DNA from: a virus
Taxonomy: Duplodnaviria > Heunggongvirae > Uroviricota > Caudoviricetes
Length of the DNA: 17,168 nucleotides
Direction: 5' to 3' (one strand)
Virus record (IMG/VR): IMGVR_UViG_2639763151_000002
In this document: piece by piece, positions 1 to 17,168 of the stretch
How positions within the stretch are numbered: the first letter of the stretch is position 1
How the letters are laid out: every line of letters starts with the position of its first letter
Notes under the pieces: generated by a model
The model's database searches: none
Seen by the model: only the letters and a program-made list of their open reading frames with translations
What the model was told of the DNA's origin: nothing
Made by a program: the position numbers and the translations under genes

Positions 1-471
1 CTGGCGGATGCCTTACCGGAAAGTGCAGCCCGTAAGGCACTGAGATTACCGAAGCCTGTTGTGCCGTCTGTTACCCGGGAAAGTGACCTTGTGCCTTCGG
101 TTCCTGCCACCAGCATCATCCAGGATAAGGCGAAAAAGGTGCTGGCGCTGAAAGTGGATCCGGAGTCGCCGGAGTCTTTTATGTTACGCCCAAAACGTCG
201 CCGCTGGGTTAATGAAAAGTACACGCGCTGGGTTAAGACACAGCCGTGTGCATGTTGTGGAAAGCCCGCTGATGATCCCCACCACCTGATAGGTCACGGT
301 CAGGGTGGAATGGGAACAAAAGCGCATGACCTTTTTGTGTTGCCTTTGTGCAGAAAGCATCACGACGAGCTGCATGCGGATACCGTGGCATTTGAAGAGA
401 AGTATGGCTCCCAGCTGGAGCTGATATTTCGTTTTATCGATCGTGCGCTGGCAATTGGCGTGCTGGCCTGA
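1..471 (+). CDS. DUF968-like phage protein with C-terminal HNH-type Cys/His motif (YdfU-like); 5' end lies outside the window
   Basis: The reading frame is open from base 1 with no stop; the listed ORF at 61 is only an internal GTG. The C-terminus carries a CxxC...HH...H metal-binding/HNH-like pattern (CACCGKPADDPHHLIGHG...CRKHHDELH). In lambdoid prophages such a gene typically sits just upstream of Q. Confidence 0.6.
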   Translation: MADALPESAARKALRLPKPVVPSVTRESDLVPSVPATSIIQDKAKKVLALKVDPESPESFMLRPKRRRWVNEKYTRWVKTQPCACCGKPADDPHHLIGHGQGGMGTKAHDLFVLPLCRKHHDELHADTVAFEEKYGSQLELIFRFIDRALAIGVLA

Positions 472-488
472 TTTTGTGGAGAAAGTTG

Positions 489-851
489 ATGCGTGATATG
501 TATGAAGTATTGGACCGCTGGGGAGCATGGGCTGCAGCAGAAAATAGTGGTGTGGACTGGCAGCCGATAGCGGCTGGTTTCAAGGGACTTTTACCACACG
601 GTAAAAAGTCACGTCTCCAGTGTGATGATGATGAAGGCATCATGATAGACGGTTGTGTGGCTCGGTTGCGAAAGTATAAACCAGAGGAATATGAGCTAAT
701 CATAGCTCACTTTGTTATTGGTATCTCATTACGCACTATTGCCAAGAAGAGAAGATGTTCAGATGGCACAATTAGGAAGGAATTGCAGACTGCCATGGGG
801 TTTATCAGCGGTGTAATAATAACTATAAACCCCATTATGGTAGTTAATTAA
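489..851 (+). CDS. Q: late-gene antitermination protein Q (short, phage 21/82-type; not lambda Q family)
   Basis: Protein MRDMYEVLDRWGAWAA...IAAGFKGLL...CSDG...RKELQ matches the short Q family of E. coli prophages as recalled. ATG at 489 is preceded by GGAG at 478-481; the listed ORF start at 474 is a TTG. It lies directly upstream of the lysis cassette. Confidence 0.75.
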   Translation: MRDMYEVLDRWGAWAAAENSGVDWQPIAAGFKGLLPHGKKSRLQCDDDEGIMIDGCVARLRKYKPEEYELIIAHFVIGISLRTIAKKRRCSDGTIRKELQTAMGFISGVIITINPIMVVN

Positions 852-1419
852 TGTGAATCCTATCACCAAGATAGTATAGTCCAAAAAATGTTGAAACAAG
901 CATTTGCCATGTAAGGAATAAAAAGATAATGATATAGCACCAGTTTGCTATATCATTATTCAGTATGTTTATTAGTGGTGTGATAAAAGCGTTGAAAATC
1001 ACTATGCATATGCTGAGGGCAGTTAAAAATGAAAATAACATGCACAGAAATAATCTTCTGGTAAGTTTCTCTTGAGTGTCAACAATTCTACCATTTTCTT
1101 TTGTTCGTGTAATTTTAATAAAAGGAGTGCCATTAGTTCCTATCAGAGGGTAGTCAATTTGTTCTCTGTTGAAAGTGGCTATTGCTGCAAGAGCTGCTAT
1201 ATAAAAACCTGGCAGATTTGATACAAATCCAGATATAGACTTAATAAAGCCGCCATCTTTTAGTAGGTCTGATGTAGGTATTTTAAATAAATAAAAGTAA
1301 AAAAAAGAAATCACAGCAAGCCCGGCAGGTGCATAAAAATCGTATGCGCACTTACCACTAATTCCCTTAATGAAAAGGTAACCAAACGGTCTAAATAAAT
1401 GTGAAAATATACTAATCAT
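844..1419 (-). CDS. hypothetical integral membrane protein, 191 aa, about four predicted TM helices; second gene of the AT-rich cassette
   Basis: Uninterrupted ORF with GAGG 7 nt upstream of the ATG at 1419. Hydrophobic stretches AGLAVISFFYFYLF, GFYIAALAAIATF, LFLCMLFSFLTALSICIVIF and WCYIIIFLFLTWQMLVSTFFGLYYL. No lambda counterpart. Confidence 0.7.
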   Translation of the reverse strand: MISIFSHLFRPFGYLFIKGISGKCAYDFYAPAGLAVISFFYFYLFKIPTSDLLKDGGFIKSISGFVSNLPGFYIAALAAIATFNREQIDYPLIGTNGTPFIKITRTKENGRIVDTQEKLTRRLFLCMLFSFLTALSICIVIFNAFITPLINILNNDIANWCYIIIFLFLTWQMLVSTFFGLYYLGDRIHIN

Positions 1420-1426
1420 ATTAGCC

Positions 1427-2455
1427 TCACATGACCTCGATAATCTTATTCACAAACTCCATGTTAATACTATCATAAGAATCCTTTAAGCGCGAAGAAA
1501 AACCATTTATTACACTCTTTTTGATAAATGTTTTTTCCAGCCCATCCAGCCTTACATTTGAAGTTTGAAGGTCAACTTGTCTTGTGAATCCTGTCTCTGG
1601 CTCTTTGAATTTTATTTTTATTAAGTCATAACCTCCATTTTTATCTTCTTTAAAGAAGTTTGAGACAGATTTTATCCATCCAAGGACATTGTTGGGGCCA
1701 TGGTTTGGTACTAAGCGTAAAGTACTTTCTTTAGGAATAATAGCCGCGTTAACATCTGGCGCATTAATAGTTCTGTATTCATTCTTTACCAAAACGACAT
1801 CAGAAAGTCCTTCTTTATTTATTTTATTGAACAAATCTTCATCTAACTTTCCAGATATATCAAAGACTGGCTTGTATAATACTTTTATTTTTTTCTTTGT
1901 TAAACTTGACACTTCATTTGTTAAAGTGTTACATGAAAAGATATCTTCATTATCTTTGGCTACGTTAAAGAGAACTTTATTCAGGAAACCATTTATTTTT
2001 GCTGTGGAAACTCCTGGTATTGGCATAAAACTCATGTCATACGTTCGCATATTTCCGTCTAGAGAAATAATCATATGAGAAGAAACTTCGTAACCTTCAC
2101 CTTCCTCATGTTTTGGTGATATTTCGGTGCGAACATCTGTATTAATGTTTTTTAATACAGTAGTGCTTCCATTTTTATCTACAGCATTAATTAAAAGACC
2201 AAGATGGCTGGGTTTTTTATCGGCTCTGTTTGATAAGAATATTACATCTTGTAAAGTTAAAACTAAGTCTCCTTTTTCATAACTGTGCATCATTGCTTTA
2301 CAACGTACTATTTTAGAAGCAAGTTCACGCATTGTTGGTACCGGGCAAACACAGTTCGATCTGATGCTATCATCAATTTTCTGTGTACGGTATTGTGTAT
2401 CGATCGTAATAGTATGATGAGTTATTACTCTACTAAATGCGTCCAGTGTAGCCAT
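1427..2455 (-). CDS. hypothetical soluble protein, 342 aa, Lys/Asn-rich; first gene of the AT-rich cassette
   Basis: Long ORF in about 30% GC DNA whose stop lies 7 nt upstream of the membrane gene start, giving an operon arrangement. No Walker A, HNH or other motif was recognised by eye. Confidence 0.7.
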   Translation of the reverse strand: MATLDAFSRVITHHTITIDTQYRTQKIDDSIRSNCVCPVPTMRELASKIVRCKAMMHSYEKGDLVLTLQDVIFLSNRADKKPSHLGLLINAVDKNGSTTVLKNINTDVRTEISPKHEEGEGYEVSSHMIISLDGNMRTYDMSFMPIPGVSTAKINGFLNKVLFNVAKDNEDIFSCNTLTNEVSSLTKKKIKVLYKPVFDISGKLDEDLFNKINKEGLSDVVLVKNEYRTINAPDVNAAIIPKESTLRLVPNHGPNNVLGWIKSVSNFFKEDKNGGYDLIKIKFKEPETGFTRQVDLQTSNVRLDGLEKTFIKKSVINGFSSRLKDSYDSINMEFVNKIIEVM

Positions 2456-2568
2456 TTCAAAATATCCGCTTCTTTGCTGTTTTTATATGGAGAAAGTTTA
2501 CATAACCACTAACGCGTACGCAAAAACTATTGTATCGTGTTAAGAGTGGTTACTTCGCCACACAGCTT

Positions 2569-2598
2569 AAACCCGCCGTCGAGCGGGTTTTGTCGTTT
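2569..2598 (+). terminator. candidate intrinsic terminator (tR'-like) upstream of the holin gene
   Basis: Stem AAACCCGC / GCGGGTTT at 2569-2576 and 2583-2590 with loop CGTCGA, followed by TTTTGTCGTTTC. The position between the Q region and the holin is where the Q-antiterminated tR' is expected. Confidence 0.4.
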
Positions 2599-2742
2599 CT
2601 GGGGCTGGGGATTCGTTGGTCCTGGCCTATTCCGCAGTTATCCATTGGCTCGGCTTCTTTGACGTTTCCGCTTCTGATTTGCGGTACATGATGTTCCCTC
2701 AATTTGCACCTGCTGTATCAGCGAGGTGAGAGATAACTACAA

Positions 2743-3069
2743 ATGCCTCATAACCCAAATACCTGGCTGGAGTTGGTCCAGAGCTGGTGGCGTGGAGACA
2801 CACCACTGGGCGCAGTGATTATGTCGATTGTTATGGCTGGATTGCGCATTGCCTATTTTGGCGGTGGTGGTGGGTGGAAGCGAAAAACGCTCGAGATTTT
2901 GCTCTGTGGTGCTCTGACGCTGACTTTTGCATCCGCTCTTGAGTATGTCGGATGGCCTAAATCTCTTTCTGTTGCCATTGGTGGCGGTGTTGGGCTGATT
3001 GGTGTCGATGCAATTCGTGGGGTTGCAATGCGAGTAATCGGTAACAAATTTGGTAGCTCGAAGGAGTAA
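2743..3069 (+). CDS. holin (class I-like, three predicted TM helices); not lambda S family
   Basis: 108-aa protein with three hydrophobic segments and a charged C-terminus, ending 3 nt before the endolysin R start. SD GAGGTGAGAG precedes the ATG. Confidence 0.7.
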   Translation: MPHNPNTWLELVQSWWRGDTPLGAVIMSIVMAGLRIAYFGGGGGWKRKTLEILLCGALTLTFASALEYVGWPKSLSVAIGGGVGLIGVDAIRGVAMRVIGNKFGSSKE

Positions 3070-3072
3070 TTT

Positions 3073-3549
3073 ATGCAGGCACTAAATTCCCAGCGTAAAG
3101 CTTTCCTCGATATGGTGGCATGGTCAGAAGGAACGGATAACGGACGGCAGAAAACCAGAAATCATGGTTATGACGTCATTGTAGGCGGAGAGCTATTTAC
3201 TGATTACTCCGATCATCCTCGCAAACTTGTCACACTAAACCCAAAACTAAAATCAACAGCCGCCGGACGTTATCAGCTTCTTTCACGCTGGTGGGATGCT
3301 TATCGTAAGCAGCTTGCTCTGAAAGACTTCTCTCCGAAAAGCCAGGACGCTGTGGCATTGCAGCAGATTAAGGAGCGTGGCGCTTTACCGATGATTGATC
3401 GCGGTGATATTCGTCAGGCAATTGACCGTTGCAGCAATATCTGGGCTTCACTGCCGGGCGCTGGTTATGGTCAGTTCGAGCATAAGGCTGACAGCCTGAT
3501 TGCAAAATTCAAAGAAGCAGGCGGAACGGTCAGAGAGATTGAGGTATGA
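3073..3549 (+). CDS. R: endolysin R (lytic transglycosylase)
   Basis: 158 aa, near-identical to lambda R as recalled ([56 protein letters not shown]...). Confidence 0.95.
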
Positions 3550-4007
3550 GCAGAGTAACCGCGATTATCTCCGCTCTGGTTATCTGCATCATCGTCTGCT
3601 TGTCATGGGCTGTTAATCATTACCGCGATAACGCCATTACCTACAAAGCCCAGCGCGACAAAAATGCCAGAGAACTGAAGCTGGCGAACTCGACAATTAC
3701 TGACATGCAGGTGCGCCAGCGTGATGTTGCTGCGCTCGATGCAAAATACACGAAGGAGTTAGCTGATGCGAAAGCTGAAAATGATGCTCTGCGTGATGAT
3801 GTTGCCGCTGGTCGTCGTCGGTTGCACATCAAAGCAGTCTGTCAGTCAGTGCGTGAAGCCACCACCGCCTCCGGCATGGATAATGCAGCCTCCCCCCGAC
3901 TGGCAGACACCGCTGAACGGGATTATTTCACCCTCAGAGAGAGGCTGATCACTATGCAAAAACAACTGGAAGGAACCCAGAAGTATATTAATGAGCAGTG
4001 CAGATAG
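3546..4007 (+). CDS. Rz: Rz inner-membrane spanin (i-spanin)
   Basis: 153 aa, near-identical to lambda Rz as recalled; the ATGA start/stop overlaps the end of R. Confidence 0.95.
3766..3948 (+). CDS. Rz1: Rz1 outer-membrane lipoprotein spanin (o-spanin), embedded in Rz in the +1 frame
   Basis: 60 aa with lipobox LVVVGC and proline-rich stretch [15 protein letters not shown], matching lambda Rz1 as recalled. Confidence 0.9.
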
Positions 4008-4038
4008 AGCTGCCCATATCGATGGGCAACTCATGCAA

Positions 4039-4332
4039 TTATTGTGAGCAATACACACGCGCTTCCAGTGGAGTATAAATGCCTAAAGTAATAAAACCGA
4101 GAAATCCATTTACGAATGTTTGCTGGGTTTCTGTTTTAACAACATTTTCTGCGCCGCCACAAATTTTGGCTGCATCGACAGTTTTCTTCTGCCCAATTCC
4201 AGAGACGAAGAAATGGTGGGTGATGGTTTCCTTTGGTGTTACTGCTGCCGGTTTGTTTTGAACAGTAAACGTCTGTTGGGCACATCCTGTAATAAGCAGG
4301 GCCAGCGCAGTAGCGAGTAGCATTTTTTTCAT
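4039..4332 (-). CDS. bor: Bor lipoprotein (serum-resistance moron)
   Basis: 97 aa MKKMLLATALALLITGCAQQTFTVQNKPAAV..., essentially identical to lambda Bor as recalled. Confidence 0.95.
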   Translation of the reverse strand: MKKMLLATALALLITGCAQQTFTVQNKPAAVTPKETITHHFFVSGIGQKKTVDAAKICGGAENVVKTETQQTFVNGFLGFITLGIYTPLEARVYCSQ

Positions 4333-4623
4333 GGTGTTATTCCCGATGCTTTTTAAAGTTCGCAGAATCGTATGTGTAGAAAATTAAACAAACCCTAAAC
4401 AATGAGTTGAAATCTCATATTGTTAATATTTATTAATGTATGTCAGATGCGAAGGATCGTCACTGTATTCCCGGATTAACTATGTCCGCAGCCCTGACAG
4501 GGAAACTCCTCTGCGGGAGTGTCCGGGAATAATTAATAACGATGCACACAGGGTTTAGCGCTTACACGTATTGCATTATGCCAACGCCCCGGTGCTGACA
4601 CGGAAGAAACCGGACGTTATGAT

Positions 4624-5157
4624 TTAGCGTGGAAAGATTTGTGTAGTGTTCTGAATGCTCTCAGTAAATAGTAATGAATTATCAAAGGCATAGTAATATC
4701 TTTTATGTTCGTGGATATTTGTAACCCATCGGAAAACTCCTGCTTTAGCAAGATTTTCCCTGTATTGCTGAAATGTGATTTCTCTTGATTTCAACCTATC
4801 ATAGGACGTTTCTATAAGATGCGTATTTCTTGAGAATTTAACATTTACAACCTTTTTAAGTCCTTTTATTAACACAGTGTTATCGTTTTCTAACACAATG
4901 TGAATATTATCTGTGGCTAGATAGTAAATATAATGTGAGACATTGTGACGTTTTAGTTCAGAATAAAACAATTCACAGTTTAAATCTTTTCGCACTTGAT
5001 CGAATATTTCTTTAAAAATGGCAACCTGAGCCATTGGTAAAACCTTCCATGTGATACGAGGGCGCGTAGTTTGCATTATCGTTTTTATCGTTTCAATCTG
5101 GTCTGACCTCTTTGTGTTTTGTTGATGATTTATGTCAAATATTAGGAATGTTTTCAA
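4624..5157 (-). CDS. hypothetical protein, homolog of lambda right-end ORF lambdap78 (annotated elsewhere as putative envelope protein)
   Basis: 177-aa ORF in AT-rich DNA at the same distance from cosN as lambdap78, as recalled. Confidence 0.65.
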
Positions 5158-5319
5158 TTAATAGTATTGGTTGCGTAACAAAGTGCGGTCCTGCTGGCAT
5201 TCTGGAGGGAAATACAACCGACAGATGTATGTAAGGCCAACGTGCTCAAATCTTCATACAGAAAGATTTGAAGTAATATTTTAACCTCTAGATGAAGAGC
5301 AAGCGCATGGAGCGACAAA

Positions 5320-5526
5320 ATGAATAAAGAACAATCTGCTGATGATCCCTCCGTGGATCTGATTCGTGTAAAAAATATGCTTAATAGCACCATTTCTATG
5401 AGTTACCCTGATGTTGTAATTGCATGTATAGAACATAAGGTGTCTCTGGAAGCATTCAGGGCAATTGAGGCAGCGTTGGTGAAGCACGATAATAATATGA
5501 AGGATTATTCCCTGGTGGTTGACTGA
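5320..5526 (+). CDS. small hypothetical protein, homolog of lambda lambdap79 / YbcW-like
   Basis: 68-aa [36 protein letters not shown]... at the lambdap79 position relative to cosN. Confidence 0.6.
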
Positions 5527-5690
5527 TCACCATAACTGCTAATCATTCAAACTACTTAACCTGTGACAGAGCCAACACGCAGTCTGTCACTGTCAGGAAA
5601 GTGGTAAAACTGCAACTCAATTACTGCAATGCCCTCGTAATTAAGTGAATTTACAATATCGTCCTGTTCGGAGGGAAGAACGCGGGATGT

Positions 5691-5885
5691 TCATTCTTCA
5701 TCACTTTTAATTGATGTATATGCTCTCTTTTCTGACGTTAGCCTCCGACGGCAGGCTTCAATGACCCAGGCTGAGAAATTTCCGGACCCTTTTTGATCAA
5801 GAGCGATGTTAATTTGTTCAATCATTTGGTTAGGAAAGCGGATGTTGCGGGTTGTTGTTCTGCGGGTTCTGTTCTTCGTTGACAT
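5691..5885 (-). CDS. small basic hypothetical protein (YlcI/DUF3950-like), 64 aa
   Basis: Intact ORF MSTKNRTRRTTTRNIRFPNQMIEQINIALDQKGSGNFSAWVIEACRRRL about 200 bp upstream of cos; it resembles small prophage proteins at this position. No clear SD was examined. Confidence 0.4.
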   Translation of the reverse strand: MSTKNRTRRTTTRNIRFPNQMIEQINIALDQKGSGNFSAWVIEACRRRLTSEKRAYTSIKSDEE

Positions 5886-6084
5886 GAGGTTGCCCCGTAT
5901 TCAGTGTCGCTGATTTGTATTGTCTGAAGTTGTTTTTACGTTAAGTTGATGCGGATCAATTAATACGATACCTGCGTCATAATTGATTATTTGACGTGGT
6001 TTGATGGCGTAGATGCACGTTGTGACATGTAGATGATAATTATTATCATTTTGCGGGTCCTTTCCGGCGATCCGACAGGTTACG

Positions 6085-6096
6085 GGGCGGCGACCT
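6085..6096 (+). other. cosN, the 12-nt cohesive-end sequence GGGCGGCGACCT (terminase nicking site)
   Basis: Exact lambda cohesive-end sequence, flanked by lambda-like GACAGGTTACG upstream and CGCGG.TTTTC.CTATTTATGAAAATTTT downstream. Confidence 0.85.
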
Positions 6097-6272
6097 CGCG
6101 GTTTTTCACTATTTATGAAAATTTTTCAGGGAAAATCGTGTCGGTACTTCTCGAATATAACTTTTTGTTTTTTTTTATATTGCATCCGTAAAGGTCCGAC
6201 ATGAAAGTGTCCGAAAATGCCTTTTTCTGGCGTTTTCATGTCGGGCCTTGTATTTGATAATGGGTTGTTTTC
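6097..6272 (+). promoter_or_regulatory. cosB-like terminase small-subunit binding region between cosN and Nu1
   Basis: The cosN-proximal block resembles lambda, then diverges. Inverted repeat GGTCCGACATGAAA (6193-6206) / TTTCATGTCGGGCC (6234-6247) plus a half-repeat GTCCGAAAATG (6209-6219), consistent with R-type Nu1 sites. Confidence 0.55.
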
Positions 6273-6821
6273 ATGAAGGTTAATAAAAAGAGGCTTGCCG
6301 AAATTTTCAACGTGGACCCGCGGACGATTGAACGCTGGCAGTCTCAGGGACTCCCTTGCGCCTCCAAAGGTAGTAAGGGCATTGAATCTGTATTTGATAC
6401 TGCCATGGCAATTCAGTGGTATGCGCAGAGGGAAACTGATATCGAAAACGAAAAGCTCCGCAAAGAACTGGACGATTTGCGTGCGGCAGCGGAGTCAGAT
6501 TTACAACCCGGCACCATTGACTATGAACGCTACCGGCTCACAAAAGCGCAGGCAGATGCGCAGGAACTGAAAAATGCCCGTGAAGACGGAGTAGTGCTGG
6601 AAACTGAACTGTTTACCTTCATTCTGCAACGTGTGGCACAGGAGATTTCGGGGATACTTGTGCGTGTGCCGTTGACATTACAGCGTAAATATCCGGACAT
6701 TTCACCATCACACCTTGATGTGGTGAAAACTGAAATCGCGAAAGCCTCCAATGTTGCAGCTAAGGCCGGTGAAAACGTGGGCGGGTGGATCGATGATTTC
6801 AGACGCGCAGAAGGCAGCTAA
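6273..6821 (+). CDS. Nu1: terminase small subunit Nu1
   Basis: 182 aa [12 protein letters not shown]...[11 protein letters not shown], aligning with lambda Nu1 (MEVNKKQLADIF...) but diverged in the N-terminal DNA-binding part. Confidence 0.9.
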
Positions 6822-8721
6822 TGCAGCCGGTGCGATAGCTACAGGGCTTTTATCTCTCATTATTCCTGTTCCACTGACGACAGTTCAGTGGGCCAATAAA
6901 CATTATTACCTTCCTAAAGAGTCGTCTTATACCCCGGGGCGGTGGGAAACACTGCCGTTTCAGGTTGGCATCATGAACTGTATGGGCAACGATCTGATTC
7001 GCACGGTTAACCTGATTAAATCTGCCCGTGTTGGTTATACAAAGATGTTGCTGGGAGTGGAGGCTTATTTTATTGAGCATAAATCACGCAACAGCCTTCT
7101 TTTTCAGCCCACGGACTCAGCTGCTGAAGATTTTATGAAATCTCATGTTGAGCCAACGATAAGGGATGTTCCTGCATTGCTGGAGCTGGCTCCATGGTTC
7201 GGAAGAAAACACCGCGATAATACGCTCACCCTGAAGCGTTTTTCCTCCGGTGTGGGGTTCTGGTGTCTGGGTGGTGCGGCAGCAAAAAACTACCGTGAAA
7301 AATCCGTGGATGTGGTCTGTTATGACGAGCTTTCCTCGTTCGAACCGGATGTTGAAAAAGAGGGTTCGCCAACCCTGCTGGGGGATAAACGTATTGAGGG
7401 CTCTGTATGGCCAAAATCCATTCGCGGCTCGACGCCTAAAATCAAAGGCTCCTGCCAGATCGAAAAAGCCGCTAACGAGTCGGCACACTTCATGCGTTTT
7501 TATGTGCCCTGTCCGCACTGTGGGGAGGAGCAGTATCTGAAATTTGGCGATGATGCCTCGCCTTTCGGTCTTAAGTGGGAGAAGAATAAGCCAGAAAGTG
7601 TTTTCTACCTTTGTGAGCATCATGGCTGTGTGATCCATCAGTCTGAGCTTGACCAGAGTAACGGGCGGTGGATCTGTGAAAACACGGGCATGTGGACCCG
7701 TGACGGCCTGATGTTTTTCAGCGCCCGGGGTGATGAAATTCCGCCGCCGCGCTCCATCACTTTCCATATCTGGACGGCGTACAGTCCGTTCACCACCTGG
7801 GTACAGATTGTCTATGACTGGCTGGATGCACTGAAAGATCCCAACGGCCTGAAAACCTTTGTGAACACCACGCTGGGCGAGACCTGGGAAGAGGCTGTGG
7901 GCGAAAAACTCGATCACCAGGTGCTGATGGATAAGGTTGTGCGTTACACGGCGGCGGTGCCTGCCCGGGTGGTTTATCTGACGGCGGGCATTGACTCGCA
8001 GCGAAACCGTTTTGAGATGTATGTCTGGGGATGGGCTCCGGGAGAGGAAGCCTTTCTGGTGGATAAAATCATCATTATGGGGCGTCCCGATGAGGAAGAG
8101 ACGCTGTTACGTGTGGATGCGGCGATCAACAAAAAATACCGCCATGCAGACGGAACCGAAATGACTATTTCCCGTGTCTGCTGGGACATCGGGGGGATCG
8201 ATGGCGAAATCGTTTATCAGAGGTCAAAAAAACACGGTGTTTTCCGGGTGCTGCCGGTAAAAGGCGCATCTGTCTATGGCAAGCCGGTGATCACCATGCC
8301 AAAAACCCGCAATCAGCGGGGCGTGTATCTGTGTGAAGTGGGGACGGACACCGCAAAAGAAATTCTCTATGCCCGTATGAAAGCCGATCCCACGCCTGTG
8401 GATGAAGCCACGTCGTATGCCATCCGTTTTCCTGATGATCCGGAGATTTTTTCGCAGACAGAGGCGCAGCAACTGGTCGCGGAAGAGCTTGTGGAGAAGT
8501 GGGAAAAAGGAAAGATGCGTCTGCTGTGGGATAACAAAAAGCGGCGTAACGAAGCGCTGGACTGCCTGGTGTATGCCTACGCGGCATTACGTGTGTCCGT
8601 GCAACGCTGGCAGCTTGATCTGGCTGTACTGGCAAAATCCCGGGAAGAAGAGACGACCCGGCCAACCCTTAAAGAACTGGCAGCGAAGCTGTCCGGAGGA
8701 GTGAATGGTTACAGTCGCTGA
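6793..8721 (+). CDS. A: terminase large subunit A
   Basis: Aligns along its full length with lambda gpA as recalled. The start was chosen at ATG 6793 ([13 protein letters not shown]...), which aligns residue-for-residue with the lambda gpA N-terminus; the listed ORF start at 6751 is further upstream and in frame. Confidence 0.95.
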
Positions 8722-8911
8722 ACTGCAGGCGCTGCGTCAGGCGCGCCTTGATTTATTAACCGGTAAACGGGTGGTGTCTGTCCAGAAAGATGGTCGCAGA
8801 ATTGAATATACGGCGGCTTCTCTGGATGAGCTTAACCGGGCGATCAATGATGCGGAGTCGGTACTGGGGACAACCCGGTGTCGCCGTCGTCCGCTGGGAG
8901 TGAGGTTATGA
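8705..8911 (+). CDS. W: head-tail joining protein W
   Basis: 68 aa, homologous to lambda gpW (LTGKRV..VQKDGRR.E.TA.S). SD GGAGGA at 8695-8700. Confidence 0.9.
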   Translation: MVTVAELQALRQARLDLLTGKRVVSVQKDGRRIEYTAASLDELNRAINDAESVLGTTRCRRRPLGVRL

Positions 8912-10500
8912 AACGAACGCCTGTCCTGATTGATGTGAACGGCGTTCCGCTTCGTGAGAGTCTCAGCTACAACGGGGGCGGTGCAGGATTTGGCGGGCAA
9001 ATGGCTGAGTGGTTGCCACCGGCGCAGAGTGCCGATGCGGCCCTGCTGCCCGCGTTGCGTCTGGGGAATGCCCGGGCAGATGATCTGGTGCGCAATAACG
9101 GAATAGCGGCTAATGCGGTGGCTCTGCATAAGGATCACATTGTCGGGCATATGTTTCTGATCAGCTACCGTCCGAACTGGCGCTGGCTGGGGATGCGGGA
9201 GACCGCAGCAAAAAGCTTTGTCGATGAGGTGGAGGCGGCCTGGTCGGAATACGCCGAAGGGATGTTTGGCGAGATCGACGTGGAAGGAAAACGCACGTTC
9301 ACGGAATTTATCCGTGAAGGTGTGGGCGTTCATGCGTTTAACGGCGAAATCTTTGTGCAGCCGGTCTGGGATACAGAAACCACGCAGTTATTCCGTACGC
9401 GTTTTAAAGCTGTGAGTCCGAAACGGGTGGACACGCCTGGACACGGTATGGGGAACCGTTTTCTGCGGGCCGGTGTGGAGGTCGATCGATATGGCCGTGC
9501 CGTCGCGTACCATATCTGTGAGGATGATTTTCCGTTCTCTGGTAGTGGACGATGGGAACGGATCCCGCGTGAACTTCCCACCGGGCGTCCGGCCATGCTG
9601 CATATTTTCGAGCCGGTGGAGGACGGGCAGACCCGTGGGGCTAATCAGTTTTACAGCGTCATGGAACGGCTGAAGATGCTCGATTCCCTGCAGGCAACAC
9701 AGCTTCAGTCGGCCATAGTGAAGGCGATGTATGCAGCGACGATTGAAAGTGAACTTGATACCGAAAAGGCCTTTGAATATATCGCCGGCGCGCCACAGGA
9801 GCAGAAGGATAATCCGCTTATTAATATTCTGGAGAAGTTCTCCAGCTGGTATGACACGAATAACGTGACACTGGGCGGTGTCAAAATTCCGCACCTTTTC
9901 CCTGGTGATGATCTGAAACTACAGACTGCGCAGGATTCAGACAATGGATTTTCTGCACTTGAACAGGCGCTGCTGCGGTATATCGCCGCCGGTCTTGGCG
10001 TTTCCTACGAACAGTTGTCCCGTGATTACTCGAAGGTCAGTTACTCAAGTGCCCGCGCCTCCGCCAATGAGTCGTGGCGCTATTTTATGGGGCGGCGAAA
10101 ATTTATTGCGGCCCGGCTGGCCACGCAGATGTTTTCCTGCTGGCTGGAAGAGGCACTTCTTCGGGGGATTATTCGTCCGCCACGGGCACGTTTTGATTTT
10201 TATCAGGCGCGATCAGCCTGGTCACGGGCAGAGTGGATTGGTGCCGGAAGAATGGCCATTGACGGGCTCAAGGAAGTCCAGGAATCAGTGATGCGCATTG
10301 AGGCCGGACTGAGCACGTATGAGAAAGAGCTGGCGCTGATGGGCGAGGATTATCAGGACATTTTCCGCCAGCAGGTCAGGGAATCTGCAGAGCGGCAAAA
10401 AGCCGGACTCTCACGTCCGGTGTGGATATCGCAGGCGTATCAGCAGCAGATAGCGGAGAGTCGCAGGCCGGAAGAGGAGACAACACCACGTGAGACGTAA
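8908..10500 (+). CDS. B: portal protein B
   Basis: Start at ATG 8908 (MKRTPVLID...) overlapping the W stop; strong similarity to lambda gpB throughout (GNARADDLVRNNG, FEPVEDGQTRGAN, LQSAIVKAMYAATIESELDT...). Confidence 0.95.
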   Translation: MKRTPVLIDVNGVPLRESLSYNGGGAGFGGQMAEWLPPAQSADAALLPALRLGNARADDLVRNNGIAANAVALHKDHIVGHMFLISYRPNWRWLGMRETAAKSFVDEVEAAWSEYAEGMFGEIDVEGKRTFTEFIREGVGVHAFNGEIFVQPVWDTETTQLFRTRFKAVSPKRVDTPGHGMGNRFLRAGVEVDRYGRAVAYHICEDDFPFSGSGRWERIPRELPTGRPAMLHIFEPVEDGQTRGANQFYSVMERLKMLDSLQATQLQSAIVKAMYAATIESELDTEKAFEYIAGAPQEQKDNPLINILEKFSSWYDTNNVTLGGVKIPHLFPGDDLKLQTAQDSDNGFSALEQALLRYIAAGLGVSYEQLSRDYSKVSYSSARASANESWRYFMGRRKFIAARLATQMFSCWLEEALLRGIIRPPRARFDFYQARSAWSRAEWIGAGRMAIDGLKEVQESVMRIEAGLSTYEKELALMGEDYQDIFRQQVRESAERQKAGLSRPVWISQAYQQQIAESRRPEEETTPRET

Positions 10501-11995
10501 TCTTTCACACATTATTGCCGCAGCATTCAATGAACCGCTGCTTCTGGAGCCCGCCTATGCGCGGGTTTTCTTTTGCGCGCTCGGGCGCGAGATGGGGGCA
10601 GCAAGTCTTTCGGTACCACAACAGCAGGTACAGTTTGATGCTCCCGGAATGCTGGCTGAAACGGACGAGTACATGGCCGGAGGTAAACGACCGGCCCGTG
10701 TTTACAGGGTGGTGAACGGTATTGCTGTACTGCCGGTGACCGGCACGCTGGTGCACCGGCTGGGTGGTATGCGGCCATTTTCCGGAATGACAGGCTATGA
10801 CGGTATTGTCGCCTGTCTTCAGCAGGCAATGGCGGATAGCCAGGTGCGGGGCGTACTGCTGGACATTGACAGTCCGGGCGGGCAGGCCGCCGGCGCGTTT
10901 GACTGCGCTGACATGATTTACCGCCTCCGTCAGCAGAAGCCGGTCTGGGCACTGTGCAATGACACGGCCTGTTCTGCAGCCATGCTGCTGGCGTCGGCCT
11001 GCTCCCGACGGCTGGTTACCCAGACATCCCGTATCGGCTCCATTGGCGTGATGATGAGCCATGTCAGCTATGCCGGTCATCTGGCGCAGGCCGGTGTGGA
11101 TATCACGCTGATTTACTCAGGTGCGCACAAGGTGGATGGCAATCAGTTTGAAGCGTTGCCGGCAGAGGTTCGCCAGGACATGCAGCAGCGGATTGATGCG
11201 GCGCGCCGGATGTTTGCCGAAAAAGTGGCGATGTATACCGGTCTGTCTGTTGATGCCGTCACGGGAACAGAGGCTGCCGTTTTTGAAGGTCAGTCCGGCA
11301 TTGAGGCCGGGCTGGCGGATGAATTAATCAATGCGTCGGATGCCATCAGTGTGATGGCCACGGCGCTGAACAGTAATGTCAGAGGAGGCACTATGCCGCA
11401 ATTAACTGCAACGGAAGCCGCCGCGCAGGAGAACCAGCGAGTGATGGGGATCCTGACATGCCAGGAAGCGAAAGGACGTGAACAGCTTGCCACGATGCTG
11501 GCAGGACAACAGGGCATGAGCGTTGAACAGGCCCGGGCGATTCTGGCCGCGGCGGCACCGCAGCAGCCGGTGGCATCCACGCAGAGTGAAGCCGATCGCA
11601 TTATGGCGTGTGAAGAAGCGAACGGTCGTGAACAACTGGCGGCAACGCTGGCGGCGATGCCGGAGATGACGGTGGAAAAAGCCCGCCCGATCCTGGCTGC
11701 TTCACCGCAGGCGGATGCCGGACCATCACTCCGTGATCAGATCATGGCACTGGATGAGGCAAAAGGGGCTGAGGCGCAGGCTGAACAGCTGGCTGCCTGC
11801 CCGGGAATGACAGTGGAGAGCGCCCGGGCTGTGCTGGCTGCGGGATCAGGTAAGGCAGAACCGGTCTCTGCATCCACAACCGCCATGTTTGAACATTTCA
11901 TGGCGAACCATTCACCGGCAGCGGTACAGGGTGGCGTGCCACAGACGTCAGCAGACGGTGATGCGGACGTGAAAATGCTCATGGCCATGCCATGA
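10490..11995 (+). CDS. C: head maturation protease/scaffold protein C (ClpP/SppA-like protease domain), C-terminal region expanded by tandem repeats
   Basis: N-terminal two-thirds is similar to lambda gpC (AFNEPLLLEPAYARVFFCAL, NGIAVLPVTGTLV, KPVWAL.ND, GSIGVMM). It is 501 aa against about 439 aa in lambda. Confidence 0.9.
   Translation: MRRNLSHIIAAAFNEPLLLEPAYARVFFCALGREMGAASLSVPQQQVQFDAPGMLAETDEYMAGGKRPARVYRVVNGIAVLPVTGTLVHRLGGMRPFSGMTGYDGIVACLQQAMADSQVRGVLLDIDSPGGQAAGAFDCADMIYRLRQQKPVWALCNDTACSAAMLLASACSRRLVTQTSRIGSIGVMMSHVSYAGHLAQAGVDITLIYSGAHKVDGNQFEALPAEVRQDMQQRIDAARRMFAEKVAMYTGLSVDAVTGTEAAVFEGQSGIEAGLADELINASDAISVMATALNSNVRGGTMPQLTATEAAAQENQRVMGILTCQEAKGREQLATMLAGQQGMSVEQARAILAAAAPQQPVASTQSEADRIMACEEANGREQLAATLAAMPEMTVEKARPILAASPQADAGPSLRDQIMALDEAKGAEAQAEQLAACPGMTVESARAVLAAGSGKAEPVSASTTAMFEHFMANHSPAAVQGGVPQTSADGDADVKMLMAMP
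11393..11995 (+). CDS. Nu3: Nu3-like scaffolding protein, in-frame internal initiation within C
   Basis: Internal ATG at 11393 preceded by a strong SD AGAGGAGG at 11380-11387, in the same frame and with the same stop as C, as for lambda Nu3. Confidence 0.6.
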   Translation: MPQLTATEAAAQENQRVMGILTCQEAKGREQLATMLAGQQGMSVEQARAILAAAAPQQPVASTQSEADRIMACEEANGREQLAATLAAMPEMTVEKARPILAASPQADAGPSLRDQIMALDEAKGAEAQAEQLAACPGMTVESARAVLAAGSGKAEPVSASTTAMFEHFMANHSPAAVQGGVPQTSADGDADVKMLMAMP

Positions 11996-12031
11996 AGTCA
12001 GTGCTGACCATCAATAGGAGGTTTTTACAAT

Positions 12032-12379
12032 ATGGTGACGAAAACCATCACTGAACAGCGTGCGGAAGTACGTATTTTTGCCGGTAATGATCCGGCTCAT
12101 ACCGCCACAGGCAGCAGCGGGATTTCTTCTGCAACACCGGCTCTGACGCCCCTGATGCTGGATGAAGCCACCGGGAAACTGGTGGTCTGGGACGGACAGA
12201 AAGCCGGTAGTGCGGTTGGCATACTGGTACTGCCGCTTGAAGGCACAGAGACGGCGCTGACGTATTACAAGTCGGGAACCTTTGCGACGGAGGCAATCCA
12301 CTGGCCTGAAAGTGTGGATGAACACAAAAAGGCCAACGCCTTTGCTGGCAGTGCCCTGAGTCACGCGGCGCTGCCGTAA
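12032..12379 (+). CDS. D: head decoration protein D
   Basis: 115 aa with DPAHTAT...TPLMLD...WDG...VGIL...YKSGTF...FAG, matching lambda gpD. SD AGGAGG upstream. Confidence 0.9.
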   Translation: MVTKTITEQRAEVRIFAGNDPAHTATGSSGISSATPALTPLMLDEATGKLVVWDGQKAGSAVGILVLPLEGTETALTYYKSGTFATEAIHWPESVDEHKKANAFAGSALSHAALP

Positions 12380-12386
12380 CACGTTA

Positions 12387-12408
12387 TCAGGCCACTGCGG
12401 TGGCCTGA
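12387..12408 (+). other. stem-loop immediately downstream of D
   Basis: TCAGGCCAC / GTGGCCTGA, a 9-bp stem with loop TGCG, followed by only a weak T tract. Confidence 0.35.
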
Positions 12409-12436
12409 CTGATTTCTGAATGAAAGGAACTGATTT

Positions 12437-13465
12437 ATGGGATTGTTTACGACCCGCCAGTTACTCGGTTATACCGAACAAAAAGTTAAATTTCGTGCGC
12501 TGTTTCTGGAACTGTTTTTCCGCCGTACGGTGAATTTCCATACCGAAGAGGTGATGCTGGACAAAATTACCGGAAAAACGCCGGTGGCGGCCTATGTCTC
12601 CCCGGTTGTTGAAGGAAAAGTGCTGCGTCATCGTGGTGGTGAAACCCGCGTGTTGCGTCCGGGCTACGTCAAGCCGAAACACGAATTTAATTACCAGCAG
12701 GCGGTTGAGCGCCTTCCTGGTGAAGATCCATCTCAACTGAATGATCCGGCTTACCGCCGTCTGCGTATCATTACCGATAACCTCAAACAGGAAGAGCACG
12801 CGATTGTCCAGGTGGAAGAAATGCAGGCGGTAAATGCTGTGTTGTATGGCAAATACACCATGGAAGGAGACCAGTTCGAGAAAATTGAGGTCGATTTTGG
12901 CAGGTCGACGAAGAATAACATCACTCAGGGTAGTGGTAAGGAGTGGTCAAAACAGGATCGTGACACGTTCGATCCTGCGCATGATATTGACCTCTACTGC
13001 GACCAGGCCAGCGGTCTTGTGAATATTGCCATTATGGACGGTACCGTCTGGCGTCTTCTGAATGGTTTTAAGCTGTTCCGCGAAAAACTGGATACCCGTC
13101 GCGGTTCAAATTCTCAACTCGAAACGGCAGTGAAAGATCTGGGCGCAGTGGTGTCCTTCAAGGGGTATTACGGCGATCTGGCCATTGTGGTGGCGAAAAC
13201 GTCTTATATAGCAGAAGACGGTATCGAAAAACGTTATCTTCCAGATGGCATGCTGGTTCTGGGGAATACTGCTGCAGATGGGATCCGTTGTTACGGTGCC
13301 ATTCAGGATGCTCAGGCGTTGTCCGAAGGTGTGGTGGCCTCTTCCCGTTATCCGAAACACTGGCTGACGGTAGGGGATCCCGCCCGTGAATTTACCATGA
13401 CGCAGTCCGCGCCGCTGATGGTGTTGCCGGACCCGGATGAGTTTGTGGTGGTACAGGTGAAATAA
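12437..13465 (+). CDS. E: major capsid protein E
   Basis: 342 aa, strongly similar to lambda gpE (PGYVKPKHE, IVQVEEMQAV, DTRRGSNS.LETAVKDLG, GDPAREFTM.QSAPLM). Confidence 0.95.
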   Translation: MGLFTTRQLLGYTEQKVKFRALFLELFFRRTVNFHTEEVMLDKITGKTPVAAYVSPVVEGKVLRHRGGETRVLRPGYVKPKHEFNYQQAVERLPGEDPSQLNDPAYRRLRIITDNLKQEEHAIVQVEEMQAVNAVLYGKYTMEGDQFEKIEVDFGRSTKNNITQGSGKEWSKQDRDTFDPAHDIDLYCDQASGLVNIAIMDGTVWRLLNGFKLFREKLDTRRGSNSQLETAVKDLGAVVSFKGYYGDLAIVVAKTSYIAEDGIEKRYLPDGMLVLGNTAADGIRCYGAIQDAQALSEGVVASSRYPKHWLTVGDPAREFTMTQSAPLMVLPDPDEFVVVQVK

Positions 13466-13472
13466 TCCGTGA

Positions 13473-13502
13473 GCGGGGGCGAAATGCCCCCGTGTCTTTT
13501 TT
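13473..13502 (+). terminator. GC-rich hairpin plus T-run between E and FI (candidate partial terminator or mRNA-stabilising structure)
   Basis: GCGGGGGC gaaat GCCCCCGT followed by GTCTTTTTT. Confidence 0.45.
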
Positions 13503-13516
13503 CACAGGGGGCTGAT

Positions 13517-13891
13517 ATGGCAACGAAAGAGCAAAATCTGAAACGGCTTGATGAACTGGCCCTGATTCTGGGGCGTGAGCCGGATATATCCGGGAGTGCC
13601 GCAGAGATAGCGCAGCGGGTGGCAGAATGGGAAGAGGAAATGCAGTCATCCGGCGATGATGTACAGGTTATGAATATGGATATCCGGGAGCGGGAAACCG
13701 CGGCTCATGATGTTCGTGAGGAAACATCCGGCGCGTTAACGCCCATCAGAGTTCTGACCTGCCTCCATCTCTGTGGCGTTGATGGTGAAACGGGGGAATC
13801 CGTTGAGCTTGCGGATGTTGGTCGGGTGATTCTGATTATGTCCTCAGATGCAAAAACACACGTTGATGGTGGAATGGCTGTTTATGCGTGA
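13517..13891 (+). CDS. FI: DNA-packaging protein FI (diverged from lambda FI)
   Basis: Position between E and FII. Start chosen at ATG 13517 (SD AGGGGG at 13506-13511), downstream of the hairpin; acidic protein with an N-terminal pattern like lambda FI. Confidence 0.7.
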   Translation: MATKEQNLKRLDELALILGREPDISGSAAEIAQRVAEWEEEMQSSGDDVQVMNMDIRERETAAHDVREETSGALTPIRVLTCLHLCGVDGETGESVELADVGRVILIMSSDAKTHVDGGMAVYA

Positions 13892-14237
13892 TTTTCAGAA
13901 TGCCTTTGATGCCGCCCTTGCCGGGGTGGACAGTACGATTGTTGAAGTGATGGGCATCAGTGCGCAGTTCACCTCCGGTGCACAGCGTGGCGGCGAGGTT
14001 CATGGCGTTTTTGACGATCCGGAGTCGCTGGGTTTTGCCAGTAGTGGGATCCGTATTGAAGGAAGTAACCCGTCATTATTTGTGCTTACGGATACGGTTT
14101 GTGCTGTACGGCGTGGTGACACGCTGACCATTAACGGCGAGATGTTCTGGGTGGACCGTGTTTCTCCGGATGACGGAGGGAGTTGTTATCTCTGGCTCAA
14201 CCGGGGGCAACCACCTGCCGCCAGCCGTCGTCGCTGA
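13884..14237 (+). CDS. FII: head-tail connector/head completion protein FII
   Basis: Start MRDFQNAFDAA overlapping the FI stop; strong similarity to lambda gpFII (GVFDDPE, VDRVSPDDGGSC.LWL). Confidence 0.9.
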   Translation: MRDFQNAFDAALAGVDSTIVEVMGISAQFTSGAQRGGEVHGVFDDPESLGFASSGIRIEGSNPSLFVLTDTVCAVRRGDTLTINGEMFWVDRVSPDDGGSCYLWLNRGQPPAASRRR

Positions 14238-14248
14238 AAGGGGGATGT

Positions 14249-14827
14249 ATGGCCATACAGGGTCTTGAGCAGGCCGTTGAAAACCTCAGCCGTATCAGCA
14301 AAACGGCGGTGCCCGGTGCCTCCGCAATGGCCATTAACCGCGTTGCTTCATCCGCGATATCGCAGTCTGCGTCACAGGTTGCCCGTGAGACAAAGGTACG
14401 CCGGAAACTGGTAAAGGAAAGGGCCAGGCTGAAAAGGGCCACGGTCAAAAATCCGCAGGCCAGAATCAAGGTTAACCGGGGGGATTTGCCCGTAATCAGG
14501 CTGGGTAACGCGCGGGTTGTCCTGTCCCGACGCAGGCGTCGTAAAAAGGGGCAGCGTTCATCCCTGAAAGGTGGCGACAGCGTGCTTGTGGTGGGAAACC
14601 GTCGTATTCCCGGCGCGTTTATTCAGCAACTGAAAAATGGCCGCTGGCATGTCATGCAGCGTGTGGCCGGGAAAAACCGTTACCCCATTGATGTGGTGAA
14701 AATTCCGATGGCGGTGCCGCTGACCACGGCGTTTAAACAGAATATTGAGCGGATACGGCGTGAGCGTCTTCCGAAAGAGCTGGGCTATGCGCTGCAGCAT
14801 CAACTGAGGATGGTAATAAAGCGATGA
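14249..14827 (+). CDS. Z: tail completion protein Z
   Basis: 192 aa from MAIQGLEQAVENLSRISKTAVPG..., near-identical to lambda gpZ as recalled. Confidence 0.95.
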   Translation: MAIQGLEQAVENLSRISKTAVPGASAMAINRVASSAISQSASQVARETKVRRKLVKERARLKRATVKNPQARIKVNRGDLPVIRLGNARVVLSRRRRRKKGQRSSLKGGDSVLVVGNRRIPGAFIQQLKNGRWHVMQRVAGKNRYPIDVVKIPMAVPLTTAFKQNIERIRRERLPKELGYALQHQLRMVIKR

Positions 14828-15219
14828 AACATACTGAATTCCGTGCAGCCGTACTGGATGCACTGGAAAAACATGACACCGGGGCGACGCTTTTTGATGG
14901 TCGCCCCGCTGTTTTTGATGAGGCGGATTTTCCGGCAATTGCCGTTTATCTCACCGGCGCTGAATACACGGGCGAAGAGCTGGACAGCGATACCTGGCAG
15001 GCGGAGCTGCATATTGAAGTTTTCCTGCCTGCTCAGGTGCCGGATTCAGAGCTGGATTCGTGGATGGAAAGCCGGATTTATCCGGCGATGAGCGATATCC
15101 CGGCACTGTCAGATTTGATCACCAGTATGGTGGCCAGTGGCTATGACTACCGGCGCGACGATGATGCGGGCCTGTGGAGTTCAGCCGATCTGACTTATGT
15201 CATTACCTATGAAATGTGA
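14824..15219 (+). CDS. U: tail terminator protein U
   Basis: 131 aa [22 protein letters not shown]..., near-identical to lambda gpU as recalled. Confidence 0.95.
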
Positions 15220-15226
15220 GGACGAT

Positions 15227-15967
15227 ATGCCAACACCAAATCCTCTGGCACCGGTGAAAGGGGCCGGAACCACACTGTGGGTTTATAACGGGAGCGGCGA
15301 CCCTTATGCAAACCCGCTTTCAGACAATGACTGGTCGCGTCTGGCAAAAATTAAAGACCTGACGCCCGGCGAACTGACCGCTGAGTCCTATGACGACAGT
15401 TATCTCGATGATGAAGATGCGGACTGGACCGCGACCGGGCAGGGGCAGAAATCCGCCGGAGATACCAGCTTCACGCTGGCGTGGATGCCCGGAGAGCAGG
15501 GGCAGCAGGCGCTGCTGGCGTGGTTTAATGAAGGTGATACCCGTGCCTATAAAATCCGCTTCCCGAACGGCACGGTCGATGTGTTCCGTGGCTGGGTCAG
15601 CAGTATCGGTAAGGCGGTGACGGCGAAGGAAGTGATCACCCGTACGGTGAAGGTCACCAATGTGGGCCGTCCGTCAATGGCAGAAGATCGCAGTACGGTG
15701 ACGGCGGCAACCGGTATGACCGTGACGCCTGCCAGCTCCTCGGTGGTGAAAGGGCAGAGCACCACGCTGACCGTGGCCTTCCAGCCGGAGGGCGCAACTG
15801 ACAAGAGCTTCCGTGCGGTGTCAGCGGATAAAACAAAAGCCACCGTGTCGGTCAGTGGTATGACCATCACCGTGAACGGCGTTGCTGCAGGCAGGGTCAA
15901 CATTCCGGTTGTATCCGGTAATGGTGAACTTGCTGCGGTTGCAGAAATCACTGTCACCGACAGTTAA
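15227..15967 (+). CDS. V: major tail tube protein V (with C-terminal Ig-like domain)
   Basis: Start [14 protein letters not shown] at 15227; near-identical to lambda gpV as recalled. Confidence 0.95.
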
Positions 15968-15982
15968 TCCGGAGAGTCAGCG

Positions 15983-16405
15983 ATGTTCCTGAAAACCGAA
16001 TCATTTGAACATAACGGCGTGACCGTCACGCTTTCTGAACTGTCAGCCCTGCAGCGTATTGAGCATCTCGCCCTGATGAAACAGCAGGCAGAACAGGCGG
16101 AGTCAGACAGCAACCGGCAGGTTACTGTGGAAGACGCCATCAGAACCGGTGCTTTTGTGGTGGCGATGTCCCTGTGGCATAACCATTCGCAGAAGACAAA
16201 GCAGCCTTCCATGAATGAAGCCGTTAAACAGATTGAGCAGGAAGTGCTTACCACCTGGCCCGCGGAGGCAATTTCTCATGCTGAAAACGTGGTGTACCGG
16301 CTGTCCGGTATGTATGGGTTTGTGGTGAATGATGCCCCTGACCAGGCAGAGGACTCCGGGCCTGCAGAGCCTGTTTCTGCGGGAAAGTGTTCGACGGTGA
16401 GCTGA
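15983..16405 (+). CDS. G: tail assembly chaperone G
   Basis: 140 aa MFLKTESFEHNGVTVTLSELSALQRIEHL..., near-identical to lambda gpG as recalled. Confidence 0.95.
   Translation: MFLKTESFEHNGVTVTLSELSALQRIEHLALMKQQAEQAESDSNRQVTVEDAIRTGAFVVAMSLWHNHSQKTKQPSMNEAVKQIEQEVLTTWPAEAISHAENVVYRLSGMYGFVVNDAPDQAEDSGPAEPVSAGKCSTVS
16381..16387 (+). promoter_or_regulatory. programmed -1 ribosomal frameshift slippery heptamer GGGAAAG (G to G-T fusion)
   Basis: G GGA AAG lies near the 3' end of G; the -1 frame continues as the T ORF. Confidence 0.8.
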
Positions 16406-16821
16406 GTTTTGCCCTGAAACTGGCGCGAGAGATGGGGCGACCTGACTGGCGCGCCATGCTTGCCGGGATGTCATCCACGGAGTATGCCGACTGGCACCGC
16501 TTTTACAGTACCCATTATTTTCATGATGTTCTGCTGGATATGCACTTTTCCGGGCTGACGTACACTGTGCTCAGCCTGTTTTTCAGCGATCCGGATATGC
16601 ATCCGCTGGATTTCAGTTTGCTGAACCGGCGTGAGGATGACGAAGAGCCTGAAGATGATGTGCTGATGCAGAAAGCGGCAGGGCTTACCGGAGGCGTCCG
16701 CTTTGACCCGGACGGAAATGAAGTTATCCCCGCTTCCCCGGATATGGCGGGCATGACGGAGGATGACGTAATGCTGATGACAGTATCAGAAGGGATCGCA
16801 GGAGGAGTCCGGTATGGCTGA
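16387..16821 (+). CDS. T: tail assembly protein T, expressed as the -1 frameshift extension of G (gpGT)
   Basis: 144-aa -1 frame ORF MFDGELSFALKLAREMGRPDWRAMLAGMSSTEYADW..., near-identical to lambda gpT as recalled. Confidence 0.85.
   Translation: MFDGELSFALKLAREMGRPDWRAMLAGMSSTEYADWHRFYSTHYFHDVLLDMHFSGLTYTVLSLFFSDPDMHPLDFSLLNRREDDEEPEDDVLMQKAAGLTGGVRFDPDGNEVIPASPDMAGMTEDDVMLMTVSEGIAGGVRYG

Positions 16822-17168: not shown

Follow-up and report, generated by a model that had tools for sequence, protein, structure and literature searches.

What a pair of AT-rich genes might do between the antiterminator gene Q and the holin gene S of a lambda-like Escherichia coli prophage is the question raised by positions 844-2455 of the window (the whole 17,168-nucleotide stretch of DNA analysed, IMGVR_UViG_2639763151_000002). 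The original prediction had proposed an undescribed defence or exclusion module with the architecture of RexAB, and its description of the genes is exact. Gene A (1427-2455, minus strand) encodes a protein of 342 amino acids and gene B (844-1419, minus strand) one of 191, both being intact open reading frames with ATG starts. At the A-B junction (1420-1428, minus strand), direct reading of the letters recovers the claimed 7-nt spacer (1420-1426) and the Shine-Dalgarno sequence of the second gene, GAGG at 1428-1425, which overlaps the TGA stop of A and lies 5 nt ahead of the ATG of B; this operon layout is suited to coupled translation. The GC content of the cassette is 0.333, compared with 0.519 for the remainder of the window, a sliding profile stays at 0.30-0.36 throughout approximately 750 to 2550, and the earlier hand counts hold (0.300 at 1441-1500 and 0.533 at 7201-7260). 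The surroundings of this AT-rich island (33% GC) are a lambda-like E. coli prophage of 52% GC. A and B are real genes: both have full-length PHROG matches (A with phrog_9879, positions 1-340 of 340; B with phrog_8257, positions 1-191 of 192) and hundreds of homologues.

The left boundary of the cassette is the Q antiterminator gene (474-851, plus strand; PF06530, Pfam E 2.8e-45), which is annotated in NZ_CP035498 with a RefSeq start at window position 489. Q and B are convergent and their ends share 8 nt, the TAA of B occupying 844-846 and that of Q 849-851. In 34/34 enterobacterial-clade IMG/VR loci, a convergent Q is found at a distance of -1 to 84 nt from B. The right boundary is a lambda-family holin gene S (2743-3069, plus strand), the first gene of the lysis cassette, followed on the same strand by R (3073-3549, lysozyme) and Rz (3546-4007); the holin region is 97% identical to that of Shigella phage SfII. 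Since Q and the holin/lysozyme/Rz genes on the two sides are all on the plus strand, the pair is antisense to the late genes, which confirms the predicted Q-S location and direction of transcription. The same slot carries nmpC, likewise antisense, in phage 434 and phage D2, and in a sister E. coli prophage (L014) it holds an NA37 (YejK-family) gene together with a membrane-anchored partner of 404 amino acids. Such unrelated cargo marks the position as a cargo hotspot rather than a site of lysis function. The cargo spans the interval from the Q stop codon to a conserved backbone block that holds a plus-strand terminator at 2569-2590, and stx genes sit downstream of tR'. The proposed likeness to the nmpC interval is thus borne out by 434 and D2; the likeness to the stx interval is not, the cargo here lying directly after Q and ahead of the terminator-bearing block. 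The pair does not appear to be placed inside the late operon in the fashion of stx, but right after Q with a leftward candidate promoter of its own.

This candidate sigma-70 promoter (2495-2523, minus strand) consists of a -35 element TTGCGT at 2523-2518, a 17-nt spacer and a -10 element TAAACT at 2500-2495, and would give a leader of approximately 33 nt ahead of the ATG of A. A consensus promoter scan missed it because the -35 element agrees at only 3/6 positions. The pattern TTGCGT-17-TAnnnT, starting 63-99 nt before the ATG, recurs in 12 of the 13 distinct enterobacterial-clade upstream regions tested (31/32 loci), among which the -10 hexamers and leaders vary. A conserved candidate promoter upstream of A suggests that the cassette may be expressed in the lysogenic state. 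The backbone block (2505-2600, plus strand) contains the palindrome GCGTACGC and the intrinsic terminator, whose stem-loop at 2569-2590 is followed by TGTCGTTTCT. An alignment of the window with the E. coli prophage bearing NA37 cargo, SfII, 434 and a Serratia sequence finds this block in common among phages with differing cargo in the slot; 77 nt match many lambdoid phages at 89-95%, and homology with the phage backbone begins approximately 25 nt upstream of the ATG of A. It may belong to the late-gene control region; a search for the late promoter pR' gave no convincing plus-strand sigma-70 match in 2456-2568 or 2591-2742, and Rfam gave no match in the window at gathering thresholds. A further element, an inverted repeat whose perfect stem of 14 bp encloses a loop of 6 nt, occupies 926-959 in the 3' third of B, 75-108 nt past the convergent Q stop codon. 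Codon shuffles of B gave longest stems of 4-10 bp, with at least 10 bp in 1/300. The repeat is kept, with both arms changed, in homologues of about 80% identity (L016, L105 and L107), a different 13-bp repeat is present in three other loci (L112, L113 and L123), and the SfII type has none. The element could act as a terminator or 3' stabiliser of the Q transcript, or as an attenuator of the cassette.

Both proteins belong to a catalogued family, contrary to the original statement that neither had a recognisable one. A matches the PADLOC profile PDC-M53A PDLC04696 (E 1.3e-31, residues 8-340 on profile positions 5-316 of 320) as well as three other PDC-M53A profiles, and B matches PDC-M53B PDLC04699 (E 1.7e-54, residues 4-190 on positions 2-186 of 188). 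With an M53A protein and an M53B protein encoded as an adjacent, same-strand, A-first pair, the cassette is, by profile match, a member of PDC-M53. The description "undescribed" also fails, as the family was published as a candidate in 2024 and one of its members was validated in 2026. PADLOC was among the profile searches proposed as a check; the Pfam and NCBIfam searches of A and B returned noise only, and Pfam was likewise empty for 52 diverse members of the A family. PDC-M53 was presented as a computational candidate with no mechanism attached, picked by its embedding in BREX, DISARM or type I restriction-modification (RM) loci (Payne et al. 2024, bioRxiv 10.1101/2024.01.29.577857); in PADLOC, "PDC-M" designates multi-gene candidates from guilt-by-embedding.

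The pairing of the two genes is strict across Proteobacteria, with A as the gene immediately preceding B, in the same orientation, at 75/80 genome loci and 79/80 viral loci (154/160 together). Prophages of unrelated types carry the pair, namely P. putida prophage P1, a PM2-like element of Vibrio and lambdoid phages from E. coli, Shigella, Serratia and Citrobacter, and the SfII and Vibrio homologues match the PDC-M53A and PDC-M53B profiles as well. The pair is found in prophages of 24 of 5426 complete E. coli genomes (approximately 0.4%) and also in SfII. When phage genomes were searched with the cassette by megablast, the backbone alone matched; tblastn then retrieved SfII and a few others. 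At 36 chromosomal loci, 95 large ORFs flanking the pair were scanned with PADLOC, which found MADS in 3-4 ORFs and methyltransferases in 2-3, a modest association with known defence genes in the sampled flanks. A literature search by the RefSeq protein accessions of the cassette gave no result.

Protein A is soluble and mildly basic (pI 8.5). In the structure-based search that had been suggested as a check, the nearest structures to its model are RdgC and lambda RexA, so that the predicted protein has the two-domain RexA/RdgC fold of the soluble partner in a Rex-type pair; querying PDB chains with a sequence profile of the A family gave no match. A is proposed to be a DNA-binding sensor. For protein B, hydropathy and the AlphaFold model uphold the predicted four helices: the AF2 model (pLDDT 86.4) places them at 23-44, 58-82, 121-153 and 156-189, with a hairpin at 100-118. 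Loop 84-121 is predicted to be cytoplasmic, contains the beta-hairpin and is flanked by basic residues; from the positive-inside rule, we infer that the four transmembrane helices are oriented with cytoplasmic termini and a central cytoplasmic loop. As modelled, B has the helix number and central loop of a Rex-type membrane partner. Invariant motifs in the family alignment are LPGFYIAALAA in helix 2, an RR pair opening helix 3 and a C-terminal GLYYLG. B, a predicted inner-membrane protein, is proposed to be the membrane effector.

One experimentally validated abortive-infection system of the RexAB type is RexABpp of Pseudomonas putida (PP_5643/PP_5644), in which defence requires both genes (Rosendahl et al. 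2026, PMC12894663). RexApp binds DNA non-specifically, and its overexpression causes RexBpp-dependent growth arrest and membrane leakage, although an interaction between RexApp and RexBpp was not seen in a bacterial two-hybrid assay (PMC12894663). A homologous locus in IMG/VR (L166, IMGVR_UViG_637000222_000004) is identified as rexABpp of P. putida prophage P1 by characteristic residues, by the mass of its A protein and by the genes around it. Its B protein matches 6/7 of the RexBpp residues named in that study (W25, F35, L55, S145, G153 and Y181), and its A protein with a His6 tag comes to 37.47 kDa, compared with the published 37.5 kDa (PMC12894663). In gene order, a CI-like repressor comes first, followed by two small ORFs, then A and B, and finally a small convergent gene pair, which from its sequence is taken to be HicAB2 of the same study. 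The L166 proteins match PDC-M53A at E 8.4e-157 and PDC-M53B at E 2.8e-72, which, as judged by profile, places the validated RexABpp within PDC-M53. Aligned directly, B of the window is 38% identical to RexBpp (E 2e-29), and A is 22% identical to RexApp over 278 aa (E 6e-4). Homology of the cassette to an experimentally validated Rex-type pair is therefore found through RexABpp, by way of the PADLOC family and the alignments of both B and A.

The relation to lambda Rex itself is more distant. Neither A nor B matches Pfam (PF15969) or PADLOC models of RexA or RexB at E up to 1. Comparison of the A family with RexA by hhalign, using a single sequence, a 29-sequence alignment or an enlarged 172-sequence A alignment, yielded nothing significant, and that of the B family with RexB was negative (RexA/RexB probabilities of 1% or less). 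Distant homology of A to lambda RexA nevertheless seems likely, since RexApp is reported to match RexA with an HHpred probability of 98.2% (PMC12894663).

Taken together, the two genes probably form an abortive-infection (phage-exclusion) system that is carried by a prophage, is of RexAB type and belongs to PDC-M53. Weighing against this reading are the identity of just 22% between A and RexApp, the non-significant structural match of B to Sbash gp31, the negative two-hybrid result for RexApp and RexBpp, the absence of the immunity repressor beside the cassette and the modest defence association of the sampled flanks. The defence reading and the RexAB analogy of the original prediction hold up beyond gene architecture, through the RdgC/RexA-like model of A, the four-helix B and the shared family with RexABpp. 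Of this explanation, the present analysis shows how the two genes are arranged, to which family they belong, how A folds, the topology of B, how strictly A and B occur together and that they reside in prophages. In the proposed mechanism, the lysogen would transcribe the cassette leftward, using the cassette's sigma-70 promoter where cargo meets backbone, and translate it as an operon. A would be a dimeric, non-specific DNA binder of RdgC/RexA fold that senses infection, and B an inactive inner-membrane oligomer of four-helix subunits. Superinfection by a phage would bring about a change of state in DNA, cellular or phage, or in DNA-protein complexes, and A would then contact the cytoplasmic face of B, probably at loop 84-121 and the C-terminal GLYYLGDRIH tail. 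Opening of B would depolarise or permeabilise the membrane, halting growth and phage development and thereby protecting the lysogen population and the prophage. The literature on RexABpp, lambda and Sbash describes a similar course, in which both genes are needed, excess A activates B and membrane integrity is lost. We infer that the RexABpp phenotypes may extend to the E. coli cassette, and its promoter, its trigger and the way in which A touches B are likewise proposals.

Several other explanations have to be weighed against this one. PANGU systems pair YejK-like nucleoid proteins with effectors; in type II PANGU, the effector is transmembrane, the outcome is abortive infection and genome degradation by T4 EndoII frees the sensor (preprint 2026, bioRxiv 10.64898/2026.04.06.716658). 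By that precedent, A might clamp the host chromosome until an infecting phage degrades or remodels host DNA and so releases it to activate B. The idea is unlikely, though three observations favour it: the N-domain of YejK bears a weak resemblance to RdgC and CENP-N, the fold neighbourhood of A, RexApp binds DNA without specificity (PMC12894663), and the sister E. coli prophage has its PANGU-like NA37 pair in this very Q-S slot. However, by sequence A falls outside the YejK/NA37 family, having no Pfam NA37 match at E up to 1; NA37 is also absent from the families listed at E up to 0.1 for the 52 diverse A-family members, and hhalign of the A family against the L014 NA37 protein returned a probability of 0.25%. 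A role in the prophage's own life cycle, either in lysis timing, with B resembling a holin or antiholin, or in biasing lysis against lysogeny, is improbable. It would account for the pair abutting Q near the lysis cassette in all 34 enterobacterial-clade loci and for the hairpin in B just past the Q stop codon, and lambda RexA is reported to act on the bistable switch independently of RexB. Yet B matches no holin family in Pfam or PHROGs and is encoded antisense to the late genes, on the strand opposite to the lysis operon, and the slot accepts unrelated cargo, either nmpC or an NA37 pair, as a cargo hotspot would. Outside Enterobacterales, moreover, the pair has a CI repressor as its neighbour in P. 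putida and stands last in a PM2-like element in Vibrio, while at other, chromosomal loci neither Q nor lysis genes are detectable around it.

Many prophage membrane proteins block DNA entry, and B, a predicted prophage-encoded inner-membrane protein, might do so by obstructing injection or a receptor, with no killing and with A as its regulator. Strict A-B co-occurrence, together with the larger size and DNA-binding fold of A, makes such envelope exclusion very improbable, as does the finding that RexApp triggers RexBpp-dependent toxicity and leakage (PMC12894663), which is the behaviour of abortive infection rather than of an entry block. An addiction module that stabilises the prophage, in which A controls a toxin, B, would agree with a two-gene operon on mobile elements and with a potentially toxic membrane protein that is normally silent. 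Of all the alternatives, it is the one given least credence: deletion of RexApp is tolerated and its overexpression triggers toxicity (PMC12894663), the opposite of what an antitoxin does, and the neighbouring HicAB2 is reported in that paper not to be implicated in P1 stability or phage defence.

If the cassette is a RexAB-type exclusion system, a function is thereby proposed for two "hypothetical proteins" of E. coli prophages and SfII, and three things that stand apart in the literature searched are joined: the PDC-M53 candidate, the validated RexABpp and the lambda RexA/RdgC fold. RexABpp was presented as one of only five Rex-like systems (PMC12894663); if the link is true, Rex-type exclusion would comprise several hundred sequence clusters across Proteobacteria rather than being a rarity of a few phages, and its E. 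coli members could be tried directly against the usual sets of coliphages. The fixed place behind Q, which other prophages fill with different cargo, marks a defence hotspot of lambdoid phages. There is also a wider and distinctly doubtful reading. DNA clamps of RexA, RdgC and YejK fold that are paired with membrane effectors may all belong to a single large class, "DNA-state sensors", for which enterobacterial lambdoid phages may keep a dedicated exchange slot of clamp pairs from the Q stop codon to the late control block. The cargo (PDC-M53, the NA37 pair or nmpC) may share a leftward promoter whose -35 element belongs to the conserved backbone, and its expression could be linked to Q-side transcription through the overlap with Q and the hairpin in B. 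If so, the prophage would shut off its own abortive-infection module upon induction.

Among known systems, type II PANGU resembles the RexAB-type cassette proposed here in that a bicistronic operon encodes a DNA-binding protein together with a membrane effector, and in a sensor fold distantly related to RdgC; B, with 191 aa, has no relation to the partner of the L014 NA37 protein, which has 404 aa. Sbash gp30/gp31 and CarolAnn gp44/gp43 are also two-gene sets of a sensor and a four-helix membrane effector in temperate phages, although their hosts are Actinobacteria (Sbash being a mycobacteriophage and CarolAnn a Gordonia phage). Sbash gp31 has four helices, like RexB, and its central cytoplasmic loop is important for function. 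The best full-length match of the B model among viral models is a 165-aa Sbash protein at a TM-score of 0.42/0.47 and a non-significant E of 0.65, a length that fits gene 31 alone among Sbash genes 21-89; hhalign against gp30 and gp31 found no sequence similarity. The Sbash genome is KP027201, and KP027195 is that of phage Cosmo. Lambda RexA and RexB are smaller (279 and 144 aa), and rexAB lies in the immunity region, where it shares a transcript with cI; unlike lambda and P. putida P1, the cassette has no immunity repressor alongside, lying between Q and S with repressor-like genes approximately 6 kb upstream in the matching prophage. With PDC-M53 it shares full-length profile matches, the order A then B and an adjacent operon, but differs from the family as catalogued in being prophage cargo beside Q with no embedding in an RM-like system. 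RexABpp follows a CI-like repressor whereas the pair of the window follows Q, and host and phage type differ; nevertheless, the two systems are alike in protein length (330/188 aa in RexABpp and 342/191 aa here), in a four-helix B, in the order A then B and in their prophage home.

The window derives from a lambda-like prophage, of which it forms the late half. Over the 2 kb tested it is identical to a prophage that E. coli 04-00955 carries at argU/intD. A DUF968 gene and Q (PF06530) come first, followed by the cassette, holin, lysozyme, Rz, bor and terminase. The DUF968 gene 5' of Q (61-471) weakly matches HNHc_6, a family of HNH-like nucleases (E 8e-7). The cassette consists of two minus-strand ORFs, gene A (1427-2455, 342 aa) and gene B (844-1419, 191 aa), separated by 7 nt, with a GAGG motif that overlaps the A stop codon and lies 5 nt before the B ATG; its GC content is 0.333, versus 0.519 in the rest of the window. 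The original prediction had described an AT-rich, antisense two-gene cassette after Q, and this observation is correct, including the coordinates and sizes of both ORFs and two GC hand counts that proved exact on recomputation. Q and B are convergent and overlap by 8 nt (844-851; Q stop 849-851, B stop 844-846), leaving no space between them for a promoter or terminator. GC is low (0.39) a second time at 4350-6270, a region flanked by bor and the small terminase gene and carrying a DUF1398 (ybcV-like) gene (4624-5157, minus strand), a ybcW-like ORF (5320-5526, plus strand) and a DUF3950 (YlcI/YnfO) gene (5691-5885, minus strand), none of which has a PADLOC match.

Searches of Pfam and NCBIfam assigned A and B to no family. 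Full-length matches were obtained with the PADLOC profiles PDC-M53A for A (E 1.3e-31) and PDC-M53B for B (E 1.7e-54), and the two proteins also match two PHROGs families of unknown function, so that the earlier statement that no sequence family is recognised for either does not hold. PDC-M53 is one of 145 phage defence candidates predicted from genes that lie inside BREX, DISARM and type I RM loci (bioRxiv 10.1101/2024.01.29.577857). Close homologues of A number 34 in Enterobacterales, a profile search with A yielded 308 clusters (50% identity), and the search with B returned more than 600 hits. B is immediately preceded by a same-strand A homologue at 75 of 80 genome loci, with contig ends truncating three of the other five, and at 79 of 80 viral loci in IMG/VR; the hosts are alpha-, beta- and gamma-Proteobacteria and a few others.

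Within E. coli the cassette is rare, the window type occurring in 15 and the type of Shigella phage SfII in 9 of 5426 complete genomes. Among sequenced phage genomes, B homologues are found in SfII, Salmonella phage F1055 and two Vibrio elements, and a partial-length one in Moraxella phage Mcat23; SfII was the sole recovery by tblastn with A. A PDC-M53 pair of 331 and 185 aa (6992-8558 of the Vibrio cyclitrophicus locus) lies terminally in a small PM2-like element, recognised by its P2_N/P2_C spike-protein domains (phage records PQ189345 and PQ189338), and the family therefore also moves on non-tailed phage elements. A 2198-bp contig (JBJFHC010000248.1) assigned to an Erysipelotrichaceae metagenome-assembled genome encodes a protein 100% identical to B, together with an A gene, and is probably a mis-binned fragment of an E. 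coli prophage.

The position of the cassette beside Q is fixed. Each of the 34 viral loci of the enterobacterial clade has a PF06530-type Q convergent with B at a distance of -1 to 84 nt, with Q alleles 57% to 89% identical to the Q protein of a sister prophage in E. coli 2015C-3163 (NZ_CP027219). In 29 of the 34, lysis genes were detected 193-2800 nt upstream of A, on the strand opposite to the pair. This Q/lysis setting extends to the annotated loci of Serratia and SfII and in part to that of Citrobacter. Other cargo can occupy the Q-S slot: phages 434 and D2 carry nmpC there, and the sister prophage carries an antisense pair (582-2974 of its locus) encoding a 391-aa NA37/YejK-family protein (Pfam E 1.2e-23) and a 404-aa protein with hydrophobic segments at its C-terminus. 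Neither has a PADLOC match; the pair resembles operons of the recently described type II PANGU, a nucleoid-protein-based defence with a YejK-like sensor and a transmembrane effector (bioRxiv 10.64898/2026.04.06.716658).

Homology to phages with other cargo restarts about 25 nt upstream of the A ATG. A conserved block of about 95 nt (2505-2600), common to the E. coli prophages, SfII and 434 and partly to the Serratia prophage, contains a strong plus-strand terminator (2569-2590) and the palindrome GCGTACGC, which overlaps the candidate -35 of the cassette; this block appears to belong to the late control region. The pR' promoter was not located, and no convincing plus-strand promoter was found around the block. 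On the minus strand, a candidate cassette promoter, TTGCGT-17 nt-TAAACT (2523-2495), lies 40 nt before the A ATG. Among 13 distinct upstream regions tested from the clade, 12 share its TTGCGT-17-based geometry, with the -35 inside the conserved block and -10 hexamers that vary between loci yet remain valid, comparative evidence that falls short of proof. Gene B contains an inverted repeat (926-959) with perfect 14-bp arms and a 6-nt loop, far longer than those in codon shuffles of B. Homologues of about 80% identity retain it with changes to both arms; in other subclades a different repeat, of 13 bp, lies nearby, and the SfII type lacks any. The 14-bp repeat is situated 75-108 nt beyond the stop codon of the convergent Q and has a terminator-like score on either strand.

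The predicted structure of B (pLDDT 86.4) has four long helices, and the loop joining helices 2 and 3 carries a beta-hairpin. Structure comparison gave no significant match; the best full-length TM-score, a non-significant 0.42/0.47, was to a 165-aa protein of mycobacteriophage Sbash, a length that among Sbash genes 21-89 fits gene 31 alone, which encodes a RexB-like effector.

A functional reference is provided by RexABpp (PP_5643/PP_5644) of Pseudomonas putida prophage P1, in which both genes are needed for defence, RexApp binds DNA non-specifically, and RexApp overexpression causes RexBpp-dependent growth arrest and membrane leakage (PMC12894663, published in 2026). Among the IMG/VR loci recovered with the B profile was IMGVR_UViG_637000222_000004, whose operon (5003-6564) we equate with the published one because of residue matches, protein mass and gene neighbourhood. 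Of the seven RexBpp residues that PMC12894663 names, its B shares six (W25, F35, L55, S145, G153 and Y181) and differs at T103, a threonine standing at position 102; its A with a His6 tag is 37.47 kDa, against 37.5 kDa published for RexApp; and its gene order runs from a CI-like repressor through two small ORFs to A and B, then to a convergent pair of small genes taken from the sequence to be HicAB2 of that paper. These A and B proteins score as PDC-M53A (E 8.4e-157) and PDC-M53B (E 2.8e-72), and the validated RexABpp therefore belongs to PDC-M53. The RexABpp paper mentions neither PADLOC nor PDC, and this link is stated neither there nor in the other literature searched. The cassette, proposed as an undescribed module, is a new, putative member of a kind that was already known and has lately been validated.

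Homology and fold make A most likely an infection sensor that binds DNA non-specifically as a dimer, and B most likely a membrane effector whose activation halts growth. The trigger could be an intermediate of phage DNA and protein, which is the proposal for lambda, or A released from damaged host DNA, as in PANGU. A role of the pair in the phage's own lysis or switch is a weaker reading, at odds with its many non-lambdoid contexts. Weaker too are a block of phage entry by B, which conflicts with the A-triggered toxicity of RexABpp, and an addiction module, which would not accommodate the tolerated deletion of A in that system. The gains are modest: PDC-M53, RexABpp and RexA/RdgC are connected, a fixed cargo slot beside Q with a shared candidate promoter is recognised, and a conserved hairpin is found within gene B.

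Judged by sequence comparison, the cassette is a divergent relative of RexABpp, B being 38% identical to RexBpp (E 2e-29) and A 22% identical to RexApp over 278 aa (E 6e-4). RexApp itself was related to lambda RexA by HHpred at 98.2% probability (PMC12894663); hhalign of the A family against lambda RexA gave a probability of at most 1%, even with 172 family sequences. Because that homology was not reproduced, the cassette is not assigned to the narrow lambda RexA and RexB families. The defence and Rex-like reading of the original prediction is largely right, and the cassette is assigned to a broader Rex type on the basis of fold, architecture and homology to RexABpp.

What the first reader, a model, noticed from the sequence alone, without database searches (positions are those of the whole stretch)
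844..1419. Small four-helix membrane protein as the putative effector of the cassette
The 191-aa product has four long hydrophobic segments rich in aromatic residues, separated by short loops, with a basic loop (KITRTKENGR) between helices 2 and 3. It is too small for a transporter and has no signal-peptide or lipobox pattern. This fits the size class of pore or ion-channel effectors and superinfection-exclusion proteins.
Basis: inference. Interest (0 to 1): 0.6.

Follow-up and report, generated by a model that had tools for sequence, protein, structure and literature searches.

The report
Rex-type membrane effector in prophage
The small four-helix membrane protein is real. It is the downstream half of a two-gene, Rex-like anti-phage cassette carried by an E. 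coli lambda-like prophage. A Pseudomonas relative of this cassette was shown in 2026 to stop cell growth by damaging the membrane, so this is a new member of a known kind, not a new kind.

Summary
The ORF exists at 844-1419, on the minus strand. It encodes 191 aa with four long helices and a cytoplasmic beta-hairpin loop; the AlphaFold2 model has pLDDT 86. A 342-aa gene (1427-2455, minus strand) lies 7 nt upstream, inside a low-GC insert between the Q antiterminator gene and the late promoter/terminator region of an E. coli lambdoid prophage.

- **Family.** The two proteins match PADLOC's unpublished candidate system PDC-M53 (B: E 1.7e-54; A: E 1.3e-31). They match no Pfam or NCBIfam family.
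- **Pairing.** The pair is adjacent in 76 of 82 sources examined, across Proteobacteria. It sits in prophages and defence islands with no conserved third gene.
- **Link to experiment.** The family includes Pseudomonas putida PP_5643/PP_5644, published as RexABpp (Sci Rep 2026). There both genes are needed for defence, and the 4-TM protein is the growth-arresting, membrane-permeabilising effector. The window protein is 38% identical to RexBpp over its full length (E 2e-29).
- **Limit of the Rex label.** No sequence link to lambda RexB was found.

Novelty: new member of a known kind. Interest is modest.

The parts
844..1419 (-). Gene B: 191-aa, four-helix inner-membrane protein of the PDC-M53B / RexBpp family; the putative membrane effector.
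   Evidence: ORF and translation. PADLOC PDC-M53B, E 1.7e-54, full length. PHROG 8257. AF2 model, pLDDT 86. BLASTP to P. putida RexBpp (P0272): 38% identity, E 2e-29.
1427..2455 (-). Gene A: 342-aa soluble protein of the PDC-M53A / RexApp family with a RexA/RdgC-like fold; the putative sensor or trigger.
1420..1431 (-). A-B junction: stop codon of A (1429-1427), GAGG Shine-Dalgarno-like motif (1428-1425) overlapping that stop codon, 7-nt spacer, then the ATG of B (1419-1417). The layout implies translational coupling.
   Evidence: Read directly from the sequence. Across the family the A-B spacing is mostly -4 to +16 nt.
2456..2560 (-). Upstream region that should hold the cassette's own promoter. 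The weak candidate is -35 TTGCGT (2523-2518), 17-nt spacer, -10 TAAACT (2500-2495). Inferred, low confidence.
   Evidence: Sequence read. The consensus scan found no site at or above 9 of 12 matches here, so this is inference only.
474..851 (+). Flank: phage antiterminator Q gene. Its 3' end overlaps the 3' end of gene B by 8 bp, in convergent orientation.
   Evidence: Pfam Phage_antitermQ, E 2.8e-45. ORF coordinates.
2495..2600 (+). Flank: late promoter / tR'-like region conserved among lambdoid phages, with an intrinsic terminator at 2569-2590 plus a T-run. The cassette therefore lies between Q and the late transcription start, outside the late transcript.
   Evidence: Terminator-like site. 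Many lambdoid and Stx phages match window positions of about 2495-2591 (query 1896-1992). Assigning this stretch as pR'/tR' is inference from lambda biology.
2743..3069 (+). Flank: lambda-family holin S, followed by the endolysin gene and Rz.
   Evidence: Pfam Phage_holin_3_1, E 3.2e-25; Rz, E 2.6e-53. RefSeq annotation of identical E. coli prophages.

Best explanation
Genes A (1427-2455) and B (844-1419) form a self-contained, horizontally acquired, two-gene anti-phage exclusion (abortive-infection type) cassette of the RexAB type. It is carried as a moron by an E. coli lambdoid prophage.

Proposed mechanism, by analogy with RexABpp:
1. B sits in the inner membrane as a homo-oligomer. Its N-terminus, its basic beta-hairpin loop and its conserved C-terminal GLYYLG tail face the cytoplasm. 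It is silent in healthy lysogens.
2. A is a cytoplasmic dimeric protein with a RexA/RdgC-like fold that probably binds DNA. It senses a feature of an infecting phage.
3. A then activates B, directly or indirectly.
4. Activated B compromises the membrane barrier. Growth stops and the infecting phage cannot complete its cycle.

Shown here: the anatomy, family membership, the obligate A-B pairing, the mobile and defence-island context, and the RexA/RdgC-like fold of A.
Shown by others for a homologue: both genes are required for defence, B is the toxic membrane effector, and A binds DNA.
Inferred: that the E. coli pair behaves the same way, the nature of the trigger, any A-B contact, and any pore or ion selectivity.
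For: - **Family match.** PADLOC PDC-M53B and PDC-M53A match at full length. All 77 B-family members and 70 of 71 A-family members sampled match the same models and no named defence family.
- **Obligate pairing.** A lies directly upstream of B on the same strand in 76 of 82 sources. Four of the six exceptions (L020, L069, L077, L078) are cut by a contig end; three of them have no room upstream for A, and L069 is a truncated B on a 1.9-kb contig. Spacing is mostly -4 to +16 nt.
- **Co-inheritance.** A and B identities co-vary (r = 0.83). B is more conserved than A in 98.9% of 2485 locus pairs; median identity is 34% for B against 21% for A. This is the pattern expected of a conserved effector and a fast-evolving sensor.
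- **Mobile, patchy, defence-associated.**
  - The insert has 30-36% GC against about 50% in the flanks.
  - It is present in only 15 of 5426 complete E. coli genomes.
  - It occupies the same Q-to-holin slot in Shigella phage SfII and in Enterobacter and Limnobaculum prophages.
  - It lies before the holin genes in Salmonella phage F1055, and next to the integrase in a Vibrio Vinavirales prophage.
  - Other neighbours are heterogeneous: CI-like S24 repressors, MADS genes, PARIS AriA, restriction-modification genes, SoFic and Vsr.
- **Experimental homologue.**
  - P. putida RexBpp was identified here as P0272 (KT2440 protein AMM02979.1). P0272 carries W25, F35, L55, S145, G153 and Y181 exactly as numbered in the paper. 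Its termini match the paper's primers except for one base in the forward primer as held in the stored supplement text.
  - It aligns end to end with window B (38% identity, E 2e-29).
  - The paper's suppressor mutation Y181H falls on the second Tyr of GLYYLG, which is Y183 in the window protein. That column is Y in 60 and F in 17 of 78 sequences.
  - In that system both genes are needed for defence. RexApp overexpression arrests growth only if rexBpp is intact. Cells take up SYTOX Green and propidium iodide and leak beta-galactosidase. RexApp binds DNA non-specifically. Both proteins self-associate.
Against: - No experiment exists on the E. coli, Shigella or Salmonella versions.
- Window B is only 38% identical to RexBpp, and window A about 20% identical to RexApp.
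- No sequence or profile link to lambda RexA or RexB was found. hhalign probability was below 1%. No A or B family member hits Pfam RexA or RexB, although lambda's own proteins hit them at E 1e-97 and 8.5e-92.
- In RexABpp a direct A-B interaction was not detected by two-hybrid assay. Only a subpopulation of cells showed membrane damage.
- The TM3 glutamate found in about 44% of family members (34 of 78) is Leu135 in the window protein.
- No convincing promoter was found for the cassette.
Confidence: 0.7

Rival explanations
1. Reversed roles, as in mycobacteriophage Butters gp30/gp31 or in Kiwa. The soluble DNA-binding protein A would be the antiviral effector, blocking phage replication or recombination or being toxic when free. 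The membrane protein B would be only its anchor, sequestering partner or sensor of membrane perturbation at phage entry.
For: - A has a RexA/RdgC-like fold, a family of DNA-binding proteins (PMC11077077).
- In Butters the RexA-like protein is the effector and the membrane protein is dispensable (discussion of PMC12894663).
- In Kiwa a 4-TM protein with cytoplasmic beta structure in the TM2-TM3 loop is the sensor, and the soluble DNA-binding partner is the effector.
- Lambda RexA has RexB-independent activities.
Against: - In the closest characterised homologue (RexABpp) the toxicity of A overexpression requires B. Seven of the spontaneous suppressors map to rexBpp (the others lost the tac-rexApp cassette or prophage P1), and membrane permeabilisation is observed.
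- B, not A, is the strongly conserved partner.
- There is no PADLOC KwaA/KwaB or Pfam DUF4868 match. The gene order is opposite to Kiwa.
Confidence: 0.15
2. The cassette serves the prophage's own life cycle rather than defence. Examples would be modulating the lysis-lysogeny switch or late gene expression (as lambda RexA stabilises the lytic state), or tuning lysis timing with the adjacent holin.
For: - The cassette sits exactly between Q and the late promoter/holin region. The same slot is used in SfII and in Enterobacter and Limnobaculum prophages.
- Lambda RexA influences the CI-Cro switch independently of RexB.
Against: - The same pair occurs in many non-phage contexts and in quite different positions: next to CI-like repressors, next to integrases, and inside defence islands with restriction-modification, MADS and PARIS genes.
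- It is transcribed opposite to the phage late genes.
- It is absent from most otherwise similar lambdoid prophages (15 of 5426 genomes).
- It has no Pfam holin match.
Confidence: 0.07
3. B acts alone as a classical superinfection-exclusion protein that blocks DNA injection at the inner membrane (as P22 SieA or T4 Imm do). A would be unrelated or merely regulatory.
For: B is a small inner-membrane protein encoded by a prophage.
Against: - A-B pairing is nearly universal, with translational coupling.
- Both genes are required in RexABpp.
- The few loci with B but no recognisable A are contig-truncated or look decayed.
Confidence: 0.04
4. B is a housekeeping or accidental membrane protein with no role in phage biology.
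For: There is no functional annotation in Pfam or NCBIfam.
Against: The gene lies in a low-GC insert within a prophage, has a patchy distribution and is carried on mobile elements. It matches a PADLOC defence-candidate model and is homologous to a validated defence gene.
Confidence: 0.02

Closest known systems
RexABpp of Pseudomonas putida prophage P1 (PP_5643/PP_5644; Rosendahl et al., Sci Rep 2026, PMC12894663)
   Same: - Same protein families for both genes. B is 38% identical end to end, E 2e-29. A is related at profile level, with hhalign probability 91% over 314 columns to an orthologue.
- Same sizes: about 330-342 aa and about 188-191 aa.
- Same order (A then B), with tight coupling.
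- Same 4-TM protein with both termini cytoplasmic.
- Both are prophage-borne.
- The residue hit by the suppressor mutation Y181H is conserved (Y183 here).
   Different: - Host and element differ: an E. coli lambdoid prophage here.
- Position differs: between Q and the late promoter and opposite to phage transcription, instead of downstream of the CI-like repressor.
- A is very divergent, at about 20% identity.
- The TM3 Glu (E124 in RexBpp) is Leu135 here.
- The E. coli version has never been tested.
Lambda RexA/RexB exclusion system (Pfam PF15969/PF15968)
   Same: - Two-gene layout, with a soluble protein upstream and a 4-TM inner-membrane protein downstream.
- Prophage-expressed.
- The accepted model has the membrane protein as effector, activated by the soluble sensor.
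   Different: - No detectable sequence or profile similarity of B to RexB or of A to RexA.
- B is 191 aa with a 37-residue cytoplasmic beta-hairpin loop, against 144 aa for RexB.
- A is 342 aa, against 279 aa for RexA.
- It is not next to cI or PRM in this window.
- Whether B and RexB are homologous or merely analogous is open.
PADLOC candidate system PDC-M53 (unpublished phage defence candidate)
   Same: Both proteins match its models at full length, and the genes are adjacent. Every family member sampled matches.
   Different: PDC-M53 is only a computational label with no described function. The library search found no paper that links it to RexABpp.
Kiwa (KwaA/KwaB)
   Same: - A 4-TM membrane protein of about 190-200 aa with beta structure in the cytoplasmic TM2-TM3 loop, plus a soluble DNA-binding partner of about 315 aa.
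- Widespread in defence islands.
   Different: - No KwaA or KwaB model match, and no DUF4868.
- KwaA has a six-stranded beta-barrel built with its C-terminus; B has only a two-stranded hairpin and a six-residue tail.
- KwaB has a Rossmann-like domain plus DUF4868, not a RexA/RdgC-like fold.
- The gene order is reversed.
- In Kiwa the membrane protein is the sensor, not the effector.

Membership tests
PADLOC PDC-M53 | B component matches the PDC-M53B model | tested here: met
   PDLC04699, E 1.7e-54, residues 4-190 of 191 against profile positions 2-186 of 188.
PADLOC PDC-M53 | A component matches a PDC-M53A model and lies adjacent on the same strand | tested here: met
   PDLC04696, E 1.3e-31, residues 8-340. 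The genes are 7 nt apart on the minus strand.
RexABpp-type system (P. putida PP_5643/PP_5644) | Membrane component homologous to RexBpp over its full length | tested here: met
   BLASTP of window B against P0272 (KT2440 AMM02979.1): 38% identity, E 2e-29, residues 4-189 against 2-187. P0272 was identified as RexBpp by six of seven residue numbers and by the primer-derived termini; the forward primer as held in the stored supplement text is one base off.
RexABpp-type system (P. putida PP_5643/PP_5644) | Soluble component homologous to RexApp | tested here: met
   hhalign of the window A subfamily profile (A2) against the A protein of L083, which starts (M)HRTATFV as RexApp does: probability 91.3%, E 9.5e-7, 314 columns. 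An iterated HMM unites all A proteins. Pairwise BLASTP alone is weak, E 8e-4 over 69 aa. The KT2440 RexApp sequence itself was not available.
RexABpp-type system (P. putida PP_5643/PP_5644) | Four transmembrane helices with both termini cytoplasmic | tested here: met
   AF2 helices at 23-44, 58-82, 121-153 and 156-187. Hydropathy. Positive-inside count. DeepTMHMM itself was not available.
RexABpp-type system (P. putida PP_5643/PP_5644) | Both genes required for protection against phages | not testable with these tools
   Needs plaque assays with deletion or complementation strains.
RexABpp-type system (P. putida PP_5643/PP_5644) | Overexpression of A causes B-dependent growth arrest and membrane permeabilisation | not testable with these tools
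   Needs induction experiments with dye uptake or membrane-potential read-outs.
Lambda RexAB (Pfam RexA PF15969 / RexB PF15968) | Soluble component matches Pfam RexA | tested here: not met
   None of 71 A-family members hits RexA at E <= 0.01, whereas lambda RexA hits at 1e-97. hhalign of the A family against lambda RexA: probability 0.08%.
Lambda RexAB (Pfam RexA PF15969 / RexB PF15968) | Soluble component has the RexA/RdgC two-domain fold | tested here: inconclusive
Lambda RexAB (Pfam RexA PF15969 / RexB PF15968) | Membrane component matches Pfam RexB or is homologous to lambda RexB | tested here: not met
   None of 77 B-family members hits RexB at E <= 0.1, whereas lambda RexB hits at 8.5e-92. 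hhalign of the B family against lambda RexB: probability 0.6%. No solved RexB structure was available for a fold test.
Lambda RexAB (Pfam RexA PF15969 / RexB PF15968) | Located next to the cI repressor and co-transcribed from PRM | tested here: not met
   In the window the pair lies between Q and the late region. Some relatives do lie downstream of CI-like S24 repressors.
Kiwa | KwaA-type membrane protein and KwaB with DUF4868 | tested here: not met
   No PADLOC Kwa model and no Pfam DUF4868 hit for the window proteins or for any of 71 A or 77 B relatives. No significant Foldseek PDB match.
Phage holins | Match to a holin family, and location within the late lysis operon on the same strand | tested here: not met
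   No holin Pfam hit. The gene is on the opposite strand, upstream of the late terminator region. The prophage has its own S holin at 2743-3069.

The most novel reading that the evidence does not exclude
The B family may be a distinct class of small defence effector. It has four TM helices plus a cytoplasmic basic beta-hairpin and a GLYYLG tail, and forms about 745 clusters at 50% identity. It may be unrelated to lambda RexB and have paired with RexA/RdgC-fold sensors independently, so that 'Rex-type' immunity arose by convergence.

The enterobacterial copies are parked between Q and the late promoter, antisense to phage transcription. They could be wired to the prophage's own lytic switch, for example silenced by read-through from pR during induction so that the prophage does not abort its own burst.
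Probability: 0.15. Interest if true: 0.6.

Novelty: new member of a known kind. Interest (0 to 1): 0.35.

Why it matters
- It gives a name and a testable mechanism to two 'hypothetical protein' genes found in E. coli, Shigella (phage SfII), Salmonella and many other proteobacterial prophages and defence islands.
- It links PADLOC's orphan candidate PDC-M53 to the experimentally characterised RexABpp system and, through the fold of A, to lambda Rex.
- An E. coli member would let the 70-year-old Rex question be studied with coliphage genetics, on a membrane partner much better conserved than lambda RexB. That question is what the sensor detects and how a 4-TM protein shuts the cell down.
- The gain is incremental. 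The kind of system and its general logic are already published.

Tried and rejected
- **Pfam, NCBIfam and PHROGs on A and B.** No informative family, only PHROGs of unknown function.
- **PDB searches.** Foldseek of both AF2 models against the PDB gave nothing at E <= 0.001. Profile searches of PDB sequences gave nothing.
- **Kiwa hypothesis.** Considered because of the 4-TM protein plus a soluble partner of about 320 aa. Rejected: no Kwa or DUF4868 matches, different folds, opposite gene order.
- **Direct homology to lambda RexA/RexB by hhalign.** No signal. A RexA or RexB family profile was not built, so this test used single lambda sequences only.
- **Holin or lysis role.** Rejected on strand, position and absence of holin family matches.
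- **Conserved third gene.** None found. Neighbours are heterogeneous.
- **Promoter scan.** No site above threshold upstream of A. Only a weak hand-picked candidate is reported.
- **Megablast against the phage collection.** Found the flanks but not the cassette. tblastn was needed to find it.
- **Fetching the KT2440 locus through P0272.** A 90%-cluster relative (P0159, locus L083) was used instead.
Full report
**1. The observation**

The window carries a 191-codon ORF at 844-1419 on the minus strand. Hydropathy and an AlphaFold2 model built on 56 homologues (pLDDT 86.3, pTM 0.82) agree on four long helices: 23-44, 58-82, 121-153 and 156-187. They are preceded by two short amphipathic helices at residues 2-16.

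Aromatic residues make up 18% of the protein. There is no lipobox and no signal-peptide-like N-terminus.

The stretch between helices 2 and 3 is about 37 residues long, not a short loop. The basic segment KITRTKENGR lies in a predicted beta-hairpin (strands 100-106 and 112-118).

Positive-charge counts, for the window protein and averaged over 78 relatives, place the N-terminus, the hairpin loop (with the invariant R122 at the start of helix 3) and the C-terminus in the cytoplasm.

The ORF is a real, conserved gene:
- 609 clusters at 90% identity and 745 clusters at 50% identity match it.
- Almost all are 183-205 aa.
- They share near-invariant motifs: LPGFYIAALAAIATF in helix 2, LTRRxFL..F.FLTA.S entering helix 3, Q172 in helix 4, and GLYYLG-R-H at the C-terminus.

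**2. Context in the window**

The window is an E. coli lambdoid prophage. It is 100% identical over the test region to several RefSeq chromosomes, where both genes are annotated as 'hypothetical protein'.

| Coordinates | Strand | Feature |
|---|---|---|
| 61-471 | + | DUF968 |
| 474-851 | + | Antiterminator Q |
| 844-1419 | - | Gene B |
| 1427-2455 | - | Gene A |
| about 2495-2600 | + | Late-promoter/terminator region conserved among lambdoid phages |
| 2743-3069 | + | Holin S |
| 3073-3549 | + | Endolysin-position ORF (no Pfam match) |
| 3546-4007 | + | Rz |
| 4039-4332 | - | Bor |
| from 6273 | + | Nu1/terminase and head genes |

Sources for this layout are.

The A-B block has 30-36% GC against about 50% in its flanks. 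It is therefore an acquired moron. It lies between Q and the late transcription start, and it is transcribed against the phage's early-right and late transcription.

B's ATG lies 7 nt after A's stop codon, and a GAGG motif overlaps that stop codon. No convincing sigma-70 promoter was found upstream of A.

**3. The pair is a unit**

A scan of one genome per species returned 78 loci encoding a B relative. They come from Gamma-, Beta- and Alphaproteobacteria, plus a few Desulfovibrionaceae, Nitrospira and Victivallales.

- With an iterated profile, an A relative lies immediately upstream on the same strand in 76 of 82 sources.
- Of the six exceptions, four (L020, L069, L077, L078) are cut by a contig end; three of them have no room upstream for A, and L069 is a truncated B on a 1.9-kb contig. 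The other two (L015, L059) have B without a recognisable A, as does L024.
- A-B spacing is mostly -4 to +16 nt.
- The two proteins co-diverge (r = 0.83). B is more conserved than A in 98.9% of 2485 pairs, with median identity 34% against 21%. This is the usual signature of a conserved effector coupled to a fast-evolving sensor.
- No third gene is conserved. Neighbours include Q and holin genes, CI-like S24 repressors, ArdC, MADS genes, PARIS AriA, restriction-modification genes, SoFic and Vsr.
- The pair also occurs in Shigella phage SfII (same Q-to-S slot, 64% identity), in Salmonella phage F1055 (just before the holins) and in a Vibrio Vinavirales prophage beside its integrase.
- In E. coli it is rare, present in 15 of 5426 complete genomes.

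**4. What family it is**

Pfam and NCBIfam give nothing, and PHROGs gives only families of unknown function.

PADLOC matches both proteins at full length to PDC-M53B (E 1.7e-54) and PDC-M53A (E 1.3e-31). All 77 B relatives and 70 of the 71 A relatives sampled match the same models and no named system. PDC-M53 is an unpublished computational candidate.

**5. Link to an experimentally characterised system**

A 2026 paper (PMC12894663) describes 'RexABpp', encoded by PP_5643/PP_5644 of P. putida prophage P1.

- The membrane protein has four TM helices.
- Both genes are required for defence.
- RexApp overexpression causes RexBpp-dependent growth arrest, SYTOX Green and propidium iodide uptake, and beta-galactosidase leakage.
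- Suppressors map to rexBpp: W25stop, F35L, L55P, an insertion at T103, S145N, G153stop and Y181H.
- Both proteins self-associate.

The paper's primers give the RexBpp C-terminus ...GLYYLGYKLQE* and an N-terminus that, as held in the stored supplement text, reads MLIGQLANP; P0272 has MLIGQLAKP, a one-base difference. They also give the RexApp N-terminus MHRTATFV.

These features match a Pseudomonas clade of the B and A families. The 90%-identity cluster of P0159 contains the KT2440 protein AMM02979.1 (P0272, 188 aa). P0272 has W25, F35, L55, S145, G153 and Y181 exactly as numbered in the paper; T is at position 102 rather than 103. I take P0272 to be RexBpp.

- Window B aligns to P0272 end to end: 38% identity, E 2e-29.
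- Y181 of RexBpp corresponds to Y183 of the window protein, in the GLYYLG motif.
- A contig carrying P0159 shows a CI-like repressor, then a 71-aa gene, then A (330 aa, starting (M)HRTATFV), then B.
- That A protein matches the window's A subfamily profile at hhalign probability 91%, E 9.5e-7, over 314 columns.

The window cassette is therefore a divergent member of the same two-protein family as RexABpp. The literature search found no paper that links RexABpp to PDC-M53.

**6. Relation to lambda Rex proper**

Architecture, gene order and the fold of A are alike. However:
- No A or B relative hits Pfam RexA or RexB, whereas lambda's own proteins hit them at 1e-97 and 8.5e-92.
- hhalign of the family profiles against lambda RexA and RexB gives probabilities below 1%.
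- B is a third longer than RexB and has the hairpin loop.

Whether B and RexB share ancestry or are analogues remains open. 'Works like Rex' is supported. 'Is a member of the lambda RexB family' is not.

**7. Mechanism proposed**

B oligomerises in the inner membrane. RexBpp self-interacts and needs a free C-terminus to do so. This fits the conserved C-terminal motif and the Y181H suppressor.

A is a cytoplasmic dimer with a RexA/RdgC-like fold. It senses an infection cue, possibly a phage DNA-protein intermediate, and activates B. Loss of membrane integrity or energisation then arrests growth and aborts the infection.

The steps after 'A and B are a conserved, mobile, defence-associated pair homologous to RexABpp' are inferred from the homologue. 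The main rival is reversed roles, as in Butters gp30/gp31 or Kiwa, where the membrane protein is anchor or sensor. The RexABpp genetics and the higher conservation of B argue against that rival.

**8. Verdict**

- Novelty: a new, untested enterobacterial member of a recently described kind.
- Interest is modest, at about 0.35. The value lies in connecting PDC-M53, RexABpp and lambda Rex, and in offering an E. coli model for study.

Noticed in passing
window 4624-5393 (minus strand): A second low-GC insert (33-38% GC) lies between bor and the DUF3950/Nu1 genes. It holds a 177-aa DUF1398 protein (4624-5157) preceded by an overlapping 79-aa ORF with no Pfam match (5154-5393). It looks like another moron of unknown function.
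   Followed up: partly
window 926-959 (inside gene B, codons about 154-165): A perfect 14-nt inverted repeat with a 6-nt loop (ATAATGATATAGCA / TGCTATATCATTAT) is followed on the coding strand by a T-run. It would be a terminator-like hairpin about 25 codons before B's stop codon. A 14-nt perfect repeat with the same core (AATGATATAG / CTATATCATT) but different outer pairs sits at the equivalent place in the Enterobacter soli homologue (L005 8459-8496). Limnobaculum has none, and SfII has a different one. It could be inherited sequence or a structure that limits B expression.
   Followed up: partly
window 844-851: The Q antiterminator ORF (plus strand) and gene B (minus strand) overlap by 8 bp at their 3' ends. 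Early-right transcription through Q would therefore run antisense into the cassette.
   Followed up: no
window 2495-2600: The cassette is inserted upstream of the conserved late promoter/tR'-like terminator region (hairpin 2569-2590). It is not downstream of it, where stx-type morons sit, so it is not part of the Q-dependent late transcript.
   Followed up: partly
protein P0320 (metagenome, JGI/ENA, single 145-kb contig): A 513-aa protein is an A-B fusion: an A-like region at residues 1-325 followed directly by a full B domain at 326-511. If genuine, it would support physical coupling and a cytoplasmic B N-terminus. It is a singleton, so a frameshift or assembly artefact cannot be excluded.
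   Followed up: partly
window gene B residue 135; family alignment column: The mid-membrane position in helix 3 is Glu in 34 of 78 relatives (motif FLTAES, including RexBpp E124). It is Leu in the window protein and its enterobacterial clade. A buried acidic residue is therefore not essential to the family.
   Followed up: partly
L004 (JBJFHC010000248.1, 2198 bp): A contig binned into an 'Erysipelotrichaceae bacterium' MAG encodes A and B proteins that score identically to the E. coli pair (B is 100% identical at protein level). This is most likely a binning contaminant from E. coli.
   Followed up: no
L002 (Vibrio phage 10N.286.54.C7_PE001, PQ189345.1) 4001-5546: The same A-B pair sits next to the integrase of a small (14.6 kb) Vinavirales (tectivirus-like) Vibrio prophage. 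The cassette therefore travels on very different kinds of temperate elements.
   Followed up: no
L015, L024, L059: Three loci have an intact-looking B gene but no recognisable A gene upstream, even at relaxed thresholds. L015 has two shorter ORFs of 140 and 211 aa in that position. These could be decay, partner replacement or orphan B genes.
   Followed up: partly

Follow-up and report, generated by a model that had tools for sequence, protein, structure and literature searches.

Linked variation of the antiterminator Q 3′ end and a candidate defence cassette in a cargo hotspot of lambda-like prophages

Introduction

Lambdoid phages carry cargo genes after the gene of the antiterminator Q, known cases including nmpC, which follows quuD in DLP12, lc in PA-2 and stx in the Stx phages. 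Comparable hotspots, dedicated to defence, reportedly exist in P2 and P4 prophages and satellites, and are said to have been described by Rousset et al. in 2022. Two further kinds of known arrangement are relevant to the ends of such cargo. Bidirectional intrinsic terminators sit between convergent bacterial genes, and RNA structure or antisense transcription 3′ of a phage regulatory gene controls its expression in phage lambda, through sib retroregulation and the antisense promoter paQ, respectively.

Here, we analysed a 17,168-nucleotide stretch of DNA from a member of the Caudoviricetes (IMG/VR record IMGVR_UViG_2639763151_000002; hereafter the window), in which a Q gene converges with a cassette of two genes encoded on the opposite strand. 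Like the lambdoid moron slot, this locus harbours accessory genes between the antiterminator and the lysis genes, with variable content and conserved flanks; unlike it, the left recombination edge falls inside the Q reading frame. Cargo of the stx type depends on Q and is carried by the plus strand, beyond the late promoter and terminator, whereas the cassette of the window lies before a promoter-like element and on the opposite strand. With the P2/P4 hotspots, the locus shares conserved flanks around interchangeable anti-phage cassettes, its slot holding KwaB-like, TIR and other defence-type genes, but both the phage family and the slot are different. As for sib and paQ, the likeness is an analogy only, to be taken as a lead. 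The locus is a variation on known phenomena, i.e. phage mosaicism, cargo hotspots and terminators overlapping stop codons.

The C-terminus of Q deserves particular attention in this context. The six C-terminal residues of Q21 touch RNA polymerase (bioRxiv 10.1101/651190), so that C-termini can matter in this family. Q21 (PDB 6P18/6JNX) belongs to the same Pfam family (PF06530) as the Q protein of the window, the two aligning weakly over the N-terminal two thirds. However, Q21 comprises 162 aa versus 120 aa for the Q protein of the window, in which the C-terminal region of Q21 has no detectable counterpart.

Gene content of the window

The first 3 kb of the window contain, in order, the 3′ end of a DUF968 gene (61-471, plus strand) located upstream of Q, the Q gene itself (489..851, plus strand; 120 aa, Q21 family), two minus-strand open reading frames (ORFs), a terminator-like hairpin (2569-2590) lying in a GC-normal segment after both of these ORFs, and a gene for a lambda-family holin (2743-3069). 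The late genes 3′ of the holin gene encode lysozyme, Rz, Bor, DUF1398, Nu1, gpA, portal, protease, capsid E and tail tube proteins, and all late-gene ORFs of the window are open. The first 3.1 kb of the window are 100% identical in Escherichia coli 04-00955 (NZ_CP035498), with genes annotated alike and Q designated as ‘antiterminator Q family protein’. The window represents the late-control region of a lambda-like prophage of E. coli, apparently an intact one.

The two minus-strand ORFs constitute the cassette studied here. The first encodes a 191-aa membrane protein (844..1419, minus strand) that matches PDC-M53B over its full length (PADLOC PDLC04699, profile positions 2-186 of 188, 1.7e-54), which indicates that the 3′ end of this gene at 844 is native; hydrophobic stretches (KD of at least 1.6) are located at residues 121-155 and 157-182. 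The second encodes a 342-aa protein (1427..2455, minus strand) similar to PDC-M53A (PADLOC PDC-M53A models, 1.3e-31 to 7e-14). The two matching genes are adjacent, on the same strand and 7 bp apart, and the cassette can be described as a two-gene representative of PDC-M53, a candidate defence system of PADLOC. Pfam and NCBIfam returned no family for either cassette protein, and our search of the literature on PDC-M53 and on the post-Q hotspot retrieved nothing specific, PDC-M53 appearing only as a name listed in one paper; nor did it bring up any hotspot bounded within the coding sequence of a regulator. Upstream of the M53A gene, an AT-rich (29% GC) cassette-specific leader (2456..2508) forms the right end of the variable block and is presumably the promoter region of the cassette; a consensus promoter scan pinned down neither a cassette promoter nor a late promoter.

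Two observations concern the late operon further downstream. The bor lipoprotein gene (4039-4332, minus strand) is located downstream of the Rz gene and followed by the DUF1398 gene (4624-5157, minus strand), a second AT-rich minus-strand gene (29-36% GC); the region 4039-5157 looks like another cargo position. In addition, a 60-aa ORF (3766-3948) lies in another frame within Rz and displays a lipoprotein-type signal (LVVVGC) and a proline-rich tail; it corresponds to the expected embedded Rz1 spanin partner.

A variable-cargo hotspot between Q and a conserved element

With a 3.1-kb query, the flanks of the cassette were matched in 4279 of 5426 E. coli genomes, in which the content of the slot differs. 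We retrieved at least 10 different contents between Q and position 2509 or thereabouts, two cassette-free states among them: hypothetical gene pairs (in several versions), TIGR04255, KwaB-like, TIR and WYL proteins, an SDH-type protease, a methyltransferase and an OmpC-like porin. With few exceptions, the cassettes are encoded on the minus strand. The segment between Q and 2509 is a variable-cargo hotspot with conserved flanks, and a convenient place to mine for candidate defence genes. In H117 (NZ_CM187536) and in K-12-type records, a porin gene of the OmpC/NmpC type occupies the slot directly after quuD; hence, the hotspot includes the classical nmpC location of DLP12.

The right edge of the hotspot is sharp: loci without a cassette, like those with a different one, resemble the window only from about 2509 onwards. 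There starts a conserved element (2509..2600, plus strand; aligned across 13 loci) composed of a palindrome GCGTACGC (2514-2521), a GTTAAGAGTGGTTAC core and the hairpin 2569-2590, followed by a T-run. In cassette-free phages, this element follows Q directly, starting for example 13 bp after the Q stop in Combat2C1 (L011). Its palindrome varies with the Q allele class (ACGCGTACGC for the MRDMYEV type, GCGGTCCGC for the MRDIQ type found in L006, L008 and L009, and TGTTATAACA for a third type, found in L010), and the GTTAAGAGTGGTTACTTCGCC that comes after the palindrome is constant across these classes, as is the terminator hairpin. A search of Rfam (E of at most 1) over 400-3200 detected no RNA family. 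Considering its position and the covariation of its palindrome with Q, we propose 2509-2600 as a candidate allele-specific Q-binding site/late promoter/tR′.

Two points relate to the surroundings of this element. Between the element and the holin gene, L011 carries genes for an ADP-ribosyltransferase and an AB5-toxin binding subunit (L011 2079-3365); the stx genes of Stx phages sit at this same position. Furthermore, we considered whether a native Q end survives to the right of the cassette (2456-2506), an idea that arose from a query of concatenated flanks that aligned as one piece in cassette-free genomes. This candidate was rejected: true similarity begins only at about 2507, and the resemblance of the TATATG...CATAA type near the right end of the cassette is out of register.

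Breakpoints within the Q gene

The left edge of the hotspot was located by a megablast of window positions 474-900 against 5426 complete E. coli genomes, which matched 746 records. Fifteen of them span the whole query with at least 99% identity, and about 730 of the 746 lose the match at query positions 330-332, i.e. at 803-805 of the window. Indeed, every Q allele associated with a different cassette loses DNA similarity at this very place, and the Q body shared at the DNA level with alleles having other cassettes or none corresponds to 489..805 (plus strand). The first-pass annotation had suggested that the cassette replaced the native 3′ end of Q. Alignment to cassette-free homologues, for which DNA similarity also ends at 803-805, agrees with this suggestion, as does the closest of these homologues (L011): its Q differs at four of residues 1-105 and ends with other residues, namely ...GFIDGCICLILS (GCICLILS) instead of the ...GFISGVIITINPIMVVN of the window. 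A second cassette-free state, in ZH063 (L006), is associated with a 126-aa Q of a different allele class.

The two parts of Q delimited in this way have discordant relationships. Over codons 1-105 (ungapped), the Q body of the window is 93% identical to that of H22, 90% to that of OZ038590 and 84% to that of the cassette-free L011, but only 77-83% identical to alleles accompanied by the same (M53) cassette. Codons 106-113 exhibit the opposite pattern, being closest to M53-linked alleles. This discordance indicates that a crossover near 804-806 joined the Q body of one lineage to the tail and cassette of another. The left edge of the exchangeable block thus falls inside Q, at about nt 804-806 (codon 106), and each cassette brings its own version of the last codons of Q. 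This provides a base-resolution view of the limits of a lambdoid cargo hotspot, with one edge inside the coding sequence of the regulator of lysis timing and the other a few bases before the candidate DNA target of Q.

A different extent of exchange is visible in E. coli TW10828 (L002). When compared with window positions 1-3100, its backbone is 97-99% identical on both sides, but between the Q start and about 2506 identity is no more than 62-77%. Q and the cassette were exchanged there as a unit, and the left crossover can thus fall at the Q start too. The M53B annotated in this strain is C-terminally shortened (175 aa).

The Q frame runs from ATG at 489 to AAT at 846-848 and TAA at 849-851, and TTA at 844-846 provides, as TAA on the other strand, the stop of the minus-strand ORF. 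Accordingly, Q and the 191-aa gene converge, their ORFs overlapping by 8 bp, and both stop codons are read directly in TTAATTAA (844..851). The overlap of these stops in a palindrome had been noticed beforehand, with coordinates that proved exact. The exact palindrome is not kept in relatives, in which it is replaced by TTAATTGA, TTAGTTGA, CTAATTAA or TTAGTTAA, and it looks incidental, as two opposite-strand stop codons in AT-rich DNA. The stops overlap by 8 bp in the window, L018 and L032-34, and by 4 bp in L013, L014 and L016, and are separated by a gap of 3-4 bp in L019, L021, L040 and L060. As such a close abutment recurs in diverged relatives, the arrangement is more than a one-off.

A recent insertion of an AT-rich cassette could be imagined to have severed the end of Q, leaving an arbitrary read-through, a meaningless tail and possibly an impaired antiterminator. 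The end of similarity at 803-805 and the different Q end of a cassette-free relative are compatible with such an event, and so is the cassette-like composition of the tail (28-33% GC). Indeed, GC content is 28% at 810-848, compared with 45.7% in the Q body and 33% in the cassette, so that the AT-richness of the tail noted in the first-pass annotation is correct as far as composition is concerned. However, the native Q tail of the cassette-free L011 is equally AT-rich (30% GC), and the 39-nt segment of the Q body that is poorest in GC has 30.8%. We therefore rejected composition as a sign of cassette origin.

The Q protein and its C-terminal tail

The Q protein matches Pfam PF06530 with 153.7 bits (cut-off 26; 2.4e-45), residues 1-113 lying on profile positions 1-113 of 118, and its gene occupies the position expected from its neighbours listed above, with DUF968 upstream and holin, lysozyme and Rz downstream. 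The match to the Q21 chains 6P18/6JNX is weak (phmmer, E 0.005, residues 8-86), and a Foldseek comparison of its AF2 model with the PDB gave no significant match. In this model, built from a 78-sequence alignment and of moderate quality (pLDDT 74 overall), the last helix spans residues 92-113 (pLDDT about 90) and is followed by a break at N114/P115.

A homologue search of a large protein collection returned 989 sequences, and tails were tabulated for the best 120. Residue G108, or its equivalent, is found in 120 of these 120, and the five residues after it are for the most part hydrophobic (G-[VCIM]-[LIV]-x-[MILT]-[LI]). Among the same best 120 of 989, several abundant clusters stop at exactly 113 aa, and the tails beyond residue 113 comprise 0-9 freely varying residues. 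Such a free variation of subfamily tails, in length and in sequence, argues against a conserved contact similar to that of Q21. Natural 113-aa forms are found in otherwise normal prophages, e.g. C9. In the window, no part of the Q core (residues 1-113) is missing: ISGVIITI (106-113) is a normal core end and completes the last helix, and NPIMVVN (114-120) is the sole appendage, specific to a lineage. The cassette-linked tail (806..848, plus strand) comprises both parts, codons 106-113 and codons 114-120, as judged from the tails that differ by cassette and from the break in the AF2 model.

These results run against a simple insertion severing the native Q end. Residues 106-113 keep the helix pattern of the family, including the near-invariant G108, and Q is longer than its native form (120 aa in the window versus 115 aa in L011), in a family in which natural 113-aa forms exist. 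Moreover, the tail is homologous over lineages that are 62-83% identical and belong to three genera, and its hairpin is maintained by compensatory changes (see below). The insertion scenario is very improbable in our view, being largely refuted by the core pattern, the tail homology and the compensatory pairs. Of the replacement proposed in the first-pass annotation, there thus remains a tail that moves with the cassette and differs from the cassette-free form, and what falls is its disruptive character, there being no disruptive insertion, no random reading into cassette DNA and no truncation.

Q probably remains an active antiterminator, as suggested by its complete core, the natural 113-aa forms, its cross-genus persistence at 62-83% DNA identity and the intact late genes. 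A loss of antitermination is unlikely because the tail is old and conserved across prophages of E. coli, Salmonella and Enterobacter with intact late genes. Residues after Pro115 are essentially unconstrained across relatives, and residues 114-120 would represent tolerated baggage. Variation of Q length and tail within this family should not be taken as pseudogenization, and the tail can be used as a marker of which cassette sits downstream; nothing is altered here in the current knowledge of antitermination.

Linkage of the tail to the M53 cassette and its possible origin

Tails of the (I/L)(N/K)P type are found in a minority of the best 120 of 989 homologues, more than 100 of which have other tails without this motif. 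Every K/N-P tail for which the genomic context was fetched adjoins M53 genes of 191 aa and 340/342 aa, in Enterobacter soli (L013), Salmonella (L014, L015), other assemblies (L016-L021) and many IMG/VR and metagenome contigs. These M53 lineages were gathered by alignment-based scans of viral and metagenomic sequences, a single-protein scan of genome contigs yielding two loci. Conversely, no ...I(N/K)P... tail was found in phages devoid of M53 among the contexts fetched. The genes that surround the K/N-P/M53 loci vary both upstream (DUF968, Toprim/AAA_25 or YbcO) and downstream (different holin families or a methyltransferase), and the tail is homologous across these lineages. These comparisons show that the 3′ end of Q moves with the M53 cassette.

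Other cassettes (H22, C9, OZ038590, SDH and TIR) display a compact GC-rich hairpin immediately 3′ of the Q stop. No compact hairpin was found after the Q stop in cassette-free loci, and likewise none downstream of the Q stop of the window. We compared three sets of M53 loci in one alignment, with hairpins folded separately:

— L051 is an outgroup, with an M53B only 58% identical to that of the window and a normal Q end (...GCLSMLDVN). Its Q gene is followed by AAAGCCCG-GUGA-CGGGCUUU with A/T-rich flanks, then by the M53B stop, and this hairpin has the features of a compact bidirectional terminator.

— In the KP lineage (TW10828-type, L019/L060, L038, L039 and L049), Q codon 113 abuts the 5′ arm of the hairpin, read as AAG CCC (Lys-Pro); the loop contains the Q stop, and the 3′ arm that of M53B.

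— In the NP lineage (the window, L013, L014, L016, L018, L021, L032, L034 and L063), the 3′ arm has decayed, while the other arm is kept as AAACCCC or AAATCCC (Asn-Pro).

The equivalence of AAGCCC and AAACCCC relies on a short alignment, in which both occupy the same codon position between homologous flanks. One M53 cassette with an overlapping Q stop (L050) has no evident hairpin.

This series suggests how the tail might have arisen. In the M53 family, the last codons of Q would derive from the 3′ hairpin of the cassette. In a first step, represented by the KP lineage, Q would have lost its own end, read into the 5′ arm of the terminator and stopped in the loop. In a second step, represented by the NP lineage, the 3′ arm would have decayed, the retained arm AUAAACCCC pairing instead with the upstream codons AUGGGGUUUAU of Q (M103-I106), and Q would read on to the M53B stop region, hence the 8-bp overlap. 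We assign a probability of about 0.62 to this joint reading, i.e. a post-Q hotspot, a cassette-borne Q tail issued from an M53 terminator arm, and an arm re-paired with Q codons. If so, the locus offers a worked example of a protein C-terminus acquired from the terminator arm of a neighbour and later re-paired with the gene's own codons.

Alternatively, the ...INPxxxx tail could be the native C-terminus of a distinct Q allele, older than the cassette and unrelated to it, which would fit with its age and conservation across genera and with the TW10828 comparison, where Q and cassette move as one block. Yet, K/N-P tails were retrieved beside M53 only (among the contexts fetched), with over 100 of the 120 homologues having other tails without the motif; the codons for K-P/N-P line up with the 5′ arm that belongs, in L051, to a stand-alone terminator; and the Q body of the window groups with alleles having other tails. 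Hence, we consider this native origin extremely improbable.

The hairpin within the Q coding sequence

In the window, RNAfold predicts a long hairpin (788..845, plus strand), conserved among relatives, with a 5′ arm at 788-805, a loop at 806-824 and a 3′ arm at 825-834 and 838-845. Codons 101-106, which make up the 5′ arm GACUGCCAUGGGGUUUAU, are paired in this fold with codons 113-119 (825-834 and 838-845); the AAACCCC that encodes N-P thereby faces the GGGGTTT of Q itself (G104-F105). On the plus strand, the hairpin reaches -24.1 kcal/mol (z -3.74; one of 200 shuffles as good), and on the minus strand -18.4 kcal/mol (z -2.05). Such a stable stem-loop is one of the hallmarks of intrinsic terminators. 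No U-run was found 3′ of the stem on either strand, the plus strand continuing with AAUUAAUGUG and the minus strand with UGCAAUUCCUUCC, and a consensus scan did not flag the hairpin, which is therefore not a canonical intrinsic terminator.

Covariation was evaluated on an alignment of nine distinct, related NP junctions, over a 14-pair helix. In this helix, 88% of the cells are paired, versus 26-50% once the 3′ partner has been shifted by 1-3 columns, and none of 500 shuffles matched the observed covariation score or percentage paired. Two pairs only covary, both at synonymous or conservative sites: pair 13-53 (AU/UA/CG), in which codon 103 begins with A, U or C opposite U, A or G, respectively, and pair 18-48 (GC/AU), in which the Gly104 codon ends with G or A opposite C or U. 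Pairing is kept in the nine lineages despite a divergence of about 20-25% of the surrounding DNA. L063 retains AACCCCAT / AACCCCAU in another reading frame (its Q ending in ...LTP), which points to a constraint on the nucleotides and not on Asn-Pro. A weak strand bias (8 G-U cells versus 3 A-C cells in the helix) hints slightly at a role for the plus-strand RNA.

The inverted repeat (788-805 / 825-845) might nonetheless be a mutational by-product devoid of RNA function, generated by inverted duplication or by template-switch correction of a quasipalindrome at the recombination joint, with the cassette-linked tail as neutral baggage. Template switching could yield matched changes without selection on RNA, and both covarying positions are, as mentioned, synonymous or conservative; the missing U-run on either strand, the unconstrained residues beyond Pro115 and L050, which manages without the hairpin, are also in line with this explanation. 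It accounts poorly for a pairing maintained in nine lineages at such a divergence, for a hairpin located where every other cassette has a compact one, and for the motif kept by L063 in another frame. On balance, we consider it unlikely.

Under the preferred reading, in which the retained arm has re-paired with Q codons, the hairpin would form in RNA and probably serve 3′-end formation, stabilization or insulation of both convergent transcripts. Since it is placed where other cassettes carry a standard hairpin, the same purpose is the most economical reading, although it may instead block exonucleases or be a site of processing, or have no action. It resembles bidirectional terminators in lying at a junction of convergent ORFs, and the L051, H22, C9, OZ, SDH and TIR loci exhibit their standard form, with a compact GC stem and A/T-rich flanks. 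The hairpin of the window differs from these by its 19-nt loop, its location wholly inside the Q coding sequence, the lack of a U-run and the fact that one arm is an essential, conserved part of Q.

By analogy with sib and paQ, one may speculate that the hairpin is a regulatory coupler between the defence cargo and the moment of the lysis switch, setting the extent of antisense read-through both ways; we view this as improbable. If true, it would set how far cassette antisense transcripts reach into Q in the lysogen, and how far early lytic antisense transcripts reach into the defence cassette. More broadly, each cassette of the hotspot would then tune the antiterminator through its own Q tail.

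Finally, a second hairpin (925..960), with a 15-bp stem and terminator-like on both strands, lies within the M53B coding sequence (codons NDIANWCYII). On the minus strand, it is followed by a U-run, about 25 codons before the M53B stop. Eight of eight sequences from the NP lineage possess it, and one of its pairs has changed in a compensatory manner, being T-A in the window and C-G in the others. It is absent from the KP lineage, L051 and L038; KP cassettes retain the compact intergenic hairpin.

Follow-up and report, generated by a model that had tools for sequence, protein, structure and literature searches.

A probable compact, bidirectional late control block separated from its antiterminator Q gene by a putative defence cassette in an E. 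coli lambdoid prophage

The segment from 2495 to 2598 of the DNA stretch studied here (the window: the whole 17,168 nucleotides of the IMG/VR record IMGVR_UViG_2639763151_000002) is quite likely to be a compact module that acts in both directions and forms a pair with the antiterminator Q gene found at 489-851, as judged from sequence comparison and from 5' ends mapped on homologous blocks of other strains. In the rightward direction, the module would contain a sigma-70 promoter with TATCGT as its -10 hexamer, a weak -35 and a transcription start at G2544 or A2545, and a transcript made by RNA polymerase not modified by Q would end about 50 nt on, at the hairpin located at 2569-2598. Q would recognise CTAACGCGTACGCAAAAA, placed between the -35 and the -10 just as the Q sites of phage 21 and lambda are, and the Q-modified polymerase would pass the terminator (tR') and go on to transcribe the genes for holin, endolysin and Rz and the downstream late genes. 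In the leftward direction, TTGCGT (2523-2518) and TAAACT (2500-2495), the latter at the junction with the cargo, would drive the expression of the PDC-M53 cassette in the lysogen. As the proposed late start is on the downstream side of the cassette, late transcription would never run antisense through it.

The window is a lambdoid prophage, and its positions 400-3100 are 100% identical to E. coli 04-00955 (the features considered in this work are collected in Table 1). Judged by its profile match, its Q protein is a short antiterminator of the Q21 family: it matches PF06530 (Pfam, E = 2.8e-45, with 113 of the 118 profile positions covered), a family that has been equated with that of Q21 (PMC9388147). 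The Q21 protein of phage 21 matches the PF06530 model itself, and relatives begin at MRDMYEV. However, the similarity to the Q21 structures 6P18 and 6JNX was weak (E = 0.0045), the window's protein has only 120 residues compared to the 162 of Q21 and is about 24% identical to it, and it lacks both loop insertions found in the HT[loop]H motif of Q21. The two genes that follow on the opposite strand matched the PDC-M53A and PDC-M53B profiles and, being adjacent and encoded on the same strand, form a putative defence cassette (a PADLOC candidate system); a Pfam search matched no domain in either of them. The stop codon of gene B shares 8 nt with the 3' end of Q. On the other side, a gap of 287 bp, the region under study, separates cassette gene A from the holin gene (PF05106, with its ATG at 2743), and a bor gene is found after Rz. 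A scan of 2599-2742 revealed no additional terminator-like site.

Table 1. Coordinates of genes and of proposed control features in the window
Feature	Position	Strand	Remarks
DUF968 gene	61-471		
Antiterminator Q	489-851	+	120 aa from ATG 489; listed ORF begins at TTG 474
Cassette gene B, PDC-M53B	844-1419	-	191 aa; PADLOC E = 1.7e-54, full length
Cassette gene A, PDC-M53A, first of the cassette	1427-2455	-	342 aa, ATG 2455; PADLOC E = 1.3e-31
Proposed cassette -10, TAAACT	2495-2500	-	TAnnnT in 18/20 cargo junctions; predicted start ~2488
Proposed cassette -35, TTGCGT	2518-2523	-	Invariant in 20/20 cargo classes; 17-bp spacer; inside block centre
Candidate Q-binding element and weak late -35 region (CTAACG/TAACGC)	2509-2526	+	CTAACGCGTACGCAAAAA; near-total invariance
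Proposed late -10, TATCGT	2533-2538	+	TAnnnT invariant; K-12 Cappable-seq start 6-7 nt downstream of the DLP12 hexamer
Predicted late start, G2544 or A2545	2544-2545	+	Transferred from the homologous DLP12 block
Start and initial transcribed region	2539-2568	+	Almost invariant; small hairpin GUGGU/GCCAC (2546-2561), from fold
Proposed tR'-type intrinsic terminator	2569-2598	+	Stem 2569-2576/2583-2590; T-rich tail to ~2598
Lysis-operon leader	2599-2742	+	96.7% identical to SfII upstream of S; ~75% to DLP12 and PA-2
Lysis genes	holin 2743-3069, endolysin 3073-3549, Rz 3546-4007	+	PF05106, PF03245; SfII S, R, Rz annotation

The first line of evidence came from the conservation of a block of about 100 bp (~2495-2598) with the hairpin at its 3' end, which is present in thousands of E. 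coli prophages, always accompanies a short Q21-family (PF06530) antiterminator, and very probably combines the late promoter, the target of the antiterminator and the terminator. When 80 viral contigs encoding close relatives of Q were compared, the core of the block was found downstream of Q in approximately 70 of the 80, at distances ranging from 655 to 3781 bp and never adjoining Q, with at least 20 unrelated cargo insertions lying between the two. With one representative taken for each of about 20 cargo types, no conservation between cargo classes was detected in the DNA right after the Q stop codon, a place usually taken by the hairpin that ends the cargo, and the last Q codons themselves vary from one cargo type to another. 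The only DNA that travels with this type of Q across the cargo insertions, at least 20 in number, is the block at ~2499-2568. These observations bear out the original prediction that PR' and the Q target lie downstream of the cassette, within 2460-2568, and narrow that range to ~2495-2568. The displacement from Q, foreseen as about 1.6 kb, amounts to a gap of approximately 1.64 kb between the Q stop codon (851) and the block, and is explained by the insertion of the defence cassette between them. The alternative location named at that time, a late start within 851-900, is ruled out, both by the lack of anything conserved after Q and because the 8-nt overlap of the Q and cassette reading frames leaves no room for a promoter there.

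The block also varies with the type of Q. The version carrying GCGTACGC was present in all 77 window-type Q loci with a block core in their flank, and a version carrying ACGTACGT in 78 of 79 loci encoding QuuD, the sole exception being due to an IS1 insertion. The association observed for QuuD is not independent evidence, since all these loci share one cargo; for the same reason, the identical porin cargo found in all 80 of them makes these loci unusable for delimiting the DLP12-type block. Beyond this sample, Shigella phage SfII has a 96.7% identical counterpart of 2498-2742 upstream of its S gene. The Stx2a phages 1447 and WGPS2 match 2499-2591 only, at 94.6% identity, and in them no holin follows the block; a methylase gene, three tRNA genes and stx2 come after it instead. 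A diverged copy lies between a reversed porin gene and the lysis genes in K-12 DLP12, PA-2 and Lambda_4C10. In SfII, the Stx2a phages, DLP12, PA-2 and Lambda_4C10 alike, a short PF06530 Q is found upstream of the block, with reversed cargo in between, and in the window the homologous block, recognisable by its TAnnnT, GTTAAGAGTGGTTACTTCGYCACACAGCTT and CCCGCC hairpin, likewise lies between reversed cargo and lysis or late genes. A natural exchange is provided by SfV, which has the same holin family and a lambda-family Q (PF03589), and does not have the left half of the block; the pR' of this phage, next to Q, reads TTGCAT ... GATAAG and then AACGATGGG, as in lambda. On the basis of these comparisons, the ~70 bp preceding the hairpin is the Q-specific part of the block, with a mosaic joint at ~2568/2569 and with late-gene modules joined at or after the terminator. 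One locus (L008) combines the cargo and left half of the window with an Stx2a-type right side. A full-text literature search with the block sequence found no paper.

The hairpin with a U-tract that had been predicted on the + strand upstream of the holin was found exactly at 2569-2598. Its stem is formed by AAACCCGC pairing with GCGGGTTT around the loop CGTCGA, it is followed by the tail TTTTGTCGTTTCT, and the T-rich letters directly 3' of the hairpin proper (2569-2590) are TGTCGTTTCT. With 8 pairs, 5 of them G-C, it is the best terminator-like site within 400-3200, an interval containing seven such sites compared to 2.0 +/- 1.6 in shuffled sequences, and it folds alone with -12 kcal/mol (z = -2.7). 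It begins about 25 nt past the proposed late start and is located 145 nt 5' of the holin ATG. Both the stem and the T-tract are kept in nearly all of 36 unique homologous variants, in which the loop takes at least seven forms; the exceptions are a copy interrupted by an insertion and the members of the PA-2 group, which have a single stem mismatch. For the terminator and the small hairpin of the initial transcript, 97% of the pairs were kept with zero compensatory changes, so covariation gives the hairpin no independent support. The identification as tR' draws on SfV, where AACCCGCCGCTGAGCGGG followed by a run of T terminates transcription after a lambda-like pR' next to a lambda-family Q; the hairpin of this phage, AACCCGCCGCTGAGCGGGTTTTTTTGTGCC, belongs to the same family as that at 2569-2598 and as the variants found in mEp460 and others. 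Since a hairpin of the same family follows the SfV pR', it occupies a bona fide tR' position common to different Q systems. The earlier assignment of the hairpin as tR' is further sustained by phage 21, where likewise no more than about 50 nt separate the late start from the terminator. An Rfam search of 1-6500 (E <= 1) gave nothing relevant.

As for the late promoter, T2533, A2534 and T2538 are invariant across the 20 cargo classes and the bases at 2535-2537 vary, yielding the forms TATCGT, TAATCT, TATTGT, TACTCT and TAATGT, in addition to TATGCT in DLP12 and TATTCT in M90T. Invariant outer and variable inner bases are the signature of a -10 hexamer. The -35 of window-type blocks is poor, either CTAACG at a spacing of 18 bp or TAACGC at 17 bp, and the promoter is weak by consensus (7 of 12 matches, with a -35 devoid of TTG). 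The caution with which the hexamers had been treated, as not confidently placeable from sequence, was shared by a consensus scan of 2456-2742, which found no promoter with at least 9 of 12 matches; the basis for the hexamers proposed here is their conservation among related loci, along with 5' ends published for homologues. In K-12, the Cappable-seq supplement lists a + strand start at 576452 (U00096.2) with a score of 1.7 and no start at 57643x-57644x (PMC4782308). The promoter of DLP12-type blocks, found in three cargo contexts, reads TTTACG-16-TATGCT or TATTCT. Applying an offset of 776-777 bp between genome versions, taken from the lacZ and essD coordinates, the start at 576452 presumably falls on the DLP12 sequence GTTAA[G/A]G. 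This DLP12 start, 6-7 nt past TATGCT, is the equivalent by homology of G2544/A2545 in the window; its signal is weak (1.7) and comes from a DLP12-type block, whose -35 (TTTACG) is the better one. For Shigella M90T, a noisy table of sequences 100 bp upstream of the start (PMC7132871), which includes a third context of the DLP12-type block, records 5' ends in the late direction at positions equivalent to 2549, 2553 and 2566, and none upstream of the hexamer. The published 5'-end maps favour TATCGT as the -10 over TATCGT as a pause element. Nothing was found for the block in the Term-seq tables of PMC7815308, in the ROSE data, or in the EDL933 start-site tables, which were searched by sequence. 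The predicted terminated RNA would be about 48-55 nt long and contain two hairpins. Within 2539-2568 one nucleotide differs between window-type and DLP12-type blocks, and this segment may carry a qut or a pause signal, or else make up the body of a short RNA.

The existence of a divergent promoter for the cassette in this same region, also part of the original prediction, is supported by the conservation of TTGCGT-17-TAnnnT in 18 of 20 classes. On the minus strand, TAnnnT occurs 17 +/- 1 bp past TTGCGT at 18 of 20 unrelated junctions, in 14 of them at exactly 17 bp; by our own rough estimate, from about 35% A and 35% T, some 0.12 per class would be expected by chance. Examples of this -10 are TAAACT (in the window), TATATT, TACAAT, TAGAAT and TATAAT. 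To the left of the block, the sole semi-conserved bases are A2495, T2499 and A2500, and the recurrent minus-strand -10 explains them. It also explains TTTACA (2497-2502), which was considered as a late -35 and rejected, as it is not conserved. The first ATG of the cargo usually lies 28-44 nt beyond the -10, and 39 nt beyond it in the window, at 2455, that is, 33 nt after the start predicted at ~2488. The leftward (~2488) and rightward (2544/2545) starts would be about 56 bp apart and arranged back to back, with adjacent -35 regions. A divergent promoter driving the cassette from 2495-2523 is supported by these comparisons.

The reference for how Q may engage such a block is phage 21, whose record OL657228 annotates an experimentally defined late module (structures 6P18, 6P19 and 6P1A). 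This module, which spans 85 bp, comprises the -35 TTGACA, the Q-binding repeats QBEu (ATTGAGCA) and QBEd (AATGAGCA), the -10 AACACT, the start and, at +2, the SDPE TAAGCT, and its terminator ends about 46-50 nt after the start. The window resembles it in having a PF06530 Q and a compact module, with a proposed promoter, a terminator at about 50 nt from the predicted start and late genes after it, as well as a candidate Q site upstream of the -10 within the block. It differs in several respects: the -35 of PR'21 is found 7 bp past the stop codon of Q21, a distance that reversed cargo extends to 1.64 kb here; a palindrome stands in place of the two 8-bp direct repeats that lie side by side in phage 21; +2 to +7 contain no recognisable pause element; and the centre of the block also carries the divergent promoter. 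Judged by these features, the module would behave as a late cassette dependent on Q, departing from phage 21 in the adjacency to Q and in the direct-repeat QBE.

The candidate Q site, CTAACGCGTACGCAAAAA, contains the 8-bp palindrome GCGTACGC at 2514-2521 and occupies the position between -35 and -10 where the phage 21 QBE lies. In blocks accompanying QuuD, GCGTACGC is replaced by ACGTACGT within a 14-bp palindrome, TTTACGTACGTAAA; QuuD is 47% identical to the window's Q, and their recognition helices differ at four positions (DGTIRKELQTA vs DGYIGKRLQKA). By analogy, Q most likely recognises 2509-2526, and the evidence is suggestive; the palindrome overlaps the -35 of the cassette promoter, so this overlap alone could explain part of its conservation. 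No phage-21-type direct repeats resembling ATTGAGCA or AATGAGCA were found in the block, only a 4-nt ACGC repeat with a 6-bp period. A sigma-dependent pause element is among the hallmarks of Q loading in lambda, 21 and 82. If transcription starts at 2544/2545, the sequence contains no -10-like nAnnnT from +1 to +18 and such an element is, therefore, not recognisable here. An analogy with phage 82, based on a GCC 'discriminator' followed by a U ten bases later, was also considered and set aside: the block fits none of its features, and phage 82 has another family of Q (PF06323), an AAA start and an A/T-rich stretch at +18 to +25.

The missing pause element would be supplied by a different arrangement, with the geometry of phage 21, which we regard as unlikely. 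In it, TTTACA (2497-2502) would be the -35, the -10 would lie at ~2520-2526 ((G)CAAAAA) and transcription would start at ~G2532, so that TATCGT would become the pause element at +2 to +7, GCGTACGC the downstream Q subsite, and the terminated RNA would be about 64 nt long. The distances are appealing, as 36 bp separate the first bases of the -35 and the pause element both in phage 21 (1939 to 1975) and in the window, and the 11 bp between the palindrome and TAnnnT come close to the 12 bp between QBEd and SDPE in phage 21. However, the -10 required (GCAAAA or CAAAAA) has no T at -7 and, in one register, no A at -11, and TTTACA is not conserved, its third position never being G in the 20 classes; the conservation of A2495, T2499 and A2500 is better explained by the minus-strand -10 of the cassette. 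The 9-bp insertion of DLP12-type blocks breaks the spacing, and TTTACG-16-TATGCT is a normal promoter there. Finally, Cappable-seq lists no K-12 start at 57643x-57644x, where this arrangement would place it, but one located 6-7 nt after the hexamer, and M90T likewise has none at the equivalent position.

It is quite improbable that the block is not the target of Q at all, and acts as a terminator or insulator plus cassette promoter, as a linker for module exchange, or as a small-RNA gene, the late genes being switched on elsewhere or Q acting on polymerase coming from upstream promoters. Such a role would fit the mosaic joints found at both edges of the block and the conservation of the 30 bp at 2539-2568, more extensive than a promoter or a pause signal is known to need. 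In DLP12, moreover, the porin-specific DNA contains a much stronger + strand start, some 370 nt before the block is reached; one study refers to an RpoE-dependent control region there, and its reporter primers put the '+1' about 350 bp upstream of the block, also in porin-specific DNA (PMC7918800). Q82, in addition, is stated to be able to load on complexes carrying long RNA (PMC9388147). Against this, a Q that recognises a specific sequence must be accompanied by its DNA site, for which there is no candidate other than the block, no sequence next to Q or in the variable cargo being common to the classes. The left half of the block changes with the type of Q and the terminator half is shared with a phage carrying a lambda-type Q; the invariant TAnnnT with a mapped start behind it corresponds to a promoter; and the window lacks the cargo-specific DNA in which the upstream DLP12 start is found. 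That the signals for Q binding and pausing are instead found downstream of the start, within 2539-2568 (for example, a Q site made of GTTA repeats with a 10-bp period, GTTAAGAGTG / GTTACTTCGC, and a pause at CAGCTT, 2563-2568, the sole nAnnnT in the transcribed part), would explain the extreme conservation of this segment in both block types, but is highly improbable, given that the recognition helices of the two Q proteins differ, yet the segment is identical but for the nucleotide mentioned above, that the upstream element is the one differing by type, and that a pause induced by CAGCTT would fall within the terminator hairpin.

The arrangement with a late promoter at TATCGT and a Q site upstream of it can be compared with other known systems. 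The closest is DLP12, in which quuD, nmpC/lc and essD follow the same plan of a short PF06530 Q, reversed cargo, a homologous block and lysis genes, an architecture also found in PA-2 and Lambda_4C10. In line with a late promoter governed by Q, the lysis operon of DLP12 is reported to be controlled by the Q-type antiterminator of the prophage (PMC7918800, citing Rueggeberg 2013). The DLP12 block is about 75-90% identical to that of the window, with the start region, the initial transcribed region and the terminator being nearly identical; it differs in its upstream half, which has TTTACGTACGTAAA, the -10 TATGCT and a good -35, and in its cargo, a porin gene with a 570-bp upstream region, in contrast to the defence cassette abutting the block here. 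With lambda and SfV, the window would share the logic of a promoter, a terminator soon after it and readthrough into S, R and Rz that depends on Q (the latter proposed here), although the Q of those phages belongs to another family (PF03589) and their promoter is next to Q; furthermore, the pause element AACGATGGG, plainly present in SfV, is absent here. The terminated RNA from lambda pR' is 194 nt long. In Stx phages, the short terminated PR' transcript gives rise to StxS, an Hfq-dependent small RNA of 258 nt processed to 74 nt (PMC7547250). A promoter-proximal, terminated late transcript would likewise be expected in the lysogen here, and a copy of the block lies upstream of stx2 in Stx2a_1447 and WGPS2; however, StxS arises from a different PR', and the ~50-nt RNA of the window is a prediction with no Rfam match. 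From these comparisons, the module is the same variant shared with DLP12, PA-2, SfII and some Stx phages, a displaced and bidirectional form of the textbook system.

The cargo found between Q and the block is AT-rich (30-39% G+C in about 20 types). Its insertions are mostly encoded on the minus strand, the genes adjoining the block always so, and many of them are known or candidate defence systems. Apart from the cassette described here, the occupants include Kiwa KwaB, PDC-S33, PDC-S60, porins, PDC-M53 again, NsnA/PD-T4-2_A adjoining a type II methyltransferase, and a protein weakly similar to LmuA/RTasMBL (best E = 1.6e-11); many further cargo types had no PADLOC match. The literature searched contained no account of defence systems gathering at a hotspot between Q and the lysis genes, although one may exist.

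A more ambitious interpretation, which we put forward as tentative and rather unlikely, is that the block acts both as a standardised docking slot already equipped with a promoter and as a two-way switch, with the binding of Q turning the cassette off at the onset of the lytic cycle. According to it, the gap between Q and the late promoter would be, in this subfamily of Q, a hotspot at which unrelated defence cassettes are exchanged. Each would come to lie some 30-40 nt past a leftward promoter built into the block, with a -35 that falls inside the Q-binding palindrome. In the lysogen, the leftward promoter would be used and defence would be on, the rightward one yielding only the ~50-nt RNA. 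Q would then bind to the shared centre and load on polymerase held by sigma region 2 at TATCGT, doing so at the promoter, in place of sigma region 4, and not at a separate downstream pause site. The bound Q would also block the cassette promoter, and prophage defence would be switched off as the lytic cycle begins.

Part of this picture is already known, as the Q system itself is textbook and the same variant occurs in K-12; what is most interesting is the built-in leftward promoter together with the cargo slot. In a class of E. coli prophages that is very common and includes DLP12 of K-12, Shigella SfII and a subset of Stx2a phages, the late switch would sit in the block instead of adjoining Q, and in these Stx2a phages the block would be the promoter reading stx2. 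A Q without the Q21 loops, together with a palindromic candidate site and no visible pause element, would make these prophages a natural test of how general the loading mechanism of Q21 is. The cargo between Q and the lysis genes, having a conserved promoter of its own, would escape antisense late transcription, and this slot would be a convenient place in which to seek new defence systems.

The interval between the stop codon of Q, the Q21-family antiterminator, and the block, the conserved and very probable promoter-terminator stretch, is a cargo hotspot occupied by at least 20 unrelated AT-rich insertions (the window and related loci L001, L003 and L019-L066). Its occupants include Kiwa (KwaB), PDC-S33, PDC-S60, PDC-M53 and porins, as well as NsnA/PD-T4-2_A together with a methyltransferase and, by a weak match, an LmuA/RTasMBL-like protein, while PADLOC gave no match for about half of the slot proteins tested. 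The exchange of cargo reaches into the antiterminator itself. The C-terminal tail of Q varies by cargo class (giving lengths of about 103-125 aa), and in the window the convergent ORFs of Q and cassette gene B overlap by 8 nt; the end of Q is thus rewritten when the cargo is exchanged. About 75 nt past the Q stop, within the coding sequence of gene B, lies a perfect 15-bp A/T-rich hairpin (GATAATGATATAGCA...TGCTATATCATTATT) with a terminator-like score on both strands; early rightward transcripts might end there, sparing the cassette further antisense transcription.

Coordinates of the features of the block and its surroundings
Feature	Window position or equivalent	Position in other record	Strand
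Variable C-terminal tail of Q	820-851
Cargo slot	852-2494
A/T-rich hairpin in gene B	925-960		+ and -
'Primary' start, Shigella flexneri M90T	2530	chromosome 437988 (+)	- (window)
Near-invariant segment (30 bp)	2539-2568
Annotated CRP-binding site, PA-2	2545-2565	L005 1531-1551
Cappable-seq start, score 90		MG1655 576857-576858 (L004 3660 / L088)	+
Block copy, Stx2a_1447 group		L001 3501-3592

Within the block, the segment around and after the proposed late start is almost invariant among 36 variants, and it differs by 1 nt between blocks belonging to Q proteins with just 47% identity. We know of no requirement that would account for this near-invariance. In the 1986 record of phage PA-2 (J02580), the initial transcribed region is overlaid by an annotated CRP-binding site; its minus-strand half-site reads TGTGA in PA-2 and TGTGG in the window type.

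Other parts of the block do vary in nature. In the PA-2 group (L005 and about 24 IMG/VR loci, e.g., L090 and L104), the 3' arm of the terminator stem carries GCTGG in place of GCGGG, which weakens the hairpin (whole-RNA fold of -8.4 vs. -13.9 kcal/mol), and tR' of this group may be leakier. In L124, an IS1 end replaces all DNA left of AAAATTGGTTATGCT, with the loss of the -35 and the palindrome, and in L055 the terminator is interrupted by an insertion; in each of these two loci, part of the block has been knocked out naturally.

Mapped 5' ends are available for homologous regions. In DLP12, a much stronger Cappable-seq start is found about 370 nt upstream of the block, in porin-specific DNA near the nmpC start codon and not far from the '+1' that follows from the primers used for the reporters in PMC7918800; transcripts from it would reach the block terminator. 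The M90T table lists an opposite-strand start within the block, at a position other than the one near 2488 that is predicted for the cassette promoter.

In the Stx2a_1447 group, the block lies behind a related two-gene reversed cargo and is followed by a methylase gene, ileZ-argN-argO and stx2AB. Given this location upstream of stx2AB, the block would therefore be the promoter-terminator unit governing toxin expression in that group.

What the first reader, a model, noticed from the sequence alone, without database searches (positions are those of the whole stretch)
6097..6330. Lambda cosN with a non-lambda cosB and Nu1 DNA-binding region (packaging-specificity swap)
cosN and the proximal block resemble lambda, but the region carrying lambda's R-type sites is replaced by different repeats: inverted GGTCCGACATGAAA / TTTCATGTCGGGCC and a GTCCGAAAATG half-site. 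The Nu1 N-terminus (winged-helix region) is also diverged while A is lambda-like. This fits co-variation of the terminase small subunit and its binding sites, as known for lambda versus phage 21 packaging specificity.
Basis: partly seen in the sequence, partly recalled or inferred. Interest (0 to 1): 0.45.

Follow-up and report, generated by a model that had tools for sequence, protein, structure and literature searches.

The report
Phage 21 cos site and terminase
This stretch is the well-studied DNA-packaging start site (cos) of coliphage 21, with its matching small terminase gene, sitting in an E. coli prophage; it is the textbook example of lambda-versus-21 packaging specificity and not a new one.

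Summary

- **Identity to phage 21.** Window 6085-9084 differs from the phage 21 left end (OL657228) at 4 of 3000 bases. Only one difference lies in cos, at 6176 between I1 and R2. Gene 1 (TerS) is identical at the nucleotide level.
The inverted repeats are cosB-21 boxes R2 (6191-6206, inverted) and R1 (6234-6249).
- **More than chance.** The R-box core TCRTGTCGG occurs three times in 17 kb, all in cosB, against 0.22 expected.
- **Comparison with lambda.** cosQ and the 12-base cohesive end match lambda exactly. cosB aligns position for position at only 60% identity, with the published specificity bases changed (bp 56 T to G, bp 59 C to G).
- **TerS.** Recognition-helix residues 20, 21 and 24 differ from lambda. 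Residues 1-54 are identical to PDB 7LWR.
- **The "GTCCGAAAATG half-site".** It is not conserved in diverged 21-type cosBs, so it is probably not a site.
- **"A is lambda-like".** This is only partly true: 64% identity overall and 38% over the N-terminal 48 residues. That region pairs with the equally diverged TerS C-terminus (31%).
- **Spread.** 21-type cosB occurs in about 22% of complete E. coli genomes.

Already known; low interest.

The parts
6055..6061 (+). cosQ (GGGTCCT), the packaging-termination subsite, 30-24 bp left of the top-strand nick
   Evidence: Read directly from the sequence. Annotated as cosQ in OL657228 at the equivalent position and as 'R4' in M81255. Identical in lambda and phage 21.
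6085..6096 (+). 12-base cohesive-end sequence GGGCGGCGACCT inside cosN. The top-strand nick falls between 6084 and 6085. The M81255 cosN annotation maps to about 6068-6114.
   Evidence: Aligns to base 1-12 of the phage 21 and lambda virion DNAs, 12/12.
6114..6128 (+). I2 segment between cosN and cosB (conserved, lambda-like)
   Evidence: M81255 annotation mapped through alignment A1. The block 6085-6133 is 86% identical to lambda.
6134..6149 (+). cosB R3, AATCGTGTCGGTACTT, a TerS binding site (phage 21 bp 50-65). It carries the 21-specific G at bp 56 (6140) and G at bp 59 (6143).
   Evidence: Annotated in OL657228 and M81255. Identical to phage 21. The core TGTCGGTACTT is invariant in 8 diverged 21-type cosBs. 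The roles of bp 56 and 59 are from PMC4669245.
6156..6170 (.). [quoted passage not shown]
   Evidence: Annotations in M81255, OL657228 and X02501. Conserved across the 21-type sequences and lambda.
6191..6206 (-). cosB R2 (reverse complement TTTCATGTCGGACCTT), a TerS binding site inverted relative to R3 and R1.
   Evidence: Invariant in 6 of 8 21-type relatives.
6209..6219 (+).
   Evidence: Not annotated in any phage 21 record. It varies (GCCTGA, GCCTAA, GCCCGA, CCCCGA, GCCCAA) in relatives whose R boxes are invariant. It is out of register with R2.
6234..6249 (+). cosB R1, TTTCATGTCGGGCCTT, a TerS binding site.
6256..6270 (+). Putative IHF site I0, overlapping the gene 1 ribosome-binding site (6262-6265)
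   Evidence: Annotations in M81255 and X02501, mapped by alignment. Marked putative in the records.
6273..6821 (+). Gene 1, the terminase small subunit (TerS-21, 182 aa). [quoted passage not shown]
   Evidence: 100% nucleotide identity to phage 21 gene 1. Pfam Phage_Nu1, 1.9e-81. Residues 1-54 are identical to PDB 7LWR_A and homologous to lambda Nu1 DBD 1J9I.
6793..8721 (+). Gene 2, the terminase large subunit (TerL-21, 642 aa), overlapping gene 1 by 29 nt
   Evidence: Three third-codon-position differences from phage 21. Pfam GpA_ATPase plus GpA_nuclease. 64-67% identical to lambda gpA overall, 38% over the N-terminal 48 aa.

Best explanation
Window 6055-6270 is the cos site of coliphage 21 (cosQ, cosN, I2 and cosB-21 = R3-I1-R2-R1), in prophage form. 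It is followed by phage 21 terminase genes 1 (TerS) and 2 (TerL).

Inferred mechanism, based on published work on this same sequence and on lambda:
1. Dimers of the TerS-21 winged helix-turn-helix domain read the three R boxes.
2. IHF bends the DNA at I1, so that R3 and the inverted R2 face each other.
3. The TerS C-terminus holds TerL, which nicks cosN 12 bp apart and then translocates the DNA.
4. cosQ plus cosN terminate packaging at the next cos.

Specificity against lambda comes from the R-box bases (G at bp 56 and G at bp 59 in 21, T and C in lambda) together with recognition-helix residues (E20, R21 and S24 here; Q20, N21 and E24 in lambda). A second, independent specificity pair is the TerS C-terminus with the TerL N-terminus.
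For: Shown here:
- 99.9% identity to phage 21 records X02501 and OL657228. There are 4 mismatches in 3000 bases, none in cosQ, cosN, any R box, I1 or gene 1.
- The deposited annotations place R3, I1, R2 and R1 exactly on the repeats.
- The R-box core occurs 3 times, only in cosB, against 0.22 expected.
- cosB versus lambda is 60% identical in a collinear alignment, and R3 bp 56 and 59 are changed.
- blastn 'distant' with cosB finds only 21-type phages and no lambda.
- Comparative co-variation: eight E. coli loci with 75-100% identical 21-type cosBs keep the R-box cores. All of them encode the 21-type helix RTIERWQ(S/T)QG. Their TerS C-termini are either 21-type or lambda-type.
- TerS residues 1-54 equal PDB 7LWR, and lambda Nu1 DBD 1J9I is a homologue.

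From the literature:
- bp 56 and 59 and Glu24 are specificity determinants (PMC4669245).
Against: Nothing in the data contradicts this. No binding or packaging experiment was done on this particular prophage. The single A-to-T change at 6176 (phage 21 bp 92, in the T-run between I1 and R2) is untested, but that position varies among relatives. Whether the host prophage is inducible is unknown.
Confidence: 0.97

Rival explanations
1. The cosB is really lambda-type, and the repeats are incidental.
For: The layout and spacing are collinear with lambda. cosQ, cosN, I2 and I1 are lambda-like.
Against: - R boxes are 47-69% identical to lambda's, and the specificity bases bp 56 and 59 are changed.
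- A blastn 'distant' search with cosB retrieves no lambda-type phage.
- The sequence is identical to cosB-21, which lambda terminase does not use (PMC4669245).
Confidence: 0.01
2. The R2-R1 inverted repeat acts mainly as an RNA hairpin or terminator on the late transcript upstream of gene 1, and not as protein-binding sites.
For: As RNA, 6194-6249 folds into a 26-bp hairpin of -35.5 kcal/mol, z = -7.85. The lambda equivalent also folds, at -34.4 kcal/mol and z = -6.1. A weak terminator-like hit lies at 6226-6245.
Against: - The hairpin follows automatically from two inverted 16-bp protein sites.
- The inner stem is not maintained by compensatory change: 2 of 21 pairs show double changes and several are broken.
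- It does not explain R3, a third copy in direct orientation 100 bp away across an IHF site.
- There is no proper T-tract after the stem.
- Published genetics assign the R boxes to TerS binding.
Confidence: 0.03
3. It is a relic cos in a defective prophage, or the cos of a satellite (PICI) that hijacks a helper terminase. In either case it would not be a working phage packaging module.
For: The window is chromosomal prophage DNA. Many E. coli lambdoid prophages are cryptic. One relative (L011) has a 21-like cosB and a TerS-like gene without TerL.
Against: - cos is followed by intact TerS, TerL, head-tail joining, portal, protease, decoration and capsid genes.
- Window 6085-17168 is 99.5% identical to phage 21 over 11 kb.
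- All cos subsites are identical to the functional phage's.
- PICI cos sites lack R2, R1 and I1 (PMC9026076).
Confidence: 0.05

Closest known systems
Coliphage 21 cos and terminase genes 1 and 2 (GenBank X02501, M81255, OL657228)
   Same: Essentially identical. cosQ, cosN, I2, R3, I1, R2, R1 and gene 1 are 100% identical. There is one substitution in cos (6176) and three synonymous-position changes in gene 2. The head and tail genes through 17168 are 99.5% identical.
   Different: The DNA to the left of cosN (5899-6084) is lambda-like, not 21-like. The upstream late region carries a lambda-family holin, a GH24 lysozyme, Rz, bor, ybcV, ybcW and ylcI. The prophage is therefore a mosaic that carries the phage 21 packaging and head module, not phage 21 itself.
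Phage lambda cos (cosB-lambda) with Nu1 and gpA
   Same: Same architecture and spacing (cosQ-cosN-I2-R3-I1-R2 inverted-R1). cosQ and the cohesive end are identical. It uses the same protein families (Phage_Nu1; GpA ATPase and nuclease).
   Different: R boxes are TGTCGG-type, not TTTCC-type, and cosB is 60% identical. TerS is 52% identical, with recognition-helix changes at residues 20, 21 and 24. The TerS C-terminus is 31% and the TerL N-terminus 38% identical. The two phages are mutually incompatible in packaging initiation (PMC4669245).
Laboratory lambda-21 hybrid TerS, and the natural O157-type prophage TerS (L006, L010)
   Same: They have the same 21-type R boxes and the same 21-type N-terminal DNA-binding domain.
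   Different: Their TerS becomes lambda-type from about residue 64 onward, so it would pair with a lambda-type TerL. The window's TerS is 21-type throughout.
Phage N15 simple cosB and PICI cos-rpp
   Same: Lambda-like cosQ and cosN, and a TerS-family recognition protein (PMC4669245, PMC9026076).
   Different: Those have a single R3-type site and no I1, R2 or R1. The window has the full tripartite cosB.

Membership tests
Phage 21-type cos (cosB-21 packaging specificity) | Lambda-like 12-base 5' cohesive end GGGCGGCGACCT, with cosQ GGGTCCT about 30 bp upstream | tested here: met
   6085-6096 and 6055-6061 are identical to lambda and phage 21.
Phage 21-type cos (cosB-21 packaging specificity) | Three R boxes in the order R3-I1-R2-R1, with R2 inverted and R3 at bp 50-65 from the left end | tested here: met
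   R3 is at 6134-6149 (bp 50-65), R2 at 6191-6206 (minus strand) and R1 at 6234-6249.
Phage 21-type cos (cosB-21 packaging specificity) | 21-type R-box sequence (core CRTGTCGG; G at bp 56 and G at bp 59 of R3) | tested here: met
   R3 is AATCGTGTCGGTACTT, identical to phage 21. The base roles are from PMC4669245.
Phage 21-type cos (cosB-21 packaging specificity) | IHF site I1 between R3 and R2 | tested here: met
   The sequence ATAACTTTTTGTTT at 6156-6170 is identical to the site annotated in phage 21 and is conserved in relatives. IHF binding itself was not testable.
Phage 21-type cos (cosB-21 packaging specificity) | Cognate TerS with a Nu1-family winged HTH carrying the 21-type recognition helix | tested here: met
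   Pfam PF07471, 1.9e-81. Residues 1-54 are 100% identical to PDB 7LWR_A. Helix residues 17-24 read RTIERWQS, against lambda's RTIQNWQE.
Phage 21-type cos (cosB-21 packaging specificity) | TerS-21 binds the R boxes, and a 21-specific terminase (not a lambda one) initiates packaging | not testable with these tools
   Published for the identical sequence (PMC4669245, PMC9026076). No experiment was done on this prophage.
Lambda-specific cosB | Lambda-type R boxes (CGTTTCC core; T at bp 56 and C at bp 59) and Nu1 with Glu24 | tested here: not met
   R boxes are 47-69% identical to lambda's. bp 56 and 59 are G and G. Residue 24 is Ser.
N15 / PICI simple cosB | A single R3-type site with no I1, R2 or R1 | tested here: not met
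   Three R boxes and I1 are present.

The most novel reading that the evidence does not exclude
The R2-spacer-R1 palindrome (6194-6249) may do more than bind TerS. It could act as a strong RNA hairpin in the late transcript, 23 nt upstream of the gene 1 start codon, and tune TerS translation or mRNA stability. Alternatively, the lineage-specific GTCCGA element in the spacer could be a weak auxiliary TerS contact. Neither idea is excluded, but comparison with relatives does not favour either.
Probability: 0.07. Interest if true: 0.25.

Novelty: already known. Interest (0 to 1): 0.05.

Why it matters
It matters little as a discovery. The lambda/21 packaging-specificity system has been dissected genetically and structurally for decades, and this window carries the phage 21 version almost base for base. 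The result has three practical uses:

- **Annotation.** It fixes the exact prophage packaging origin (nick at 6084/6085) and the terminase specificity type.
- **Distribution.** 21-type cosB turns up in about 22% of complete E. coli genomes (1208 of 5426).
- **Modularity.** Natural prophages show the same domain shuffling that the laboratory hybrids revealed, with a 21-type DNA-binding domain joined to a lambda-type TerL-binding domain.

Tried and rejected
- **Half-site as a fourth R box.** Rejected. It shares only the hexamer GTCCGA with R2, in a shifted register. It is not annotated in any phage 21 record. It varies in diverged 21-type cosBs whose R boxes are invariant.
- **Inverted repeat as a terminator or structured RNA.** The hairpin is strong. 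However, its outer stem is simply R2/R1, its inner stem shows no consistent covariation, and no T-tract follows. I kept this only as a low-probability extra role.
- **Window as phage 21 itself.** Rejected. The DNA left of cosN is lambda-like, and the upstream late region matches other lambdoid prophages and is not part of the phage 21 match, which covers only 6085-17168.
- **Papers for 7LWR, 7LXS and 7LW0.** The search found no primary paper in the held library.
- **File access.** L002-L004 could not be read from the Python sandbox, so I made the window-versus-21 comparison with DNA alignment instead.

Full report
**What is there**

Reading 5700-7200 shows the lambda cohesive-end sequence GGGCGGCGACCT at 6085-6096 and GGGTCCT (cosQ) at 6055-6061. 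An ORF at 6273-6821 begins [12 protein letters not shown]..., and a long ORF overlaps its end.

A megablast of 5950-6900 against the phage collection gave phage 21 records as the top hits. X02501 and the complete genome OL657228 are 99.9% identical from window 6085, which is their base 1. M81255 is 99.1% identical. A direct alignment of window 6085-9084 to OL657228 1-3000 has no gaps and four mismatches:
- Window 6176 (phage 21 bp 92, T here and A in 21), in the T-run between I1 and R2.
- Three third-codon-position changes in gene 2, at phage 21 bp 858, 2082 and 2337.

Gene 1 is identical at the nucleotide level. The conversion is window coordinate = phage 21 coordinate + 6084.

**Mapping the known subsites**

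The deposited annotations, carried over through the alignments, give these positions:

| Subsite | Window coordinates | Note |
|---|---|---|
| cosQ | 6055-6061 | |
| cosN | about 6068-6114 | top-strand nick at 6084/6085 |
| I2 | 6114-6128 | |
| R3 | 6134-6149 | AATCGTGTCGGTACTT |
| I1 (IHF) | 6156-6170 | |
| R2 | 6191-6206 | inverted; reverse complement TTTCATGTCGGACCTT |
| R1 | 6234-6249 | TTTCATGTCGGGCCTT |
| I0 (putative) | 6256-6270 | |
| RBS | 6262-6265 | |
| gene 1 | 6273-6821 | |
| gene 2 | 6793-8721 | |

It missed R3 and I1.

**More than chance**

The repeat finder reports R2 and R1 as the outer part of a 27-nt inverted repeat that is 81% complementary. The core TCRTGTCGG occurs three times in the 17,168-base window, at R3, R2 and R1 only. 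The expectation is 0.22, and none of 200 shuffles reached three. The full 16-mer matches R2 and R1 with no mismatch.

**Comparison with lambda**

Segment identities in the collinear alignment with lambda 1-220:

| Segment | Identity to lambda |
|---|---|
| Cohesive end | 12/12 |
| 6085-6133 | 86% |
| R3 | 69% |
| R2 | 56% |
| R1 | 47% |
| cosB overall | 60% |

The alignment needs only two small indels. The R sites are therefore diverged homologues in a conserved layout, not an unrelated insert.

R3 bp 56 and 59 are G and G here, and T and C in lambda. The literature names these as the critical specificity base pairs (PMC4669245). A sensitive blastn with cosB alone (6125-6272) retrieved 14 phage records, all 21-type, and no lambda.

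**Proteins**

- Gene 1 is a Phage_Nu1 family protein (1.9e-81). Gene 2 has the GpA ATPase and nuclease domains.
- TerS against lambda Nu1 is 52-53% identical overall. By segment it is 53% over residues 1-68, 76% over 56-104 and 31% over 141-182.
- TerL against gpA is 64% identical in a global alignment and 67% in the BLAST local alignment, with 38% over the first 48 residues.
- Recognition helix 17-24 reads RTIERWQS here and RTIQNWQE in lambda, so residues 20, 21 and 24 differ. Wing residue Lys35 is kept. The helix and wing definitions come from PMC9026076.
- Residues 1-54 are 100% identical to PDB chain 7LWR_A. The lambda Nu1 DNA-binding domain 1J9I and TerS chain 6HN7_B are clear homologues.

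The most diverged parts are the TerS C-terminus and the TerL N-terminus. The TerS C-terminal part is the published TerL-binding specificity domain (PMC9026076 and PMC4669245). That the TerL N-terminus is its partner rests on my own knowledge of the Feiss laboratory's lambda-21 hybrid work.

**Comparative test of co-variation**

The 148-nt cosB segment is present at 80% coverage or more in 1208 of 5426 complete E. coli genomes. Two genomes are 100% identical over 6040-6290.

I fetched seven loci spanning 75-97% identity and aligned them.
- The R3 core TGTCGGTACTT and the CATGTCGG core of R1 are invariant.
- R2 is invariant in six of the eight 21-type sequences.
- I1 keeps ATAACTnnnTGTTT.

The TerS alignment shows that every one of these loci has the 21-type helix RTIERWQ(S/T)QG. 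The C-terminal half, by contrast, is 21-type in some loci (L007, L008, L012) and lambda-type in others (L006 and L010; in L009 up to its divergent C-terminal tail). So the DNA-binding domain tracks cosB and the C-terminus sorts independently. These are natural counterparts of the laboratory lambda-21 chimeric TerS described in PMC9026076.

**The 'half-site'**

GTCCGAAAATG (6209-6219) shares only GTCCGA with R2, and in a different register. No phage 21 record annotates it. In relatives whose R boxes are invariant, it reads GCCTGA, GCCTAA, GCCCGA, CCCCGA or GCCCAA. It is most likely spacer.

**RNA-structure rival**

As RNA, 6194-6249 would fold into a 26-bp hairpin of -35.5 kcal/mol with z = -7.85. 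The lambda equivalent folds to -34.4 kcal/mol with z = -6.1. The outer 14 pairs are simply R2 and R1 themselves. The inner pairs are not maintained by compensatory change. No T-tract follows the stem, and the hairpin does not account for R3. I keep it only as a minor possible extra role.

**Context**

RefSeq annotation of an identical locus (E. coli 04-00955) shows a lambdoid prophage late region in this order:
- a DUF968 protein and the Q antiterminator;
- two minus-strand hypothetical genes;
- a lambda-family holin, a GH24 lysozyme, Rz, bor, ybcV, ybcW and ylcI;
- cos, then TerS, TerL, the head-tail joining protein, portal, protease, decoration protein and capsid.

Window 6085-17168 is 99.5% identical to phage 21. 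The roughly 190 bp to the left of cosN are lambda-like and unlike phage 21's right end, apart from the last 60 bp or so. The mosaic joint therefore falls in the conserved cosQ-cosN-I2 block.

**Mechanism**

The mechanism is inferred from published work on this same sequence. [quoted passage not shown] The TerS C-terminus holds TerL-21, which nicks cosN and then powers translocation. cosQ and cosN terminate packaging at the next cos. Lambda and 21 share cosQ and cosN but discriminate more than 1000-fold at initiation, through the fit between the R boxes and the recognition helix (PMC4669245). The steps shown here are sequence identity, site architecture, statistical enrichment and cross-genome co-variation. 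Binding and packaging were not tested.

**Verdict**

The feature is the long-known phage 21 cos and terminase module in a mosaic E. coli prophage. Novelty: already known. Interest: low.

Noticed in passing
window 844-2455 (minus strand): ORFs 844-1419 (191 aa) and 1427-2455 (342 aa): A two-gene cassette on the opposite strand, between the Q antiterminator (about 489-851) and the holin (2743-3069). Neither protein has a Pfam match. They match PADLOC candidate defence system PDC-M53: subunit B at 1.7e-54 and subunit A at 1.3e-31. They also match PHROGs 8257 and 9879, both of unknown function. This looks like a defence moron at the position where Stx phages carry their toxin genes (the Stx comparison is from my own knowledge).
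   Followed up: partly
window 5885-6133: The DNA to the left of cosN is nearly identical to lambda's right end. It is unlike phage 21's right end except for the last 60 bp or so. Everything to the right of cosN is phage 21. The mosaic junction of this prophage therefore lies inside the conserved cosQ-cosN-I2 block.
   Followed up: partly
window 6194-6249: The R2-spacer-R1 segment would form a 26-bp RNA hairpin (-35.5 kcal/mol, z = -7.85) ending 23 nt before the gene 1 start codon. Lambda has an equivalent hairpin. The inner stem is not supported by covariation.
   Followed up: yes
L006:844-1386, L010:845-1387 and L009:845-1396 (O157-type and related E. coli prophages): These are natural chimeric TerS proteins. 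The N-terminal 60 residues or so are 21-type and sit next to 21-type R boxes, while the rest is lambda Nu1-type. They mirror the laboratory lambda-21 hybrid terminases. In L009, TerS ends in a divergent tail and is followed by a truncated Ail/Lom pseudogene, not by TerL.
   Followed up: partly
L011:626-1433 (E. coli CEA224S): This is the most diverged 21-like cosB (75% identical). Its R2 is degenerate (ACATACGACATCATAA), and the sequence at the cohesive-end position is different (GGTACGTGTACG). It is followed by a 194-aa TerS-like gene, with no TerL annotated in the 104 bp held downstream. It could be a satellite or a remnant.
   Followed up: no
L009, L007 and L008, at the cohesive-end columns of alignment A3: [quoted passage not shown] E24377A has GGGCGGAAGGCG and C5 has GGGCGGCAGCGG, and HNSQ2209 is more different still. 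This fits the published remark that bp 7-12 vary among lambda-like phages (PMC4669245).
   Followed up: no
window 6751-8721: The mechanical ORF list starts the TerL frame at an ATG at 6751 (656 aa). That is 42 nt upstream of the start at 6793 annotated in phage 21 and RefSeq. The 6793 start has its own annotated RBS.
   Followed up: no

Follow-up and report, generated by a model that had tools for sequence, protein, structure and literature searches.

Old threefold repeat in a phage 21-type head protease/scaffold gene pair, probably a triplicated helical contact module

A head maturation protease gene of the phage 21 type, together with the scaffold gene nested in it, contains a 42-45 aa unit in three tandem copies that have diverged from one another. 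The window in which they lie (the whole analysed stretch of 17,168 nucleotides, IMG/VR record IMGVR_UViG_2639763151_000002, from a virus of the Caudoviricetes) is in prophage order, with cos inside at about position 6085. We regard it as probable that this phage 21-type pair carries an old triplicated helical contact module, which would make the scaffold trivalent. Judged by its sequence, the region 10490-11995 is the protease/scaffold pair of the phage 21 type, in which gene 6 is nested in gene 5. The genes and signals in this part of the window are:

8878-10500: portal gene, from the list of open reading frames (ORFs).
10490-11995, plus strand: head maturation protease/scaffold fusion gene (homologue of lambda C, phage 21 gene 5), 501 aa, from the ORF list.
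10925-11368, plus strand: S49 (SppA/ClpP-like) peptidase domain, aa 146-293, Pfam PF01343, E=3.7e-35.
11382-11388, plus strand: Shine-Dalgarno sequence GAGGAGG of the nested scaffold gene; both M81255 and OL657228 give it as the gene 6 ribosome binding site.
11393-11995, plus strand: nested in-frame scaffold gene (homologue of lambda Nu3, phage 21 gene 6), 200 aa, ATG behind the Shine-Dalgarno sequence.
12032-12379: HDPD-family ORF (decoration, D/shp position).
12437-13465: E-like major capsid ORF.

The protease gene starts with a GTG codon and overlaps the end of the portal gene. It shares 99.7% nucleotide identity over 1506 nt, ungapped, with genes 5/6 of phage 21 (M81255, OL657228), and its product differs from gp5 of M81255 by two amino acids, A373V in repeat unit 2 and P484A in the C-terminal tail. 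The nested start and the three repeat regions at matching positions are likewise common to both. In an alignment with lambda, N15, Gifsy-1 and phiARM81ld, Ser162 (nucleotides 10973-10975) lies opposite Ser166 of lambda gpC, which we take to be the catalytic residue; Medina et al. reportedly described it as such in 2010.

The nested scaffold coding sequence is annotated at the identical place in both phage 21 records, and its start (11393) aligns with that of N15 gene 6. The ribosome binding site and the internal in-frame start lie in the last third of the protease gene, and translation from this start is predicted. The gene order (portal, C/Nu3, D-like, E-like, FI) is matched in relatives, the C/Nu3 gene lying between the portal and the decoration/major capsid genes, as in the lambda type. 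An S49 domain with its serine, an internal start, this gene position and three "Tri boxes" (see below) characterize the pair as lambda-type C/Nu3 of the phage 21 gp5/gp6 subtype. The phage 21-type gene is present in 1870 of 5426 complete E. coli genomes, i.e. about a third.

Lambda C/Nu3 resembles the pair in gene order, S49 domain, nested in-frame start (GG.M) and a homologous unit followed by a tail, and lambda C is about 60% identical in the protease part (172 of the 284 aligned residues). It differs in having a single unit, which shares 64% identity with unit 1 here and yet is placed like unit 3, and in a Nu3 reading frame of 131 aa from the aligned start, versus 200 aa here. An earlier sequence-only reading had given lambda one such unit and had described C as about 60 aa longer here than in lambda. 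The unit that it quoted is exact and occurs once in lambda, and the lengths are 501 and 439 aa (lambda counted from its GTG start), a difference of 62 aa.

The repeat, with unit borders as defined by the profile, and the segments adjoining it are:

11429-11563, plus strand: repeat unit 1, ENQRVMGILTCQEAKGREQLATMLAGQQGMSVEQARAILAAAAPQ, aa 314-358; includes the "Tri1 box" of M81255 (window 11460-11563).
11564-11584, plus strand: linker 1, QPVASTQ, variable (29% identity to Gifsy-1, gapped; pLDDT below 50).
11585-11710, plus strand: repeat unit 2, SEADRIMACEEANGREQLAATLAAMPEMTVEKARPILAASPQ, aa 366-407; includes the "Tri box" of M81255 (window 11600-11710).
11711-11725, plus strand: linker 2, ADAGP, variable.
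11726-11851, plus strand: repeat unit 3, SLRDQIMALDEAKGAEAQAEQLAACPGMTVESARAVLAAGSG, aa 413-454; includes the "Tri3 box" of M81255 (window 11741-11854).
11852-11992, plus strand: C-terminal tail, aa 455-501; a short helix is predicted at TTAMFEHFMANH, and the C-terminal segment DVKMLMAMP is hydrophobic.

The units start 52 and 47 aa apart. Unit 1 is the copy closest to the single unit of lambda, and unit 3 adjoins the tail, which is the place of the single unit in lambda-type proteins. The tail is homologous to that of lambda (TALDRLMQG...DLLNTPV) and poorly conserved, with 30% identity to Gifsy-1. All three units and the tail are common to the two coding sequences; the protease and the scaffold both carry them because the scaffold is translated, as predicted, from an internal in-frame start.

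The sequence-only reading had proposed three diverged repeats at the protein level in the C/Nu3 region, and this proposal holds. The three peptides that it quoted occur letter for letter in the 501-aa ORF (aa 316-358, 368-407 and 415-454; nucleotides 11435-11563, 11591-11710 and 11732-11851, inside the interval 11420-11860 that it gave), there are three profile matches, and the alignment scores are far above those of shuffles. Pairwise local alignments of the units score 101, 83 and 97, whereas shuffles average about 26 (SD about 5), which gives z=15.5, 11.2 and 13.8; for the protein-level repeat, z against shuffles is 11-21. The one-unit lambda-type PHROG profiles phrog_8399 and phrog_8940 match the 200-aa scaffold in three separate stretches, and profile matches number three here versus one in lambda, N15 and phiARM81ld. 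It might be argued that the likeness is a chance effect of an alanine-rich low-complexity composition, the region being rich in Ala, Glu and Gln. However, none of the 2000 composition-preserving shuffles reached the observed scores, position-by-position conservation of the three units extends to Gifsy-1 and other relatives, and the unit occurs once in hundreds of distant homologues. These observations refute the compositional explanation, to which we give practically no weight.

GenBank record M81255 marks three stretches as "Tri1 box", "Tri box" and "Tri3 box", described as "function unknown; putative", which map onto the window by an ungapped offset of +7989. Since the window matches phage 21, whose Tri boxes are already annotated, the triple repeat can be equated with these boxes, i.e. 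it is a confirmed, ordinary and already known feature. The authors' account of the boxes is taken here from the GenBank annotation alone; the original phage 21 paper is said to be that of Smith and Feiss (Gene, 1993). With the triplication in a public phage 21 record and the gene so widespread among complete E. coli genomes, the discovery value is small.

The triplication is old, because the units agree with one another at only 33-40% of third codon positions; for positions 1 and 2, identity is 58-74%. Self-blastn gave about 70% identity over 86 and 54 nt, in agreement with the earlier statement that the copies are diverged at the DNA level. An old duplication rather than recent slippage, as had also been proposed, is borne out by synonymous positions near saturation and by units that are positional orthologues in Gifsy-1 and other relatives of about 50% identity.

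The possibility that the repeat is a DNA or RNA element (binding sites, recombination sites or structured RNA), with the peptide likeness as a by-product, finds an apparent starting point in record OL657228, which annotates two minus-strand "CII binding sites" inside the scaffold gene (window 11398-11411 and 11632-11645). However, the CII-site pattern was observed 4 times in the window with 3.96 expected by chance, and these sites were rejected as chance-level pattern matches. Moreover, codon positions 1 and 2 account for most of the nucleotide identity between the units, and at position 3 identity is close to random. On the DNA, Tandem Repeats Finder reported nothing and a generic repeat finder nothing meaningful, and Rfam had no match in the window. 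A repeat at the DNA/RNA level is effectively refuted by the chance-level CII sites, the divergence at position 3 and the repeat-finder and Rfam nulls, and its probability is negligible. As a side observation, the repeat is visible only in the protein or with sensitive blastn.

Conservation of the protein can be compared with Gifsy-1 STM2605, the head protease of a Salmonella prophage and a homologue of lambda gpC. It has three units in matching order, 76-80%, 79-80% and 60-61% identical to their positional orthologues here; it differs in that identity over the scaffold part is 54% and the linkers and tail are largely different. By segment, identity between phage 21 and Gifsy-1 is 76%, 79% and 60% for the units, 70% for the protease domain, 29-40% for the linkers and 30% for the tail. 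As the units are 60-79% identical and the linkers and tail only 29-40%, selection on the protein keeps the triplication and, on this pattern of conservation, each unit is separately kept by purifying selection. The units are positional orthologues in the lineages closest to phage 21 (Gifsy-1, P0152); in two more distant lineages, only unit 1 clearly is.

The same comparison bears on the idea that the units are a spacer or ruler, i.e. that the chain length between the protease or N-terminus and the tail matters and that the extra units replace the low-complexity spacer of lambda. In its favour, 21-type proteins are without the ~45-aa Ser/Thr/Ala/Gln-rich stretch which precedes the single unit in lambda, N15 and phiARM81ld, and alleles of different unit number exist (see below). 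Spacers evolve fast, though, and units 1 and 2 surpass the protease domain in conservation. The poorly conserved parts are the real linkers and the lambda spacer, not the units, and the protease-to-tail distance differs between lambda and phage 21. A spacer or ruler function thus seems quite unlikely.

An exhaustive profile search resulted in 456 cluster representatives, and 125 of the 143 distant representatives analysed had exactly one unit; it was used instead of a word-indexed search with the 45-aa unit profile, which gave only short fragments. Among these 125 one-unit representatives, the unit lies at a median of about 50 aa before the C-terminus, and the S49 domain is present in 65. Lambda, N15, phi80 and phiARM81ld have one unit each. 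The unit shows a near-invariant motif, EAKGRE..LA..LA..PGMTVE.AK.ILAAAP, and forms the core that is conserved among scaffolds of the lambda type.

Among close prophage relatives the number of units varies in register, giving a series of 2, about 2.5, 3 and 4. At least five different in-register hybrid junctions of units 1 and 2 were found, in 2-unit alleles, besides the 4-unit allele; natural junctions include QEA|NGRE, VEQAR|PILAAS and APQ|ADAG. This allelic series of E. coli prophages would be the product of unequal recombination between units, a suggestion which belongs to the tentative valency hypothesis discussed at the end. The unit was also duplicated separately in a lineage that is unrelated (P0188/P0260). 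One common allele has lost half of unit 2 and lies in an intact-looking head module, therefore full trivalency may not be required. Among the prophages with 482-aa and 451-aa alleles are ones whose head modules appear intact. For the 482-aa deletion allele, the 72-nt junction query also matches the intact gene (two half-matches joined).

Two AF2 models were built, both with low confidence. That of the 200-aa scaffold, from a shallow alignment, has a mean pLDDT of 53, with three short helices in each unit and linkers with pLDDT below 50. For unit 3 with the tail and 50 diverse homologues, mean pLDDT was 60, and this model places helices of the tail at residues 53-65 and 84-89. We propose, with modest confidence, that each unit is a small helical module composed of helix, EAKGRE loop, helix, PGMT turn and helix. 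Fold comparison of the AF2 models gave no significant match, and a PDB sequence search found no relative. A UBA/CUE-like three-helix bundle, as in UBA/CUE or RuvA domain III folds, is a candidate shape for the unit.

As helices 2 and 3 in unit 3 (LAACPGMTVESARAVLAA) are similar to the helix-hairpin-helix (HhH) consensus, the unit might be a nucleic-acid-binding motif giving three DNA/RNA contact points. The Pfam HHH model (PF00633) reaches E=0.0063 and 16.8 bits on unit 3 and E=0.095 on the whole protein. This best score, however, is below the Pfam gathering threshold of 24 bits, only 1 of 30 homologous unit-plus-tail sequences gives a match, fold comparison found no significant match to HhH proteins, and the HhH glycines (GhG) are replaced by G-M-T in the unit. 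Following the check on the 30 homologues, the resemblance was rejected and the unit placed outside PF00633; a role of this kind is very improbable.

Our observations establish the identity of the gene and the presence, age, conservation and distribution of the repeat. The ~42-aa core unit of lambda-family scaffolds was triplicated in tandem long ago, and the repeat, with short variable linkers between its copies, has its effect as protein. The most likely role of the unit in the procapsid scaffold is that of a small helical module for protein contacts, trivalent in this case. The scaffold and the accompanying protease would build the procapsid core through this protein-protein contact, in which scaffold molecules may associate with one another, bind the major capsid protein or the portal, or do both. 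The 21-type scaffold would be trivalent, while that of lambda would present one module after a low-complexity spacer of ~45 aa. We infer that the module folds autonomously, that it has such a binding partner and that its valency is of importance. In lambda, Nu3 binds itself as well as C and B, to which two-hybrid data add E; procapsids contain the scaffold, and the protease eliminates it before DNA is packaged or while packaging proceeds (PMC3224144). The suggestion of the sequence-only reading, that extra units may alter scaffold valency or length, appears reasonable.

In the internal scaffolds of P22, 80alpha and herpesvirus, the extreme C-terminus binds the coat protein. Here this position is taken by the tail, therefore the partner of the unit may be scaffold, portal or protease rather than the capsid protein. 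The contacts of Nu3 are not known to have been assigned to particular parts of the protein. The P22 scaffold, with its ~40-aa helical contact module in an internal scaffold, offers a functional analogy only: the coat-binding domain of gp8 is single and at the very C-terminus, whereas the modules here are internal and triple. No solved structure matched in sequence and no fold match was significant, and similarity in sequence or fold to the C-terminal helix-turn-helix of gp8 was not found.

In herpesvirus UL26/UL26.5 and phage P2 gpO, the protease and scaffold share a C-terminal region; scaffold contacts carry the protease into the procapsid, where it then destroys the scaffold. This nested protease/scaffold logic is shared with the pair described here, with no relationship of sequence or fold detected or expected. 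The coat-binding element of those systems is the extreme C-terminus, and we know of no description of a tandem repeat of their core module.

In another possible role, the units are protease substrate cassettes: the S49 head protease would recognise and cut the EAKGRE loop, and three units would mainly serve to have the longer scaffold cut into small peptides able to leave the procapsid. In very divergent phages no other element of the whole scaffold region is as conserved as this loop, as expected for fit to a conserved active site. In our own reading of the translation, the portal N-termini of lambda and of the window appear to have L-R-E just before a conserved GGG motif, to which B* cleavage in lambda is presumably linked. 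Degradation of lambda Nu3 by gpC (PMC3224144) points in the same direction. On the other hand, the arginine of EAKGRE varies (GAE in unit 3 here, GHE in unit 1 of Gifsy-1), the conserved Gly, Ala and hydrophobic positions suit a structural turn equally well, and a substrate role would be compatible with a binding role as well. We consider the cassette explanation rather unlikely.

The residual value of this known repeat is that it provides a handle on a detail of lambda-type head assembly. Although no piece of the scaffold is better conserved than the repeated unit, it is without a solved structure and no Pfam or NCBIfam model covers it. It is possible, although we are doubtful, that the number of units sets scaffold valency and in this way affects procapsid assembly (nucleation rate, fidelity, scaffold stoichiometry). 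If true, the natural allele series and the one-unit lambda type would constitute a ready system for studies of scaffold valency in T=7 capsid assembly, and the unit would be an uncurated domain family which defines lambda-type scaffolds. The natural 1-, 2-, 3- and 4-unit variants, together with the hybrid units, suggest simple experiments on scaffold valency.

The gene concerned is a C-like reading frame of 501 residues with an S49 peptidase domain in its N-terminal part, in which Ser162 aligns as the conserved counterpart of Ser166 of lambda gpC. The locus and its repeats are composed as follows:

10490-11995, plus strand: C-like ORF, 501 aa (ORF list)
aa 146-293 of this ORF: S49 peptidase domain (Pfam PF01343, E=3.7e-35)
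ATG at 11393, preceded by GAGGAGG: start of a nested in-frame reading frame of 200 aa (sequence)
11435-11563, plus strand: repeat peptide 1, aa 316-358
11591-11710, plus strand: repeat peptide 2, aa 368-407
11732-11851, plus strand: repeat peptide 3, aa 415-454
aa 314-358, 366-407 and 413-454: units 1, 2 and 3 as delimited by a profile made from the units

A portal gene lies upstream, and a lambda-D-family decoration gene, an E-like major capsid gene and FI follow downstream. Taken together, the S49 domain, the conserved serine, the nested frame with its GAGGAGG and these neighbours make up the lambda C/Nu3 (head protease and scaffold) arrangement. The whole window is the late region of a phage-21-like prophage, in the order Q, lysis genes, cos (about 6085), head and tail genes. 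The linear phage 21 genome record begins at about window position 6085, which places the cohesive end site inside the window and the genes in the permuted, prophage order; upstream of about 2515 the sequence is not common to the closest phage records.

Two minus-strand ORFs, one of 342 aa (1427-2455) and one of 191 aa (844-1419), separate the antiterminator Q gene (474-851) from the holin gene (2743-3069), in the position held by stx in Stx phages. They gave no matches in a Pfam search and belong to PHROG families of unknown function, and the two components of PDC-M53, a candidate defence system in PADLOC, are both matched by them (M53A, E=1.3e-31; M53B, E=1.7e-54). A DUF1398 ORF (177 aa, 4624-5157, minus strand, E=3.4e-46) separates the Rz lysis gene from cos.

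The sequence-only reading, which had reported three copies of a motif of about 45 aa at 11420-11860 and regarded them as an old duplication, proved correct in both its observation and its interpretation. The three peptides it quoted are exact substrings of the ORF within that interval, so that the triple repeat is confirmed where it was first seen. A chance origin of the similarity is rejected: unit-to-unit local alignments scored 101, 83 and 97, against about 26 +/- 5 for composition-preserving shuffles (z = 11-16), and none of 2000 shuffles equalled an observed score, i.e. the internal repetition is significant at the protein level. Moreover, phrog_8399 and phrog_8940, two PHROG profiles derived from lambda-type scaffolds with one unit, find three distinct matching stretches along the nested 200-aa protein. 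At the DNA level the repeat is nearly invisible, with zero repeats detected by Tandem Repeats Finder and self-blastn identity of about 70% over 86 and 54 nt.

The window gene aligns ungapped, at 99.7% identity, with genes 5 and 6 of coliphage 21 (M81255, OL657228) and with those of several recently isolated phages; gp5 of M81255 differs from the ORF at two residues. Gene 6 in M81255 carries three repeat_region annotations with the note 'function unknown; putative', which an ungapped offset of +7989 places as follows:

11460-11563: 'Tri1 box', inside unit 1
11600-11710: 'Tri box', inside unit 2
11741-11854: 'Tri3 box', within the third repeat

As these boxes fall within the units, the triple repeat is a rediscovered feature, already known from the annotation of phage 21. 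The gene is also extremely common among E. coli prophages. Of 5426 complete E. coli genomes, 1870 carry the scaffold gene, and in 57 of 60 records sampled at even steps down the ranking of matches it is the full colinear 603-nt three-unit gene. All isolated phages of the 21 lineage in the phage collection (19/19) showed the complete three-unit region as one colinear match.

Among the proteins compared, three units occur in phage 21, PhiR5_1 and the Salmonella prophage Gifsy-1, whereas lambda, as the sequence-only reading had it, possesses one, as do N15, phi80 and Aeromonas phage phiARM81ld. The stated excess of about 60 aa over lambda C was measured as 62 aa (lambda C, 439 aa from its GTG start). 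The single lambda-type unit adjoins the tail and aligns in position with unit 3 of the window, yet it is closest in sequence to unit 1 (64%). In lambda-type proteins the nested start is followed by a Ser/Thr/Ala/Gln-rich stretch of about 45 aa and then by the unit, while in the 21 type only 12 residues separate that start from unit 1.

The duplication is indeed old. The three units of the window are 46-56% identical to one another, with 58-74% identity at codon positions 1+2 and just 33-40% at position 3. Across five three-unit lineages unit 1 is 69-84% identical, and comparison of the window with Gifsy-1 and P0152, a close relative, gave 71-80% for unit 2 and 60-61% for unit 3. In the nearest relatives the units are therefore positional orthologues, and the triplication predates the split of 21 and Gifsy-1; in P0154 and P0155, two lineages farther removed, a clear position-for-position match is lost for units 2 and 3. 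Between 21 and Gifsy-1, identity is 76%, 79% and 60% for units 1, 2 and 3 and 70% for the protease domain, versus 29-40% for the linkers and 30% for the tail. This difference between units and linkers shows that each unit is separately under purifying selection as protein and that the linkers are exempt. The conservation pattern is contrary to a role of the units as a spacer or ruler, which is disfavoured. A DNA- or RNA-level element is rejected, as Rfam gave zero matches, and the window has 4 occurrences of the CII pattern TTGYNNNNNNTTGY, with 3.96 expected by chance. The 'transcription factor CII' binding sites annotated inside the gene in OL657228 (window 11398-11411 and 11632-11645, minus strand) are matches at chance frequency and no evidence of a site.

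When 1.84 billion cluster representatives were searched exhaustively with a profile, 456 proteins matched at E <= 0.001, and units were counted in 143 representatives analysed among the top 150. A single unit, lying about 50 residues (median) from the C-terminus, was present in 125 of the 143; 65 of these 125 have an S49 domain, and the remaining 60 are short scaffold-like proteins or fragments. In very divergent members the best-conserved part of the scaffold region is the motif ER.RI..IL...EAKGRE.LA..LA..PGMTVE.AK.ILAAAP. No covering model was found in Pfam or NCBIfam, nor any sequence-related solved structure; the unit defines an uncurated domain central to lambda-type scaffolds.

Multi-unit proteins are those of the 21/Gifsy lineage and a few others. 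Two distant, short, scaffold-like proteins, P0188 and P0260, share a two-unit arrangement. Within P0188 the two units share 64% identity, against 50% or less with any window unit, and in all four units of the pair an ATTT turn replaces PGMT; this duplication is separate from the triplication of phage 21. A third multi-unit case outside the 21/Gifsy lineage may be P0293, likewise a distant, short, scaffold-like protein.

Close relatives differ by whole or part units:

Copy-number classes among the 120 closest cluster representatives (82-99% identical; P0032-P0151; loci L009, L010, L012, L013); class sizes are numbers of cluster representatives and not frequencies in genomes
Three full units: 440-721 aa, 24 representatives (full-length form 501 aa; partial and fused sequences included)
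Unit 2 lacking 19 residues (half-deleted): 482 aa, 67 representatives (very widespread; protein indexed in 3592 blocks)
Two units: 451-452 aa, 24 representatives, with five different in-register unit 1/unit 2 junctions (aa 325|375, 328|378, 347|397, 350|400, 356|405)
Four units: 551 aa, 2 representatives
Larger internal duplication: 657 aa, 1 representative

This in-register series with hybrid junctions suggests that the diverged units have recombined unequally on repeated occasions. It shows in-register recombination of the units and that genomes at least carry hybrid units, function at reduced copy number being a separate matter. The head module accompanying the 482-aa allele looks intact, and some two-unit alleles belong to prophages with visible damage: in E. 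coli O157:H7 CP038421.1 (L010, 4801-5067) the truncated E gene (88 aa) directly adjoins tail genes, and in a 451-aa example (L012, upstream of 3001) nin-region genes stand in place of portal and terminase genes. Two of the relatives, P0111 (721 aa) and P0117 (577 aa), are fusions that follow the C protein through unit 3 (...AVLAAGSG) and continue into unrelated sequence, Gly/His/Ser/Thr-rich in P0117; they are probably rearranged prophages or assembly joins.

AlphaFold2 modelled every unit of the 200-aa scaffold as helical from a shallow alignment (mean pLDDT 53; linkers and most of the tail <50). A model of unit 3 and the tail from 50 diverse homologues (mean pLDDT 60) folds residues 4-11, 20-27 and 34-44 of the unit into three short helices; in the tail a further helix spans 53-65, and a short C-terminal one spans 84-89. 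With modest confidence, the unit is predicted to be a small three-helix module. Foldseek searches of PDB and BFVD returned zero significant matches outside the family, and an HhH-like nucleic-acid binder was ruled out on 30 homologues.

In the scaffolds of P22, 80alpha and herpesviruses the coat-binding element is the extreme C-terminus. By analogy, the extreme C-terminal tail is more likely than the unit to bind coat, and the likelier role of the unit would then be self-association or portal/protease contact. Lambda Nu3 self-associates, binds C, is required for portal incorporation and gives a two-hybrid signal with E (PMC3224144). The units may also be protease-substrate cassettes centred on the EAKGRE loop, which is compatible with a binding role.

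The triplication is ancient and acts at the protein level, and its unit, the conserved core of lambda-type scaffolds, is present in both scaffold and protease via nested translation. We infer that it acts as a module for protein contacts in the procapsid core; the 21-type scaffold would be trivalent, in contrast to a monovalent lambda scaffold with a flexible spacer. Beyond the annotated repeat, the analysis adds an uncurated domain of lambda-type scaffolds, its independent duplication elsewhere and a natural in-register copy-number series, which may be used for testing scaffold valency.
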